Assembly (NCBI GenBank): GCA_029775855.1
Contig: JARVJZ010000002.1
Location: 32,001-96,000, forward strand
Length of the DNA: 64,000 nt
Source of the DNA: Nitrososphaeria archaeon
GTDB lineage: Archaea > Thermoproteota > Nitrososphaeria > Nitrososphaerales > JAAOZN01
Direction of reading: 5' to 3'
The notes beneath the pieces were generated by a model. It searched no databases and was not told the origin of the DNA. It was given only the letters and a program-made list of their open reading frames with translations. The position numbers were made by a program, and so were the translations under genes. Positions 1 through 64,000 of the stretch are shown in pieces (the first letter of the stretch is position 1; each line of letters opens with the position of its first letter).

Positions 1-1
1 T

Positions 2-313
2 CGAAATGGGCCCTCACTCTATCTAACAGATCCAAGCGGAACCTATCTTGGATATGAAGCTGTAGCGATTGGTGCTGGAAGCGACCAAGTTATGGAATAC
101 CTTGAACAGAACTATCAGCCTAACAAAAAGCTCGAAGAAATGTGCATACTCGCAATAGAAGCAATTTACACTGTAAGCGAAGATAAATCTGGAATAAAAC
201 ACATAAAGATAGCAGTAGTAGATACCGCATCAAAGAAGATGCGTTTCCTTACAGAGAAAGAAATAGAAGAGCTAGCCAGCAAAGCTAGAAATCGCGAAAA
301 ACCTAAGCAATAA
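2..313 (+). CDS. psmA: Proteasome alpha subunit, 3' part (truncated by window start)
   Basis: Frame is open from nt 2 and reads RNGPSLYLTDPSGTYLGYEAVAIGAGSDQVMEYLE, the alpha-subunit 'DPSG...A.AIG' motif. Lies upstream of SBDS-rrp4 as in the archaeal exosome superoperon. Confidence 0.93.
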   Translation, partial: RNGPSLYLTDPSGTYLGYEAVAIGAGSDQVMEYLEQNYQPNKKLEEMCILAIEAIYTVSEDKSGIKHIKIAVVDTASKKMRFLTEKEIEELASKARNREKPKQ

Positions 314-389
314 ACTACATTGAAAACTTAAGGAACCAATTTATATAGCCTACCCTATTATCTTCTGCCTAAGTAGAAGGGTTAAAAGC

Positions 390-1082
390 ATGTCTACAAA
401 ATATACTATAGTTCGGCTCACATTAGGTGGTGAGCATTTTGAGATACTAGTAAATCCTGACGCTGCGTTAAATTACAAGATGGGTAAAAGTATACCGCCT
501 TCCCAAGTAATAGCTGTTGATGAAATTTACTCAGATGCTTCAAAAGGTTTGCGTGTATCTTCAGAAAAGCTTCAGAAGTACTTCCAGACGACCAACATAA
601 CGCAAGCAGCAGTAATAATTCTGAATAAAGGGGAACTCCAGCTAACTACTGAGCAGAGAAGGAAACTTGTTAGTGATAAAAAGAAGCAGATAATAGAGAT
701 CATATCTAGAAACTACATCGACCCTAGGACAGGGTTACCACACCCTCCTCTAAGAATAGAGCAAGCGCTCCAAGAAGCGAAGGTATCTATCGACCCATTT
801 AAAAGCGCTGAAGAGCAGACCAAGACAATAGTAGAGCAGTTGAGAACCATCCTTCCACTTAAATCAGAAAGAATCAGACTTTTAATCAGAGTACCCCCTC
901 AATATGCGCCTCAAAGCGTAGGTATAATAAAGAATTATGGTGAAATAGTTAAAGAAGAATGGGGGGAAGACGGCTCTATGACAGCAGTGGTAGACATACC
1001 AGCAGGTATACATTCAACACTAGTAGATAAACTCGGTTCAGCAACAAAAGGCTCAGCCCAAATATCAGTAGCAAAGGTTTAA
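390..1082 (+). CDS. Ribosome maturation factor SBDS/Sdo1
   Basis: [27 protein letters not shown] and PHPPLRIE motifs; superoperon context. Confidence 0.95.
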
Positions 1083-1087
1083 CGAAA

Positions 1088-1786
1088 ATGCCCGAAGTCA
1101 AAAGAAAATATGTTATACCAGGTGAGCTGATAACCGAAGGCAACTACAGAATTATAGCTAACGTAATCAAAAGAGGCAACAAGTTCTACTCAACTAGAAT
1201 AGGCTTAGCAGAGTATGGACAAGAAGGTGTAAAGGTCATACCGCTAACAGGACCGTATGTTCCGAAGGTAGATGACCTTGTGATAGGTAAGATCGTAGAT
1301 TACTCAGCCTTCGCTTGGGAAGTAGATATCAACTCCTGCTTCATGGCTTATCTACCTGCTAGAAATGTATATGGTAAAAATTTTACACCTGGGCAAGAAT
1401 CGCTAGTTAAGCGGTTTAATATAGGTGATTTGATAGCAGCTGTTGTTACAGCCTTTGATCGGACAAGAGACCCTATACTCTCGGTCGCTGGTCCTGGTTT
1501 GGGTAAAATCTCGAAGGGTGAAGTGGTTAAGATATCGCCTACTAAGGTTCCTAGGCTTATAGGTAAGAAGGGGTCTATGATAAGGACAATAGAGTCTGGG
1601 ACTGGTTGTAAACTTATGATAGGACAGAACGGTATAGTAGTTTTGAGTGGGAAGCCCGAAGGGATAATAAAGGCTGTGAAGGCGATAAGGCTGGTTGAGG
1701 AGGAGGCGCATTTAGCTGATTTAACGCAGAAGGTTCAAGCTATGCTCGGGATTAAAGAGGAGGGGGGTAAAGAAGGAGATGGGTAA
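1088..1786 (+). CDS. rrp4: Exosome RNA-binding subunit Rrp4 (S1+KH)
   Basis: [14 protein letters not shown]1 region and KH motif [10 protein letters not shown]. Confidence 0.95.
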
Positions 1787-2504
1787 ACTGATAAACAATG
1801 GAATACGACTAGATGGTAGAAGAGTAGATGAACTTAGACCATATAAACTTGAGGTGGGTGTACTAAAGAACGCAGACGGCTCAGCATACATAGAGCTAGG
1901 AAAGAACAAGATCATAGTAGCTGTCTACGGACCAAAAGAGGTGCACCCTAAGCATATAGCTCTACCTGATAGATGTGTAATTAGATGTAGATATCATATG
2001 TCACCCTTCTCAACTGATGTAAGGAAGACACCAGCTCCTTCGAGGAGAGAGATAGAGATCTCAAAGGTGATTAGAGAAGCACTTGAACCCACTATATTAG
2101 TTGAAGAGTATCCGAGAACTGCGATAGATATCTTCTTAGAGGTGCTTCAATCTGACGGTGGCTCAAGGTGTGCTGGAATAACCGCTGCCGCGCTTGCTTT
2201 AGCAGACGCTGGCATAAGCATGTGCGACCTTGTGGTTGCTTGCGCAGCTGGGAAGGTGGATGGCACTATGGTTTTAGATCTAAGTGATATTGAGGATAAA
2301 GAGGGGGAAGCGGATATGCCAGTAGCAGTTATGCCTAACCTTGGCATAATAACTTTACTACAGCTTGACGGTATACTTACACACGAAGAGTTTAAGCAGG
2401 GAATAGACTTGGCTCTAGAGGGCTGTAGAAGGCTACATGAGGCTCAACGCAAAGCTCTGATGGACAGATACTTCAAAACAGCCCCTAATCAAGAGGTTGA
2501 ATAG
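1779..2504 (+). CDS. rrp41: Exosome catalytic subunit Rrp41
   Basis: RLDGRR, ADGSAY, YGPKE and LQSDGGSR RNase PH motifs. Confidence 0.96.
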
Positions 2505-3333
2505 TTTGGCTGCGGCTAAGAAGTCGTTCATAATGGAGCATCTAAGGAAGGCTCATATGATAGAACTGCTAGCAAAAGGGAGACGGCTAGATGGAAGAGA
2601 ACTTTTAGACTACAGACCCATAGAGATAAAGTGCAACATCATCCAGAAGGCAAACGGCTCAGCTCAAGTCAACTTAGGCAACACTCAAGTTATAGCCGGC
2701 GTGAAGATAGAGGTTGGAGCACCCTTCCCAGACACACCAGATAAAGGGTTGCTGGTTGTAAACGCTGAAATCCTACCCTTAGCATCACCCTACGCTGAAC
2801 CCGGGCCGCCTGATGAAGAAGCAATTGAACTCTCAAGGGTAGTTGATAGGGGTGTAAGAGAATCCGGCATGATTGATCTATCCAAGCTTGTGCTCATACC
2901 AGGGCAGAAGGTTAGGGCAGTGTTTGTGGATGTCAGCGTGTTAAATGTTGATGGGAATCTTATTGACGCTACTAGCTACGCTGTTGTTTCTGCGCTTATG
3001 ACTACAAAGATGCCTGTGTTAGAGGTCTCTGAGGGTGGAGGGATAGTTGAGAAGGCGGAGTATATTCCGCTTCCCTTTTCTACAATACCTGTTTCTGTCA
3101 CATTCGCTAGAATAGGTGATTCATTGATTGTTGACCCAGACTCAGAGGAGGAGTCTGTTATGGATGCTAGGATAACTTTAACTACCGTCGAAGGCGGTCA
3201 TCTATGCGCTGGGCAGAAAGGGTTGGCTGGTGGATTAACATATGAGCAGATTATGTTTGCAGCCGAGACCGCTAAAATTAAAGGGCAAGAGATAAGAGAG
3301 GTCATTAAGAAGGCGGTGGCTAGCGTTGGTTAG
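2497..3333 (+). CDS. rrp42: Exosome subunit Rrp42
   Basis: [17 protein letters not shown] and DGNLID motifs. Confidence 0.96.
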
Positions 3334-3535
3334 AGGCAAAGAGAAGCTGCTTAAAGGCTTAGGGATAAAGTATGGCAGAACCCTAAGGATGAGATACAGT
3401 AGAATATACTTTCTACTTAAGAGCAAAAGAAGATGTCCTTCCTGCGGCGCTCTAAAGATGCGCCGTAAAGTTAGTGGTATCTGGTGCTGCTTAAAATGTG
3501 GGCATGAAGTTGCCGGAGGAGCATACGATTTCTAA
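3326..3535 (+). CDS. rpl37ae: 50S ribosomal protein L37Ae (eL43)
   Basis: GIKYGRTLR, CPSC and GIW.C.KC...AGGAY zinc ribbon. Confidence 0.93.
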   Translation: MVRGKEKLLKGLGIKYGRTLRMRYSRIYFLLKSKRRCPSCGALKMRRKVSGIWCCLKCGHEVAGGAYDF

Positions 3536-3779
3536 TATTAACATAGCAGCCACCATACAAATAACTTCTGTAAAAGAGGAGACCTCAGCCATCTACAAGG
3601 CGCTCCTTCCAGAAGCTGGTGTTGAGAGTAGGCGTAGAGCATCTATCAACTTGAAACATGAAGATAGGTGCTTGACGATTGAAATTAGTGCCCAAGATCT
3701 ATCTACTCTAAGGGCGCTAGTAGGCTCATACCTTAGGCTGGTAAAAGCGGCGTCAACAGTAATAGAAAAGGTAAAATAA
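3498..3779 (+). CDS. pcc1: KEOPS complex subunit Pcc1 (start uncertain)
   Basis: IYKALLPE and I.A.DLSTLRALVGSYLRL motifs; follows rpl37ae. Confidence 0.85.
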   Translation: MGMKLPEEHTISNINIAATIQITSVKEETSAIYKALLPEAGVESRRRASINLKHEDRCLTIEISAQDLSTLRALVGSYLRLVKAASTVIEKVK

Positions 3780-3834
3780 TACAAAAGATGTGAGCGTAAA
3801 ACTTAAAGTCGAGCCCAAGTCATCTAAACATAGA

Positions 3835-3972
3835 CCCGCGGTAGCTCAGCTTGGTAGAGCTTCCGACCCTTCAGAAGGGGGAGACGCTGTAGTGGCTTGC
3901 CTAGGCAAGCCTCACCAGCCTACCAAGCTCACAGATACCGGAGTGTCGCAGGTTCAAATCCTGCCCGCGGGA
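3835..3972 (+). tRNA. tRNA-Tyr(GTA) with two introns (3866-3885 at position 30/31; 3893-3936 at 37/38)
   Basis: Acceptor CCCGCGG/CCGCGGG-A, D arm GCTC..GAGC and T arm GCAGG-TTCAAAT-CCTGC. Removing both introns gives the anticodon arm TCCGG-CTGTAGA-CCGGA. Both junctions form BHB motifs. Confidence 0.93.
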
Positions 3973-4010
3973 CCTAACCTTTTCATTATCCGTATACCTA
4001 GTCATACGAT

Positions 4011-4198
4011 TTGAGAATAAAGAAGAGTTTAACTCAACAGCAGATTGCTGACCTTTGCTTTACTCAAAACTTAAGTTGGAGATTGAGTCGAAGATACTTG
4101 AACTCTTCAAGGAGATTCTAAGCTTGCCAGAGAGTGATAAAAGGGCTATAATCAATGCCTACCTTAAGATTAAAGAGAGAAGCGAAAGGGGAGACTAG
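4011..4198 (+). pseudogene. XRE-family HTH regulator remnant (frameshifted or internally deleted)
   Basis: LRIKKSLTQQQIADL (HTH helices 1-2) in one frame continues as KLEIESKILELFKEILSLPESDKRAII in another frame. Confidence 0.5.
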
Positions 4199-4236
4199 AA
4201 AGATCGTAAATGTTTAAATTTGGTTGATCTTAATTT

Positions 4237-4542
4237 ATGATGTGTAATATGAAAAGTCTTGAAGAGATAAAAAGGATTTTAGCAGAGCATAAAGAAGAGT
4301 TAAGACAAAAATATAAGGTAAAAGAGATAGGGATCTTTGGTTCTTTTGTTAGAGGCGAGCACAGAAAAAAAAGCGATATTGACCTATTGGTCGAGTTTGA
4401 AGAATCCCCAAGCCTCTTTGAATTTATGGATTTGGAAGAATACTTGAGTAAAATGCTTGGGTTAAAGGTTGACCTTGTCTCAAAAGCTGCTTTAAAACCG
4501 AGAATCGGAGAATATATTTTAAAAGAAGTCGTTTATTTATGA
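4237..4542 (+). CDS. Minimal nucleotidyltransferase (MNT) antitoxin
   Basis: GSFVRGEHRKKSDID matches GSX10DXD; KVDLV; overlaps the HEPN gene. Confidence 0.93.
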   Translation: MMCNMKSLEEIKRILAEHKEELRQKYKVKEIGIFGSFVRGEHRKKSDIDLLVEFEESPSLFEFMDLEEYLSKMLGLKVDLVSKAALKPRIGEYILKEVVYL

Positions 4543-4883
4543 GGAAAAGAGATTATAGGGATTACCTCAAAGACATAATTGATTCAATCAATGATATTGA
4601 GGATTTCACTAAAAACATGAATTTTGAAGAGTTTGCTAAAGATAAAAAGACGATAAACGCTGTGGTAAGGGGCATTGAAGTTATAGGAGAGGCAGCCAAA
4701 CACATACCTAGATCAATTAGAGACAAATATCCTTCCATCCCTTGGAAGAAGATGGCTGGAATGAGAGATAAAATGATTCATGAGTATTTTGGTGTTGATA
4801 TCAAAATCTTATGGAAGACGATAAAAAAGGATATTCCACAACTCAAGCCACTAATACAGAATGTTTTAGAAAGCCTTTGTTAA
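4539..4883 (+). CDS. HEPN/DUF86 RNase toxin (HepT-like)
   Basis: IGEAAK and RDKMIHEY (RX4HXY motif). Confidence 0.93.
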   Translation: MRKRDYRDYLKDIIDSINDIEDFTKNMNFEEFAKDKKTINAVVRGIEVIGEAAKHIPRSIRDKYPSIPWKKMAGMRDKMIHEYFGVDIKILWKTIKKDIPQLKPLIQNVLESLC

Positions 4884-4985
4884 AATTGTAACGGGTTATT
4901 GAAAAAGAGATTTGTAAGAAATATAGGTCAGACAACCTTGAACTTTCCCGAACTTTATTACCTTCTCTAAGTCTAATTCCATCTC

Positions 4986-5255
4986 TCAGCCTCTAGAGGC
5001 TCTTAGGATGCTTGACCATTTACAAAGGCAATCATTTACAATCTCGAAAATAGGCTTTGAAAGCTGATATGTGGTTAGTGACGTGATGAGAGGAGCAGCT
5101 TTCCTTTTTCTCTCGATGTAGTTAATATCTCTATCAATGCCAGAAACCATTCTTTTCAAAAAGGCTTCAACCCATCGAACATATTGACCAACAGTTCCTT
5201 TGCCTAAATCCAAGTTTGCCTGAGTGAACAGCCTGAAATCTCTTAAATCTTCCAC
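4986..5255 (-). pseudogene. Tyrosine integrase N-terminal fragment
   Basis: 'DFRLFTQANLDLGKGTVGQYVRWVEAFL' resembles an integrase core-binding N-terminus. It is adjacent to the att repeat and has no catalytic domain. Confidence 0.5.
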
Positions 5256-5298
5256 TATTTTCTATTATTCTCTTATCAAGGTTTTCAGCCTCGAAATT

Positions 5299-5330
5299 GT
5301 GCCGCAGGTTCAAATCCTGCCCGCGAGACC
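5299..5330 (+). repeat. attR-like copy of tRNA-Tyr 3' end
   Basis: GTGCCGCAGGTTCAAATCCTGCCCGCGAGACC versus GTGTCGCAGGTTCAAATCCTGCCCGCGGGACC at 3943-3974 (2 mismatches in 32 nt). Confidence 0.92.
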
Positions 5331-5348
5331 AAGCTCAACAAAAGATCT

Positions 5349-6206
5349 CTATATTTTGAGCGTGTCTCCTGTCCGAAGGGGTTTGCATCTTTCTTTGAAG
5401 GTTTTGAGGAGGGTGCAGGTTGCGTTTAGGCCGGTGCAATGGCAAGGAGCCAAGAGTTTTGGGTTAAGCTGCTGAAGCTCTTCTGCAGTTAAGTCTATCT
5501 GTTTGTTATCTGCTTTTTCTAAGTGGAAGCCTCCAGCTACCAAGTGGATTTCTTTTATTGTGGTTAGGCGTTGAGCTTGTTTGACGGTGTTGATTATTCC
5601 TGAGTGAGCGCAGCCTGAAATAACTGTAATACCTTTACCTTCAACTTCTATTATGAGTGCTTGGTCATCTGGTAAGTTGTCTTCGATGAAACGCTCCTCT
5701 TCTATTGTGTGAAAGTTAGTTGTTTTCTCAAAGGGTGTGTTTCGTTCAATTTCGCCGCTAGTTAAGACGCCTTTTGCAAGTGTGATTGGGTTCTTCGCTA
5801 GGAGCATTATACCTCCAGCTTCCTCTGCTTCTGCCTGCTTGAAAGGTAGACCTATGTATTTCAGATGCGGCTCAACTCTGAGCTTAGGCTTGAATATGTT
5901 TGGATGTGCGATTATTGGAATCTTTTTCCCTATTTTCTTCAACACGGATAGGAGGGCAGATGTGTGGTCATAATGGCCGTGGCTAAGAAAGATCAAGTCT
6001 ACTGCGCTTAGGTCGATGTTCATGGCGTCGATGTTATAAAGAACTGTTTCAGAAGAGGGGCCGGTGTCAAACAATATCGTCATCTTATTTGAACCGTCTA
6101 AATCAACTTTGACAAGCAGACTTAAACCGTGCTGAGCTGTTAGTTTCGGTTTATCCATAGAAGTAGAGTTTTCTATGATGGTGGTAAGCTCTAAGCCTTT
6201 GACCAT
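5349..6206 (-). CDS. MBL-fold metallohydrolase, COG1237 family (methanopterin-biosynthesis-associated type)
   Basis: QHGLSLLV, FDTG, SHGHYDH, DDQAL, GCAHSG, GGFH and PCHCTG motifs. Start placed at the ATG at 6206. Confidence 0.85.
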   Translation of the reverse strand: MVKGLELTTIIENSTSMDKPKLTAQHGLSLLVKVDLDGSNKMTILFDTGPSSETVLYNIDAMNIDLSAVDLIFLSHGHYDHTSALLSVLKKIGKKIPIIAHPNIFKPKLRVEPHLKYIGLPFKQAEAEEAGGIMLLAKNPITLAKGVLTSGEIERNTPFEKTTNFHTIEEERFIEDNLPDDQALIIEVEGKGITVISGCAHSGIINTVKQAQRLTTIKEIHLVAGGFHLEKADNKQIDLTAEELQQLNPKLLAPCHCTGLNATCTLLKTFKERCKPLRTGDTLKI

Positions 6207-6463
6207 ACTCTCCACAGCGGATAGGTGCGTATTCAAACTTTTTGCAGCATAGGCTGTGTTTGTAGTAAGTTGGTTGATCAAGAGAGCGCTTTTGAAAGAT
6301 GGTGTATTCCCTTTATGTTGCTTTGCAGATCGAAACGTGTTCAGAAAGATAGTCGGGTTTTCTTCTTTTTGTTGCTCAGAAAGTCGAAGCTACTCTTATC
6401 GTTGCTTTAATTTTATGAAGAGAAGCCGACAGAGATAAATCTCTTAAAGTGATAGTGTAGCAT

Positions 6464-6916
6464 GTGGGGCGTTTGGCTGTTAAGATGGTTGATATACACG
6501 CAAAGGATGTGGTTTACCGTGAGGCTGTAGCTGAAGGTAAGATTATCCTTAGACCAGAGACGGTAGCCCTTATACGCGCTGGAAAGGTTGAGAAGGGTGA
6601 TCCGGTGCAGATCGCTACCCTAGCTGGCATACAAGCTTCTAAGTTTACATCGCTACTTATGCCTCTATGCCATCCTCTTAAGATTGAGAGCACAGATGTT
6701 AGAGTTGAAGTTGAGGACTGGGGGGTTAAGGTTTCCGCTAAGGTTGCTGCTACAGAGAAGACTGGCGTCGAAATGGAGGCTCTTACCTCTGTTGCAACCG
6801 CGCTTCTCAATATATGGGATGTGGTGAAGATGTATGAGAAGGATAAAGATGGACAGTATCCTTACACAGCCATCAAAGAGATAAGAGTGGTAAGTAAGGT
6901 GAAGAGGAAGATTTGA
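6464..6916 (+). CDS. moaC: Cyclic pyranopterin monophosphate synthase
   Basis: MVDI, KGD, LMPLCHP, KTGVEMEAL and IWDVVK motifs. Confidence 0.96.
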   Translation: MGRLAVKMVDIHAKDVVYREAVAEGKIILRPETVALIRAGKVEKGDPVQIATLAGIQASKFTSLLMPLCHPLKIESTDVRVEVEDWGVKVSAKVAATEKTGVEMEALTSVATALLNIWDVVKMYEKDKDGQYPYTAIKEIRVVSKVKRKI

Positions 6917-7437
6917 AGCCGCACGAAGAGCATCGAAGCAGAGGTAAGAAGAGCATATCAATCTCGGTCATAACAGTAAGCACATCCAGATACGAAAAGA
7001 TTAAGGAGAAGAAGCCTTTCACAGACGAATCAGCAGACAGAGCCGAAAAACTAATCAAAGAATCTGGATTCAACTTAAAGAGCAGAAAGGTTGTGGACGA
7101 CCATAAAGGGCTGATAAGGCTTGAAGTTCTAAAGAGCATATACGAAGAAGGATGCGACGCTGTAATACTCACAGGTGGCACAGGACTCTCAAGCAGAGAT
7201 GTCACAGTGGAGGCAATAAGACCACTCTTAGACAAGGAGCTAGAAGGCTTCCCAGAAATCTTCAGAACAGAGAGCTTTAAGAGCGTAGGCTCAGCCGCCT
7301 ACCTAACCAGAACGGTCGCAGGCAGCCTAGACGGTAGGCTCATATTCTGCTTACCCGGCTCACCAGACGCTGTGGAGCTTGGGCTTAAACTTCTTCTCCC
7401 CGAGCTGCCACACGCTCTTTACATAGCGGGAACATAG
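6913..7437 (+). CDS. moaB: Molybdopterin adenylyltransferase MoaB/MogA
   Basis: TGGTGLSSRDVT and LPGSP motifs. Confidence 0.92.
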   Translation: MKPHEEHRSRGKKSISISVITVSTSRYEKIKEKKPFTDESADRAEKLIKESGFNLKSRKVVDDHKGLIRLEVLKSIYEEGCDAVILTGGTGLSSRDVTVEAIRPLLDKELEGFPEIFRTESFKSVGSAAYLTRTVAGSLDGRLIFCLPGSPDAVELGLKLLLPELPHALYIAGT

Positions 7438-8438
7438 TGTTGAGGGAAAATCCAGACGAACTCAGCATCATTAAAGAGTTTATTGAGGTAATCGGTCAAC
7501 CTAAACAAATATACTCGAAGATAGGGGATGACGTAGCGCATATACCTTCTGGTAAAGGTAGGGTTGTTGTAAAGTGTGATATGCTTGTCGGCGAGACCGA
7601 TGTGCCTCAAGGCATGACTTATAGAGAAGCAGCACGCAAGGCTCTCGCAAGCGTGGTAAGCGACTTTGCAGCAAAAGGTGTCAAACCAAACGCAGCTTTA
7701 GTAAGCCTAGGTATACCCCCAACACTAACAATTGCAGATATTAGAGAACTCGCTCTAGGCGTAAGAGATGCTAGAGAGGAATTTAAATTTGAATTCTTAG
7801 GAGGGGATACAAATCAAGCCAAAGACCTCATCATAGACTGCATACTGTTAGGCTACGCTAAGCACATCATAGGTAGAGCCGGCGCGAAGGTAGGTGATAT
7901 TGTGGCTGTCACGGGAGATTTTGGCTATACAGGAGCAGGCTTATACGCACTTTCAAAATACGGTAGAGTGGCTGAGGGATTCGCGGAAAAAGCCATCTCA
8001 ACTGTGCTAAAGCCTAAACCCCCACTTGAGCTAGGATTGATGCTCGCTGAGAGAAGGCTTATGTCCTCAAGCATAGATTCAAGCGACGGTTTAGCCCTAT
8101 CACTCTATACGCTATCTGAAGCAAGCAACGTCAAGATAGTCGTTTTTGATCTGCCAGCTCCAGAAGGGCTACGAGAATTCGCTGAAGAAAACGGTTTAAG
8201 TTTGGAGGAACTTGTCTTCTACTCAGGCGAAGAGTATGAGATAGTCTTCACAGCGCATGAAGATAAGTTAGATAAGATAAAGCGTTTAGCAGAGAGCTTA
8301 GGTAAGCCTATTAAGGCTATAGGTAGAGTTGAACAAGGAAAGCCGGTAGTAGAATATGTAACCTTAGGTAAAAAGAAGATTCTAGAGAGAAGAGGTTGGA
8401 TACACCTCTCAGCAAAACGTAATAAAAATAAGGTCTGA
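7437..8438 (+). CDS. thiL: Thiamine-monophosphate kinase
   Basis: IGDDVA, SDFAAKG, GGDT, DSSDGL and GEEYE motifs. Confidence 0.93.
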   Translation: MLRENPDELSIIKEFIEVIGQPKQIYSKIGDDVAHIPSGKGRVVVKCDMLVGETDVPQGMTYREAARKALASVVSDFAAKGVKPNAALVSLGIPPTLTIADIRELALGVRDAREEFKFEFLGGDTNQAKDLIIDCILLGYAKHIIGRAGAKVGDIVAVTGDFGYTGAGLYALSKYGRVAEGFAEKAISTVLKPKPPLELGLMLAERRLMSSSIDSSDGLALSLYTLSEASNVKIVVFDLPAPEGLREFAEENGLSLEELVFYSGEEYEIVFTAHEDKLDKIKRLAESLGKPIKAIGRVEQGKPVVEYVTLGKKKILERRGWIHLSAKRNKNKV

Positions 8439-8458
8439 GTCGGCTGCAAGAGCCGACT
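8438..8458. terminator. Stem-loop between convergent thiL and TRAM genes
   Basis: AGTCGGCT-gcaag-AGCCGACT forms a perfect 8-bp stem. The terminator role is an inference. Confidence 0.4.
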
Positions 8459-8480
8459 GAGAGTTATCCACTTAGCGTTT

Positions 8481-8738
8481 CTACACGACTTGTGCTATTG
8501 CATAGTTTGGTCTGATTTGTGTGATTCTGATCTTCACTGTATCGCCTTGCTTTGTATTAGGTATGAATACGACATAGCCTTCGATTCTTACGAGCCCGTC
8601 TCCTCTTTTACTGACCTCTGAGACAGTGACCTCGAGTTCTTCGCCTAGCTTTACTGGCTTAGGTTTGAAGAAGACTTTTGGGATTCTCTGTCTTCTACTT
8701 TCGCGTTCACCTTCATGTTGTTCTACGTCTTCAGCCAA
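8481..8738 (-). CDS. Single TRAM-domain RNA-binding protein
   Basis: PVKLGEELEVTV...RGDGLVRIEGYVVFIP...GDTVKIRI. Confidence 0.92.
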   Translation of the reverse strand: MAEDVEQHEGERESRRQRIPKVFFKPKPVKLGEELEVTVSEVSKRGDGLVRIEGYVVFIPNTKQGDTVKIRITQIRPNYAIAQVV

Positions 8739-8800
8739 CCTTATTACGTCCTTTTCCTTCGACCCAATAGAGGGGCGTAAAGGATATTTAAAGTTAAGTA

Positions 8801-9652
8801 GTGCAAACGAAGGGGATGGAAGAGGTAATTTCAGAAGGTGATGACGTGCTTCTATATCTCAGCGGGGATAAGCGTTGGCTCGTCAAGGTTAAGGTAGATA
8901 AGAAGGTGCATACACACGCAGGCTATATAGAAGGCTCTAACATAATAGGAAAACGCTATGGGGAGGCTGTCAAATCTAACCTTGGAAGAAACTTTTGGCT
9001 CCTTAAACCCACTGTGGAAGACTATGTGCTTAAATGCGAGAGGAAGACCCAAGTAGTCTACCCAAAAGATATGGGGTTAATAGCGGCAAAAACAGGGCTT
9101 ACTTCAGGAAGTATAGTTGTAGAAGCTGGAACAGGTAGTGGCGCTCTTACGATGTTCCTAGCTAATATCGTTAAACCGACTGGGCATGTCTATTCGATGG
9201 AGTTGAAAGAAGAGTTTCTTGATGTAGCTCGGAGGAATCTAAAGAGAAGTGGGCTGCTAGATTATGTGACCTTAAGCCTAGGCGATGCTTCTCAAGGCTT
9301 TGGTGTGATAGATGCGGATGTCGCGGTTATTGATGTAGGTGACCCTTGGCGTCTCGTTGAATCTGCGTGGCGTGCTCTTAAAGGCGCTGGGAAGATAGTT
9401 TCAATTTCGCCTACTATGAATCAGGTTGAGAAGACCTATGAGGCGCTGCTTAGAACTGGGTTTGTTGATGTTGAATGTGTAGAGGTGCTTGTTAGAAGCA
9501 TGCAAGTTAAGAGTGGTGCAACCAGACCTTCTACCAGAATGATAGGGCATACAGCATACCTAACATTTGCACGGAAGGTTTTCGGAGATGAAAAAACATT
9601 AAAAGAAGGAGATACTGAGTCGATAGGTGTGGTGTCTGATGAAGAAGGATAG
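8801..9652 (+). CDS. trmI: tRNA (adenine-N1)-methyltransferase TrmI
   Basis: RKTQVVYPKD, EAGTGSGALT, D..DPW and TRP..RMIGHTAYL motifs. Confidence 0.93.
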   Translation: MQTKGMEEVISEGDDVLLYLSGDKRWLVKVKVDKKVHTHAGYIEGSNIIGKRYGEAVKSNLGRNFWLLKPTVEDYVLKCERKTQVVYPKDMGLIAAKTGLTSGSIVVEAGTGSGALTMFLANIVKPTGHVYSMELKEEFLDVARRNLKRSGLLDYVTLSLGDASQGFGVIDADVAVIDVGDPWRLVESAWRALKGAGKIVSISPTMNQVEKTYEALLRTGFVDVECVEVLVRSMQVKSGATRPSTRMIGHTAYLTFARKVFGDEKTLKEGDTESIGVVSDEEG

Positions 9653-10211
9653 CGTCGAAGACGCCGCATTTATCCTCTACATCTTCCCAATCTTAATTAA
9701 CGGAGCTTATGGGCTTTGGAGCTGGATCGCTGGAGGTGCAGATTTAGATGCGCTGCAAAAAGTCTACCTCAACATCACTAGAGAGCCTATTATCTTCTTA
9801 GCCGGTTTACTTGCCGTATGTGTGGCTGTGCTCCTGGATACTAAATACTTGGGCTCTTTAGAGGATATAGATAGGCGTGTGACAAGATTAGCTTACTTCT
9901 GCTTTATAACAGCTTTAATAATAGCTATTGTCTCAACTGGATTTAACATAGCAAGCAGCTTAACCCTATTTCTTCAAGGAAGGTATGCCTTAATCTTTCC
10001 AGCTCTCTTAGTCTTGCTTAGCTTACTTATGAGATTAAGAGGCTTAAGTTTAGGCTTCTCTAATGGCGTGTTTAGAGGTATATCTCTTATTCTTCTTCTT
10101 ATTTCGCCGTTGACGCTCTATATACTGTGGAGGCTAGGTGCTGCTTGGTATATCATATTTGCTGTGCCGTTCATTCTCATAATTGCCTCAATAGGGTTAA
10201 TGAAGCGTTGA
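9627..10211 (+). CDS. Hypothetical multi-pass membrane protein
   Basis: About six hydrophobic segments; fills the gap between genes. Confidence 0.7.
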   Translation: MWCLMKKDSVEDAAFILYIFPILINGAYGLWSWIAGGADLDALQKVYLNITREPIIFLAGLLAVCVAVLLDTKYLGSLEDIDRRVTRLAYFCFITALIIAIVSTGFNIASSLTLFLQGRYALIFPALLVLLSLLMRLRGLSLGFSNGVFRGISLILLLISPLTLYILWRLGAAWYIIFAVPFILIIASIGLMKR

Positions 10212-11474
10212 CTAAGACCAATCATCTAGAGTCCCTTTCAACTTCTTCTTTTCCTTAAGCTGCGGGAATTCTATTTCACCATAAACACCATCAAACCCGG
10301 GTTTGATTTGAACAGTATTCTCTCTGACCGCTTTTAACGCTGATGCTACCTCGACCCCAGCTATTTTGCTAATCGCTTCGTAAGGTGCTTGAAACGCTGC
10401 TCTAAATTCGCTTCCGAAGGATTCGATAAGCATCTTATATTTGGTTTGAACGGCTTTGCTGAAGGTCGATGCACCTACAGCGCTGCCTATGATCTCTTCA
10501 AGTGGAAGCATATATTTGTAGTCTGGAGAGCCTTCTGGTTTATAGCCTAGCGCTCTGTCAGCTAACTCTTCTACCCTCTGCTCTACACCTAGCGTCATCT
10601 TCTTGCCACACTTTGGGCATATGCCTTTCAACTTTATCGCATCTTGTGGAGGCATAGATATGTTGCACGCTCTGTGCCCAGTCCAATGGTATTTGCCGTA
10701 TTGGGGGTAGGTTTCTATTGTGTACTTCAACTTGCTTCTGCCAATTTTTCTTATGGCGTTTATTATCTCTTTGTAGCTAAGATTGGTCAATTCGAATACA
10801 TTCGCTTCTCTACCTAGCCTATGTGGGAGGGGTGAATGTGAGTCGCTGTTTGAGACCAGTAGATATTTGTCGAGGCGGCTTAGTCTCCAGTTCATAAGCG
10901 GGTCGCTGGATAGCCCTGTCTCTAACGCGTGTATTTTATCAACTCTATCTTGATAGCACTCCTCTACTAGGTTAAAGCCGCTTACAGAGCCGAAGAGGCT
11001 CCACCAAGGTGTCCAGATGTGAGCTGGTATGACTTCAACCTCATTTGAGACCGACAAGGTAAGGTCTATAAGCTCAGCTGCGGTTATGTTAAGAGTAGGG
11101 CGTCCATCTTGCTCTATATTTCCTTTAGTTTTAAGTACATCTGACAGCTGCTTAGCTTCATCTAAAGACGGTAGCAGTATGAGGTGATGTATTCTCCTAC
11201 TCTTACCCTCGTATTCAAATACGGTAGCGACTTCTACTGTAGGCATAAACCTTGGGCTCTCCGATGCGCTTTTACTAACATATAATCCACCTTCTTCTTG
11301 CATGAGCTCCTCCTCAAGTTCTTGAATCCACTTTGGATGCACAGCATCGCCAGTCCCTATGAGGTCTAATCCCTTTATCTTACCGTAATATACAAGTGCG
11401 CTTATCCTCATGTCTTCACTGGTAGCTGCGCTGAATCTTGAATGTATATGTAGATCAGCGACTATCTCCATCAT
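10212..11474 (-). CDS. Endonuclease Q family (PHP domain + zinc finger)
   Basis: ADLHIHSRFS, PAHIWTPW, ETGLSSD, SNSDSHS, GKYHWTGHRAC and CPKCG motifs. Confidence 0.9.
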   Translation of the reverse strand: MMEIVADLHIHSRFSAATSEDMRISALVYYGKIKGLDLIGTGDAVHPKWIQELEEELMQEEGGLYVSKSASESPRFMPTVEVATVFEYEGKSRRIHHLILLPSLDEAKQLSDVLKTKGNIEQDGRPTLNITAAELIDLTLSVSNEVEVIPAHIWTPWWSLFGSVSGFNLVEECYQDRVDKIHALETGLSSDPLMNWRLSRLDKYLLVSNSDSHSPLPHRLGREANVFELTNLSYKEIINAIRKIGRSKLKYTIETYPQYGKYHWTGHRACNISMPPQDAIKLKGICPKCGKKMTLGVEQRVEELADRALGYKPEGSPDYKYMLPLEEIIGSAVGASTFSKAVQTKYKMLIESFGSEFRAAFQAPYEAISKIAGVEVASALKAVRENTVQIKPGFDGVYGEIEFPQLKEKKKLKGTLDDWS

Positions 11475-11516
11475 AAATCTCTGCTAACAACTCGCATATC
11501 AACCTTCTTTACGATG

Positions 11517-12962
11517 TTAGTAGGCTCTTGCGAAGTATGCTGTGATCTTAGCCTCTTTACCGCAGTATACACATCTTTGGATAGAAGGGTCTCCTTCAAA
11601 GGGCACAACTCTTATATCCGCACCAGTATCCTCTTTGATAGAAGCTTCACAAGCTTGGTCTCCGCACCAACCCGCTTTAATAAAACCACCCTTAGTTGAT
11701 AAGATCCGCTTAAACTCATCGTAGGAGTCAGCGGTTGAAGATAGTTCTTTAAGCATAGACTCCGCCCTAGCTTTGAGCCTTTTTTGCAGCTCTTCAAGCA
11801 GAGCCTTAGCCCTCTCAGCGGCACTACTCTCATCAACTTCTACCCTTTTGCCCGTATCTCTTAAGGCGAAGGTAACTGTGTGCTTCTCAAGGTCTCTTGG
11901 GCCTATTTCAAGCCTAAGCGGCACGCCTTTTAACTCCCAGTCGTTGAACTTCCAACCTGGGGTATATTCTTCTCTATCATCGCAGAAGGCTCTTATACCG
12001 TTCTGCTGAAGTGTAGTGGTGATTTCCTTTGCTTTAGAGGCAAGCTTTTCGTTAGGTTTGTCCTTATAGAAAATGGGTATGACAACGACTTGTATGGGTG
12101 CTATTTTTGGTGGGAGTATCAGACCTTTGTCATCGCCGTGAACCATTATGACCGCTCCAATAAGCCTCCAAGAGACACCCCAAGAGGTCTGCCAGACATA
12201 GTGCTCTTGCTTATCTTGACCTAGATATTTGATTTCAAAGACCTTTGAGAAGTTCTGCCCTAAGTTATGTGAGGTGCCCATTTGAAGGGCTTTACCATCA
12301 GGCATAATCGCTTCTAAGGTTGTAGTGTAGAGCGCACCAACGAACTTTTCGCGCTCAGTCTTACAGCCAGCCAGCACGGGTATAGCAAGATACTCTTCAA
12401 TAAACCATTTGTAGAGGTTAAGGATCTTCATCGTCTCCTCATCCGCTTCCTCTTTTGTTGCGTGTGCGGTATGTCCTTCTTGCCAAAGAAACTCCGAAGT
12501 CCTTAGAAATGGCTTGGTGGATTTGATTTCAGCCCTCATAACAGAGTTCCAGAAGTTTAGAAGCAGAGGCAGATCTCTCCAACTTCTAATCCATTTGGAG
12601 TAGGAACTGTATGCTATAGTCTCAGATGTAGGTCTAACAGCAAGCCTTTCGCCTAACCTATTGTCACCAGCTTCAGTAACCCAAAAGACCTCTGGTACAA
12701 ACCCCTTAAAATGCTCAGCTTCCCGCTTCAGTATGCTCTCAGGTATAAGCGCTGGGAAGTATGCGTTTCTATGCCCTAGTTTCTTGAATTCGCAGTCTAA
12801 GACACTCTGTATTATCTCCCAGATCTGGTATCCATATGGTCTCAGCACCATGAAGCCTTTGGCTGAAGCGTAGTCTGCTAATTCAGCCTTTAAGACCACT
12901 TGGTTATACCACTCTGAGAAGTCCTCAGCCTTCTTAACTGTTATCCCTATCTCCTTACTCAA
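11517..12962 (-). CDS. proS: Proline--tRNA ligase (archaeal/eukaryal type)
   Basis: RPTSET, FLRTSEFLWQEGHT, QTSWGVSWR and C-terminal FARAY. Confidence 0.97.
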   Translation of the reverse strand: MSKEIGITVKKAEDFSEWYNQVVLKAELADYASAKGFMVLRPYGYQIWEIIQSVLDCEFKKLGHRNAYFPALIPESILKREAEHFKGFVPEVFWVTEAGDNRLGERLAVRPTSETIAYSSYSKWIRSWRDLPLLLNFWNSVMRAEIKSTKPFLRTSEFLWQEGHTAHATKEEADEETMKILNLYKWFIEEYLAIPVLAGCKTEREKFVGALYTTTLEAIMPDGKALQMGTSHNLGQNFSKVFEIKYLGQDKQEHYVWQTSWGVSWRLIGAVIMVHGDDKGLILPPKIAPIQVVVIPIFYKDKPNEKLASKAKEITTTLQQNGIRAFCDDREEYTPGWKFNDWELKGVPLRLEIGPRDLEKHTVTFALRDTGKRVEVDESSAAERAKALLEELQKRLKARAESMLKELSSTADSYDEFKRILSTKGGFIKAGWCGDQACEASIKEDTGADIRVVPFEGDPSIQRCVYCGKEAKITAYFARAY

Positions 12963-12981
12963 CGCTATGCACCCAAATATG

Positions 12982-13362
12982 TCAGTCTGATTTGGCTACT
13001 GAGTAGCTGGGTCTATAAAATGCTTTTAATGTGATGATCAAGTATATCGCTGCTGCCAAAAGATACCCTACTGTTGAGACAACACCTATAGATACAAGAC
13101 CTATTTGAATAAGAATAGAGGAAGCATAAGCCATGTATGCAAATAGTATGAGATTGTAGAGGCTTGCAGCTGTGTAGAAGCTCCAGCTGTAGCCTGAAAC
13201 AAAGCCTTTAAGCATCAACCCCCCAGCAGCAACCGAAATCAAGCCTACGCCCAAGGTGTGTAGACTGCTTTCAGATGAAAGCGAGGATAAGATCCAAAAT
13301 AGTCCTGTGATTATGAGTATTATAGCGGTTAATGGAAGTGATCTGAGTCTACTTGTCTTCAA
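12982..13362 (-). CDS. Hypothetical 4-TM membrane protein
   Basis: Four hydrophobic segments. Confidence 0.65.
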   Translation of the reverse strand: MKTSRLRSLPLTAIILIITGLFWILSSLSSESSLHTLGVGLISVAAGGLMLKGFVSGYSWSFYTAASLYNLILFAYMAYASSILIQIGLVSIGVVSTVGYLLAAAIYLIITLKAFYRPSYSVAKSD

Positions 13363-13504
13363 CGCCGCACAGAGTATCGAGTAGGATAAGGAGATTTAAC
13401 TTTTTCCTAACAGTAGATGCTAGACTGAAAAGTGAAATAGAAGAAGGCGGCTAGGCGATTAAGATATATCAAACGCATATGGAGTAGGATATGGCTGGTT
13501 AATA

Positions 13505-16051
13505 TTGGAAGGTAGAGAGGGAAGCCTATCTGAAAAGATCAAGGAACTAACTTCACACACCACATCTATACCTCCCTCTGTCCTCCTTTCAGCAACATAT
13601 GACGGTGAGAAGAAGAAGGCTGTGCTCAAATTTTACCACGAAAAGACTGGCAGAATATACTTCTGGTATGACACAACTGGGCATAAACCCTACTGCTACA
13701 CTAGACTAAAACCCTCTGAGTTAGGTGTGCTAGAGGGGAGAAATGATGTAGTCGAGCTCAGGGTTGAGCGAAAGACCGACCTTCTTAAGGATACGGAAGT
13801 AGAAGTTACCCGTATAGTAGCAACTGACCCTCTTGCCATAGGCGGCCCAAGTAAATCTAGTATACGCGATGTGATAGACGCTTGGGAAGCGGACATAAAG
13901 TACTATGAAAACTATCTATACGACAGCAACCTAATATGCGGCGCATATTATACTGTGGAAGAATCGATAAAACCTATCAAATATGAAATCCCAAGCTCGG
14001 TGGAGCGTAGACTTCAAAAGATCTTAGAAGAGGCAGACCCCGATTTAAGGGACTATATCTGCGAGTGGGCGTCGCTCTTAAGCCAGCCTCTCCCACATCT
14101 GCGTCGAGTATCCTTAGATATAGAGGTTCTTGCATCTGAAGCGAACCGAATACCTAACCCAGAAGAAGCTGCTCAACAGGTTATAGCCGCCGCTATGGTT
14201 GGAGACGATGGTTTAAAGAAGGTTCTTGTTCTAAAGCGCAACGATGATGCAGTTGCTGCACCACTTATAGGAGAAGGCGTGGTCTTTAAACTCTATGAGA
14301 ATGAGAGTGATTTGATAAGAGAAGTCTTTTCCACAATTCTACAATACCCAATTCTAGTCACTTTTAATGGAGACCAATTCGATTTAAACTACCTCTACCA
14401 TAGGGCGCAAAGGCTTGGCTTCTCAAAGGATGAGATTCCTATTACACTTGGGCGTGATGTCTCATACATTAAGCATGGTGTCCATATAGATCTTTACAAG
14501 ACCTTTAACAACAGATCTCTACAGATATACGCTTTTGGGGGCAAGTATGTTGAACATACCCTAGGTGCTGTTGCCGAGGCTCTACTTGAAGAAAGCAAGA
14601 TAGATTTCGAAGGGGAGATAAGCGAACTTTCAGCAGAAGAACTTGCTAGATACTGTTATAACGATGCACATCTAGCTATGAGACTTACAACCTTCAAAGG
14701 CGAACTTCTCTGCAAACTTTTGATTGTGCTCTGCAGAATCGCTAAGATGCCTTTGGATGATGTTTCGAGGTTAGGTGTTTCAAACTGGATTCGAAGTATG
14801 CTCTTCTTTGAGCATAGAAGAAGAAATATTCTGATACCTAAACAAAGAGAACTTGAGGAGAAAGGCGGAGCAGCTACCACAGCCATAATCAAAGGTAAGA
14901 AGTATAAAGGAGGCGTGGTAATCGAACCTAAAGCCGGAGTTTATTTTGATGTCAGCGTGCTTGACTTCGCAAGCCTATATCCAAGTATAATCAAAGTCTA
15001 CAACCTATCTTACGAGACCGTTAGATGCATACACGAAGAATGCAGAAGCAACATCGTCCCTGAAACTAACCACTGGACATGTAAGAAGAAAAGGGGCATA
15101 ACCTCGCTTCTAATAGGATCTCTACGGGATCTTCGAGTCAACTACTATAAGCATCTTGCCAAAGAACGCTCCCTCTCAGAGGACGATAGGGAACTATATG
15201 GTATCGTCTCACAAGCACTTAAAGTTATTTTGAACGCAAGCTACGGCGTTATGGGCGCTGAAATCTTTCCCCTCTATTGCTTGCCAGTAGCAGAGGCAAC
15301 AGCAGCCTTAGGAAGATATGTAATTAATAGAACAATAGAGAAGAGCCATGAACTTGGAATAGAAGTTATCTACGGAGATACAGACTCCCTCTTCCTAAGA
15401 AGCCCCAACCCAGATCAACTCGATGCGATAAAGAAGTGGGCTGAATCCGAACTCAACATAGAACTCGAACTCGATAAAACCTACAGATATGTTGCATTCA
15501 GCCAACGTAAGAAGAACTACATGGGAGTGCTTACAGATGGGAAAGTAGACGTTAAAGGACTCACAGGCAAAAAGAGCCACATCCCCGCCTTCATTAAACA
15601 AGCATTCTACGACTCACTAAAGATACTAAGTGAAGTTAAGACGAAAGAAGACTTCGACAAAGCCAAAGACAGCATCAGAGAACTTCTAAGAAAAAGATAC
15701 CTAGACCTAAAAAACAGAAGAATTCCCCTCCAAGATCTGGCTTTCAACGTAATGATAGGAAAAGCACCAGATAAATACACTGAAACCACACCCCAGCACG
15801 TAAGGGCTGCGAAGCTTCTTATGGCAAAAGGCAAAGAAGTGAAGGCTGGTGAAATCATAGCGTACGTTAAGACCATAACACCCCCAGGAGTAAAACCGAT
15901 CTCAATGGCTACTCCTGATGAGGTGGATACTGTGAAGTATCTTGAGCAGCTTAAGAGCACCTTTGACCAGATCTTAGACGCCCTAGGTTACGAGTTTAAC
16001 GAAATCATGGGTGTAACAAAGTTAGAAGAATATTTCTGGGGCGGCTCATAG
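13505..16051 (+). CDS. polB1: Family B DNA polymerase, PolB1 type
   Basis: DIE exonuclease I, FNGDQFD, DFASLYPS, KVILNASYG and YGDTDS motifs. N-terminal YDG..KAVLKFY/GHKPYC is typical of TACK PolB1. Confidence 0.95.
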   Translation: MEGREGSLSEKIKELTSHTTSIPPSVLLSATYDGEKKKAVLKFYHEKTGRIYFWYDTTGHKPYCYTRLKPSELGVLEGRNDVVELRVERKTDLLKDTEVEVTRIVATDPLAIGGPSKSSIRDVIDAWEADIKYYENYLYDSNLICGAYYTVEESIKPIKYEIPSSVERRLQKILEEADPDLRDYICEWASLLSQPLPHLRRVSLDIEVLASEANRIPNPEEAAQQVIAAAMVGDDGLKKVLVLKRNDDAVAAPLIGEGVVFKLYENESDLIREVFSTILQYPILVTFNGDQFDLNYLYHRAQRLGFSKDEIPITLGRDVSYIKHGVHIDLYKTFNNRSLQIYAFGGKYVEHTLGAVAEALLEESKIDFEGEISELSAEELARYCYNDAHLAMRLTTFKGELLCKLLIVLCRIAKMPLDDVSRLGVSNWIRSMLFFEHRRRNILIPKQRELEEKGGAATTAIIKGKKYKGGVVIEPKAGVYFDVSVLDFASLYPSIIKVYNLSYETVRCIHEECRSNIVPETNHWTCKKKRGITSLLIGSLRDLRVNYYKHLAKERSLSEDDRELYGIVSQALKVILNASYGVMGAEIFPLYCLPVAEATAALGRYVINRTIEKSHELGIEVIYGDTDSLFLRSPNPDQLDAIKKWAESELNIELELDKTYRYVAFSQRKKNYMGVLTDGKVDVKGLTGKKSHIPAFIKQAFYDSLKILSEVKTKEDFDKAKDSIRELLRKRYLDLKNRRIPLQDLAFNVMIGKAPDKYTETTPQHVRAAKLLMAKGKEVKAGEIIAYVKTITPPGVKPISMATPDEVDTVKYLEQLKSTFDQILDALGYEFNEIMGVTKLEEYFWGGS

Positions 16052-16093
16052 TTTAATCTTTAAGAATCGTTATATGCTGGGGTTTAGAGAGGA

Positions 16094-16657
16094 GTGGCTG
16101 GAGATAAAAAGGGCTTGATTATACCCGGGGATAAACTTGCAGTCATAGAGGAGTTTGAAGCTGGAGAAGGCACCTATGTAGATGATGGTGTGATAAGAGC
16201 AAACACTTTAGGCGTAGTTCATAAGAACTTTGCAGAAAGAAGAATAGAGGTTAAGCGTAAAAAGACCGTTAAAATACCAAAAGCTGGCGATATAATAATC
16301 GGTCAAGTAGAATCTGCGCAGGCTTCCGACATAAGCATAAGGATACACTTTTTAAACAATGAGCCGTCTCAAAAAGGGTTTGTCGGTATGCTCCTTCTGC
16401 GTGAGGATGAAAATAAGGTTGGCAAAAACAAAATACCGTGCAAAGTAGGCGACTTAGTCAGAGCCAAAGTATCCGCTAATGTGGATATGATCATAATCTT
16501 AAGCTTACTTTGCTCTAACTGTGGTGTAATTTATGCTGTTTGCAGCGTCTGTGGTGGTAAGTTGGTTAAAATGGATACAAGGTTAAAGTGTGTCGAATGC
16601 GGTAATATAGAGCACAGATTAGTCGCACCAGACTATGGTCTGGTCAAGTTTCCTTAA
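16094..16657 (+). CDS. csl4: Exosome subunit Csl4
   Basis: PGDKLAVIEEF..GEGTY, S1 domain and C-terminal CSVCGG...CVECG zinc ribbon. Confidence 0.92.
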   Translation: MAGDKKGLIIPGDKLAVIEEFEAGEGTYVDDGVIRANTLGVVHKNFAERRIEVKRKKTVKIPKAGDIIIGQVESAQASDISIRIHFLNNEPSQKGFVGMLLLREDENKVGKNKIPCKVGDLVRAKVSANVDMIIILSLLCSNCGVIYAVCSVCGGKLVKMDTRLKCVECGNIEHRLVAPDYGLVKFP

Positions 16658-16742
16658 TTCTACCCCTACCAGACGTTTACTTTATCTTTCAAAGACTTAA
16701 AGGTTTTATTTGCGTGCGTCGAGGGGTTTATGGTTAGCCTAG

Positions 16743-17663
16743 ATGAGTATCGCGGATAAGCCTCCAGCATACATTTGGTTCAACGGTTCGATCAAGCAGT
16801 GGAGTGAAGCGAAGATACCTATACTTACTCACGCCCTACATTATGGCACAGCGGTCTTTGAAGGAATTCGAGCATACCCATCTGCCGATAACCTAAACAT
16901 CTTTAGGCTTAGGGAGCATCTGGAAAGGTTATTTTACTCCGCTAAGATCTACTACCTTAACTTAAACTACAGTGTTGATGATCTTATTCAAGCCACAATA
17001 GAGGTGATTAGAAGTAACGGGTTTAGAGGTAGGACATATATTCGCCCAATAGTGTTTGTGGGTTTTGGCGGTATAGGTTTAGACTACACAGGTTTCCCTG
17101 TAGACATTGCTATTATCGCAGTTCCATTTGAGAGATACTTCCATAAGTCTGCGGTAAGGGCTAAGGTGTCAAGTTGGAGGAGAATATCCAATGAAGCAAA
17201 CCCTCCTTTAGCCAAGGCTTCTGGGAATTATCTTAACTCCGCATTGGCTAAGCAAGAGGCTATAAGAGACGGATACGATGAAGCGATACTGCTTGATCAA
17301 AGGGGGTATGTAGCAGAAGGCACAGGCGAAAACATATTTCTCATAAAAGATGGTATAGCATATACACCGCCTATCAATTCAAGCATACTTATCGGCATCA
17401 CAAGAGACACAACGATAAAACTACTTACAGACCTAAACTACAAGGTTGTTGAAAGAGATATAGAGAGAAGCGAACTCTACATATGCGACGAAGCGTTCTT
17501 CTGCGGCACAGCTGCAGAGATAACACCCATAGTGGAAATAGACAAGAGAAGAGTAGGGAATGGTGAGATAGGGCCTATCACAAGGCAGATTAAAGAAGCT
17601 TATCTTGATGTTGTCGAGGGTAGAAACAAGAAGTATGCACACTGGCTCACAGCGGTCTACTAA
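16743..17663 (+). CDS. ilvE: Branched-chain amino acid aminotransferase
   Basis: HALHYGTAVFEG, AKASGNY, EGTGEN, GITR and GTAAE motifs. Confidence 0.95.
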   Translation: MSIADKPPAYIWFNGSIKQWSEAKIPILTHALHYGTAVFEGIRAYPSADNLNIFRLREHLERLFYSAKIYYLNLNYSVDDLIQATIEVIRSNGFRGRTYIRPIVFVGFGGIGLDYTGFPVDIAIIAVPFERYFHKSAVRAKVSSWRRISNEANPPLAKASGNYLNSALAKQEAIRDGYDEAILLDQRGYVAEGTGENIFLIKDGIAYTPPINSSILIGITRDTTIKLLTDLNYKVVERDIERSELYICDEAFFCGTAAEITPIVEIDKRRVGNGEIGPITRQIKEAYLDVVEGRNKKYAHWLTAVY

Positions 17664-18480
17664 ACTTGTTGTAGCCTTCCAAGGGGAGAGAGGCGCATAT
17701 AGCGAGGAAGCAGCCTTAGCATACTTCGGCTCACATATAGAGTTTCTGCCTTGCAGAACCTTACGACTGGTATTTGAGGCTGTAGAGGGTGGTAGAGCAG
17801 ATGTAGGTATGGTTCCTGTGGAGAATTCTCTTGAGGGTGCTATTTCAGAGACCTACGACCTTCTTATAGCAAGCAATCTTAGTGTATGTGGCGAATACAA
17901 CCTAAGAGTGAGACACTGCTTAATCACAAATAGGGGAGTGAAGTTAGAAGATATTAAGAGGGTGTATTCACATCCTCAGGCGCTCGCTCAGTGTAGAAGA
18001 TTCTTAGAAAAGATTGGTGCTGAGCTTATACCTTATTATGATACCGCTGGCAGTGCATATATGTTAAAGAAAGATGGGTTGATGGATACCGCGGCTGTAG
18101 CGAGTAAAAGGGCTGCTGAAATCTATAATCTCCAGATACTCGCCGAATCAATAGAAGATAGTCCAAACAACTATACCCGTTTCCTTGTTATAGGTAAAGC
18201 AGACCATGAGCCTACCAGTAGGGATAAGACTTCTTTAGTCTTCACAACCAAGCATGTTCCAGGCGCACTCTACGCTGCGTTAGGCGTCTTCGCTAAAAGA
18301 ATGATAAACTTGACGAAGATAGAGTCGAGACCTACAAAGCAGACACCTTGGGAATACAACTTCTTCGTGGATTTAGAGGGGCATAGGTTAAATGCAAACG
18401 TGTCCGAGGCTTTGGAGGAACTCAAGTCTTATACGCTTTCCATCAAGATTCTAGGCTCTTACCCAAAGGCTGAACAGTAA
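17635..18480 (+). CDS. pheA: Prephenate dehydratase
   Basis: FQGERGAYSE, PVENS, SHPQALAQC, NYTRF and ACT-domain IESRP motifs. Confidence 0.95.
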   Translation: MHTGSQRSTKLVVAFQGERGAYSEEAALAYFGSHIEFLPCRTLRLVFEAVEGGRADVGMVPVENSLEGAISETYDLLIASNLSVCGEYNLRVRHCLITNRGVKLEDIKRVYSHPQALAQCRRFLEKIGAELIPYYDTAGSAYMLKKDGLMDTAAVASKRAAEIYNLQILAESIEDSPNNYTRFLVIGKADHEPTSRDKTSLVFTTKHVPGALYAALGVFAKRMINLTKIESRPTKQTPWEYNFFVDLEGHRLNANVSEALEELKSYTLSIKILGSYPKAEQ

Positions 18481-18515
18481 ACTTAACTACTACATAAACC
18501 ACTACTTTAGCTGAA

Positions 18516-19268
18516 TTGAGGATCTGGTGGCAAGACCCCATACCTAAGCAGCCTTGGGTGGATAAGTATCATAGTTGGATTAAAGAAGCTGCCGGCTTGA
18601 TATGTGAGGCGGATAATGTGGTTGACATCTACTCTTTAGAGAAAGGCTACCCTTCGCCTACACCATCCTATCCACACCTCTATAACAGCCTACAGATCGT
18701 TAAGAGCATACATAGGGCTGAAGAGCAAGGTTATGATGCTGTTGTGCTTGGATGTATGCTGCAAGGCGGCTTAAAGGAGGCTAGATCCATAGTAAACATA
18801 CCTGTAGTGGGTGCTTTTGAGTCAGCAGCTTGGCTGGCAACAATATTAGGTCGGAAGTTTTCAGTGTTAGTCACCGATAGGTCTGTTAAACATATCGCTG
18901 AGGAGCTGGTCGAGCAATATGGGTTAGAGCGGCGAGTTGCAAGCATAAGGTGCTTAGAGGGCGGCACATTTAAGATGATGATGACTGAAACTGAAAGCTA
19001 CCTACAAGTGGTTTCAACCGCGATTAAAAGGCTCAGCGAGGAAGACGGTGCTGAGGTGGTCATACCTTTCTGCACAATAACTGGAGCATTGCTTGCATCA
19101 AGGAAGTTGTTAAATTCATTTGAAATTCCAATCGCCGAGCCTGTATCCGCATCTCTAAAGGTGGCTGAGGCTATGAGTAAGCTAGGTAAGAGCTTTAACT
19201 TGAGTGTATGTAGGAAGAGCGTGTATATGAAGCCACCTAAGTCTTTCTTAGATAAGATACCCCTTTAA
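18516..19268 (+). CDS. Asp/Glu/hydantoin racemase family protein
   Basis: EQGYDAVVLGC, IPVVG and DGAEVVIPFCT give the two-cysteine fold pattern. Confidence 0.8.
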   Translation: MRIWWQDPIPKQPWVDKYHSWIKEAAGLICEADNVVDIYSLEKGYPSPTPSYPHLYNSLQIVKSIHRAEEQGYDAVVLGCMLQGGLKEARSIVNIPVVGAFESAAWLATILGRKFSVLVTDRSVKHIAEELVEQYGLERRVASIRCLEGGTFKMMMTETESYLQVVSTAIKRLSEEDGAEVVIPFCTITGALLASRKLLNSFEIPIAEPVSASLKVAEAMSKLGKSFNLSVCRKSVYMKPPKSFLDKIPL

Positions 19269-20662
19269 CCGCCTAGGTTCAGATCATCATGTATCGCTTT
19301 TAGAGCGGTCAACGCATCCTTCTCCTTTACAACGAAGGATATGCTGAGCTCAGACGAGCCTTGAGCAATCATCCTTATGTTTACCCCTCTCTTGGCTACG
19401 GCACCAAAGATCCTTGCAGCAACCCCGGGTGTGCCTTGCATACCAGCACCTATAGCCGCTACTACAGAGACATCGTCTTCAGCGTGAACTTCAGAGACAA
19501 CCCCTTTACCCAAAAGAGCCAACTCTAACGCTGTGACAGCTTTATGAAGCTTGCTGCGATTAACTACAACACTAATGTTTGATTCGGATATGCTTTGTGA
19601 GATCATTAGGATGTTTACACCGCTCTTCGAGAGGATATCAAATATCTTCGCCGCTGTACCCAGTTTGCCTACCATCCCCGCTCCGCTGACCGTTATAAGA
19701 CCTACATCCTTCACCAGAGCAAGCGCTTTAACTACCTCACCTTCTTTAAGCTGCGTAGTGGAAGTTATGAGCGTCCCCGCATTCTCTTCTGCAAAGGTAT
19801 TCTTCACCCTAACTGGGATGCCTTCTTCTGCTATCGGCTCTATCGCTCTTGGATGTATCGCCTTGGCTCCAAGCGCAGTCATCTCACGCGCCTCTGCGTA
19901 GGATATTTGAGGCACAGTCTTCGCATTAGGTATTAGCTTCGGATCTGCAGTCATTATGCCATCTACATCAGTCCACAACCAGACTTCATCTGCCTTTACC
20001 GCTGCCGCTATTAGCGTTGCTGTGAGATCTGAGCCGCCTCGCCCTAAAGTAGTTATCTCTCTGTTCTGCGTCTCCCCTATAAATCCGGTTACAACTGGAA
20101 TTATATTCTGCTCAAGCAGCGGGTTGAGCTTACTCCTAATCCTAGATTTAGAAGCTTCAAAGAGCGGCGTTGCCTCACCAAAGGCTTCGTCTGTAAGTAT
20201 ACCAGCTTCTCCACCTTGAAGACGCAAACAGTCAACCCTAAGATCTTTAAGCGTGTGCTCCAAAAGTATACTTGATAATCTTTCGCCGTAAGAAAGGATT
20301 AGGTCTCTCGTTCTCGGTGTTACTTCCTTCAGCAAGGTTGATGCTGTCATAACTTTTTCAAGTTCTGTAAGGAGTTTAGATACCTCTTCTTGTGCTGCTG
20401 CCCTTAAATTATCGCTTTTTATAATATTTGTAGCTTCTATATGGATTGCACGTAAGACCTCTAAATGCTCTCTTATCGCTTCTCTGTTTCCGTTCTTTGC
20501 TAACTCGGTAAGCACAAGTAGCTTGTCGGTAACATCATCCATAGCTGATACAACCACAATGAGACTGTGGTTCTGCTTGTAGCGCTCGATTATACTGCCA
20601 CACCTTAGGATTCTACTACCATCCGCTAAGGATGAGCCTCCAAACTTCATTACAATCTTCAT
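19265..20662 (-). CDS. lysC: Aspartate kinase
   Basis: MKFGGSS, VVSAM, TLGRGGSD, DVDG and two ACT domains. Confidence 0.95.
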   Translation of the reverse strand: MKIVMKFGGSSLADGSRILRCGSIIERYKQNHSLIVVVSAMDDVTDKLLVLTELAKNGNREAIREHLEVLRAIHIEATNIIKSDNLRAAAQEEVSKLLTELEKVMTASTLLKEVTPRTRDLILSYGERLSSILLEHTLKDLRVDCLRLQGGEAGILTDEAFGEATPLFEASKSRIRSKLNPLLEQNIIPVVTGFIGETQNREITTLGRGGSDLTATLIAAAVKADEVWLWTDVDGIMTADPKLIPNAKTVPQISYAEAREMTALGAKAIHPRAIEPIAEEGIPVRVKNTFAEENAGTLITSTTQLKEGEVVKALALVKDVGLITVSGAGMVGKLGTAAKIFDILSKSGVNILMISQSISESNISVVVNRSKLHKAVTALELALLGKGVVSEVHAEDDVSVVAAIGAGMQGTPGVAARIFGAVAKRGVNIRMIAQGSSELSISFVVKEKDALTALKAIHDDLNLGG

Positions 20663-21681
20663 TCATACCACCTCTGCGCCATTCGGTATTTAACTTCAAG
20701 CAGATCTCTTAAGATCGCGCTTGCTGTCTCCATGCCACCTGCACCCTTACCTATTATTATTTCGTCACCAGCATACTGTGAGACAAATCTAACAGCGTTC
20801 AATGTGCCGGATATGCAAATAGGGTCGTTGCGATTTATCAGCCTAGGTTTCACATCGATTCGCTCCGCTACTCTACCAACAAGCTTTATGCTTTTACCTT
20901 TTTTCTTCGCCTCTTCTATATCACTCTTCGTGACGTGAGTGATGCCTTCTACACTAAGATCTTTAAGAGTAACCCCTCTTCCCATAAGCCAATTTGCTAT
21001 AATCACAGTCTTGCATGCGGTATCCCAGCCTTCAACATCCAAAGTTGGGTCAGCCTCAGCGTATCCCAGCCTCTGCGCTTCTTTTAGGGCTTCTTCAAAA
21101 CTTTTACCCTCAGCCTCCATTGAAGAGAGTATGTAGTTTGTTGTGCCATTCAATATACCTTCAACCATAACCAACTTGTCAGAAGCTAAACACCTTTTAC
21201 CAAAGTCTAGAATAGGTGTTCCCCCTCCTACTGTGCCGCTGAAGAGCAGAGCCACATTATTGTATCTAGATAACTCAATGAGCTCAGGTAGAGCCAAAGC
21301 TAGCGGACCCTTATTGGTCGTTATAACATTACGCTTAAGCTTAAGAGCATATTCAATATGTGATAAACCTGGTTGGGCGGTCTTTATGTTGGTTGGTGTG
21401 GTTTCGACTACAACATCCAGATCCAAGTTTGATATCAAATCTAAGGCTGAAGCATCTTTCTTACCATGTTTAGATGCCGCTACCGTGCCCTCTCTCTTCT
21501 TGACCTCTAAGACCTCTGCTAGATCGAGCTCTGGATTGGCTACAGCAGCCCCACCTTTATCGACAACACCCACGATCCTAGGGTTAAGACCGTGAACCTT
21601 CACAAGCTCATTCCTTCTCTCCAATATGAGCTTAGCGAAACTCTGCCCCACTACACCGAACCCTATGAGCAATATACGCAT
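20659..21681 (-). CDS. hom: Homoserine dehydrogenase
   Basis: GFGVVG, TTNKGP, GILNGTTNYIL, GYAEADP and GAGGMETA motifs. Confidence 0.95.
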   Translation of the reverse strand: MRILLIGFGVVGQSFAKLILERRNELVKVHGLNPRIVGVVDKGGAAVANPELDLAEVLEVKKREGTVAASKHGKKDASALDLISNLDLDVVVETTPTNIKTAQPGLSHIEYALKLKRNVITTNKGPLALALPELIELSRYNNVALLFSGTVGGGTPILDFGKRCLASDKLVMVEGILNGTTNYILSSMEAEGKSFEEALKEAQRLGYAEADPTLDVEGWDTACKTVIIANWLMGRGVTLKDLSVEGITHVTKSDIEEAKKKGKSIKLVGRVAERIDVKPRLINRNDPICISGTLNAVRFVSQYAGDEIIIGKGAGGMETASAILRDLLEVKYRMAQRWYE

Positions 21682-22035
21682 ACCAACACAACCTCTTTAC
21701 ACACCCCTATTATGCTTTAAGCAAGATATATACGTGACAAGACCACTTCTGTAGTCTTTAAAAGAAAATCTTATCGATTTTCTCTGTGTTATGAATTAAG
21801 GATAAAGCTCATTGGCCAAAAAGACTTAACCCCCCTTATTCTTGTTCGTTAGTCTAAAATTTTAGCTCTAATTAGTAAATACAAGAAAATTAGTTCTACT
21901 TGCTTCAGTAGATATACTTGAAACAGATGTTCTACTTTTAACAATTCATCCATATTAGGTTTGTACTTCTAACATAGCCAAATTTATTCATATGCCAAGT
22001 AGCCTATATCATCGGCAGCATTATATCAACACGGT

Positions 22036-23211
22036 TTATGCACACCAATTTATTAGCGAAGAATAATATGTCCTATTATCAACGTAAAAGAATTTGCCCA
22101 AAATATCTCTGAAAGATTCCTCTAGTGGTATATTTTTTTTACCTCTTTCGGATGCGTACTTTGCATCATACCATTGTTCTTTAAAGATTTGTGCTCCTTG
22201 ACGTAAAGCTCTTCGAGCAAAAGGATATGCGTGCACATCATCTTTAATACCGTACATAGGCATCTTGTTAAAAAGTGGACCAAAGTTTTTACTAGCATAA
22301 CTTGTAAATTTAGAGTAGAGTTCTTTAAAATTATCAGACCAGAAATCTGGATGATATATAGGTTTATTATCTTTAAAAATTATAGTTATTCTTTCTTTTG
22401 AAGATGTGCTAAGTAAATATGTTTCATTTACACCAAAACCAGCGATGACTGTAGGTCGAAAGTTTGGAAGTTCGTTAGATATTTCTAATAGATTATAAAA
22501 AGCCCTAATATTATAATCAAAAAGGTCTGAAGAAGAGCATGCTTCAAGATTCCACCCGAAAAGAGACTTGAACAGAGCTAATTCATCCGCAGATCTATTT
22601 TGCGATTGCGTTATTAGTTCAAACTCTTGTACGTTGGTTCCTTTAATGGATATTTCTATGCATACTTTTACATTTTGGTTAACTTGATACAGTTCATTTA
22701 GCTTTTCCCTTAACAAATTACTATTTTCTTTTTTTCGCCCTACAAATATACCGTTGGTTTGAATTATTATTCCATTGTTAAACTTTTTACTATCCTTTTT
22801 ACTGACTTCTATGAGAACATTAAAAAGGAATTTAATGTAATCCTCATTAAGAAGAGGCTCGCCACCAAGAATTCTTAACCAATTATAACTCTGATAATTC
22901 TTAGGATATTCTATGCCCAAGTAATCAGAAACTAGTCTACTTACGTCAGATATGCGAGTAACCCTACGATTTTTTTGGAATCTATCAACCCAAGCATAAT
23001 CTGACGCAAAGCAAGGGCCACATTTTAGGCAACAACCAGCGAATCTTAGTGCAATTTCATAAGGCGCACCACCGCACCTTTGAATCGCAAACGTCTTATT
23101 ATAGCCTTTAAAACCTGTATCTGTCTCGTTTCCGAGATCTTTTTGAAGAGCCAAAAAAACATTTTGAGTATAGTTTCCATTTAAAGTGAATTGCTTGGTT
23201 GGAGAACTCAA
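22036..23211 (-). CDS. Radical SAM protein of unknown function in an AT-rich islet
   Basis: CCLKCGPC (CxxxCxxC), GGEPLL, QTNG and ISIKG motifs. Confidence 0.85.
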   Translation of the reverse strand: MSSPTKQFTLNGNYTQNVFLALQKDLGNETDTGFKGYNKTFAIQRCGGAPYEIALRFAGCCLKCGPCFASDYAWVDRFQKNRRVTRISDVSRLVSDYLGIEYPKNYQSYNWLRILGGEPLLNEDYIKFLFNVLIEVSKKDSKKFNNGIIIQTNGIFVGRKKENSNLLREKLNELYQVNQNVKVCIEISIKGTNVQEFELITQSQNRSADELALFKSLFGWNLEACSSSDLFDYNIRAFYNLLEISNELPNFRPTVIAGFGVNETYLLSTSSKERITIIFKDNKPIYHPDFWSDNFKELYSKFTSYASKNFGPLFNKMPMYGIKDDVHAYPFARRALRQGAQIFKEQWYDAKYASERGKKNIPLEESFRDILGKFFYVDNRTYYSSLINWCA

Positions 23212-23495
23212 AGCACCTTGTATAATCGCTATGCTTCCTAATAAATTTTATGTATTGTTAAAAATATGTATGAATCTTTACATATAAGTATAAACGTTAC
23301 ATGAATGACAAAATTTAAGATTTGATAATTTAGAAAAGCTCCTGAAGAATAAATCAAAACACGCTATAAGAAAGATTCAAAAAGAAGACTTTTAGGCATA
23401 TACGTTAAGGAAACAGAAATGTGACATATCTTTATATTCTCTTTTTTCAAAGTAAAGCTAAATAATAATTAAACCAAAACATAAGGCGACACCGT

Positions 23496-24434
23496 TTGAG
23501 CTTAAAAAGTATAGCTGTTAGATCACCAGCGACAAGCGCAAACCTAGGACCTGGATTTGACGTCTTTGGAATAGCGTTAAGTGAGCCCTATGACGCTGTG
23601 AAGGTTGCAAAGATAGAGGAGAGAGGGATCGAGGTTACTGTGGGGGGAAAGTTCAGTGAAGGCATACCGGAGAAAGTTGAGGAAAACTCAGCTGGATTAG
23701 CGGCGAAATCTCTTCTTACCCATTTTAATATTAAAGAAGGGGTGCGTATTGAGGTTGAGAAGGGTGTGAAGCCTGGGATGGGGCTTGGTAGCAGCGCAGC
23801 TTCCGCTGTGGCGGCGGTTTACGCACTTAACAAACTCTTTAACCTTAATTTAAGTAGGCGTGAGTTGATTATGTTCTCAGCGCAGGGCGAGAGAGCTTCG
23901 GCTGGGTCTGCTCACGCGGATAATGTTTCAGCAGCGCTCTTAGGCGGCTTCGTGATAGTAAAACCGCATCTTTACGAGGCACAATCTATAGAGCCTCCAA
24001 GCAACCTTGCTCTTTGTGTAGCTGTGCCTGAGGTTAAGCCCCCTCCCAAGAAGACTGGTGTTGCTAGAAGCATCTTACCTCGAAGTGTGAGTTTGATTAA
24101 AGCTGTTCACAACACATCTATGGCGTGCTGGATGGTTGCTTCCCTCACAAAGGGTGATGTTTCTGAGTTTGGTAGAGCTATGCAAGATCTCGTTGTCGAG
24201 CCAAGGAGGGCTAAGATGGTGCCTGGCTACTCTGAAGTTAAGAGATTGGCGTTAGAAGCTGGGGCTGCTGGTGTTGTGATAAGCGGAGCTGGTCCAACGA
24301 TGCTTGCAGTTGTGGATAAGAGGGCTGCTAATCCTGAGGATGTGGCTGAGGCTATGCGTCGAGGATTTGAATCTGTAGGTTTGGCTTCACACTGCTTTGT
24401 CACTACACCAGGTAAAGGTGCTTCTATCATTTGA
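23496..24434 (+). CDS. thrB: Homoserine kinase
   Basis: PATSANLGPGFD, GLGSSAAS, HADN and SGAGPT motifs. Confidence 0.96.
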   Translation: MSLKSIAVRSPATSANLGPGFDVFGIALSEPYDAVKVAKIEERGIEVTVGGKFSEGIPEKVEENSAGLAAKSLLTHFNIKEGVRIEVEKGVKPGMGLGSSAASAVAAVYALNKLFNLNLSRRELIMFSAQGERASAGSAHADNVSAALLGGFVIVKPHLYEAQSIEPPSNLALCVAVPEVKPPPKKTGVARSILPRSVSLIKAVHNTSMACWMVASLTKGDVSEFGRAMQDLVVEPRRAKMVPGYSEVKRLALEAGAAGVVISGAGPTMLAVVDKRAANPEDVAEAMRRGFESVGLASHCFVTTPGKGASII

Positions 24435-25693
24435 ACGGATTTTACTTCTCATGTATAGGCTGTGGAGCTACTTTCTCATTAAGCGAAAACATCTACAGCT
24501 GCTCTAGATGTGGTGATCTGATTCAAATAGAGGTGCCCATAGATGATGTTAAAGAGAAGATAGACCTTAGAGCCCTAAGAAGGCTTCCTATATCGGTATG
24601 GAAGTATGCACCTCTCTTACCAATAGCCGATTTGTCAAAAGTTGTCACACTACATGAAGGTGGCACTGGGCTGCATCACTGTCGCAGACTAGGCTCACTA
24701 CTGGGTTTAGAACACCTCTATGTGAAAAATGAGGGCGAGAACCCAACAGGCTCATTTAAGGATCGAGGCATGACTGTAGGCATAACTAGGGCATTAGAAA
24801 TGGGTGCAAGAAGCGTCATCTGCGCCTCAACAGGCAACACAGCAGCATCTTTAGCAGCCTACAGCGCTAAAGCTGGGCTAAATAGAATCGTCTTAATACC
24901 TTCAGGCAAGATAGCCTACGGTAAGCTCGCTCAAGCAATAGTATACGGTGCGCAGATAGTTCAGATTAAAGGTAACTTTGACGAAGCATTGAAGCTGGTC
25001 TTTGAGATCTGCAGTAGGAATCGGGAGATTTACCTCCTAAACTCCGTTAACCCCTTCCGAATCGAGGGGCAGAAGACCCTTGCATACGAGGTCTGCGACC
25101 AGCTAAATAGACACCCAGACTACTTTATCATCCCAGTTGGAAACGCAGGGAACATCAGTGCGGCTTGGAAGGGCTTTACAGAATACTACAACCTTGATCA
25201 AATCGAAGCCAAGCCGAAGATGGTTGGGGTTCAAGCAGAAGGTGCGGCACCAATAGCCGAAGCGGTAGCTAAAAGAAGTTTAACCATAACGAGCATCAAT
25301 AAACCAGAAACCATAGCTACAGCTATAAGGATAGGAGCACCAGTGAGCTGGAAGAAGGCGTTAAGAGCAATTTATGACTCAGAGGGCACAGCATTAACAG
25401 TAAGCGATGAAGAAATACTTGAGGCACAGAGCCTATTAGCTAGAGTTGAAGGGCTATTTGTAGAGCCGGCGAGTGCAGCACCCATCGCTGCGTTAAAAAA
25501 ACTGAGGGAAGAAAGCTACTTCTCTAAAGAAGATTATGTGGTCTGCGTCACCACTGGGCACGGGCTTAAAGACCCAGATGTCATAAGTAGACTTTACGAG
25601 AAGCCTGTTGAGGTTGAAGCTGAAGTCAGCAGCATAGAGCGGATATTAGGCCTAGCTAAAACAGCAGAAACCTTAGCCGCACAGTACACATAG
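24431..25693 (+). CDS. thrC: Threonine synthase
   Basis: NPTGSFKDRG, ASTGNT, PVGNAGN, EPASA and TGHGLKD motifs. Confidence 0.96.
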   Translation: MNGFYFSCIGCGATFSLSENIYSCSRCGDLIQIEVPIDDVKEKIDLRALRRLPISVWKYAPLLPIADLSKVVTLHEGGTGLHHCRRLGSLLGLEHLYVKNEGENPTGSFKDRGMTVGITRALEMGARSVICASTGNTAASLAAYSAKAGLNRIVLIPSGKIAYGKLAQAIVYGAQIVQIKGNFDEALKLVFEICSRNREIYLLNSVNPFRIEGQKTLAYEVCDQLNRHPDYFIIPVGNAGNISAAWKGFTEYYNLDQIEAKPKMVGVQAEGAAPIAEAVAKRSLTITSINKPETIATAIRIGAPVSWKKALRAIYDSEGTALTVSDEEILEAQSLLARVEGLFVEPASAAPIAALKKLREESYFSKEDYVVCVTTGHGLKDPDVISRLYEKPVEVEAEVSSIERILGLAKTAETLAAQYT

Positions 25694-25710
25694 CGGAGCT
25701 AATCTTCCCT

Positions 25711-28700
25711 CTACACACCTAATTTTCCTTGAGTTGTGAAGTATGTTGTATGTGAAGGTTTAGAAGCATACTCTACTTCAACCAAGGCTAGTTTACTCCA
25801 CGCTGATGACGCTACATCCACATCAAATAAGAGTTTGAAGTAGAGCCAAGTGAAGTCATCCGGCACTTCATATAGATTAGACTCACCTAACACAATTAGC
25901 CTCCCACCTTCGTTTGATGTGTATGCTGCCATAACAACACCAGAGGAGCCAGGTATGTAAGGTATATATGCAGTTGCCAATGGTGTGCTGGCTTCATCCA
26001 AAGTAAGTGTAAGGGCTGAGTATAGTGGCACAACATCGCTAGATCTTAGCTGCTTAAGGCTAGTAAGGGGGTTCAAGAAGCCGTCTATAAAGTTCTGGCG
26101 TGCCTCCAGATTGAATTGTGTTAGAGAAGCGGATTCAAATCCGACATCTAGGTGTATGATGAGCCCTAAGCCTTTTTTGAGGATAGAAGGGAGCAGACTG
26201 CGCCTATAATTATGTAGTTCAGCGTCGTGCAGCACCACAACATCATATTCACCAGATAATAAAGTAGACCAAGGATCGTCTTCTCCTCTGTCGTTAAGGG
26301 TTTGCCAAAGTGAATCCACATCTACACCATTTTCTGAAAGAAAACGCCACCATCCAAAGACATCTAAACCCTGAAAAGAACCGCCCCAAAGGCGCTCAAC
26401 ATCTTGCGGATAGTAGATGCTGTTTTGAATCAGACCTTGAAAGACATCGTCAAAGACCATCTTAATTTTAGGTTGCTTAACTTCAATAAATATCTCGCTT
26501 AAAGCTAAAATCTTAGAACCGTTATTTAACAGAACTTCACCTTGATATACTCCTATTTTCGCAGATGGAGGGATGATGATCTGTAGGGCTACTGAAGTAA
26601 AGCCACCTATCCTTCCTACGCCAACTAAGTGACCTCGACTATAGTCATACCCATATTTGTAGAGGTATGGCACAGGATCAACATTATCTCCAACTTTGTG
26701 ATGAAGAGTTAAATGCGCTGCATCAGAAAATGAAACCAACACAGAGACATTACCCCTAAGCTCAAGAACAGCATCTAGCTGCTCAGTTGTATAAACCCCC
26801 AACTTAATGACCTTAAAGTCTCCTGGGTAGAGCGTTATAAGAGGAGGTGTAAATGAATCTATTCGACTGGGTGTAAGGAAAGTGAAAAGCGGAGAAACAC
26901 CTGTTCTATTCAATTTAGGTAGAACAAGTATCTCTGCTTCGACCAAATTATTTGAGTTGATAACATCATTCCCAAGCGACCAAGCCTCTAAACGGAGAGT
27001 GATGCGCTCAGCAGCCTTACCGATACTAACATTTAAACTGTGTTCAAAGGAAGTGCTCTCATGAGGTTTTAATATCAATGTCTTTACTATGTTTAAAAGT
27101 AGGCGCCCATCAAAAGAAGCCTTTAACTTTAGAAGCACCTCTTCATCGTATGCCCCGAAGTTTGACACCTCAGCGATAAACCTAACTAAACTCTGATTAA
27201 GTGTATATACAGGATACCTTAGCCTAACGCCAACCTCGTGTACCTTAACCTTTGGTTGTCCTTGTTGTGTCATAAGCCAACGGGCAGCGTTTAGTGCGAA
27301 GAGTTTGTTGTCTGAGGCGTTTATGTATTTGTTGTTAAGGAGGTCGTCATCAGCTATGACTAAGACTCGTCCTCCGTTGGTAGAGTTCTCCCAAGCTGCT
27401 ATCCCGATGAAGAAGGGGTCATATGCTATTGCTTCAGCGCCTCCCCTTATCAAAAGGCTTGCAGTGGGGTTCCCAAATTCAAGTGCACTAACATTAGTTG
27501 TGAGAGTGTGTTTAGCTATTTTAGTTGATATCCCCCCTCCACCTGCATTACTCCATCGTATGCCGTATGGCTCTGTGAATCTATCATAACTTTTACTCAA
27601 CAGATCCCCAACGAAAAGTAGACTCCCTCCATCAGCCACGAATCTATGTATCAAGCTCGTGTTGTATGCTGGACTTGATAGATCCTCTGGTTGAGGTATA
27701 AAAAGAAGATGAAAGCTACTCAAATCCACATCAGCAAGATTATTCCGCACGGGAAGTTTGGTTATCTCAGCCCCTTTCTCCTTCAAGAGGTTAAGGAAGA
27801 CGCTAAAGTTAGAGTCAGAGCCTATCGTGATAACCCTAGCTCCTATAAGAGGATCTCCAGCCTCCAGACTCGGTGTAGCATCTCTAATTTCAATCGTAGC
27901 ACCATATGATTTATACAAGTGGTTAGCGCTCTTAGCGGCTTCAAACGCACCTTTCACATCAAGTAACCCAGCGCCTTGAAACATCTGGTCAAGATGCAGA
28001 GATTTGGCGCCCTTCATTAGAGCAGCCTTGACACCTAAAGCGCTTATCCCTGGAAAGGCTTGGATTAGCAGCGCAGCAGCACCGGCAACTTGAGGAGTAG
28101 ACATGGATGTACCCCACATCTCCACATAAGCAGGCTCATCTTTCTTAGAGTAGAAGGCGTTAGCGCCGAGCACCGCTGCACCTACAGCCAATATATCTGG
28201 TTTCGAAGTTATCTCAAATGGCGTTGGGCCTCTACTGCTAAAATAAGTAAGTTCGCCCGTCTCATAGACCGCACCTACAGATATAGCGCTTGGCGAAGTG
28301 GCTGGGCTTAAGATAGAGTATAAGCCTGGTCCGCTGTTTCCAGCAGCAACGCACACGACAACGTTATTCTTCACAGCTTCTTCAACCGCTCTTGCCAGCG
28401 GATCTTCAAATGGAGATGTAGTTGGCGTGCCTCCTAAGCTTAAGTTTATCACGTCAGCGCCGTGCTTAACCGCCCATTCTATCCCAGCTATGATATCAGA
28501 TTCATACGCTAAACCACTCTCGTTGAAAACCTTAATATTATACAGATAGGCTTCAGGTGCTACACCCCTTTGAGTATAGGGTGCAATAGTGGCATTCAAG
28601 AACCTTGTTGAGGCGAAAGTAGTTTTGAAGCCTCTACTACCAGAAGCACCAGTTCCAGCAGCGATACTAGCCACATGAGTCCCATGCCCAATCACATCCC

Positions 28701-29328
28701 TAGTATCGTTAGAGCCTCCTGGTAGAAAAGCTATTTCAGCTAAGATCTTTGGGTCGTCTGTCAGAGGGTCGTCATCCAGATCATCAAGATCAGGATGATT
28801 CTTATCTATGCCCGTGTCGATTATTGCTATTACTACCCCTCTACCTTTATAGCCTTCAGCCCAGACTTTATCAGCCCCTATCAGAGTCGAGGTTTCGTTA
28901 AGCAGCGCAGGGAAACTACCCAAATGAGGATAAACTACGCCTGGAATAAAACTCTGTTGGGAAGTCGTCTTTTTTAACACTTGTAGGTTGAAGACTCTAT
29001 CTGGTTGAATACTTAACCCCTTAACTTCATTTAACTTATTAAATGGAACCTCAACCGCATAATATGGTATAAGAGAGAAACGTCGTAAAACAGTCGACCC
29101 CTCTGGTAAATTCACTTCTTTAGAGCTGTCTACACGGATAAGCAGTCTAACAGTGTCGCCAACTTTAGATAAATGGAGAAGAGGGGCGTCATTTACCAAA
29201 TTTTCTGGTAGAATCGGTAGAGGCGCTTCTAATAGTTGAGCGCCTATAGGCTCTATGAACACATTTAACGATAAGAGAAGTATCAAAGTTAATGGTAGAG
29301 AATAGCCAAAAACCTTTCTAATCAACAA
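25711..29328 (-). CDS. Secreted multidomain S8 (subtilisin-like) serine protease
   Basis: Signal peptide and the triad IIDTG / GHGTHVA / GTSMSTP, with AAGN oxyanion motif and a long C-terminal extension. Confidence 0.92.
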   Translation of the reverse strand: MLIRKVFGYSLPLTLILLLSLNVFIEPIGAQLLEAPLPILPENLVNDAPLLHLSKVGDTVRLLIRVDSSKEVNLPEGSTVLRRFSLIPYYAVEVPFNKLNEVKGLSIQPDRVFNLQVLKKTTSQQSFIPGVVYPHLGSFPALLNETSTLIGADKVWAEGYKGRGVVIAIIDTGIDKNHPDLDDLDDDPLTDDPKILAEIAFLPGGSNDTRDVIGHGTHVASIAAGTGASGSRGFKTTFASTRFLNATIAPYTQRGVAPEAYLYNIKVFNESGLAYESDIIAGIEWAVKHGADVINLSLGGTPTTSPFEDPLARAVEEAVKNNVVVCVAAGNSGPGLYSILSPATSPSAISVGAVYETGELTYFSSRGPTPFEITSKPDILAVGAAVLGANAFYSKKDEPAYVEMWGTSMSTPQVAGAAALLIQAFPGISALGVKAALMKGAKSLHLDQMFQGAGLLDVKGAFEAAKSANHLYKSYGATIEIRDATPSLEAGDPLIGARVITIGSDSNFSVFLNLLKEKGAEITKLPVRNNLADVDLSSFHLLFIPQPEDLSSPAYNTSLIHRFVADGGSLLFVGDLLSKSYDRFTEPYGIRWSNAGGGGISTKIAKHTLTTNVSALEFGNPTASLLIRGGAEAIAYDPFFIGIAAWENSTNGGRVLVIADDDLLNNKYINASDNKLFALNAARWLMTQQGQPKVKVHEVGVRLRYPVYTLNQSLVRFIAEVSNFGAYDEEVLLKLKASFDGRLLLNIVKTLILKPHESTSFEHSLNVSIGKAAERITLRLEAWSLGNDVINSNNLVEAEILVLPKLNRTGVSPLFTFLTPSRIDSFTPPLITLYPGDFKVIKLGVYTTEQLDAVLELRGNVSVLVSFSDAAHLTLHHKVGDNVDPVPYLYKYGYDYSRGHLVGVGRIGGFTSVALQIIIPPSAKIGVYQGEVLLNNGSKILALSEIFIEVKQPKIKMVFDDVFQGLIQNSIYYPQDVERLWGGSFQGLDVFGWWRFLSENGVDVDSLWQTLNDRGEDDPWSTLLSGEYDVVVLHDAELHNYRRSLLPSILKKGLGLIIHLDVGFESASLTQFNLEARQNFIDGFLNPLTSLKQLRSSDVVPLYSALTLTLDEASTPLATAYIPYIPGSSGVVMAAYTSNEGGRLIVLGESNLYEVPDDFTWLYFKLLFDVDVASSAWSKLALVEVEYASKPSHTTYFTTQGKLGV

Positions 29329-29417
29329 CCCAAAAAGGAAGATACACTATGCAAGTAGATAAAGATTAGGCGAAGAGGTGCAGATAAGGTTAATAAAACA
29401 AAACACTCAACCCAGCA

Positions 29418-30989
29418 GTGAGCACCATGAGCGAGAATGTTAAGAAGATCCTAGAGAAGGTTGAGGAACTCAAGAAAAGAAAAGAAACCATCAAACTAGG
29501 CGGAGGTCCAGAAAGAATAGCCAAACAACATGCAGAAGGAAGGCTTACAGCCAGAGAAAGACTCGACGCATTCTTCGACCCGGGCACATTCGTAGAAATA
29601 GATGCCTTCGGAAGAACGATAGGCCGAGAACTAGGAATGGATAAGGTGAATCTACCTGGAGATGGTGTGATTATAGGCTACGGGTTGGTTGACGGCAGAC
29701 CAGTAGCAGCTATGGCTCAAGACTACACGTGCTTAGCTGGGACGATGGGTGAGATGCACGGTAGGAAGATCGTTAAAATAACCAAATTAGCTGCTGAATG
29801 GAATATCCCCATAGTGGGTTTCAACGAATCTGCTGGTGCTAGACTGCAAGAGTTCCTCGAAGTCTCTAGAACATACGGCGAATGGTTCTACTATACTTCA
29901 ATATATTCCGGTGTAATACCTCAGATAGCGGTTATGATGGGTGTGGTCGCTGGAGGGCAGTCTTACCAGCCAGGTTTAAGCGACTTCATATTCATGACGA
30001 AGAACTCTGCAGCATTTATCGCCGGCCCTCCCCTAGTCGAAGCTGTAACTGGAGAGAAGGTTTCGGTTGAAGATCTTGGTGGAGCTCAGATGCACGCTTC
30101 AGTCAGCGGAGTGTGCCACGTGCTCGCTGAAGACGAGATCGACTGCATAAATAAGGTTAGGGAGCTCCTTAGCTATTTGCCATCTAATAATAGGCAGAAG
30201 CCTCCTTGGGTGCCTACTGGCGACGACCCTAATAGGACTTGTGAAGCGCTATATGAGATAGTGCCAGCAAACCCCAAGATACCTTACGATATGCATAACG
30301 TAATCTATGAAATTGTTGATAACGGTAGGTTCTTTGAGATACATCGCGATTACGCCAAGAGTATGATAGTAGGATTTGCTAGATTTAACGGCTACAGCGT
30401 TGGTATAGTTGCTAACAACCCACTTTATCTTGCTGGAGGAATAGATGTCTGGGCAGCAGAAAAGGCTGCTAGATTCATAAGATTCTGTGATGCATTCAAT
30501 ATACCCCTAGTCTACCTAGTGAGCACACCAGCCTACATAGTGGGCTCAGTTCAAGAGCGGCTAGGCATGATTTACAGAGGAGCAACACTTCTACACGCAA
30601 CATCAGAGGCTACCGTCCCTAAGATCACAGTAATAATAGGCTGGGCCTATGCTGGCGCTTACATAGCCATGGGGTCAAAGTATCTTGCAGCAGACCTTGT
30701 CTATGCTTGGCCTACAGCAGAGATCGGTCTAGTCGCAGCAGAAGGCGTTGTTAACGTAGTTTACAGAAAGGAGATAGCAGCAGCACCAAACCCCGAAGAA
30801 GAAAGAAAGAAGAGGGAAGAGGAGTTCAGAGAAACATTCATGAAGATCTACTACCCAGCATCATACCAGCACGTAGATGATGTAATAGATCCAAAAGACA
30901 CGAGAATAATAATCATAAAGTCTCTAGAAGCTTTGAAGTATAAGAGGCAGAAGCTTCCATGGAAGAAGCATAACAACATGCCTCTATAA
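29418..30989 (+). CDS. Acyl-CoA carboxylase/decarboxylase carboxyltransferase subunit (PccB/MmdA-like)
   Basis: GRLTARER, PGDGV, GARLQE, LGGA..H, RFIRFCDAFNIP and KKHNNMPL motifs. Confidence 0.92.
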   Translation: MSTMSENVKKILEKVEELKKRKETIKLGGGPERIAKQHAEGRLTARERLDAFFDPGTFVEIDAFGRTIGRELGMDKVNLPGDGVIIGYGLVDGRPVAAMAQDYTCLAGTMGEMHGRKIVKITKLAAEWNIPIVGFNESAGARLQEFLEVSRTYGEWFYYTSIYSGVIPQIAVMMGVVAGGQSYQPGLSDFIFMTKNSAAFIAGPPLVEAVTGEKVSVEDLGGAQMHASVSGVCHVLAEDEIDCINKVRELLSYLPSNNRQKPPWVPTGDDPNRTCEALYEIVPANPKIPYDMHNVIYEIVDNGRFFEIHRDYAKSMIVGFARFNGYSVGIVANNPLYLAGGIDVWAAEKAARFIRFCDAFNIPLVYLVSTPAYIVGSVQERLGMIYRGATLLHATSEATVPKITVIIGWAYAGAYIAMGSKYLAADLVYAWPTAEIGLVAAEGVVNVVYRKEIAAAPNPEEERKKREEEFRETFMKIYYPASYQHVDDVIDPKDTRIIIIKSLEALKYKRQKLPWKKHNNMPL

Positions 30990-30998
30990 AGCAGCTTA

Positions 30999-31895
30999 GT
31001 GGTAGGCTTGGCGGGCGAAGCTATAATCTTCGCCATTCTAGCCGGCCTACTATTCGCTATAGCTAACATGTTCATGAGGGTGGGGGTCATTAAGGGAGAC
31101 CCTGTTTACGGGACAGCAGTCTCTACATTAACAGGTTCGATGATACTTGGTATAACGCTGGTTATGTTGAATCAGATTACAGCGGTTTTAACGTTAGGTG
31201 TATTCGATTTGGTGCTCTTTGCTGTTGCTGGTTTGCTTAACTTCACAGTATCTAGAACACTTTTCTTTGTAAGCAGCAGTATAATAGGTGTCGCCAGAGC
31301 CCAGCCTATAATTAGCTTAAACTCTATAGTTGCGGTGGTAGTGGGGCTGACGTTTCTTGCTGAGAAACTTACGTTAAGCGAGGGGTTAAGTGTGATCTTT
31401 ATGCTCTCTGGACTGATTTTGATATCTTTAAGTAATCCTGAGAAGAGAAGAGTCTCTCAAAGCAAATTTTATGCAGGCTTGTTATACGCATTAATAGGCT
31501 CTATAGCTGTTGGCTTTAGCCCTATACTTATCGCCATAGGTTTCAGAAGCGGTGCGCAACCAATTGTGGGTATTTCGATCTCCTATTTCTTTGCTTCACT
31601 AGGCTGGGGTTTAGTGCTTCTCTTTGGGCGTTGGTTAAGATTTCCCGGCGAGGGTAGAAAGGTTATCCGCCCATTTGTTATACAAGGCTTCTTTGTGACT
31701 TTAGCTCAGCTTAACAGATACTTTTCCATATACTTTGGTCCAGTTGTGTTGGTGACGCCAATATTTACGAGCGTATCTCCAATCCTCACAGCATTATTTG
31801 CTTACATCTTTCTTCAGAGAATCGAGCAAGTTAACTTTAGAGTTTGGTTATCGATAGCCTTTGTGGTATTAGGAATATATTTGGCATCTACTTAA
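30999..31895 (+). CDS. DMT/EamA family transporter
   Basis: About ten TM segments in two repeats; IGVARA.PI and FLAEK motifs. Confidence 0.85.
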   Translation: MVGLAGEAIIFAILAGLLFAIANMFMRVGVIKGDPVYGTAVSTLTGSMILGITLVMLNQITAVLTLGVFDLVLFAVAGLLNFTVSRTLFFVSSSIIGVARAQPIISLNSIVAVVVGLTFLAEKLTLSEGLSVIFMLSGLILISLSNPEKRRVSQSKFYAGLLYALIGSIAVGFSPILIAIGFRSGAQPIVGISISYFFASLGWGLVLLFGRWLRFPGEGRKVIRPFVIQGFFVTLAQLNRYFSIYFGPVVLVTPIFTSVSPILTALFAYIFLQRIEQVNFRVWLSIAFVVLGIYLAST

Positions 31896-32080
31896 TCTCT
31901 TAAATTACTGTTGTTAAACTAAAGCAAGTTTGGAAGAATTGAGCTAAATAGATCACAGAGTATTATCCGTGTAAATTTAGCTGCTAAGTAAAATTTTTAT
32001 TCTACAACATCGTACGGTAGAAATACTGGCTGGGTAATGAAAGGAAGAGTGTATAGACTCAAATTCGACGGTGGCGTTGG

Positions 32081-32455
32081 GTGTTCAAAATGGGCATCCA
32101 CGTTATCGCCGAATTCTTTGGTGTGGAGCCTTGGAAGATCTCCCGAGTGGATACTCTACGTGAACTAATTGACAAAATCGTCTTAGAATCTGGTTTAAAA
32201 CCAATCACATCCTCTTACCATCAATTTGAGCCTCAGGGCGTTTCTGGCTTTTACCTTCTGAGAGAATCCCATTTTAGCATCCATACTTGGCCAGAGTTTC
32301 GATATGCTGCTGTAGACGTCTTTAGCTGCGGTGTTGAAGAAACAGCCTTCAAAGCTGTAGAACTTTTGAAAAAAGATTTGAAGCCTAAGAAGATAGTTAA
32401 GAAGATCATTAGGAGGGGTCCTGTTGGAAAGGTTAAAGACGATGATTCTTCATGA
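32081..32455 (+). CDS. speD: S-adenosylmethionine decarboxylase proenzyme
   Basis: GIHVIAE, HQFEPQGVS, ESH self-cleavage site, HTWPE and DVFSCG. Confidence 0.92.
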   Translation: MFKMGIHVIAEFFGVEPWKISRVDTLRELIDKIVLESGLKPITSSYHQFEPQGVSGFYLLRESHFSIHTWPEFRYAAVDVFSCGVEETAFKAVELLKKDLKPKKIVKKIIRRGPVGKVKDDDSS

Positions 32456-33455
32456 ACTTAATACAGCAAAGTCTCTATGGGATCTTCTCGCAGTATTACA
32501 TTACCCAATTAAAGATGTTCTTAAAGCCATTAAAGAACTCAGAGAAGAAGGATTCATTAAAGTTGCTGAAAATGGATTTGAACTTATAGATAAGGGAAAA
32601 GGCTTCGTTAAATCTGTCACAAAATATACAGGCAACATATGTAGCGCTTGCCAAGGTAAAAGAGTTGTTCTCGACGATGCCTTTAACGAAGTTTTAAATG
32701 AATTCAAGAAATTAGTAAAAGATAGACCCCAGCCATCCTCAGAGTTCTTTCAAGGATATATGAAGGAAGAGGATGTGATTAACAGAATTGCTTTTATGCA
32801 CCACTATAGGGATGTAGCGGATAAAGAAATTGTGCTGATAGGTGATGACGATTTAGTGAGCGTAGCGTTATCACTTACAGGTCTTCCAAAAAGGATCTGT
32901 GTCTTAGATATAGATGAGAGAATAGGAAGCTTCTTAAAAGCATTAAGAAAGTCTCACGGATTAGAAATAGAGTTCAGAAAATATGATGTGTCTGAAAACC
33001 TACCACCAGACCTTATATCTTCATTTGACGTATTTTCCTCAGAACCCCTAGAAACTTTAAGTGGGCTGAGAGTTTTCTTGGGAAGAGGAATAAGCTGCCT
33101 TAAAGAGGATGGTGTAGGTTATTTTGGTCTTACTGTCCTTGAGGCGTCTTATAGAAAGTGGAGGGCTGTTCAGAACTTTTTGTTGAGAAGTAACTGTGTG
33201 ATAACAGATGTAGTTAGAGACTTTTCACGATATCCGATGCAGTATGAGACAGTAGACTATGAAAACTTTGCCAATAAACTAGGCTTACCCTCACATGGGC
33301 GTAGAGATTGGTATAAGTCAACATTATTTAGGTTCGAAGTGTTAGGAAAGCCGAAGATACTTGTCAATCCCAATAAGAAGATCAAGGTTCAGAGCATCGA
33401 TAAAAATGAAGACCTCACACATCCTCTCCTTGACCTTGATGTTTATCGGTTATAA
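32424..33455 (+). CDS. bpsA: Branched-chain polyamine synthase (N4-bis(aminopropyl)spermidine synthase)
   Basis: FFQGY, IGDDDLVS, LDIDER, FDVFSSEPLET and WYKS motifs; coupled to speD. Confidence 0.85.
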   Translation: MERLKTMILHELNTAKSLWDLLAVLHYPIKDVLKAIKELREEGFIKVAENGFELIDKGKGFVKSVTKYTGNICSACQGKRVVLDDAFNEVLNEFKKLVKDRPQPSSEFFQGYMKEEDVINRIAFMHHYRDVADKEIVLIGDDDLVSVALSLTGLPKRICVLDIDERIGSFLKALRKSHGLEIEFRKYDVSENLPPDLISSFDVFSSEPLETLSGLRVFLGRGISCLKEDGVGYFGLTVLEASYRKWRAVQNFLLRSNCVITDVVRDFSRYPMQYETVDYENFANKLGLPSHGRRDWYKSTLFRFEVLGKPKILVNPNKKIKVQSIDKNEDLTHPLLDLDVYRL

Positions 33456-33483
33456 GATGTGTTATGTTGTCATCTAGAGTTCG

Positions 33484-34236
33484 TTAGATGGTGTGAATCT
33501 TAATGTCTGCTGAGCTCATTTCAACTAAACCTTGTTCATACTCTACAATTAGCAAGCCTTCGTTCGACACACCTTTTACTCGCGCTTCAAAGACTCTATC
33601 TAACTTTTCAATTTTAACTAATTTACCTGAAAGTATATCTCGCTCAGACCACTCTTTAATAATCAAGGTTGAGCCTTCTTGTTGAAGGTTATCATATAAA
33701 TACTCAAAATGTGATAATATACGTTGCAACATGTCTGTTAGGTTTATTTGACGCTTAAGTTCGTGTTGAATGGTTGTAGCTTCGCTTCTAAGCGCTTCTG
33801 GTAGTTGTTGAAGTGGTATGTTTGCGTTCAAACCTACACCAGCGATTGCGTAGAGAAGATTATCGCCTACGCTCTCAGATTCAACGAGAATACCGCAGAC
33901 CTTCTTTGAATTTATTATGCAGTCGTTAGGCCATTTTAAAGCGCATTTCAACCCCTCTTCTTCGATACTTTTAGCCACAGCAACCCCTAATGCTAATGGA
34001 AGAGTAGATAATTGGGAGTATCTGAGCCTTGGTCTAAGGAGTATGCTGAAGTATAGTCCTCCTTTAGTTGTGTAGAAAGGTCTTCCCATTCTACCTCGTG
34101 CATGCTCTAACCGCTCAGCAACTACTGTAAAGCCTTCTTGCATACCTTTAAGCGCAGCTTCTCTCACAACATCCTGTGTGCTTGTAGCCCACTCAAGGTA
34201 TATAATTGGTTTACCTAACCTCTTAGCCTTAGCCAT
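33484..34236 (-). CDS. birA: Biotin--protein ligase (no N-terminal HTH)
   Basis: STQD, RGRMGR, KWPND, KKVCGILVE and GVGLN motifs. Confidence 0.92.
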   Translation of the reverse strand: MAKAKRLGKPIIYLEWATSTQDVVREAALKGMQEGFTVVAERLEHARGRMGRPFYTTKGGLYFSILLRPRLRYSQLSTLPLALGVAVAKSIEEEGLKCALKWPNDCIINSKKVCGILVESESVGDNLLYAIAGVGLNANIPLQQLPEALRSEATTIQHELKRQINLTDMLQRILSHFEYLYDNLQQEGSTLIIKEWSERDILSGKLVKIEKLDRVFEARVKGVSNEGLLIVEYEQGLVEMSSADIKIHTI

Positions 34237-34254
34237 AACTGTTGTGGCACCGTT

Positions 34255-34842
34255 TTAACGTAGTATGCTAGCTAGGTCCTTTCTTAACCTTACCGCTATT
34301 GGCGCTGCAACCACCATCTTCAAAAGGTCTACTGGTATGAAAGGTAGCCCACCTATAAGAAAAGTTTCCACGAATGGTTTATGTAAGTATGTTGAAAGCC
34401 AAGAAACACCTATTAAATAGATAACTACTAATGAAAGCAACATCCCACATAACACCTTCCCATACTCACTTTGCAATGACTTTGAACGATTGAACGTAAT
34501 TAACCCATTTACTAACGCCGCTATGGGGAAAGCCAGTAGATAGCCTCCAGTTGGGCCTATTATATGTCCTAATCCAGCACCGAAGCGTGAGAAGACAGGT
34601 AAGCCTAAGGCGCCAATGGTTAGGTAGAGAAGCATCGATAAAGCGCCATATATTGGTCCTGCTAGGCATCCAGCTAAGTAGACGAAGAATACTTGAAGGG
34701 TTATGGGAACAGGAGTGAATGGTAGAGGTATAGATATTCCTCCAGTTGCAGCTGTTAACGCTGCTAATATGGCTGCTAAAGCCAAGCCTTTAACTCTGGA
34801 CTTCTTTAAAAAGATCTTACGCTCGACAGCGAAGGTATCCAT
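34255..34842 (-). CDS. bioY: Biotin transporter BioY
   Basis: PVPITLQ, GLPVF, GPTGGYL and PFIPVDLLK motifs. Confidence 0.93.
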   Translation of the reverse strand: MDTFAVERKIFLKKSRVKGLALAAILAALTAATGGISIPLPFTPVPITLQVFFVYLAGCLAGPIYGALSMLLYLTIGALGLPVFSRFGAGLGHIIGPTGGYLLAFPIAALVNGLITFNRSKSLQSEYGKVLCGMLLSLVVIYLIGVSWLSTYLHKPFVETFLIGGLPFIPVDLLKMVVAAPIAVRLRKDLASILR

Positions 34843-35037
34843 AGAATGGAGTTTCTCTTTTATAGTTTAAAAGTTTAGTGAGTATAGAGGAGGTCTACCA
34901 TAATTCTGAAGCTTATGTCCCTCTATTCACGGCGAACATCAGATAAACTTTACAAACCTTTGTGTCGCAGCTTATCTAGTCCAATCTACTACTATTTATA
35001 TGCGAAGACTTAATTAACACGCATTTAAAGAGTAGAG

Positions 35038-35412
35038 GTGGAAATGGCTAGCCAAGAGATACCTCCATGGCTTAAGGAGCAGCTCGCACGATTTGAGCAG
35101 CTCCAGCAAAGTCTTCAAGCTATTCTTGTTCAGAAGCAGCAAGTCGAGCTTGAAGCTGCTGAAGTTGAGAAGGCGTTAGAGGAGCTGAGGAAGGCTAACC
35201 AGGATGATCCTGTGTATAAGTCTGCTGGCAGCGTGCTTATTAGGGTTAAGCGTGATGATCTGTTAAAGGAGCTTGAGGAGAAGAAGGAGTTAGCTAACAC
35301 TAGGATGCTTGTTTTAAGTAAGCAGGAAAGTAGGATAAGGGAGAACCTAAAGGATCTTCAAGTTAAGATCGACGAGGCGGTTCGTGGTAGAGGGCAGCCC
35401 CCAGCATCCTAG
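35038..35412 (+). CDS. pfdB: Prefoldin beta subunit
   Basis: Coiled coil with central VYKSAGSVLI hairpin. Confidence 0.93.
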   Translation: MEMASQEIPPWLKEQLARFEQLQQSLQAILVQKQQVELEAAEVEKALEELRKANQDDPVYKSAGSVLIRVKRDDLLKELEEKKELANTRMLVLSKQESRIRENLKDLQVKIDEAVRGRGQPPAS

Positions 35413-35480
35413 TAGACATTTGTCGAAGATTCTTCTCCAAAAGCGAAGATGTTTTCTTTAACCGCAACTACACTTATAAT

Positions 35481-35747
35481 GTGCCTATAGCGTATGTGTT
35501 AATAAAAACAGCTGCTGGTGCTGAGTCAAAGGTATTTGAAGCGCTCTTAAAGATAGATGGCATTGAGGAAGTCAATGTAGTCTACGGTGAGTTTGACCTC
35601 ATAGCAAAAATTAATGCTCGAAGCATGGATGAGCTTAGGGATGTTGTTGTGAAGCGTATAAGAGGAGTTGGTGGTGTAGAGAGAACAGAAACCGCTATAG
35701 TAACAATCAGCTCAATCAAATATCCTTCAGAAGAAAAGCTAGGTTAA
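35481..35747 (+). CDS. Lrp/AsnC ligand-binding (RAM) domain protein
   Basis: AYVLI, VYGEFDLIAKI and IR...GVERTET motifs. Confidence 0.88.
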   Translation: MPIAYVLIKTAAGAESKVFEALLKIDGIEEVNVVYGEFDLIAKINARSMDELRDVVVKRIRGVGGVERTETAIVTISSIKYPSEEKLG

Positions 35748-35753
35748 ACTTCG

Positions 35754-36236
35754 CTAATATACTAACCCCCTTCCAAGCCTTAAAGCATAGCGTTTAACTG
35801 CATTCTCTTGTTGGGATGTCTTCACAGAGCCGGGGCGATTTTCCCTAACTCTTGCTAGTGCTGCTACATAGTCTAAACCTTTGTATATGAGGTAGCACGC
35901 TAAAAGCGTGCCTGTTCTTCCTACACCAGCTCTGCACGAGACCGCTACTCGTTTGCCCTCCTTTATCTTTGTATCTATGTAATGCACTAATCGGTCTAAT
36001 TGGGCTTGTGATGGAGGGCAATAATCAGGCACCGGCTCGTGGTAGTCCTCTAATCCCGCCTCTAACACATCTTTTGACGAAACCAGTGTCTCATCAATGT
36101 CTGCTAGTCTTATAAGGCAGTCTACACCAGAATCTTTGAGAAACTTTAAGTCCTCTTTGCTTCTTGGCCCTTTGCTTGCTGCTAGTTGATTTGGTATGAG
36201 CCAAGTAAAGTATAGTTCTTCTGCTATATCACTCAT
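35754..36236 (-). CDS. Dual-specificity/tyrosine protein phosphatase
   Basis: CX5R loop SCRAGVGRT, PVPD and RPGSV...Q motifs. Confidence 0.9.
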   Translation of the reverse strand: MSDIAEELYFTWLIPNQLAASKGPRSKEDLKFLKDSGVDCLIRLADIDETLVSSKDVLEAGLEDYHEPVPDYCPPSQAQLDRLVHYIDTKIKEGKRVAVSCRAGVGRTGTLLACYLIYKGLDYVAALARVRENRPGSVKTSQQENAVKRYALRLGRGLVY

Positions 36237-36505
36237 GTTCTTTTCACACATGCTTCTTCTATAAAGCGCCTAATTTCATCTTCGTGTGGCACGCCTACAA
36301 AGACCAGCCTACCGTTCACCACTAGGGCAGGTGTGGATGTTATTTCATATTTTAATCTGATTTCCGGCTGCTTCAAGACATCAACTTCTTCTACAATAAC
36401 AAACACATTCTGCTTCTTAAGATCGTCAACAACTTTGCTGACACGCATCTTTACCGTATTACAGTATGCGCATCTTGGGGATGTTAGAACCTCTACCCTA
36501 ACCAT
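36233..36505 (-). CDS. Thioredoxin/glutaredoxin-like protein
   Basis: CAYC, cis-Pro STP and FVGVP motifs. Confidence 0.85.
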   Translation of the reverse strand: MVRVEVLTSPRCAYCNTVKMRVSKVVDDLKKQNVFVIVEEVDVLKQPEIRLKYEITSTPALVVNGRLVFVGVPHEDEIRRFIEEACVKRT

Positions 36506-36549
36506 ATGTTCAATGCATATTGATAAGTGGCTTTAACTCTTTCTCCCAT

Positions 36550-37056
36550 TTATCCGAAAGTCTTTCTTTCAACCTCTAAAATTTCTTCTTCTCCAGAAGC
36601 TTTTGAATATGCATCCAAGAGTTCTTTGTTTAAGGTTAAGAAGGTTGGGCCCCACTTGTATATTTTAAGCAAGTTTTCTGCTTGCTCTTTATTTGAGGTT
36701 ATGTAGAGCGCGGCTGCGGCTGCTTCTAGTGAGCTGAGTCTGCCGATCTGCCCATAGTTTATGGGGTTGGCTGCTACTAATAGGGGTAGTCTCACTCTTT
36801 TACCCTTGGTTTTGCGTGGGAAGGCTTCCTCAATCCTTTGCCAAGAGCAGTCTATCACAACTAAACCTTGGGTTAGATCGTCTTTTGGTGTAAGTATGCT
36901 GTTTGAGGTTGGGTCTAAGATGACCATCTTCGGGTTTATGTGGTTTAGTCTATATAGCGGGTGGGCTAGCTTCATTCTACGCATCTTTGCGGATGTGCAT
37001 TTCTTCGGGTCGTCTTGATGCATCTCATACACATATATCCGTATATTCAACCACAT
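36550..37056 (-). CDS. tsr3: 16S rRNA aminocarboxypropyltransferase Tsr3
   Basis: QDDPKKCT, DCSW, LPLLVAANPINYG, LSSLEA and KWGPTFL..N motifs. Confidence 0.93.
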   Translation of the reverse strand: MWLNIRIYVYEMHQDDPKKCTSAKMRRMKLAHPLYRLNHINPKMVILDPTSNSILTPKDDLTQGLVVIDCSWQRIEEAFPRKTKGKRVRLPLLVAANPINYGQIGRLSSLEAAAAALYITSNKEQAENLLKIYKWGPTFLTLNKELLDAYSKASGEEEILEVERKTFG

Positions 37057-37104
37057 TTGGTTTGTAGAGGGCTTATATAATAAGCAATCTACACATCTAT
37101 ACAG

Positions 37105-38124
37105 ATGAAGGCTGTAGTATATTATGAACATGGTGGAGCAGATAAGCTGATCTATGAAGAAAGAGAGAAGCCAAAAATTGGAGAAGGAGAAGCGTTAATT
37201 AAAGTTGAAGCTTGTGCGTTAAATAGACTTGACATACTGACTAGAAGAGGTGTTGTAAAGACCACAGCAACTCTACCACATATACTCGGTGGAGACATCG
37301 TCGGCTACATCGAGGAGCAGAAAGGAAGTAATCTAGAAATAGGCACACCAGTCCTTGTCTACACAGCAATAACTTGTGGTAGGTGCCAAGCTTGCCTTTC
37401 TGGTAAAGAGAACCGCTGCCAATTTCTTAAGATGATAGGCTTTCATACAGATGGAGGTTATGCAGAGTATGTTCGAGTGCCTATTCGAAACCTTATACCC
37501 CTTAACCCTAAAATTCCACTGGAGGAGTATGCTGCCATACCTATTGATTACACTACTGTGTGGCACGCTTTAGTTGAAAGAGGCAGTCTTAAGGTTGGTG
37601 AGAGTATCTTAATCTGGGCAGGCGGAAGCGGCGCGGGAACAGTCGCATGTAGATTGGCCAAACTTATGGGTGCTACGGTCTTTACAACCGTTGGCAGCGC
37701 TGACAAAGCTGAGAAGGCAAAGAGCTTTGCAGATTACGTATTTAACCACTATACTGATGATGTGCCTAAATCTGTGAAAGAGGCTACTGGAGGAAGAGGT
37801 GTTGATGTAGTCTTAGATTATGTTGGCTCAGCAACTTGGAGAAAGAGTCTTGAATGCTTAGCTGTAGGTGGTAGAATGATAACCTTCGGCGGATTAAGCG
37901 GGTTTAGTGGTGATGTAGATATAAGAGCATTCTACACGAGACACCTTACGCTCATAGGAACCTACTATGGAACAAAACCTGATCTCCATAAAGCACTAGA
38001 ATTTGTTGAGAAAGGACTTCTAAGACCTATAATAGATTCCATCTACCCGCTTAAAGATGCTCAGTCAGCGCATATTAGAATGGAGGAGAGTAAACACTTC
38101 GGAAAGATCCTACTCAAACCTTAA
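37105..38124 (+). CDS. Zinc-binding alcohol dehydrogenase/quinone oxidoreductase (MDR family)
   Basis: ALNRLD, CGRCQAC...C, GGSGAG and HFGKILL motifs. Confidence 0.9.
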   Translation: MKAVVYYEHGGADKLIYEEREKPKIGEGEALIKVEACALNRLDILTRRGVVKTTATLPHILGGDIVGYIEEQKGSNLEIGTPVLVYTAITCGRCQACLSGKENRCQFLKMIGFHTDGGYAEYVRVPIRNLIPLNPKIPLEEYAAIPIDYTTVWHALVERGSLKVGESILIWAGGSGAGTVACRLAKLMGATVFTTVGSADKAEKAKSFADYVFNHYTDDVPKSVKEATGGRGVDVVLDYVGSATWRKSLECLAVGGRMITFGGLSGFSGDVDIRAFYTRHLTLIGTYYGTKPDLHKALEFVEKGLLRPIIDSIYPLKDAQSAHIRMEESKHFGKILLKP

Positions 38125-41100
38125 GATACGGGTATCTTCAGCTCCCCTCTATGTATCATCTTTAACCCTTCAACAAATGCTTCAGCGTCTTCGTAGGTTG
38201 TTAGCACTGGAACACCTAACTCAACAGCCTTCCTCCTAATCTGATACTCATCCTCTAACATACTCGCGAACTTCTCTAAAACACTAGTAGAAGGTATGTT
38301 TATGATAAGTTCGAGCTTCCCTTCAACCAAATAGTCAAGAATGTTAGGTTTACGCTCTGGCTCGCTAATCTTATTCAAAACTTTAACACATAAACCCCCT
38401 TTCCTCTCCAAATATTCCGCTGTATGCTCAGTAGCATAGACATTAAAGTTGAGCCCGATTAACTCCTTTGTGAGGTTAAGTATTCGATCTTTCAATTGAA
38501 TGCCTCCTACTGTTATTAGTATGTTGCCATTAGGTTTAGGTATCTTGTAGCCTACCGCTATGAGCGCCTTTATTAAAGCCTCAAAAAAGCTCCTACCAAA
38601 ACACGCGACTTCCCCTGTTGAACGCATCTCTACACCAAGATGAGGATCTGCTCCGTCGAGCTGCATAAATGAAAATTGAGGCGCTTTTACACAGACTTGC
38701 GTCATAGATGAATCTCCTCTCGGCAAAGTTGGAATCTTACCGTTGAGTATCGCTAAGGCAGCAAGCGAAATTAGGTTCACGCCAGTGGCCTTGGATACAA
38801 AAGGCATAGATCTAGAAGCCCTAAGATTACATTCTATAACATAGACTATACCATCCTTATATAGAAACTGTATGTTAAAAGGACCCTTTATTCTAAGGCT
38901 CTTAGCTATCTTAGTAGCATACTCTACAGCGACTTGCTGAACATCTGCTGGAAGTCTTTGAGGTGGTATGCACATTATAGCGTCGCCAGAGTGAACACCA
39001 GCTTGCTCAACATGCTCTATAACCGCCCCAATATACACACTCTCTCCATCACAAACACCATCGATCTCAAACTCTTGCGCATCCATTATGAACTTACTTA
39101 TAACTACAGGATGCTCTGGGCTAACCTTCGCCGCCTTTAGCAAAAACTGCTCTAGATGCTTCTGCGTCCAAACGATTCTCATAGCTGCTCCACTTAACAC
39201 ATAAGATGGTCTTACCAAGATTGGGTAGGAGACCTTCTTAGCGAAGGCTTTAGCATCTTCTATGGAGGTGAAGGTGCTCCACTCTGGCTGTGGTATATGT
39301 AGCTCGTCTAAAAGTCTACTGAATTTCGCTCTATCTTCAGCTCTATCGATATCCACACTGTCTGTGCCTAGTATCTTTGCGCCGTATGCTGTTAAGGAGG
39401 TTGCAAGGTTATTAGGTATCTGCCCACCTACAGAGATTACAACACCAAAGGGGCGCTCTTTCTCATAGATGTCCAAAACCCGCTCTAGCGTCAATTCTTC
39501 AAAATAGAGTTTGTCACTCATATCATAGTCTGTTGAGACTGTCTCTGGGTTGCAGTTAACCACAATAACTTCTTCAACACCATTATTCTTCAGATCCCAA
39601 ACCATATTCATAGTAGACCAATCAAATTCAACCGAACTTCCTATCCTATAAGTGCCAGCACCTAAAACCATCACCTTCATCACATCCCTAAATTGTATAT
39701 CGTCTGTATCACCGTTGTAAGTAAAGTAAAGGTAGTTCGTCTTAGCCGGCCACTCAGCAGCTAAGGTATCTATCTGCTTAACCACCGGCACTATATTGAG
39801 CCTCTTACGAAGAAGTCTAACTTCAGACACAGACAACCCTATACACTCAGCTATCTGAGCATCTGAAAAACCTAGCTGCTTTGCTCTACGAAGAAGATCA
39901 GGAGCATCACCACTAGCTACTTTTCTCGCCTCTTTCCTTAAGATTCTTTCCATTTCGATGATGTTCTTGATCTTGTTTATGAACCAAGGGTCGATGCTGC
40001 TCAGCTTATTTATTCGTTCAACCGTAAAACCGGCTTTAAGTGCATCTGCTACATCAAAGATTATTTCATCGGTCATACGCTGCAGCCTAGCTTCGATTTT
40101 ATCCGGATCAACCAACGGTTCGTGTCTACTATCTGCTACAAGCCCATTCTTGCCTATGTCAAGCATTCTGATAGCTTTCTGTAGAGCTTCTTCGAAACAT
40201 CTACCGATAGCCATAACTTCCCCAACAGACTTCATCTGTGTACCTATGTTTCTAGTAACTTTATCGAACTTTGTTAAATCCCATCGCGGCATTTTAACAG
40301 TAACATAGTCAAGCGCGGGTTCAAAACCAGCTGTAGTTATACCAGTGACTTTATTGATCAACTCTGAAAGCGAGTAACCCAACATAAGCTTCGCAGCAAT
40401 GTATGCTATTGGGTAGCCTGTCGCCTTAGATGCTAGTGCTGATGAACGTGATAGTCTGGCGTTTATTTCAATAGCAACATATCTTTCTGAATTGGGTTCT
40501 AAAGCGAATTGTATGTTACACTCTCCTACTATTTTACAAGCTTCAGTAGCCTTTAAAGCAGCTGTTCTTAGAAGATGATATTCCCGATTGTTTAGGGTCT
40601 GTGAAGGGGCTATGACTATGTTATCGCCAGTATGGACTTTCATAGCTAAAATATTCTCCATATTACATACAGTCATACCGTTTCCATAGGCATCTCTCAT
40701 AACTTCATATTCGATCTGCTTCCAAGTTCCTATATACTCTTCAATAAGCACTTGATGCGTTAAGCTGCTCATCAACCCTCTGGTAACGATCTCCTCAAAC
40801 TCGTATTCGTTAAAGGCTACTCCACTACCCCTACCTCCAAGTGTATATGCTACACGAACCATAATCGGGTATCCTAGTTCATCAACAATCTTTTTCGCTT
40901 CTTCAAGCGAATATGCAGCTGCGCTTCTCGCTACGGGTATACCCGCGTCTAGCATAGTCTTACGAAACAAATCTCGATCTTCGGTAGCTTCGATGCCTTC
41001 TATGGGTGTGCCAAGCACCTTGACACCATACTTGTCTAAGACACCCCTTTTTGATAACGTGATACCACAGTTCAGAGCAGTCTGCCCTCCAAAGGATAGC

Positions 41101-41381
41101 ACGATGCCATCAGGCCTCTCAGCCTCAATGACTTCTGTAACGAAGTCAGCATTAACTGGTAGGAAGTAAACTTTTCCTGCTAACTTCTTATCCGTCTGAA
41201 TAGTAGCGATATTCGGGTTAACGAGAACAGTCTCTATACCCTCCTCTCGAAGGGCCTTAAGACATTGGCTGCCTGAGTAGTCGAACTAGCGGCTGCTTTA
41301 GCAGCTCTCGCCTGCTTCACCTATCTTAATGGCCCCACTGCCTAGGACGATAACCTTCTTTATAGAGCGGTTAAGTGGTAT
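38121..41381 (-). CDS. carB: Carbamoyl-phosphate synthase large subunit; exon 1 41381-41307 (ATA start), exon 2 41285-38121; 1079 aa when spliced
   Basis: Spliced N-terminus reads (M)PLNRSIKKVIVLGSGAIKIGEAGE|FDYSGSQCLKALREEG...NPNIATIQTD. It continues in frame into the tracked ORF (FGGQTALN, RSSALASKATG, NCNPETVSTD, MGS domain). Confidence 0.95.
41286..41306 (-). other. 21-nt BHB-type mRNA intron in carB
   Basis: GGCG AG^A GCUGC UAAA GCAGC CGCU AG^U: 4-bp central helix, two 3-nt bulges and a 5-bp intron hairpin. Contains in-frame TAA and TAG. Confidence 0.88.
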
Positions 41382-42516
41382 GGCTTCTCACCTCCATTCT
41401 TTGGGCGAACATGTCAAATATGTAAGTAGTATCATATGGTCCAGGAGAAGCTTCTGGATGATACTGCACAGCTAGTATAGGTTTGGCTTCGTGATACACC
41501 CCTTCTACCGTCTTGTCGTCTGCGTTTATCATCCATATATCTAGCCCACTCTTATCTATAGAATTTGGATCAACAGCGTATCCGTGGTTTTGGCTTGTTA
41601 TATAGTTGCGTCCAGTTTTAAGATCTATGCACGGTTTGTTCTGCCCTCTATGCCCATATTTCAGCTTATATGTATCCCCACCTAATGAAAGAGCGATTAT
41701 CTGCAGACCTAGACATATACCGAGCATGGGTATACCTTCATCCACAAGAGACTTTACAGTTTCAACTGTCTTCACACAAATCTTAGGGTCTCCAGGCCCG
41801 TTACTCACAAGCACCCCTTTCGGATTATATTCCATTATTTCTGACACTGAAGTGTTGTATGGAACACGTATGACTTTAAGCCCTCTTTTCAGTAGCTCCC
41901 TTATTATACCATACTTTACGCCACAGTCTATCAAGACAACTTTATGTTCTCCTTCACCATAGATAATAGGCTCTTTTACGCTAACCACACTTACAAAATC
42001 TTGTTCACCATATTTTTTAGCGCTAGCCAGTAGCCTCCTTACATCTTCTACATCAATCTTATCTTCTGCTACAGCTAATACACCCATCATAACACCTTGC
42101 ACACGGAGCTTCTTAGTTAGCTCACGACTATCAATGCCCTCAATGCCTGGCACACCTTCTTCATAGAGCCAACTGTCAAGACTCTTTTTAGATCTCCAGT
42201 GGCTAGGCGCCCTACAGAGCTCACTGACTACAACACCAGAAACTTGTGCTTGATCTGACTCGAAGTTTAGAGGTATATTATTTTGGTCTACATCACTGTA
42301 AAGGGGGACACCATAATTTCCTATAAGTGGGTACGTGAATGTTAAGATCTGCCCTCTGTATGAAGGGTCAGTTATGCTTTCAGTGTAGCCCACCATTCCT
42401 GTAGTAAATACTACTTCACCTACCTTTGTTGTTGGATAGCCAAAGCCGCGTCCCCAAAAAAGAGTGCCATCTTCGAGTAGGAGCGCAGCGTTATAGTCTC
42501 GTTTAGGAGCAACCAA
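41371..42516 (-). CDS. carA: Carbamoyl-phosphate synthase small subunit
   Basis: LEDG, TDPSY.GQI, SNGPGDP, GICLG, QNHGYAVD and QYHPEASPGP motifs. Confidence 0.97.
   Translation of the reverse strand: MVAPKRDYNAALLLEDGTLFWGRGFGYPTTKVGEVVFTTGMVGYTESITDPSYRGQILTFTYPLIGNYGVPLYSDVDQNNIPLNFESDQAQVSGVVVSELCRAPSHWRSKKSLDSWLYEEGVPGIEGIDSRELTKKLRVQGVMMGVLAVAEDKIDVEDVRRLLASAKKYGEQDFVSVVSVKEPIIYGEGEHKVVLIDCGVKYGIIRELLKRGLKVIRVPYNTSVSEIMEYNPKGVLVSNGPGDPKICVKTVETVKSLVDEGIPMLGICLGLQIIALSLGGDTYKLKYGHRGQNKPCIDLKTGRNYITSQNHGYAVDPNSIDKSGLDIWMINADDKTVEGVYHEAKPILAVQYHPEASPGPYDTTYIFDMFAQRMEVRSHTT
41388..41395 (-). promoter_or_regulatory. Shine-Dalgarno GGAGGTGA for carB
   Basis: Full-length SD 6 nt upstream of the ATA at 41381, inside the carA 3' end. 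Confidence 0.75.
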
Positions 42517-42715
42517 CCCTTAGATGAACCCTCGTTCACTTTTAATCAACTATATTTAAGGTTAGCGCTATCACCTCTGCTTAACTAACAAATGGTAAAA
42601 TATCGCAACAACGTGAGCATATCTGAAAATATATTGCTCATAATATAGTGAATATTGTATAATACGTATTAGAAAAAAGTTTTTAATATGTTATGTGATG
42701 TGATGTTAGATCATT

Positions 42716-43618
42716 ATGACATTAAACGTTGAGATTGAAGATACGTTTGCTGAAGCATTCCCCATGCTTGCAAGCAGAATACTAATAACAGCAGCAAACG
42801 AGGAGTGGGCAAAAATAGCCGCTAAAACTGCTACAGGCTTTGCATCATCCATTATTATGTCTCCAGCAGAAGCTGGTGTAGAAGGCCCAATTGTACCTCC
42901 AGAAAAGACGCCAGACGGTAGACCAGGTGTGCATATACAAATATACCATCGAACTGGTCACGAGTTGAAAGCACAGCTTATCGCAAGAATAGGGCAATGC
43001 ATCTTAACCTGCCCCACAACTGCTGCTTTTGACGCTATGCCACACCCTAGAAAGATGCTTAGGCTCGGCGCATCTATAAGGATGTTTGGCGACGGATATG
43101 AGAAGAAGGATAAGTTGGGTGAGAAGACTGTTTGGCGCATCCCTGTAATGGAGGGTGAATTTATAATAGAGAATAAGTTCGGCATACGAAGGTGTGTTGC
43201 TGGTGGGAACTTCCTTGTCATGGGCGAAGATCAAGCTTCAGCGCTAAAAGGGGCTATGCAAGCCGTAAAGGCGATGGAGCAGGTAGAAGGAGTCGTACTA
43301 ACCTTCCCTGGAGGAATATGCAGATCGGGTTCAAAGGTTGGTTCGATGAAATATAAGCTTCCAGCTTCAACGAATCACCCCTTCTGCCCATCGCTTAAAG
43401 GTGTGATCCCAGATTCTAAGGTGCCGAATGGTGTGAAGAGCATATATGAAATTGTGTTCAACGGCATAACTACAGAAGTTGTTAAGAAAGCAACGGCTGT
43501 AGGTGTGAAGGCTGCTGCAGAAGTAGAGGGTGTAAAGAAGATCTCTGCGGTCAACTTTGGTGGAAAACTTGGGCCGTTCCAGATAAGTTTGAAGGAGGCT
43601 TTAGCATCAGTAAAGTGA
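42716..43618 (+). CDS. ftr: Formylmethanofuran--tetrahydromethanopterin N-formyltransferase
   Basis: IEDTFAEAF, TPDGRPG, RIGQCILTCPT, FGDG, GGN, RSGSKVGS.Y, ASTN and NFGGKLG motifs. Confidence 0.93.
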   Translation: MTLNVEIEDTFAEAFPMLASRILITAANEEWAKIAAKTATGFASSIIMSPAEAGVEGPIVPPEKTPDGRPGVHIQIYHRTGHELKAQLIARIGQCILTCPTTAAFDAMPHPRKMLRLGASIRMFGDGYEKKDKLGEKTVWRIPVMEGEFIIENKFGIRRCVAGGNFLVMGEDQASALKGAMQAVKAMEQVEGVVLTFPGGICRSGSKVGSMKYKLPASTNHPFCPSLKGVIPDSKVPNGVKSIYEIVFNGITTEVVKKATAVGVKAAAEVEGVKKISAVNFGGKLGPFQISLKEALASVK

Positions 43619-44290
43619 AACTTGATCTAGCCTATATATAGAGCCGTCTAGGCGGGCGACGTATATACTTGGGGACTTGAGGATAAAGAGCCCTGTATCT
43701 ATCACCCCAGCTATATCCTTTATTTTATAGTGTAGATTCTGCGGCTCTCCTATTTCTCCAAAGTCCACGTCAAATATGATGTTGCCGTTTTCTGTGATGG
43801 TTGGATATCCTTTTTTGTCGGCTCTTAACATCACTTTTCCACCCATGGCTTCTAGTCTATCTTTAACATACCATCTAGCGAAGGGTGAGGCTTCAATTGG
43901 TAGGGGTTTATTGAGTCTTTCAACAACCTTATTTTCATCAACCATGATTACGCAGTGTTTTGCTGCAGATAGGAGTATGCGTTCTCTGAACAGAGCGCCT
44001 CCACCACCCTTTATTATATTCAAACGCTTATCGACTTGATCAGCACCGTCAAAGACCCACTCTAACTCTTTAATTATCTGTGGACCACCAACTTTTAGCC
44101 CGGCCTCTAAGGCTACAGTTTCTATTTGCATTGATGAAGGAACTACAGTTATACTCTTTGACACCTCTGTCTCAGATAGTGCCTTGACGAACGCTGCAAC
44201 CGTTGAGCCGCTACCCAAACCTATTATGGCTCCTCTCCGAACAGTGGAGGCTACAAGCTTGACCATTTTAGATATATGTTCTTCATGCAA
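43607..44290 (-). CDS. rpiA: Ribose-5-phosphate isomerase A
   Basis: GLGSGST, DGADQV, IKGGGGAL.RE and TENGN motifs. Confidence 0.95.
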   Translation of the reverse strand: MHEEHISKMVKLVASTVRRGAIIGLGSGSTVAAFVKALSETEVSKSITVVPSSMQIETVALEAGLKVGGPQIIKELEWVFDGADQVDKRLNIIKGGGGALFRERILLSAAKHCVIMVDENKVVERLNKPLPIEASPFARWYVKDRLEAMGGKVMLRADKKGYPTITENGNIIFDVDFGEIGEPQNLHYKIKDIAGVIDTGLFILKSPSIYVARLDGSIYRLDQVSLY

Positions 44291-44294
44291 GTTT

Positions 44295-44957
44295 TCAGCC
44301 TTCTAAGTCTATCTGTTCAAGTCTAGCAAGCGCATCTAACACCTCATCTCTGATCTCTTTTATCTTTGAATCCGCTTCACTTTCAGATGCCTTCTTTCTA
44401 CGCTCAACCTTCTTCTCTTCTACTATAGCCTTTGGTTTAAGCTCCTCTTCTACATGTGTTGGTTGTAACCCTTTTATGGCTTCAAGCTGTGCTCTCGCTT
44501 CTTTTAGCCTAGTTTCGATCTGTGCGATCTTTCTTTCAAATAAATCTACAAGTTCTTGCCGAAGGTTTTCTAGTTCGCCTACTTCTATTATCAAGCTTAA
44601 ATCGCTAAGCTTCGTTTCTATCTCTCTTAGCTGCTCCCTATACTTTCCCGAGAGTTTTTCTCGTTCTTCTCTGCTTATTTTACCTGAGGCTTCGGCTTCA
44701 TATAGGCGTGTGATGGCTCCAGTGACTAGCTCTTTTTCTAGAAGCAGTGTCTTGACCTCTCTTTTAGCCTTCTCCAGCTCTAGATCCGTAACTTGCTTAC
44801 CAAGTGTTCCTCTGTTCTTAAAGTCTAGTTGAGTTATGTTAACTTTAGGCTTGGTTTCTGTCCTTTTTTTGGTGTATCTGGCTCGGTATAAATAGTAGGA
44901 TACTCCTAGAAGTATCGCAATGCCTCCCACCACTAGCGCTGATATTAGTAGCTCCAA
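44295..44957 (-). CDS. Membrane-anchored coiled-coil protein
   Basis: N-terminal TM helix followed by a long heptad-rich region. Confidence 0.75.
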   Translation of the reverse strand: MELLISALVVGGIAILLGVSYYLYRARYTKKRTETKPKVNITQLDFKNRGTLGKQVTDLELEKAKREVKTLLLEKELVTGAITRLYEAEASGKISREEREKLSGKYREQLREIETKLSDLSLIIEVGELENLRQELVDLFERKIAQIETRLKEARAQLEAIKGLQPTHVEEELKPKAIVEEKKVERRKKASESEADSKIKEIRDEVLDALARLEQIDLEG

Positions 44958-44991
44958 CTATTACCTTACTTTAATTGGGGGTTAGTTAAAC

Positions 44992-45165
44992 TTACCTAAT
45001 CTTCTGTCCTAACCAATCGTATTTCCGCATCTTTGGGCTTGCTCCAAAGCCGCAGTGTGCGCATACCTTATGTCTTACGTGATAGGCGTGTCTTCCGCAT
45101 CTTCGGCAGATTATGTGGGTTTTATGTTTTCCTCGCTTTCCAAATGAGGGTGTGCCTTTAGTCAT
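44992..45165 (-). CDS. rpl37e: 50S ribosomal protein L37e (not in ORF track)
   Basis: MTKGTPSFGKRGKHKTHIICRRCGRHAYHVRHKVCAHCGFG; sits downstream of the Sm gene as usual. Confidence 0.95.
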   Translation of the reverse strand: MTKGTPSFGKRGKHKTHIICRRCGRHAYHVRHKVCAHCGFGASPKMRKYDWLGQKIR

Positions 45166-45183
45166 CTTTCTTCGCCTATTTGG

Positions 45184-45408
45184 TTATGGTGGTGAGACCA
45201 TCACCACGTTGTCTCCTCTAACTATTATGGTTCCGAGTCGTTCTGTTTTGCCTTCCTCTAAGATTGATTCTGAGGAGTCTAAGACGAGGTTCATGTGTTG
45301 GTCGAAGCCTTGTAGTGTGCCTCGGATAACTTGACCGCCTTTGAGTTTTATAAGTACAGTCTTTCCGAGGCTTTCATCTAGTATCTTAATGGCCATATCT
45401 ACACTCAT
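45184..45408 (-). CDS. Sm-like (Lsm) protein
   Basis: GTLQGFDQHMNLVL (Sm1) and IIVRGDNV (Sm2). Confidence 0.95.
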   Translation of the reverse strand: MSVDMAIKILDESLGKTVLIKLKGGQVIRGTLQGFDQHMNLVLDSSESILEEGKTERLGTIIVRGDNVVMVSPP

Positions 45409-45462
45409 TTTGTTTACTCCTCGCCTTTACTTCTATAGGTTGGGCTCTTTTAAACATATATG

Positions 45463-46026
45463 TTATGCGGTTTTCTTTTTGCCACCTATTTTTAGCCCTA
45501 TGATTATCAATATGAAGCCTATGAGTACTGTGAGCTGTGGTATAATCTCCATCTGTTCGTTTATGTGGTATGTTAGTACTTTTTGGTTAAGTGTGAAGAC
45601 TACGCTTCTTTGACTTTCTTGCGGGTTTTCGAAGACTGCATAGTATCTTCCAGCTTCTTCAAGTTTGAGTGTTAAGTTATATTTGGCTTGAGATATTGCC
45701 GCATCATACAGACGGGCTGCTGAGCCTTTCTGCCAAGCGTTTAGCCCATCTTCATCCATAAGGTAAAAGTTAAGCTGCCCATCTGCTATGTAGCTGCCTA
45801 CTATTGCCACTCTATCTGGGTTGTTTGGTATCTCTATTTCCACTTTCAAGCTGTCTTTTGCGTTGATGCGCAGTAGAGTTAAGGGTAGAAGGTTTTCTTC
45901 TACAGTCGATGTGTAGGTAAGCCCGAAGGACTTGCCAAAATCAATTGTGATAGATGGATTTATTACACCAGCATATAACCCTATAACGAAGAGCACTAAA
46001 CCTATGACGACTATTTTTGTCTTCAA
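45463..46026 (-). CDS. Hypothetical membrane protein with GOLD-like extracellular domain
   Basis: N- and C-terminal TM helices; 'LNFYLMD' and 'GRYYAVFEN' beta-sandwich pattern. Confidence 0.65.
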   Translation of the reverse strand: MKTKIVVIGLVLFVIGLYAGVINPSITIDFGKSFGLTYTSTVEENLLPLTLLRINAKDSLKVEIEIPNNPDRVAIVGSYIADGQLNFYLMDEDGLNAWQKGSAARLYDAAISQAKYNLTLKLEEAGRYYAVFENPQESQRSVVFTLNQKVLTYHINEQMEIIPQLTVLIGFILIIIGLKIGGKKKTA

Positions 46027-46070
46027 GCAACTACACTAAACAGTAGCCTCATAGGATAGATATTTATTGT

Positions 46071-46814
46071 TTAAGGGTTGATGAAGAGGAATGCTTCTTC
46101 AACTATCTTCTCTGCATCGGTTGGGTTAGCTCTAAGTCTATGTCCAGCATCAAGTATTAGAAGTTTCTTAGGTTCTTTAGCTTCTTCATAGAGCTTGTAT
46201 GCATCTTCAACCGGCACCAAGTCGTCGAGCCTTCCATGCACTATAAGTATTGGTCGAGGCGCTATAGATATAACCCACTTCGAGGGAGAGTATCTTTCTG
46301 CTTCTGAGAGCAGACGCTCTATAAAACTCGGGTTCCCATCGCCCTTTATTATACTAGCAGACAGAGCTCTTTCAAGAAGAGGTTTTGCGACGCTTTGGCT
46401 TAGAGGACGGTAAGATGCGCTGCATGACACTACACCAGCAACTTCTTTATTGTTTGCACCTACATAGATGGCTACTACACCACCAGCACTAAATCCTAGC
46501 AGATATTGCTTATACCCCTTTAATCTTGAGCCTAAGTATCTTAGATAGGCTTCAGCGTCCTCAACCCAAGCAGATAAACCAAAGTATCCTTCACTACTAT
46601 CTGTGCCTCTTAGATTTAAGAGCGCTGCTGCTGCCCCTCTCTTTACAATCATATAAGCAAAGTCCAAGTAGCCTTTCTGCTCTACCGGCTCGGGTGAGAA
46701 AGGTAAGCCGTGAAGTATAACAAAAACTGCGCGCCTTTTCTCCTCTACAGGTAGGCATAAGGTGCCTCTAATTTTAAACCCGCTAACAACCAACTCAACC
46801 TTCTCTGTGCGCAA
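46071..46814 (-). CDS. Alpha/beta hydrolase
   Basis: LHG, GFSAGG nucleophile elbow, HG..D.LVP and AGH motifs. Confidence 0.88.
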   Translation of the reverse strand: MRTEKVELVVSGFKIRGTLCLPVEEKRRAVFVILHGLPFSPEPVEQKGYLDFAYMIVKRGAAAALLNLRGTDSSEGYFGLSAWVEDAEAYLRYLGSRLKGYKQYLLGFSAGGVVAIYVGANNKEVAGVVSCSASYRPLSQSVAKPLLERALSASIIKGDGNPSFIERLLSEAERYSPSKWVISIAPRPILIVHGRLDDLVPVEDAYKLYEEAKEPKKLLILDAGHRLRANPTDAEKIVEEAFLFINP

Positions 46815-46837
46815 AGGGACACTCTAAATAGTAGGAG

Positions 46838-47269
46838 ATGCTATTAAACTTTAGAGGCGAGTTGGTCAAAACAAGGCTTTCGGTTGTAGATGTAAACCTT
46901 TGTGTAGGTTGCCAGTGCTGCATGTTTGCGTGCTCACGCAGATTTGGTGCAGGTGGTTTAAGTAAGACTGCCATACTAATACGCTCGGCAGGCGGTATAG
47001 AGCGGGGGTTTATCGTGCAAGTCTGTAGGGCTTGTGAAGATCCGCCTTGTGCTAGTGTGTGTCCTACAGATGCTTTAAAGCTTAGGTCTGGTGGAGGTGT
47101 GCTTTTAGATGCAGCTAAATGTATAGGTTGTCGACTTTGCGTTGAGGCTTGCACGGTTGAAGCTGTTTTATGGGATAGCGAGTCAGATAAACCTATGATA
47201 TGTGTGCACTGTGGGCTTTGTGTTCAAGCTTGCCCTTACGGCGTGCTAGAACTCTCGAGAGGTGTATAA
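46838..47269 (+). CDS. 4Fe-4S dicluster electron-transfer subunit (AOR partner)
   Basis: Four Cys clusters: CVGCQCC, CRACEDPPCASVCP, CIGCRLCVEAC and CVHCGLCVQACP. Confidence 0.9.
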   Translation: MLLNFRGELVKTRLSVVDVNLCVGCQCCMFACSRRFGAGGLSKTAILIRSAGGIERGFIVQVCRACEDPPCASVCPTDALKLRSGGGVLLDAAKCIGCRLCVEACTVEAVLWDSESDKPMICVHCGLCVQACPYGVLELSRGV

Positions 47270-47271
47270 CA

Positions 47272-49044
47272 GTGATAGAAAGAGATCCTATCCAAAAAGT
47301 ATTGTATGTTGATCTTACGAGGCGTAGATTCTGGATTGAAGAAAGAGCAGATCTCTTCGAGAAGTATATTGGAGGCTCAGGGGTAGCCATCAAACTTCTT
47401 CTCGAGGAATGTAGAAAAGGCGCAGACCCTCTTGGTCCAGATAACCCGATAATCTTTGCTGCTGGGCCTTTGAACTGCATCTTCCCTATGGCATCTAAAA
47501 CTGTAGCGATGTTCAAGTCTCCTTTAACTGGCAACCTAGGTGAAAGCCACGCAGGTGGTAGGAGCGGAATAGCTCTTAGGTCAGCTGGGCTTGGTGCTTT
47601 AGTCATTAAGGGGGCTAGTGATATACCAATCTATCTCTCTATTCACGATGGTAAGGTAAGTTTCAGAGATGCTAGGGTGCTTTGGGGTATGAGAAGCAGC
47701 TATACGGTTGGTAGGGTGATTAGAGAGCGAGAGAGCAGCGCTGGTCTCAGAACAATCATGAGAATAGGTCGTGCTGGCGAAAACTTGGTAAGATATGCAT
47801 GCGTAATAACAGAAACCTACAGACACTTCGGCAGACTTGGGCTTGGAGCAGTCTTTGGAAGTAAGAAGCTTAAAGCAGTAACAATAGCTGGAACAAATAA
47901 CATACAAGTTAGAGACATCAAAGAGTATAAGCAACTCTACCAGGAAATATTTACGCTAGAGACAACGGCACCAGCCCTAAAGAAATACCACGACATAGGC
48001 ACACCGATGAATTTAATACCACTTAATAAGATACAAGCCCTACCTGCATACAATTTAAAGCAAGCGAGCCTTGATAAAGTCGAAGCCATATCTGGCGAAA
48101 ACCTAGCAAAGAACTACCTAGGGCGAAGAGTATCATGTGGGCACTGTCCAGTCAGCTGCATACATCTAGCAGCCTTAAGAGAACCCTATGAAAAAGAACC
48201 ATACTTCTATAAGACAACGATGATCTCATATGACTATGAACCTATCTATGCTTTAGGAACTATGCTGGGCATAACTTCTCCTGAAGGCTTATTGAAACTC
48301 ATAGATGAAGTTGAGGTAGCTGGTCTAGACGCTATGAGCTGCGGTGTAGCGTTAGCTTGGGCAACAGAAGCCCAAGAGAATGGTTTAATTTCAAACAAGG
48401 CAGAAGGCACCATAACACAACTTAAATGGGGTGACTACAACGCATACATAAAAGCTGTAAACTATATTGTTGAACAGCCGAACGAATTCTACAAAGCCTT
48501 AGCCCAAGGAGTAGAATACGCTGCAGCGAAGTATGGTAGCTTAGAATATGCACTCGCATTTGGAGGAAACGAAATGCCGGGATACCACACTGGCCCAGCA
48601 GCACACATCGGTTATCTAACTGGGGCAAGACATAGCCACCTTGATAGCGCCGGCTACAGCCTAGATCAGAAGCTCTTAGCCTCAAAAGTTTCACCAACAC
48701 CATCCTCTGTGGCAGATACATTATTTGAAGAAGAGGCTTGGAGGCAGATTCTATCTACACTTGTGGTCTGCTTCTTCTCCCGAGAGATCTATAAGCCCGA
48801 AGTTGTGCAGAAGGCATTGAAGGTTATAGGCTGGGATTTGAGCTTGGATAATTTGAAGAGCATAGGTTACGAAATCCTCGCACTTAAGCACGAATTCAAA
48901 AGAAGGGAAGGCTTTAACGCTGAGACCCTACGCATACCGAAGAGAATACTTGAAACACCTACGCCGCACGGTAAACTAGATGGAATGTTCATTAAAGATG
49001 CGGTAGCAAAATACTTCAACAGAGTTCAAAGCATCAAAGCTTGA
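47272..49044 (+). CDS. Aldehyde:ferredoxin oxidoreductase family (W/Mo)
   Basis: FKSPLTG, GRLGLGAVFGSKKLKA, CGHCPVSC, YEPIYALG and GLDAMS motifs. GTG start at 47272. Confidence 0.92.
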   Translation: MIERDPIQKVLYVDLTRRRFWIEERADLFEKYIGGSGVAIKLLLEECRKGADPLGPDNPIIFAAGPLNCIFPMASKTVAMFKSPLTGNLGESHAGGRSGIALRSAGLGALVIKGASDIPIYLSIHDGKVSFRDARVLWGMRSSYTVGRVIRERESSAGLRTIMRIGRAGENLVRYACVITETYRHFGRLGLGAVFGSKKLKAVTIAGTNNIQVRDIKEYKQLYQEIFTLETTAPALKKYHDIGTPMNLIPLNKIQALPAYNLKQASLDKVEAISGENLAKNYLGRRVSCGHCPVSCIHLAALREPYEKEPYFYKTTMISYDYEPIYALGTMLGITSPEGLLKLIDEVEVAGLDAMSCGVALAWATEAQENGLISNKAEGTITQLKWGDYNAYIKAVNYIVEQPNEFYKALAQGVEYAAAKYGSLEYALAFGGNEMPGYHTGPAAHIGYLTGARHSHLDSAGYSLDQKLLASKVSPTPSSVADTLFEEEAWRQILSTLVVCFFSREIYKPEVVQKALKVIGWDLSLDNLKSIGYEILALKHEFKRREGFNAETLRIPKRILETPTPHGKLDGMFIKDAVAKYFNRVQSIKA

Positions 49045-49348
49045 CCCAGATGTAGCCTTCGCCATCTTGAACCTCAAAGGTCTTTAAAGCCGTTTCAGCC
49101 GGCCCCTTAACCACTTTACCACTATGAGGATCAAACTTAGAAAGATGGCAGCCACATACTATGATACCATCCTCAATCCAGCCCTCACTCAAAGAACACC
49201 CTTTATGTGTGCAGCGTGCTGAAGTAGCAAATATTTTCCCGCCGACTTTGCATATAAGAACCTCCACACCATCCAGAAGCGTAACCAAAAGCGTATTATT
49301 TGATAACTTATCTTCTTCAACCGCTTTAACAAACCCTTGCTTTGGCAT
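49034..49348 (-). CDS. Rieske 2Fe-2S ferredoxin
   Basis: CTH...CGCH and GPA motifs. Confidence 0.9.
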   Translation of the reverse strand: MPKQGFVKAVEEDKLSNNTLLVTLLDGVEVLICKVGGKIFATSARCTHKGCSLSEGWIEDGIIVCGCHLSKFDPHSGKVVKGPAETALKTFEVQDGEGYIWVKL

Positions 49349-49464
49349 AGCTGCTCATCGAACCAACCAAAGATTACCGTAATAAGTCTTCTCAGCTAGC
49401 TGAAAATCTTCTCCAACACATTGACAGCAACATATTTTTGTATCCACTTACTCTAACTGCTGCT

Positions 49465-49977
49465 ATGGATCTAAGGCAGATAATTCGAAGCTTCCCAGAT
49501 TGGCCTAAGCAAGGCGTCATCTTTAGAGATATTATGCCCTTACTTAAGAATCCACAAGCCTTGAGCTATACTGTAAATGAGATCATTAAGCAGTGGAAAA
49601 GTGAAGAAATAGATCTAATAGCCGGCATAGAGTCAAGGGGATTCATATTTGGCGCATTAATTGCACAAAATATGCAAAAAGGTTTTATAGCGATTAGGAA
49701 AGAAGGCAAACTACCCGGTGAAACTGTAAAGGTAAACTATACCATAGAATACGGTAGCGCAACGATGGAGATACAGAAGGATGCGGTAGAGCGAGGGCAG
49801 AGAGTGCTCATAGTCGATGACTTACTTGCTACAGGCGGAACGGCAAAAGCCGCCGCAGACCTCATCGAACGCCTTGGTGGGGTTGTCGTAGGATTCGCCT
49901 TTGTAGTAGAGTTGTTGGAGCTTAAGGGTAGAGAGAAGCTTAAAGGCTACAAAGTTACAACACTCATAACATATTAA
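49465..49977 (+). CDS. apt: Adenine phosphoribosyltransferase
   Basis: PDWPKQGVIFRDI, ESRGF, RK.GKLPG and VDDLLATGGT motifs. Confidence 0.95.
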   Translation: MDLRQIIRSFPDWPKQGVIFRDIMPLLKNPQALSYTVNEIIKQWKSEEIDLIAGIESRGFIFGALIAQNMQKGFIAIRKEGKLPGETVKVNYTIEYGSATMEIQKDAVERGQRVLIVDDLLATGGTAKAAADLIERLGGVVVGFAFVVELLELKGREKLKGYKVTTLITY

Positions 49978-49988
49978 GGTGAATAAAT

Positions 49989-50780
49989 ATGAGTGAAGAA
50001 GCTGAGATAGGAATAATCGGAGGCACAGGCGTCTACGACCCAGATATACTTGAAGAAGTTAGAGAAGTCAAAGTTTACACACCATACGGCCCTACATCAG
50101 ACCTAGTAACCTTAGGCACATACAAAGGTAGGAAAATAGCTTTCATACCACGACACGGCAAAGGTCATCGAATCCCACCACACCTAATAAACTACAGAGC
50201 TAACATCTGGGCTCTAAAAAGCCTAGGAGTAAAACGCATAATAGCACCCTCAGCCATAGGAAGCCTAAGAGAGCATATAGAGCCTGGGGACATAGTCATA
50301 CCAGACCAATTCATAGACCGAACCAAATCTAGACCAAGCACATTCTACGAAGGTCAGAGAATATGCCACATATCAACAGCAGACCCCTTCTGCCCAGAGC
50401 TAAGAAAAATCGCGGCTGAATCAGCAAAGAAACTCGGTTTCAAAGTGCACGAAAGTGGAACATATGTATGCATAGAAGGGCCGCGATTCTCAACAAGAGC
50501 CGAATCCAAAATGTTTAGAGCTTGGGGCGCTGATATCATAGGTATGACACTAGTACCTGAATGTGTTTTAGCGAGAGAGGCAGAGATCTGCTATGTTACT
50601 CTTGCAACTGTGACAGATTACGATGTCTGGGCAGATAAACCCGTTTCTGGAGCGGAAGTTATTGAGACGCTGCTTAAGAACATAGGTAAGGTTAAAAGTA
50701 TTCTTCTCGATATGATACCTACAATACCAGCCGAGCGCACCTGTCTCTGCAAAGACGCGCTTAAGGAGGCACTATATTAG
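49989..50780 (+). CDS. mtnP: S-methyl-5'-thioadenosine phosphorylase
   Basis: IGGTG, RHG..H, NYRANIWAL, EGPRFSTRAES and VTDYD motifs. Confidence 0.93.
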   Translation: MSEEAEIGIIGGTGVYDPDILEEVREVKVYTPYGPTSDLVTLGTYKGRKIAFIPRHGKGHRIPPHLINYRANIWALKSLGVKRIIAPSAIGSLREHIEPGDIVIPDQFIDRTKSRPSTFYEGQRICHISTADPFCPELRKIAAESAKKLGFKVHESGTYVCIEGPRFSTRAESKMFRAWGADIIGMTLVPECVLAREAEICYVTLATVTDYDVWADKPVSGAEVIETLLKNIGKVKSILLDMIPTIPAERTCLCKDALKEALY

Positions 50781-50920
50781 GTTCTTTGTTGTTGTGATTC
50801 GCACTATTTTATTAGCTTAAATCTCGAAAATTAAAAAAAGATGTGAGGATTGCGGCGTTAGATTACCACTTTCGATAGTATATAACTGCGTTATATTTAA
50901 ATAGTTCACAAACTAATCCT

Positions 50921-51154
50921 ATGGTGATGCAAAATATCTACCAAAAAGAAAACATACACCAAGACGTTAAAAACAGAGACCAACCCATTATCCTTAATGA
51001 TAAAGGAGTATTTGGAGTATGCAGCTGTGGTGGCGATGTCATGTTTTACTCTAACAGAGGTGTTCTATGCACGAAATGTGGCAAACTCTACGGCATATGG
51101 CAGTATAGAAGAGGCAGAAAGAAGAATCCTTATAGGCTGCTGGAACAAGCTTAA
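50921..51154 (+). CDS. Small zinc-ribbon protein
   Basis: CSCGG...CTKCGK; upstream TATA-like tatttaaa. Confidence 0.6.
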   Translation: MVMQNIYQKENIHQDVKNRDQPIILNDKGVFGVCSCGGDVMFYSNRGVLCTKCGKLYGIWQYRRGRKKNPYRLLEQA

Positions 51155-51204
51155 ACTTAACCTCAACCATTAACGTTGCGGCGATGGCCTAGGAGTGTTA
51201 ATCC

Positions 51205-51537
51205 TTGTTAGTAGTAGATGCTGATAAAGTTAAGGAAGAAGATGTGCTGATGGAAGAAGCCAAAGGGACTACCATTCAGATCTTAATAAATAGACCGCCA
51301 GCGCCAAACTTCATAATGCGGAGATTCAGGATAAAACCCAACGGATATACTCCTTTACATTCACATGACTTTGAACACGAAGTATATGTTCTTCAAGGGG
51401 TAGGTGAAGTTTTGAACAACAAGCACCGTTATGCGATCAAATCAGGGTCGGTGATCTACATACCCCCCAATGAGGTTCACCAGTTTAGAAATGTAGGTGA
51501 AGAAGACTTAGTCTTTCTTTGCATAATTCCAGCTTAA
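51205..51537 (+). CDS. Cupin domain protein
   Basis: PLHSHDFEHEVYVLQG and IPPNEVHQFRN motifs. Confidence 0.9.
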   Translation: MLVVDADKVKEEDVLMEEAKGTTIQILINRPPAPNFIMRRFRIKPNGYTPLHSHDFEHEVYVLQGVGEVLNNKHRYAIKSGSVIYIPPNEVHQFRNVGEEDLVFLCIIPA

Positions 51538-51914
51538 ATCAACTTGAAACGCACACATGCACCCTCTCTATCGAAGACACCAATATCTTCTTCAGATCTA
51601 TATGGGTAAGTAGCTATCACCATAAGTCTGCCATAGAAGTTGTTCAAATCTTCTATCGATGGTTTAAGCACACCATTAGGATGGGAGTGAGCTAAACCGA
51701 CTATAGAGAGGTCTAGAGGTAAGGCATACGGTGAAAAAGAAGAGAATCCCTCCCCTTGTATCGAGTTAGGTGGTAGAATTAATTGTTCTACGTATATTGC
51801 ATCTTTCTTAACCCTCCCACGAAGCAGAAGAATACCTTCCATTGGATGAAGCGCTTTAAAGTAGTCCAGCATTCCTTTTATCACATCCTCTAATAAATAG
51901 ACCATCTTAGCCAT
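51534..51914 (-). CDS. JAMM/MPN+ metalloprotease
   Basis: E...HSHP....PSIED JAMM motif. Confidence 0.88.
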   Translation of the reverse strand: MAKMVYLLEDVIKGMLDYFKALHPMEGILLLRGRVKKDAIYVEQLILPPNSIQGEGFSSFSPYALPLDLSIVGLAHSHPNGVLKPSIEDLNNFYGRLMVIATYPYRSEEDIGVFDREGACVRFKLI

Positions 51915-51965
51915 ATTTGTCGCACCAGTAACAAATTTAAGACACAAATGACTTATTATATAACT

Positions 51966-52544
51966 ATGAGCTATCAAGCAAAAGACTATAGTAGGCTACT
52001 TGGCACTCCAGGCTTCAGCGAACAGCTCCTCAAAAACCACTTTACACTCTACCAAGGCTACGTGAATAATACAAACAAACTTTCAGAGACCTTGAAGGCT
52101 ATGCTCAAGGAAGGTAAAGCAAATACACCAGAATACGCAGAGTTAAAGAGAAGATTCGGATGGGAATGGAATGGGATGAGACTACACGAATACTACTTCG
52201 ACAACATGGTAAACGGAGGAAAACCGCTTGACGCAAAATCAGAGCTTGCAAAGAAGATAAATGAAGACTTCGGAAGCTACGCTGATTGGGAGAAGGAGTT
52301 CAAAGCAACTGGTGTCGTAAGAGGAATAGGCTGGGTTGTTCTCTACTTAGACCCCGTATCAAATAAATTGTATAACTCTTGGATCAACGAGCACGACGTT
52401 GGACACCTAGCTGGATGCAAACTACTACTCGTAATGGATGTATTCGAGCATGCATTCATGATAGATTACGGATTGAAGCGAGCGGACTACATAGAAGCAT
52501 TCTTCAAAAACATAGATTGGAGTGTAGTAGCCTCAAGACTATGA
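51966..52544 (+). CDS. sod: Fe/Mn superoxide dismutase family
   Basis: HFTLYQGYV, LHEYYF and DVFEHA metal-ligand motifs. Confidence 0.9.
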   Translation: MSYQAKDYSRLLGTPGFSEQLLKNHFTLYQGYVNNTNKLSETLKAMLKEGKANTPEYAELKRRFGWEWNGMRLHEYYFDNMVNGGKPLDAKSELAKKINEDFGSYADWEKEFKATGVVRGIGWVVLYLDPVSNKLYNSWINEHDVGHLAGCKLLLVMDVFEHAFMIDYGLKRADYIEAFFKNIDWSVVASRL

Positions 52545-52550
52545 GGTTCG

Positions 52551-53165
52551 TCAGGGAGACATCATAAACCTGACGAACTCTTCTTTTGTCCTTGGCTGAA
52601 GCGTATAGTTGTTTTTACGCTCGAAGCCTATAGTTGAGTAAGGTGATTGGCCGTAATCGTGTCCAGGGTATACTTTTATGCTATCATCTAGTTTTAGTAT
52701 TTTGTTGAATAGACTTTCGTAGAGGTCTTCTGCGCTTCCACCGCTTAGGTCTGTCCTTCCACATTCGCCTACAAATAGTGTGTCTCCTGTGAATAGGTTT
52801 CCTTCGAATAGGTAGCAAGTGCCGTCTGGGGAATGTCCGGGTGTGCTTAGTGCTGTTATTTTTGAGTTGCCTAATGTTATCTGCTCTCCGTCTTTGATGA
52901 TTTTGTCGAGTTTAACTTTAGCTCCTGTCCCTCCTACTGTTATGGCGTCTGTCTTCTTCTTTATCTGTTCGTTTCCTATGCAGTGGTCGTAGTGTGTATG
53001 CGTGTTTAATATGTATTTAATTTTAAGGTTTCTTGCCTCTGCTTCTTCTAACACCTTTTCGAGGTCCCACGAGGGGTCTATAACCGCGGCTTCTTTTGTA
53101 TCCTCATCCCAGATAAGGTAAGTAAAGTTCTGCATAGAGCCTACGAGTATCTGTAGCACACCCAA
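52551..53165 (-). CDS. MBL-fold hydrolase (glyoxalase II/ETHE1-like)
   Basis: THTHYDH, TPGHS, TGDTLF..CGRTD and YPGHDY motifs. Confidence 0.9.
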   Translation of the reverse strand: MGVLQILVGSMQNFTYLIWDEDTKEAAVIDPSWDLEKVLEEAEARNLKIKYILNTHTHYDHCIGNEQIKKKTDAITVGGTGAKVKLDKIIKDGEQITLGNSKITALSTPGHSPDGTCYLFEGNLFTGDTLFVGECGRTDLSGGSAEDLYESLFNKILKLDDSIKVYPGHDYGQSPYSTIGFERKNNYTLQPRTKEEFVRFMMSP

Positions 53166-53166
53166 T

Positions 53167-53835
53167 TTACATCTCAGCCTCTGGAGGTATGCCTATTGGC
53201 GCTATAATCAATTTGCCTACAAACTTTTTGTTCTTAAACAGCCCTGGTTTGGCTTTATGGAAGGTTATTGTTAGGTCTGCTTTAACCGCTTTGCTCTGAA
53301 CTTCTCCTGTTGTGGGATCCAACCCTGATGGTATGTCAACTGAGACCTTGTATGCGTTTGAGCCGTTGATTAAGTCTATGGCTGTAGCAAAGGGTTCTCT
53401 AACTTCACCTTTTATTCCTGTGCCGAAGATAGCGTCTACTATCACGCTGCTACTGTCGAATAATTCTTTGCACCTTAGGAGCGTTTCTCGATTGTTAGCT
53501 TCAGCTGCTACGATGGAGCGTTGCATGTTTGAGATGATTTTCCAGTTTATAGCTGCTTCTTCGCCTTTTATCTCCTCTCCCTTACCCAGAAGAATCACCT
53601 TAACTTTCACGCCTCCGCTAGCTAGGTGACGGGCTGCGACAAATCCGTCTCCACCATTATTTCCAAGCCCAGCAACCACCAAAACACCTTTACTCAGATT
53701 AACAGTTGAGTCTAAGATGGCCTTGGCGACTGCACAGCCAGCGTTTTCCATTAAAAGTAGTCTTGATACACCTAAGGCAGCTGAGCGTTCCTCAACGATA
53801 CGCATCTGTTCAGGCGTTATAATATTGGTGCTCAA
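53167..53835 (-). CDS. nnrE: NAD(P)H-hydrate epimerase (YjeF N-terminal)
   Basis: LMENAG, GNNGGDG, DAIFGTG and DIPSG motifs. TTG start at 53835 follows an SD-like GGTGA. Confidence 0.92.
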   Translation of the reverse strand: MSTNIITPEQMRIVEERSAALGVSRLLLMENAGCAVAKAILDSTVNLSKGVLVVAGLGNNGGDGFVAARHLASGGVKVKVILLGKGEEIKGEEAAINWKIISNMQRSIVAAEANNRETLLRCKELFDSSSVIVDAIFGTGIKGEVREPFATAIDLINGSNAYKVSVDIPSGLDPTTGEVQSKAVKADLTITFHKAKPGLFKNKKFVGKLIIAPIGIPPEAEM

Positions 53836-53854
53836 TATACATTCACCTACTTTT

Positions 53855-53940
53855 AGGTCAGATCGTCGCGAGTTCTTCAACGTTCAGAGATTAGGGGTTG
53901 TCTCTGAACTCAGTCTGGAGCGGCGATCACTTCATCCCAC
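53855..53940 (-). ncRNA. C/D box guide sRNA
   Basis: C box GGGATGA (53938-53932), D' CTGA (53913-53910), 9-bp hairpin spacer, C' TTGAAGA (53880-53874) and D CTGA (53861-53858). Guides are complementary to conserved 23S segments. Confidence 0.8.
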
Positions 53941-54804
53941 TTGTTTTTGACCGCTGCTCTTATAAAGGTTGATGTTGAAGATTTTTTGTAGGATTTTTTG
54001 GCTGTGGTTTTCAGCGACTACTTGTATATTGTGGTAAGTGTCTTCGCTGAAATGTTGTGTCGCCTCATCTACTATTTCTATCATCTTCTGCTGGTATTCG
54101 TGTAGAGGATATAGACAGTCCTCGAGTTTTTTGCGTAAATGTATGTTCTTTTGGTTTAAGAGCGGTTTTATACAGAAGGGCACTTTTAGATTAGCTGTTA
54201 GGAAGAGAGCTTTTGCAGAAGGGTTATGCTCCACTATCTTCCAGAGGCTTATGTCCAAGCCTTCGTCTAGTAGATGTTCAGCATACTTCAGTTGATCCTC
54301 TTTGAAGTTGTGTTCATAGAGAAGTTTGGTTGCTTCATAGTCTTTTACTGCTATTGAAGTTAGGTAGGTTAAGTCGAGCAGATATTCTTCAGGTAGTTTA
54401 AGGCATCTTTTTAGCTTTTGATACGCTGGGGGAAGTGGTATGACATAGTAGCGGAGCTCGCCGTGCAACACGGTGTGAGCTACCTCGTGTCTTATGCAAG
54501 CATCGACTAAGATAGAGGTTAGGGTGCTGAGCTTCTCTATGCTGATAATTATGCTCGGTAAGCCTGTCCAAGCGTGGTGGTATGCGTAAAATTCTTCGTC
54601 GTAACCACTTGATTTTACACCCGCAGCTTGGGCTTGTGAGGATAGGAAGGCTAATGCTTCGCTGCTTCTCTGGAAGATGTTCACTTCAACCGCTTCTAGG
54701 TTGGTGGGTTGAAGAGTTCCATAGCATTCTTTGATAACTTTTACTATATGTTCAACATCGTCTTGAGGAACACCTTTAGATCTTACGAATAGTTTAGGGA
54801 TCAT
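53932..54804 (-). CDS. Hypothetical protein with HEXXH zincin-like motif
   Basis: IRHEVAHTVLHG and a downstream D.E. Confidence 0.7.
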   Translation of the reverse strand: MIPKLFVRSKGVPQDDVEHIVKVIKECYGTLQPTNLEAVEVNIFQRSSEALAFLSSQAQAAGVKSSGYDEEFYAYHHAWTGLPSIIISIEKLSTLTSILVDACIRHEVAHTVLHGELRYYVIPLPPAYQKLKRCLKLPEEYLLDLTYLTSIAVKDYEATKLLYEHNFKEDQLKYAEHLLDEGLDISLWKIVEHNPSAKALFLTANLKVPFCIKPLLNQKNIHLRKKLEDCLYPLHEYQQKMIEIVDEATQHFSEDTYHNIQVVAENHSQKILQKIFNINLYKSSGQKQVG

Positions 54805-55877
54805 CTTATCACTTTATGTGGCTCGCCGACTATTGGTATGCTTTCTCCACAGTTAGGGCACTTCTTAGATGGGGTTATAAAATAGCGTGTTACCGTGAAA
54901 CCGTATCGCTCTATCAAAAGGGTTTTACAGGTTGGGCAGTGAGTGTTTTCATACTCGTGTCCAGCTACATTTCCTATGTAGACAAAGTTTAAACCCACCT
55001 TTCTAGCTTCTTCTACTGCTGCTTCTAAGGTGGAGATTGGTGTTGGCGGTGTATTGAGCATCTTGTATGCTGGGTAGAATCTTGTGATGTGTAGAGGTGT
55101 ATCTTCGCCAGCACTTTCTCTAACTCTTCGAGCGATTTCCTTTACATCATCTATGTTGTCGTTTACATTAGGTATAAGCAGAAAAACAACTTCAACATGC
55201 AAACCAAGCTCCTTGGCTAAGCCTATGTTTCTCCAAATCGGTTCAGGGAAGGCGCCACAGAACCTTTTTACCACCTGTTCACTTCCCTTTATATCCACCT
55301 TTATGGCATCCATACCAGCTTCAACTAGCAAGCGTAGGGCTTCTGCGCTCATATACCCATTACTTACATAGTGGCAGTATAGTCCACGCTTCTTAGCGAG
55401 GGGGAAGACATCAAGAGCATATTCGAAGAATAGAGTCGGCTCATTAAATGAGAAGGATATTCCTTGACAACCCTCTTCCTCGGCTAACTTAACGAGAGCC
55501 TTGGGCTCTATGATCTCATCTGTTTGCTTAGGCTTCTTCTTGCTGATGCTGTAGTTCTGGCACCATGGGCAAGTGAAATTGCAGCTCCATGTGCCTATCG
55601 TTAACGCTTTACTGCCAGGCCAGTAGTGGTAGAAGGGTTTCTTCTCAATGGGGTTTATTGATATTGATGATATTGAGCCGTATGTTATTGTGTAGAGCTT
55701 ACCGGCTATATTGTATTTGGTTCCGCAGAAGCCTTTTCCTCCGTCTGGTATTAGGCATCTTCTCTCACAAGTGCAACACCTTACTTTGCTCTCACCTATT
55801 TTTTCAAATAGATGCGTTTCCTTTACGCTTGCCTTTCTTAAATTATCTGCCAGCAGTGATGTTGTCTTATTTAACAA
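54801..55877 (-). CDS. amrS: AmmeMemoRadiSam system radical SAM enzyme (PflA-like)
   Basis: CERRC...GFCG, PIEKKPFYH, CNFTCPWCQN, NEPT, RFYP.Y, YIGNV and C-terminal CP.C motifs. Confidence 0.88.
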   Translation of the reverse strand: MLNKTTSLLADNLRKASVKETHLFEKIGESKVRCCTCERRCLIPDGGKGFCGTKYNIAGKLYTITYGSISSISINPIEKKPFYHYWPGSKALTIGTWSCNFTCPWCQNYSISKKKPKQTDEIIEPKALVKLAEEEGCQGISFSFNEPTLFFEYALDVFPLAKKRGLYCHYVSNGYMSAEALRLLVEAGMDAIKVDIKGSEQVVKRFCGAFPEPIWRNIGLAKELGLHVEVVFLLIPNVNDNIDDVKEIARRVRESAGEDTPLHITRFYPAYKMLNTPPTPISTLEAAVEEARKVGLNFVYIGNVAGHEYENTHCPTCKTLLIERYGFTVTRYFITPSKKCPNCGESIPIVGEPHKVIR

Positions 55878-55885
55878 GTTGCGTT

Positions 55886-56335
55886 CTAACCTTTTCTACT
55901 ACTTATTTTCAACCACCATTCAGGCACTCTTATGTCTGCTTTAACATCATAGAAGTCATAGGGTTTTATATCTAAGATCGGAGAGCCGTCATAAGCATCA
56001 AGCCCCTTAACCTTTAAAATATTGCCGCTTCTCTCAACAAGCTGCACTACACTTACACCTATTGGATTGGGTCTAGCTTTGCCTCTTGTGGCTAAGACAC
56101 CAACCAAAGGTATATCCTCTCTTCCTCTGGGATGCGTCTTTAGGATAGTGCGAAGTTGATTATCGAGCTTATGCATCCAGAAGATTACGATTATATGTGA
56201 ATATTCTTCAATACCATCTAGAGCTTCTGTATATTTAGGGTTAAGTTCGAGCAATGCATACCCCTCGTTTCTCTCACCTCTATCTTCGTCAAAATCTGAT
56301 CTTACGAAGCCTAAAGGATCTATACTAATCATCAA
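55886..56335 (-). CDS. tsaA: tRNA m6t6A37 methyltransferase TsaA/TrmO family
   Basis: SHIIVIFWMH, GVLATR...RPNPIG and GLDAYDGSPILDIKPY motifs. Confidence 0.9.
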   Translation of the reverse strand: MMISIDPLGFVRSDFDEDRGERNEGYALLELNPKYTEALDGIEEYSHIIVIFWMHKLDNQLRTILKTHPRGREDIPLVGVLATRGKARPNPIGVSVVQLVERSGNILKVKGLDAYDGSPILDIKPYDFYDVKADIRVPEWWLKISSRKG

Positions 56336-56408
56336 TTAGCTTGATTGTATTCTATCTACTTAACTGTAACCCTAAAGGCTTTAGGCAAGCATAGCGTATA
56401 AAATACTT

Positions 56409-56984
56409 GTGGAAAGAGCAAACTCGCTACCGATAGGGCAACGCTATATTAACCGATTTATAATATATTCAGCGTTAGGCACACCCTATGTAGACCTTCA
56501 AAAGTGGAGACTTACTATCGATGGAGAAGTTGAACAAACCCTAACTCTAACATACAAAGAGCTGCTTTCACAACAAAGCTGGTGCGAAGTTATAAGAGAC
56601 TTTCACTGCGTCACCAAGTGGAGCGTGCCTTCGGTTAAATTCGAAGGTGTTAAGCTTAAAACTTTAATCGCAAAGGCCAGACCTAAACCCGCTGCTAAGT
56701 ATGTGTTATTCGGCTGCTTAGACGGCTACACCACTGTTGTGCCTATTGAAGACGCTCTTTCAGATGCTGCTCTTATAGCGCTGAAGATAGATGGGCAGCC
56801 TCTTAGAATAGAGCAAGGCTTTCCCGCAAGACCATTTATACCGCATTTATATGCTTGGAAAAGCGCCAAGTGGCTTCACCTTATAAGGATTCTTAGAGAA
56901 TATGTCGATGGCTATTGGGAGGCCAGAGGTTATCACGAAAGGGGAAATGTGTGGAGTGAAGAAAGGTTCAAAAAAGAAATATAG
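56409..56984 (+). CDS. Sulfite-oxidase-like molybdopterin oxidoreductase (YuiH-like)
   Basis: DFHCVTKWS, GFPAR, YAWKSAKW and GYWEARGYH motifs. Confidence 0.9.
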   Translation: MERANSLPIGQRYINRFIIYSALGTPYVDLQKWRLTIDGEVEQTLTLTYKELLSQQSWCEVIRDFHCVTKWSVPSVKFEGVKLKTLIAKARPKPAAKYVLFGCLDGYTTVVPIEDALSDAALIALKIDGQPLRIEQGFPARPFIPHLYAWKSAKWLHLIRILREYVDGYWEARGYHERGNVWSEERFKKEI

Positions 56985-57022
56985 ATAAGATAGATCTACT
57001 ATATAGACAAATAGATTGAAGA

Positions 57023-58018
57023 TTGGAACTTAGAAGAGCACAAGAGATGGGCGGTGGAACACTTCTAGTATCTCTACCAAAAGACTGGGTTCGAAAAAAT
57101 AACATAACCAGAGGAAGCCTACTCGCATTAGAAGCAACTCCGGGAGGAGGGCTCATAATCTTTCCAGCTTCCGAGTCTGAAAAGAAACCTAAGGAGATCC
57201 TTCTAACCTACCCCGCTCAATATATGAGGAGGTTGATAAATCTAATAACAGGTTCATACCTCCTCGGCTTCGACATAATAAAGATTGTAAGTAGAGAAAG
57301 GATACCTTATGAAGATGCACAAGCCATGAAGAAGGCTATACGCCAACTCGTAGGGTTAGAGATAGTTGAAGAAGACACAAAGTCTATAACGGCGCAGTTT
57401 CTCCTTGAAACAACAGCTTTAGACCCTGAGAAGATCTTCAGACGGATGCATCTCATCACCATGGGTATGTTACCCGATGCTGTTCAAGCTTTGATGCAAG
57501 GAGATACGCTTCTAAAGAGATCTGTTTCTGAGAGAGATGATGAGGTTGACCGCCTCTACTTTTTACTCGTCAGAGTGGTCAGAACGGCTGCGATGGATAA
57601 CAAGCTAGCCGCTAAACTTAAACTTTCAACTATAGACTGCTTGGACTATAGGCTCTCAGCTTACCTACTTGAAGCGATAGGGGATACTGCTGAAGATATA
57701 GCCAAGTCTTCGATAGTCTCCATTGTAAACACTTTAGGTTCTACTGAAAAGGAAGCAACTTCAAATATCTTAAAAATACTCGGCATGATGCAGGAATCTG
57801 CTGTCAGAGCTTTTCTATCTAAAAATTCTGAGGAGGGTAGGCACGTAGTGCAGCTATATGAAGATGTGGTAGAGGAAATAGCTAAGCTTGAGAGCTCTAT
57901 AGGAAGTAACGAGAATGCTTCGGCAATCTCACGGGTATCATCCAGCTTTTCAAGAATAGCACGGTATGATGTTGATATAGCTGACTTAGCATACCCTATG
58001 TATCCTTTAGTCAAGTAA
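57023..58018 (+). CDS. AbrB-PhoU family phosphate uptake regulator
   Basis: RRAQEMGGGTLLVSLPKDW (AbrB), GLEIVEE and RDDEVDRLY motifs. Confidence 0.9.
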   Translation: MELRRAQEMGGGTLLVSLPKDWVRKNNITRGSLLALEATPGGGLIIFPASESEKKPKEILLTYPAQYMRRLINLITGSYLLGFDIIKIVSRERIPYEDAQAMKKAIRQLVGLEIVEEDTKSITAQFLLETTALDPEKIFRRMHLITMGMLPDAVQALMQGDTLLKRSVSERDDEVDRLYFLLVRVVRTAAMDNKLAAKLKLSTIDCLDYRLSAYLLEAIGDTAEDIAKSSIVSIVNTLGSTEKEATSNILKILGMMQESAVRAFLSKNSEEGRHVVQLYEDVVEEIAKLESSIGSNENASAISRVSSSFSRIARYDVDIADLAYPMYPLVK

Positions 58019-58055
58019 ACTAAAGACTTAATTTTATGCCAGTAAAGAGACTGGT

Positions 58056-59663
58056 GTGCCAAAGTATATCTTTGTAACAGGTGGAGTGATGTCAGGGTTA
58101 GGTAAAGGAGTCACAGCAGCCTCTGTAGCCAAGCTTCTAAAACTTTCGGGGTTAAAGGTTACGTGCATCAAGATAGATCCGTATCTTAATGTAGATGCTG
58201 GCACGATGAACCCAATCATACATGGTGAAGTTTTCGTAACAGATGACGGCGGCGAAACAGATATGGACATAGGAACATACGAACGATTTCTAGATCAAAA
58301 CCTCAGTAAGCACCATAATATAACGACAGGTCAGATATACAAGGCTGTGATAGAGGCTGAGAGGAGAGGAGACTACCTAGGCAAATGTGTGCAGATAATA
58401 CCACATGTAACAGATGAGATTAAAAAAAGGATAAAGCAGGTAGTTGAAAGCGACGGCGCTGAGATAGGTGTAGTAGAGTGTGGAGGAACAGTAGGAGACA
58501 TCGAAAGCCTACCATTCTTGGAGGCTATGAGGCAGATGAGACTTGAACTCGGCCCCTTAAACTCACTCTTCTTACACGTCACACTAGCGCCTGAGTTAGA
58601 GGCGGTAAAGGAGCAGAAGACTAAACCTACACAGCATAGCGTTCAAGAGCTGAGAAGGATAGGAATACAGCCAGATATAATTGTTGTTCGTAGCAAGAGG
58701 CCTTTAGCGCAGCAAGCAAGAGAGAAGATATCGTTATTCACTAGTGTGCCGCTTGAGGCTGTCATATCAAATCCAGATGTTGAATCTATTTACGATGTGC
58801 CTGAGGTGCTTGAGAAACAAGGGATGACTAGAGTTATCGCAAGCAGACTTAACCTAAAGATAGAGCGTAGCGATTTGAGTGAATGGATAGAGGTGGCTGA
58901 ATCGTTCAAGAAGGCTAAGAGAATGGTGAATATTGCCATGGTGGGGAAGTATGTGAGCTTAGCAGACAGCTATGTGAGCGTAAACCAAGCCCTACTACAC
59001 TCAGGCGCCAAGTTAGGTGCATCCGTCAACATAGATTGGGTAGACTCAGAACTTATCGAAAAGAGCGAGCAAGCACTTAACAATCTTAGATCCTATAATG
59101 GTATACTTATACCGGGTGGATTTGGGAAGAGGGGAGTTGAGGGGAAGATAAAGGCTGCTGGCTATGCTATCAGAGAGGGTATTCCTTATCTAGGTATATG
59201 CTTAGGTTTTCAAGTGGCAGCCATAGCAATAGCGCGCTACCTTTGTGGATTGGAGAAGGCTAATTCAACAGAATTTGACCCAGACGCAGAGCACGCTGTG
59301 ATAGACCTACTGCCTGAACAGAAGGGTGTTAAGGAAATTGGTGCTACTATGAGGTTAGGTGGGCACGATATAATGTTAAAGGAGAAGACTCTATCTTTCA
59401 AGCTGTATGGTAAGAAGATCATTAGAGAAAGGCATAGACACAGATATGAGATCAATCAACGATATAAGCCTCTATTTGAGGAGAAGAATGTAATCTTTTC
59501 TGGGTATAGCGACGAAGGTAAGAGGATTGAGATACTTGAAATAGCGAACCACCCTTTCTTTCTAGCAACACAATTCCACGCTGAGTTCACTAGTAGACCG
59601 GGCGCTCCAAACCCTGTATACTTGGGTTTCATTAAAGCTTGTATCGAAAATCCCCACAATTAG
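58056..59663 (+). CDS. pyrG: CTP synthase
   Basis: TGGVMSGLGKG, GGTVGDIE, KTKPTQ, GICLG, RHRHRYE and QFHAE motifs. Confidence 0.97.
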   Translation: MPKYIFVTGGVMSGLGKGVTAASVAKLLKLSGLKVTCIKIDPYLNVDAGTMNPIIHGEVFVTDDGGETDMDIGTYERFLDQNLSKHHNITTGQIYKAVIEAERRGDYLGKCVQIIPHVTDEIKKRIKQVVESDGAEIGVVECGGTVGDIESLPFLEAMRQMRLELGPLNSLFLHVTLAPELEAVKEQKTKPTQHSVQELRRIGIQPDIIVVRSKRPLAQQAREKISLFTSVPLEAVISNPDVESIYDVPEVLEKQGMTRVIASRLNLKIERSDLSEWIEVAESFKKAKRMVNIAMVGKYVSLADSYVSVNQALLHSGAKLGASVNIDWVDSELIEKSEQALNNLRSYNGILIPGGFGKRGVEGKIKAAGYAIREGIPYLGICLGFQVAAIAIARYLCGLEKANSTEFDPDAEHAVIDLLPEQKGVKEIGATMRLGGHDIMLKEKTLSFKLYGKKIIRERHRHRYEINQRYKPLFEEKNVIFSGYSDEGKRIEILEIANHPFFLATQFHAEFTSRPGAPNPVYLGFIKACIENPHN

Positions 59664-59722
59664 GTGCACCTTTAGCGCTTCAAATACTGTTATAAACAAC
59701 CTTTTAACAAGCATCTTATAGG

Positions 59723-60709
59723 ATGAGTATAGAAGAACTTAGCCTTGACACATTAGATGGTATAGGGCCTGTGACTAAGCAGAAGCTAGAGAACGCTGGC
59801 ATATATACCGTGCTCGATCTTGCTATCCGCGGACCGAGTGAGATAGCCGAAGCTATAGGTGTAGACCTTAAGAAGGCTATTGAGTTCAACAGTAGCGCTA
59901 GGCTGAGGCTTATGGAGCTGGGGCTGCTTGAGAAAGAGTTTATCCCAGCTAGTGAAATCTATAAAAAGAGGCAGAACATCGAGAGAATAACCACTGGCTC
60001 CAAGAATTTAGACGAGCTTCTTGATGGAGGTATAGAAACACAAGCAGTAACAGAATTCTATGGTGAATTTGGTAGCGGCAAAACTCAGCTCTGCCACACA
60101 CTATGCGTAACCGTTCAGTTGAGCAGAGATAAAGGAGGGCTCGAGGCTGGCGCTATATATATTGACACCGAAAACACATTTAGGCCTGAGAGAGTATTTC
60201 AGATCGCAGAAGCGCGTGGGTTAGAGCCCTTAAAGACGCTTGATAACATCATAGTTGCAAAGGCATACAACAGCTCACATCAAGAACTTATAGTCTCTGA
60301 GATAGGCTCTGTGGTTGATAAGATGCCCATAAAGCTAGTTGTTGTAGATTCAGCGGTCGCACATTATAGAGCTGAGTTTCTCGGCAGAGGAACTTTAGCT
60401 GAGAGGCAACAGAGGTTAAACAGATTCATGCATCTACTTCTAAGGACAGCTGAAGCAAGAAACCTAGCGGTTGTAGTTACGAATCAAGTCCAAGCTGCGC
60501 CGGATGTTTTTTTCGGTGACCCAAGTAAGCCTACAGGGGGGCATGTGGTAGCTCATACCAGCACCTATAGGATTTACCTTAAGAAGGCGGGTAAGAATCG
60601 AATCGCTAGGATTATAGACAGCCCCTATCATCCTGAGCGTGAAACCGTCTTCGTGTTAAATGAGAAGGGTGTAGACGATCCAGAGGAGACAACTTCGAAA
60701 AAGCGGTAG
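59723..60709 (+). CDS. radA: DNA repair and recombination protein RadA
   Basis: N-terminal HhH, GEFGSGKTQ, YIDTENTFRPER, GRGTLAERQQ and GGHVVAH motifs. Confidence 0.97.
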   Translation: MSIEELSLDTLDGIGPVTKQKLENAGIYTVLDLAIRGPSEIAEAIGVDLKKAIEFNSSARLRLMELGLLEKEFIPASEIYKKRQNIERITTGSKNLDELLDGGIETQAVTEFYGEFGSGKTQLCHTLCVTVQLSRDKGGLEAGAIYIDTENTFRPERVFQIAEARGLEPLKTLDNIIVAKAYNSSHQELIVSEIGSVVDKMPIKLVVVDSAVAHYRAEFLGRGTLAERQQRLNRFMHLLLRTAEARNLAVVVTNQVQAAPDVFFGDPSKPTGGHVVAHTSTYRIYLKKAGKNRIARIIDSPYHPERETVFVLNEKGVDDPEETTSKKR

Positions 60710-60754
60710 GACAACTTTATAACACCACGGCTGACCACGGTATGTAGAAGACCT

Positions 60755-63409
60755 TTGAAGAAGACCCTACTACTCATAATAATATTAGCTTCATCTATTC
60801 TTGCTCAATATGACTTAGCTTCAGCTTCAACTGCGCCTCTTAAGGAAGACCTGAAGATCTTTGTGACTAAGGATTCGGTGGTAGTAAGTGCAGCGTTGAG
60901 CGGAGAAGACTTAAGCCTAAGAGAATTAGATAACCTACCTCTAGAAGGCGTTAACAGCTATAGGTTAATAGCGTCGCATGTAGCGGAGTGGCTTCCAGAA
61001 TTCTATATACTTGGCGACGAAGGATACAAAGCGCTGCCTATAAACCCAGTTCCAAAAGAAGGGTTGAACCTCGTAGTCGAGGCTGAAGGCAAAAGGCAAG
61101 CTGACTCAGCAGCCCAAGCCCTAGGGAAGACTTTGAAGGCAGCTTTTATACCGATAGGCGCAGAAGGCTCCAAATACACATACTATTCACACATTGACTT
61201 CAAATTTACTAGTAAAATGCTCTTAGATGCTCTACCAGAGTTAAAAGACGGCTTTACCAACCTTCTAAAGTCGATCTTTGATAAGAAGAACCTACAGATT
61301 ATAGTGTTAGATGTTCAGAGGTCTCAGACAAGCTTCTCTAAGCATCTAACGCTCCTTTACGCTGAATCTAAAGGGTTAACGCCTACTTTCGACTTTGACT
61401 CTGTTTTACCCCTCTTCTCTAATACCACAGCTTCTAAAGATGTTGCTGAGACTGTAGTTGAAGTTGTGTTTGCTGATGCACTTATATCTAAGGACAACTC
61501 TTTAAGGTCTGCTACTGTGGTGAACTTCCCAGAAAACATTTCTTCGAAGGTTTCGTTTAAGTTGGCTGGTGGTGAGAAACCTCTTTTATCTAAGATTGAT
61601 CTAATATACTGCCCTCCTTTACTCAAGGTTGAAAGGCTAGTAGATAGTGGGGTAGTGGAGGCTGTTGAGGGCAAGGATACGGTCGAAGTTACCATTAAAA
61701 TTCAGAATGTTGCCCCAGTAGGGAGCGGGGCTGCGGAAGGCTTAAGTTTAAATGAAAGATGGTGGGTGGAGAAGTTCGATTTAGTCAGCGGCAAGACAAC
61801 TCTAACCAACCTTACACTCAAAGCCGGTGAAAAAGAAGAGCTGCGCTATGTCATAAAAGTAAAGGAAAAAACACCCTCAGAGTTCCTAGTAGAGGGGAAA
61901 GAAACACCAATAACCTACACTTACAGACTCGGCAGCGAAGTCTTCAACGGTAGAGCATACCCCAACGACATAAGGCTAATCTTAAACAAGCCACGCCCCA
62001 CACTTATTGCAACCTTAGAGGCACAAGAACCTACACCTCTTAAACCATCAAACACTTTGATTCTGAAGGTCGGCAACTTAGGTGCTAGAAGCGCTGAAAA
62101 CATATCTGTTAGAGTAGAGAATATTAGCGTTGCACATAACCCTATTCTTAAGCCGCTTGAAAACTGGAAGGTCGAAGTCCTTGTTGAACCACAGCATCTA
62201 ACGCAGCCTCTCCGTGAAGTTAAAGTCTTGGTGCAATGGGTTGATGAGGAGGGTGAAAAACAAACCTACACGAATACTGTTTCTGTTTTGTTCAGCCGCT
62301 CTACAATTGGAGCGCCAAAACTGAATCTAATGCAGTCAGCAAGCATCTCTCCAGACAAATCTGGCTTCACTTTAAAAAGTGTTGTAGCCGTAAAAGTCAC
62401 TTCAGTTAATGGAACCACACTTAGACTCACAACAAATCTACCAGAAGGCTTCGAACTCACAGGAGGAGACTTTACCCAAAAAGCTGGAAGTATTGAGGTT
62501 GTGTCTTTAGTCAGTAAAGGCGAGATTCAGCAAAACTTCAGCTACACTTTAAGAGCGAGCGAATACATCAACTTTGTTCAACCACCCATACTAGGTGAGG
62601 TAGATTGGGGCGGTTTTAAACTCAAATCCGCCTCAAACTCTTACACCTACGCTGAAGGGGTTAGAGTTTCTTTTAACATCTCTAAGACTGTAGGGTTCAG
62701 AGGGTCAACATCTAACATAAAGGCTTCAATAGTAAACCTAGGACCCTTTCCGGTTTACAACATTAAGATTAGATCCTTAAACTATTCTTATGCTGAATCT
62801 TCTTTCATAGAGAAGGCTGATGAAGTGTTGGATGTAGGGCAGACGCTTGAACTTGAATTTAACATACGCTATGCTGCCGAGGGAGCATATGACTATCTAC
62901 CGATTGGAGGTAGTTTCATCTTCTCAACACAAAACCATTCGTTAAAGGTAGCGCCAATAAAGATATCGGTAGAGAAGCCTATAAGTTTGAGTCTGCAAGC
63001 CCCAAGAAGCCTTGTCGAAAAGCAAGAAAACGCTCTTACCTTAGTAGTTTCTAACCCCTCTTCATTAACGGTCAGCGATATCCATATCAGTTTAGCGTTT
63101 TCGGGTGTTGAGACACCACAAACACCTATTGAGTTAAAGATCTCTGAGCTTAAAGCTGGCGAGATAGTAAATAGAGAGGTTCGATTCACGCCTTCATCTG
63201 TCTTCTCCTTAAAGATCTTACCGACACTAAAATTCAGCTTTGATGGTGAAACACTTTTAGGAGAATCTTATGAGACCAAATTATCTGTTAATGAAAATAT
63301 GGAGATTAGATACGCTCTACCCATTGCTTTAAGTGTAGCGCTAGTCATCGCCACAGCATACATTTCACGCAGAGTTTCAAGAGAAAAACCACTAGATAAG
63401 GGTGAATAG
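60755..63409 (+). CDS. Large cell-surface protein with Ig/CARDB-like repeats (S-layer-associated candidate)
   Basis: Signal peptide, repeated V.N.G...A.NI beta-sandwich units, several N-x-S/T sequons, and a C-terminal TM helix with a basic tail. Confidence 0.75.
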   Translation: MKKTLLLIIILASSILAQYDLASASTAPLKEDLKIFVTKDSVVVSAALSGEDLSLRELDNLPLEGVNSYRLIASHVAEWLPEFYILGDEGYKALPINPVPKEGLNLVVEAEGKRQADSAAQALGKTLKAAFIPIGAEGSKYTYYSHIDFKFTSKMLLDALPELKDGFTNLLKSIFDKKNLQIIVLDVQRSQTSFSKHLTLLYAESKGLTPTFDFDSVLPLFSNTTASKDVAETVVEVVFADALISKDNSLRSATVVNFPENISSKVSFKLAGGEKPLLSKIDLIYCPPLLKVERLVDSGVVEAVEGKDTVEVTIKIQNVAPVGSGAAEGLSLNERWWVEKFDLVSGKTTLTNLTLKAGEKEELRYVIKVKEKTPSEFLVEGKETPITYTYRLGSEVFNGRAYPNDIRLILNKPRPTLIATLEAQEPTPLKPSNTLILKVGNLGARSAENISVRVENISVAHNPILKPLENWKVEVLVEPQHLTQPLREVKVLVQWVDEEGEKQTYTNTVSVLFSRSTIGAPKLNLMQSASISPDKSGFTLKSVVAVKVTSVNGTTLRLTTNLPEGFELTGGDFTQKAGSIEVVSLVSKGEIQQNFSYTLRASEYINFVQPPILGEVDWGGFKLKSASNSYTYAEGVRVSFNISKTVGFRGSTSNIKASIVNLGPFPVYNIKIRSLNYSYAESSFIEKADEVLDVGQTLELEFNIRYAAEGAYDYLPIGGSFIFSTQNHSLKVAPIKISVEKPISLSLQAPRSLVEKQENALTLVVSNPSSLTVSDIHISLAFSGVETPQTPIELKISELKAGEIVNREVRFTPSSVFSLKILPTLKFSFDGETLLGESYETKLSVNENMEIRYALPIALSVALVIATAYISRRVSREKPLDKGE

Positions 63410-63410
63410 A

Positions 63411-64000
63411 ATGATATATGAAGATGTGATAGTAGACGCCCTTGAACACGCTAAAATAAAGTTCAAAGAGAGCAAACCTATGGAAAACATATCAAGAATC
63501 GTTGGTGAAGGTGCTTCTGGAGACAGCACGCTATTGCTTGATAAGATTGTTGAAGAAGAAATACTTACATTTTTAAATGAAAAAATTGGAAGATGCCTTA
63601 TAGTCTCAGAGGAAGCTGGTGTAGTAGGAGAGCAGTCCTCAGAGTTAACGGTGCTGGTAGACCCTGTTGACGGAAGCACAAATGCTAGCCGCGGAATACC
63701 TCTCTTCTCATCAAGCATAGCAATAGCAAAAGGTAGAAGGTTCTCTGACATAGAAGCAGCTGGAACCATAGACCTCGTCAGCGGAGAACTGATAACAGCG
63801 ACGAGAGGTAGAGGGTGTAGAGTAGATGGAAGAGAAGCACACCCCTCAAGGACAGATGATTTAAGAAGCGCAGTAGTTTCACTAAGCCTAAGAGTCAAAG
63901 GAGAATACCGGAACGACCCAAATATTTTGGTCAACCTAATCAATAACATAAGACACCCAAGAATACTCGGCACAGCAGCCTTAGAGACGGCTTACGTCGC
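63411..64000 (+). CDS. Inositol monophosphatase/FBPase family, 5' part (runs off window)
   Basis: MIYEDV...GASGD...DKIVEE...SEEAG...VDPVDGSTNASRGIP...RILGTAALE. Confidence 0.9.
   Translation, partial: MIYEDVIVDALEHAKIKFKESKPMENISRIVGEGASGDSTLLLDKIVEEEILTFLNEKIGRCLIVSEEAGVVGEQSSELTVLVDPVDGSTNASRGIPLFSSSIAIAKGRRFSDIEAAGTIDLVSGELITATRGRGCRVDGREAHPSRTDDLRSAVVSLSLRVKGEYRNDPNILVNLINNIRHPRILGTAALETAYV

What the first reader, a model, noticed from the sequence alone, without database searches (positions are those of the whole stretch)
41286..41306. tRNA-type (BHB) intron interrupting the protein-coding gene carB
Seen: the minus strand reads GGT GAA GCA GGC GAG [AGCTGCTAAAGCAGCCGCTAG] TTC GAC TAC TCA GGC. 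The 21-nt insert splits the conserved CarB motif G-E-A-G-E|F-D-Y-S-G (E. coli GQACEFDYSG) and reads AGC TGC TAA AGC AGC CGC TAG, so unspliced mRNA gives only a 27-aa peptide. The paralogous motif in the second half of the same protein (IGSSVEFDWS) is uninterrupted. The junctions fold as GGCG/CGCU (4-bp helix), 3-nt bulges AG^A and AG^U, and an intron hairpin GCUGC-UAAA-GCAGC. The exon-side helix is only about 1 bp, so this is a relaxed HBh' motif. Established: archaeal splicing endonuclease EndA cuts after the second nucleotide of each bulge, and doing so here yields exactly GAG-UUC. The well-known archaeal mRNA intron of this kind is in crenarchaeal cbf5. Inference: synthesis of carbamoyl phosphate (Arg and pyrimidine supply) depends on EndA/RtcB splicing, possibly as a regulatory switch. 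Such micro-introns may be a wider, mis-annotated system in this lineage.
Basis: partly seen in the sequence, partly recalled or inferred. Interest (0 to 1): 0.95.

Follow-up and report, generated by a model that had tools for sequence, protein, structure and literature searches.

The report
Spliced micro-intron inside archaeal carB gene
A 21-base insert with two stop codons interrupts the essential gene carB in a hot-spring archaeon, RNA assemblies lack exactly those 21 bases, and over half of the related genomes sampled carry an equivalent insert, so this is a second kind of spliced protein-gene intron in archaea.

Summary
On the minus strand, carB is interrupted at 41286-41306 by an in-frame 21-nt insert holding TAA and TAG. 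Removing it restores GEAGE|FDYSG and one long CarB frame. The insert folds in the bulge-helix-bulge order: GGCG/CGCU helix, AG|A bulge, GCUGC-UAAA-GCAGC hairpin, AG|U bulge.

RNA evidence: two metatranscriptome runs each hold a contig across the site lacking exactly 21 nt at 41286. DNA contigs from two hot-spring studies keep it.

Comparative evidence: an insert of 17-52 nt lies at the same codon boundary in 48 of 106 parsed carB loci. Half have lengths that are not multiples of three, and both helices show compensatory changes. A pattern search found it in 226 of 401 Nitrososphaerales genomes.

The genome has two EndA-family genes, RtcB and no second carB. carB is under strong purifying selection (dN/dS 0.049).

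Not shown: cleavage by EndA, any regulatory role, or other such introns in this genome.

Seven literature searches found no report of a carB intron. I rate it a new member of a known kind (crenarchaeal cbf5).

The parts
41286..41306 (-). 21-nt BHB (HBh') intron in carB. It holds in-frame TAA (41298-41300) and TAG (41286-41288).
   Evidence: sequence. '21 left out at 41286' in RNA-run contigs of X8 and X9, and not in DNA contigs of X2 and X3.
41307..41381 (-). carB exon 1: 25 codons, IPLNRSIKKVIVLGSGAIKIGEAGE, counted from ATA. No ATG/GTG/TTG lies between the upstream in-frame TGA (41388-41390) and the junction.
   Evidence: The RNA contig of X8 spans 41054-41393.
38121..41285 (-). carB exon 2: 1054 codons plus stop, beginning FDYSGSQCLK.
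   Evidence: TIGR01369 match of 1427 bits across the junction. dN/dS 0.049 against G001.
41309..41312 (-). 5' strand of central helix H (exon GGCG, from the Gly and Glu codons).
   Evidence: pairs with 41288-41291. 169 of 176 cells pair over 44 distinct sequences. The Gly codon is GGC in 46 of 48 intron-bearing loci, and GGT in 2 with a compensating A.
41306..41308 (-). 5' splice-site bulge A-G|A, with the cut placed after 41307.
   Evidence: Geometry. The junction agrees, but an AG repeat leaves 2 nt of placement ambiguity.
41292..41305 (-). Intron hairpin h': GCUGC, loop UAAA, GCAGC.
   Evidence: in the MFE fold; 4 of 5 pairs show changes on both sides; at least 4 contiguous bp in 43 of 44 distinct sequences.
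41288..41291 (-). 3' strand of central helix H (intron CGCU).
41285..41287 (-). 3' splice-site bulge A-G|U, with the cut placed after 41286. It has no closing outer helix (relaxed motif).
41388..41395 (-). Shine-Dalgarno-like GGAGGTGA, 6 nt upstream of ATA.
   Evidence: sequence. Function is inferred.
41371..42516 (-). carA (381-aa ORF). Its TAA stop (41371-41373) lies 5 nt downstream of the ATA of carB, so the two genes overlap.

Best explanation
The 21 nt at 41286-41306 are an archaeal bulge-helix-bulge intron of the relaxed HBh' type inside the carB coding sequence. The proposed mechanism has four steps. (1) In the carA-carB transcript, the exon bases GGCG pair with the intron bases CGCU to form the 4-bp central helix. 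The intron hairpin GCUGC/GCAGC forms the inner helix. (2) The heterotetrameric (alpha-beta)2 splicing endonuclease EndA cuts after the second base of each 3-nt bulge (AG|A and AG|U). (3) RtcB joins the exons to give GAG-UUC. (4) The spliced mRNA encodes a complete CarB with the intact GEAGEFDYSG motif, whereas unspliced mRNA would stop after 27 codons. Shown: the 21 nt are absent from RNA-run contigs and present in DNA contigs. The structure is conserved with covariation. The gene is under purifying selection. Inferred: EndA and RtcB are the enzymes, the cuts fall exactly as stated, and the excised intron's fate (probably circularised). The intron is old and mostly inherited vertically in Nitrososphaerales, with several precise losses, as for crenarchaeal cbf5.
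For: Sequence and frame.

RNA: table 4. '21 left out at 41286' appears in one contig each of two metatranscriptome runs. X8: 319 nt, spanning 41054-41393, 3 other letters, depth 4.51 of 4.51. X9: 234 nt, spanning 41109-41363, 4 other letters, depth 2.8 of 2.8. It appears in 0 DNA contigs of X2 (60,447 nt) and X3 (9,834 nt). Those two come from two studies, and both span the whole stretch with the insert. The X8 contig shares the variants 41073 C>T and 41091 A>G with the insert-bearing DNA contigs.

Comparative: 48 of 106 parsed loci carry an insert at the same codon boundary. Lengths run 17-52 nt, and 24 of 48 are not multiples of 3. Helix H pairs in 169 of 176 cells, against 21-60% when slid. 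h' has at least 4 bp in 43 of 44 distinct sequences. On 18 distinct 21-nt introns, 93.2% of cells pair against 19-53% when slid. Five pairs change on both sides. Covariation is 0.434 against 0.211, with 0 of 500 shuffles as high. GGTG/CACC and GGTG/CACT replace GGCG/CGCN in two lineages.

Distribution: 226 of 401 genomes of the order.

Machinery: two EndA-family ORFs of 185 and 180 aa and RtcB. Kaneta 2018 (PMC5829648, passages read) states two things. [quoted passage not shown] Function retained: dN/dS is 0.049 over 1054 codons against G001. There is no second carB. The only other TIGR01369 match in G000 scores 62 bits.
Against: The RNA evidence is assembled contigs, not raw reads. It is low depth (4.5 and 2.8), both runs come from one study, and there is no DNA run from the same samples. 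A very recent intron-less allele therefore cannot be formally excluded. The RNA libraries were not independently shown to be free of DNA. The exon-side outer helix is essentially absent. The MFE fold draws the 3' side with a 1-nt bulge instead of 3 nt. Folding energy is not better than shuffles (z = -0.33). In 7 of 44 distinct sequences the outermost H pair is G-A. Cleavage by EndA and ligation by RtcB were not tested. An AG repeat means the product does not fix the cut sites to better than 2 nt.
Confidence: 0.9

Rival explanations
1. The insert is real DNA but is not spliced. The RNA-run contigs would come from a co-occurring intron-less allele or strain, and the insert-bearing carB would be a dead or dying gene.
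For: Two genomes of the same genus (G002, G003) lack the insert, so precise presence/absence polymorphism does exist. No DNA run from the RNA samples was available. The evidence is contigs, which drop minor variants.
Against: G002 and G003 are only about 78% identical to the window over carB, whereas the RNA contigs differ by 3 of 319 and 4 of 234 letters. The X8 contig shares two variants with DNA contigs that keep the insert. Two different strain types (X8, X9) both lack the same 21 nt. dN/dS of 0.049 between two insert-bearing genomes at dS 0.85 excludes a pseudogene. 24 of 48 inserts break the frame, yet the gene stays intact across 226 genomes. There is no second carB.
Confidence: 0.03
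2. The insert is removed from RNA, but not by EndA. The agent would be another nuclease-ligase pair, a self-cleaving RNA, or an unknown editing or deletion activity.
For: No enzyme assay was possible. The motif is relaxed and has no outer helix. There is no Rfam match.
Against: The conserved elements are exactly those EndA reads: a 4-bp helix, 3-nt bulges on opposite strands in the right handedness, and an inner helix of variable sequence and length. The predicted cuts give the observed junction. The genome encodes alpha-like and beta-like EndA and RtcB. Introns of 17-52 nt with almost no conserved sequence beyond the helices are too small for known ribozymes (inference).
Confidence: 0.05
3. 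The mRNA keeps the 21 nt, and the ribosome copes by bypassing (hopping) or by reading through both stop codons.
For: The window's insert is in frame (21 nt) and forms a hairpin, as in some bypass elements.
Against: RNA-run contigs lack the 21 nt. 24 of 48 homologous inserts are not multiples of 3. Read-through would put 7 extra residues inside the conserved GEAGEFDYSG motif.
Confidence: 0.01
4. Assembly or sequencing artefact in the window.
For: None found.
Against: Two independent DNA assemblies from two studies carry the same 21 nt (X2, X3). A congener, G001/L033, carries it with one substitution.
Confidence: 0.005

Closest known systems
cbf5 pre-mRNA BHB intron of Crenarchaeota (Watanabe 2002, recalled; Yokobori 2009, PMC2738675, abstract and passages read)
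   Same: Both are short BHB-type introns, often with a relaxed motif, inside a protein-coding gene. Both are linked to the hetero-oligomeric splicing endonuclease. Both are old, vertically inherited and precisely lost in some lineages. Both confuse gene callers.
   Different: The gene differs (carB, central Arg/pyrimidine metabolism, against an RNA pseudouridine synthase). The lineage differs (Nitrososphaerales, against Desulfurococcales/Sulfolobales). The intron lies 25 codons from the start. cbf5 itself is uninterrupted in this genome.
BHB intron in the 5' UTR of HVO_1309 mRNA, Haloferax volcanii (Schwarz 2020, PMC7714728, passages read)
   Same: An mRNA substrate of the archaeal splicing endonuclease, where removal matters for expression.
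   Different: That intron lies in the untranslated leader and does not interrupt a reading frame. It is cut by a homodimeric EndA and has a canonical motif.
Non-canonical (HBh') tRNA introns of TACK archaea (Kaneta 2018, PMC5829648, passages read)
   Same: Same motif class, same size range and same enzyme requirement ((alpha-beta)2 EndA with broad specificity).
   Different: The host RNA is an mRNA, with no tRNA body. Half of helix H and parts of both bulges are encoded by conserved codons (Gly-Glu | Phe).
HAC1/XBP1 unconventional mRNA splicing in eukaryotes (Ire1 plus tRNA ligase/RtcB; recalled)
   Same: A spliceosome-independent, endonuclease-plus-ligase excision of a short intron is needed to make a full-length protein.
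   Different: The endonuclease (Ire1) and the stem-loop signal are different. That system is a proven stress-regulated switch, and no regulation is shown here.

Membership tests
Archaeal BHB intron (EndA substrate) | Central 4-bp helix H | tested here: met
   GGCG/CGCU in the window. 4 of 4 pairs in 37 of 44 distinct homologous sequences and 3 of 4 in the other 7. 94.4% of cells paired in helix 1.
Archaeal BHB intron (EndA substrate) | Two 3-nt bulges on opposite strands, each 3' of its H strand, with cuts after the second bulge base | tested here: met
   AG|A and AG|U lie in the correct handedness. The bulge types are AAA/AGA/AGT and AAT/AGT/ATT across 44 sequences. The predicted cuts give the junction seen in RNA contigs, within a 2-nt ambiguity. 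The cleavage rule itself is recalled from the literature.
Archaeal BHB intron (EndA substrate) | Outer helices h (exon side) and h' (intron side) flanking the bulges (strict hBHBh') | tested here: not met
   h' is present (5 bp; at least 4 bp in 43 of 44 sequences). h is about 1 bp. The motif is therefore the relaxed HBh' form, not the strict form.
Archaeal BHB intron (EndA substrate) | Structure kept by compensatory change | tested here: met
   5 of 9 pairs change on both sides, in 22 cells. The covariation score is 0.434 against 0.211 for shuffles (0 of 500 as high). Slid controls give 0.007-0.108.
Archaeal BHB intron (EndA substrate) | Removal at RNA level | tested here: met
   exactly 21 nt are missing at 41286 in contigs of two RNA runs and present in two DNA runs. 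Caveats: these are contigs, one RNA study, and no matched DNA.
Archaeal BHB intron (EndA substrate) | Host encodes a broad-specificity EndA ((alpha-beta)2 or epsilon2) and the RtcB ligase | tested here: met
   Two PF01974 matches at 97 and 82 bits, as ORFs of 185 and 180 aa. RtcB scores 593 bits. Heterotetramer assembly and the specificity loop were not examined.
Archaeal BHB intron (EndA substrate) | Cleavage by EndA in vitro, 2',3'-cyclic phosphate ends, circular intron | not testable with these tools
   Needs biochemistry or circRNA-seq.
cbf5-type pre-mRNA intron (same locus family) | Located in cbf5 of Desulfurococcales/Sulfolobales | tested here: not met
   The host gene is carB in Nitrososphaerales. 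cbf5 of this genome is one open frame with no stops. This intron works like the cbf5 intron but is not a member of that locus family.

The most novel reading that the evidence does not exclude
The carB micro-intron is not a neutral relic but a conserved checkpoint. It sits 25 codons from the start of a gene that is translationally coupled to carA. Ribosomes and EndA would therefore compete for the same RNA, and CarB output would be set by the rate of BHB folding and EndA/RtcB splicing. That would tie arginine and pyrimidine supply to RNA-processing capacity, temperature or stress. The frequent lack of a canonical start codon in intron-bearing carB (AUA here, CUG and others elsewhere) would slow initiation and leave time for splicing.
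Probability: 0.12. Interest if true: 0.9.

Novelty: new member of a known kind. Interest (0 to 1): 0.8.

Why it matters
As of the 2020 paper read here (PMC7714728), cbf5 was the only reported archaeal BHB intron that interrupts a reading frame. This carB intron would be a second one, and the first in a central metabolic enzyme. It would also be the first in Nitrososphaerales, the order that holds the ammonia-oxidising archaea of soils and oceans.

It is present in more than half of the genomes sampled. Gene callers therefore truncate the gene: two N-terminally truncated calls appear. Calling it a pseudogene is also possible, though I did not see an example. Either error can wrongly suggest arginine or pyrimidine auxotrophy in metabolic reconstructions.

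It also offers a natural case for two questions. How do splicing and coupled translation coexist without a nucleus? How are introns kept and precisely lost over long times?

Tried and rejected
Genome-wide search for further BHB introns in G000. A relaxed structural scan gave 117,211 motifs against 116,955 for a mirror-image control, and 4,967 against 5,235 ORF-bridging hits. Adding start-less downstream frames and coding potential gave 317 vs 296 loci and 218 vs 182 loci. These scans have no power. Strict filters left 2 real and 0 mirror loci. One is carB. The other (C2:235194-235219) is false, because a continuous ferredoxin-like frame reads through it. The filters were modelled on carB, so other introns are not excluded.

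Mobility. No other copy of the 21-mer with 3 or fewer mismatches exists in G000.

Folding energy as evidence. It is not significant.

Rfam. No match.

Link between the intron and a non-canonical start codon. The raw counts are 23 of 48 against 4 of 57. Only 5 independent pairs exist on the tree, giving median p = 1, so the link is not established.

Protein database check of mis-annotation. It was only weakly informative. 118 of the 120 best hits are full-length intron-less forms and 2 are truncated.

amoA search. Nothing was found, but no control genome rang, so it is uninformative.

Literature. Seven searches found no carB intron. Passages were read in PMC12397907, PMC3655853, PMC6379350, PMC2738675, PMC13149111, PMC7714728, PMC4836417, PMC13037477 and PMC5829648, and none mentions one. 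Subscription papers, the book chapter Brugger 2006, and PMC1169522 and PMC1643844 (not held) could not be read. Supplements are closed.

Full report
**1. The observation.**
Reading the minus strand and translating it confirms the finding letter for letter. carA (41371-42516) is followed by a carB frame that reads ...GSGAIKIGEAGE, then 21 nt (41286-41306), then FDYSGSQCLK... The 21 nt are in frame and hold TAA and TAG. Taking them out in a script gives a single open frame to 38121. Its second-half motif IGSSVEFDWS is uninterrupted. The ORF listing sees only a 993-aa ORF from an internal GTG. A whole-protein CarB profile (TIGR01369) matches across the site at 1427 bits with '1 TAG, 1 TAA' inside.

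**2. Anatomy.**
In RNA sense the order is as follows:
- exon GGCG
- bulge A-G|A
- hairpin GCUGC-UAAA-GCAGC
- CGCU
- bulge A-G|U
- exon

This matches the handedness of a bulge-helix-bulge motif, in which each bulge lies 3' of its strand of the 4-bp helix. That rule is recalled from the literature. Cutting after the second bulge base removes exactly 21 nt and joins GAG to UUC. The exon-side outer helix is about 1 bp, so this is the relaxed HBh' form. The MFE fold contains H, the first bulge and h', but its energy is no better than shuffles (z = -0.33). Energy alone is therefore not evidence.

**3. The organism and its machinery.**
- The genome (G000) is 1.51 Mb in 6 contigs, 43% G+C and 98% complete.
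- Record titles of the nearest loci name Nitrososphaerales (Thaumarchaeota). The closest, at 96% amino-acid identity, is an uncultured Nitrososphaerales MAG.
- Near-identical DNA lies in hot-spring metagenomes (X2 and X3 were laid).
- G000 has two EndA-family genes. Their ORFs are 185 and 180 aa. One carries a Tyr...His...Lys pattern that looks catalytic and the other does not. That reading of the motif is from recall.
- It has one RtcB.
- Kaneta 2018 (PMC5829648, passages read) states two things. [quoted passage not shown] - ARAGORN tRNAs, 15 of them with predicted introns.
- There is no second carB. The only other TIGR01369 match scores 62 bits.

**4. RNA evidence.**
The look-up of sequencing runs listed 16 runs from 6 studies. 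Two are metatranscriptomes (X8, X9; one study, two samples). I laid X8, X9 and two DNA runs from two studies (X2, X3) on 40300-42300.

| Run | Type | Contig | Span | 21 nt at 41286 |
|---|---|---|---|---|
| X8 | RNA | 319 nt, 3 other letters | 41054-41393 | left out (depth 4.51 of 4.51) |
| X9 | RNA | 234 nt, 4 other letters | 41109-41363 | left out (depth 2.8 of 2.8) |
| X2 | DNA | 60,447 nt | whole stretch | kept |
| X3 | DNA | 9,834 nt | whole stretch | kept |

The only insertion or deletion reported was this '21 left out at 41286'. Two of the variants in the X8 contig (41073 C>T, 41091 A>G) are the same as in the insert-bearing DNA contigs.

Limits of this evidence:
- These are assembled contigs at low depth.
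- Both RNA runs come from one study.
- There is no DNA run from those samples.
- The libraries were not shown to be DNA-free.
- An AG repeat leaves 2 nt of ambiguity in where the deletion is placed.
- No unspliced RNA contig was seen, but contigs drop minor forms.

**5. Comparative evidence.**
- First sample. In 40 relatives, the top carB match holds stops in 7 genomes besides G000, and starts only at profile position 24 in 7 more.
- Reading the loci. 10 of 30 loci have an insert exactly between GEAGE and FDYSG. Two genomes of the window's own genus (G002, G003) lack it precisely.
- Named records. With 80 more loci, 106 of 110 could be parsed, and 48 carry an insert (44 distinct sequences). 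The named records include Nitrosopumilaceae, Nitrosotenuis (including the complete genome of Ca. N. chungbukensis MY2), Nitrosotalea, Nitrososphaera, Nitrosocosmicus and 'Nitrosomirales'. The Thermoplasmata-, Bathyarchaeia- and Methanomethylicia-labelled loci, and two loci labelled as bacterial MAGs, lack it. One locus outside the order, a Woesearchaeota-labelled MAG (L104), carries a 17-nt insert.
- Lengths. They run 17-52 nt: 22 are 21 nt, and 24 of 48 are not multiples of three. Read-through cannot rescue those.
- Helix H. It pairs in 169 of 176 cells, against 21-60% when the partner is slid.
- Helix h'. It has at least 4 contiguous pairs in 43 of 44 sequences, although its sequence differs widely.
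- Formal count. On 18 distinct 21-nt introns, 93.2% of cells pair, against 81.9% for shuffles and 19-53% when slid. Five of 9 pairs change on both sides, in 22 cells. Covariation is 0.434 against 0.211, with 0 of 500 shuffles as high.
- Exon constraint. The exon strand of H is itself constrained. The Gly codon is GGC in 46 and GGT in 2 intron-bearing loci, both GGT cases with a compensating A. In the 58 intron-less loci it is GGA 16, GGG 15, GGT 12, GGC 10, plus 5 Ala codons. Relatedness inflates this contrast.

**6. Distribution and history.**
- A pattern for 'GEAGE codons, 14-90 nt, FDYSG codons' matched 226 of 401 genomes of the order. Among genomes at least 90% complete it matched 169 of 267, and it matched 52 of 82 genera. 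The reversed control pattern gave 0 in the rows listed. Two of the 226 (G259, G270) are unpublished genomes.
- It is near-universal in some families (f4 9/9, f15 100/112) and patchy in others (f13 71/112, f10 40/97). It was not found in nine further families of the order (56 genomes sampled).
- In the class-level sample, 1 of 64 genomes from other orders has it (G438).
- On a FastTree of the first 300 exon-2 residues (105 rows), the trait needs 8 changes. Starred branches force at least 5. The shuffled mean is 34.6, and 0 of 500 shuffles were as low. One large clade has the intron in 39 of 42 rows.
- This fits an old, vertically inherited intron with several precise losses. However, the tree is a gene tree, it is unrooted for this purpose, and it cannot tell gain from loss.

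**7. The gene is alive.**
dN/dS is 0.049 over 1054 codons between the window and G001. Both bear the intron, and dS is 0.85. Against the intron-less congeners it is 0.024 and 0.039.

**8. Mechanism.**
Shown: the DNA carries the insert, RNA assemblies lack exactly it, the BHB-type pairing is conserved by covariation, and the gene is under selection. Inferred: EndA (alpha-beta)2 makes the two cuts, RtcB ligates, and the intron is released, probably as a circle. Because the intron lies 25 codons from the start of a gene that overlaps carA, splicing must compete with translation. How it does so is unknown.

**9. Comparison with what is known.**
Yokobori 2009 (PMC2738675, abstract, passages and reference list read) reports that cbf5 was the only confirmed archaeal pre-mRNA intron. 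Schwarz 2020 (PMC7714728, passages read) says the same and adds a 5'-UTR intron in Haloferax. Seven full-text searches found no paper on a carB intron. The searches cover open-access papers only, and supplements are closed. cbf5 in this genome is uninterrupted. Rfam has no family at the site. I therefore file it as a new member of a known kind. It has the same mechanism class as cbf5, but in a new gene and a new lineage, and it is far more widespread.

**10. What was not supported.**
A regulatory role is untested. A search for other such introns in this genome had no power in its relaxed form. In its strict form it returned only carB plus one false hit. The intron is single-copy.

**11. Verdict.**
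Interest is 0.8.

Noticed in passing
window 41379-41395 (minus strand): carB has no ATG/GTG/TTG start. After an in-frame TGA and a GGAGGTGA Shine-Dalgarno-like site, the codon at the usual Met position is ATA. The intron-less congeners G002 and G003 have GTG there. The ATA is also present in the DNA and RNA-run contigs that were laid (no difference listed). Across loci, 23 of 48 intron-bearing and 4 of 57 intron-less carB genes lack a canonical start; CTG, ATA and others stand at the MPK position. The link to the intron is not established once relatedness is considered.
   Followed up: partly
L104:1469-1700 (MAG labelled Candidatus Woesearchaeota): This carB carries a 17-nt insert at the same site, with the same H helix. 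It also has an in-frame TAG 32 codons into exon 2, with no extra length at that point. This could be a pseudogene, a recoded stop, an error or a mis-binned contig.
   Followed up: partly
G438:C32:4848-4896: This is the only genome of 64 sampled from other orders of the class that has a same-site insert (23 nt, GC-rich hairpin). It may push the origin of the intron deeper, or it may reflect gene transfer.
   Followed up: no
window 41371-41381: carA and carB overlap. The carA stop TAA (41371-41373) lies 5 nt downstream of the presumed carB start. This suggests translational coupling, which might allow a weak start codon.
   Followed up: no
G000 whole genome: ARAGORN finds only 33 tRNA genes. 15 have predicted introns, several at odd positions, and one call includes a 503-nt 'intron'. 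The tRNA set is probably incompletely detected because of non-canonical or multiple introns.
   Followed up: no
G000 whole genome: The archaeal AmoA family PF12942 gave no match in this 98%-complete genome. No control genome rang either, so the result is open. The organism may or may not be an ammonia oxidiser.
   Followed up: no
proteins P0004 and P0007: Gene calls for this carB or near relatives in public protein sets start inside exon 2 (METVLVNPN..., MNPNIAT...). They therefore lack the nucleotide-binding GSGAIKIGEAGEFDYSG segment.
   Followed up: partly
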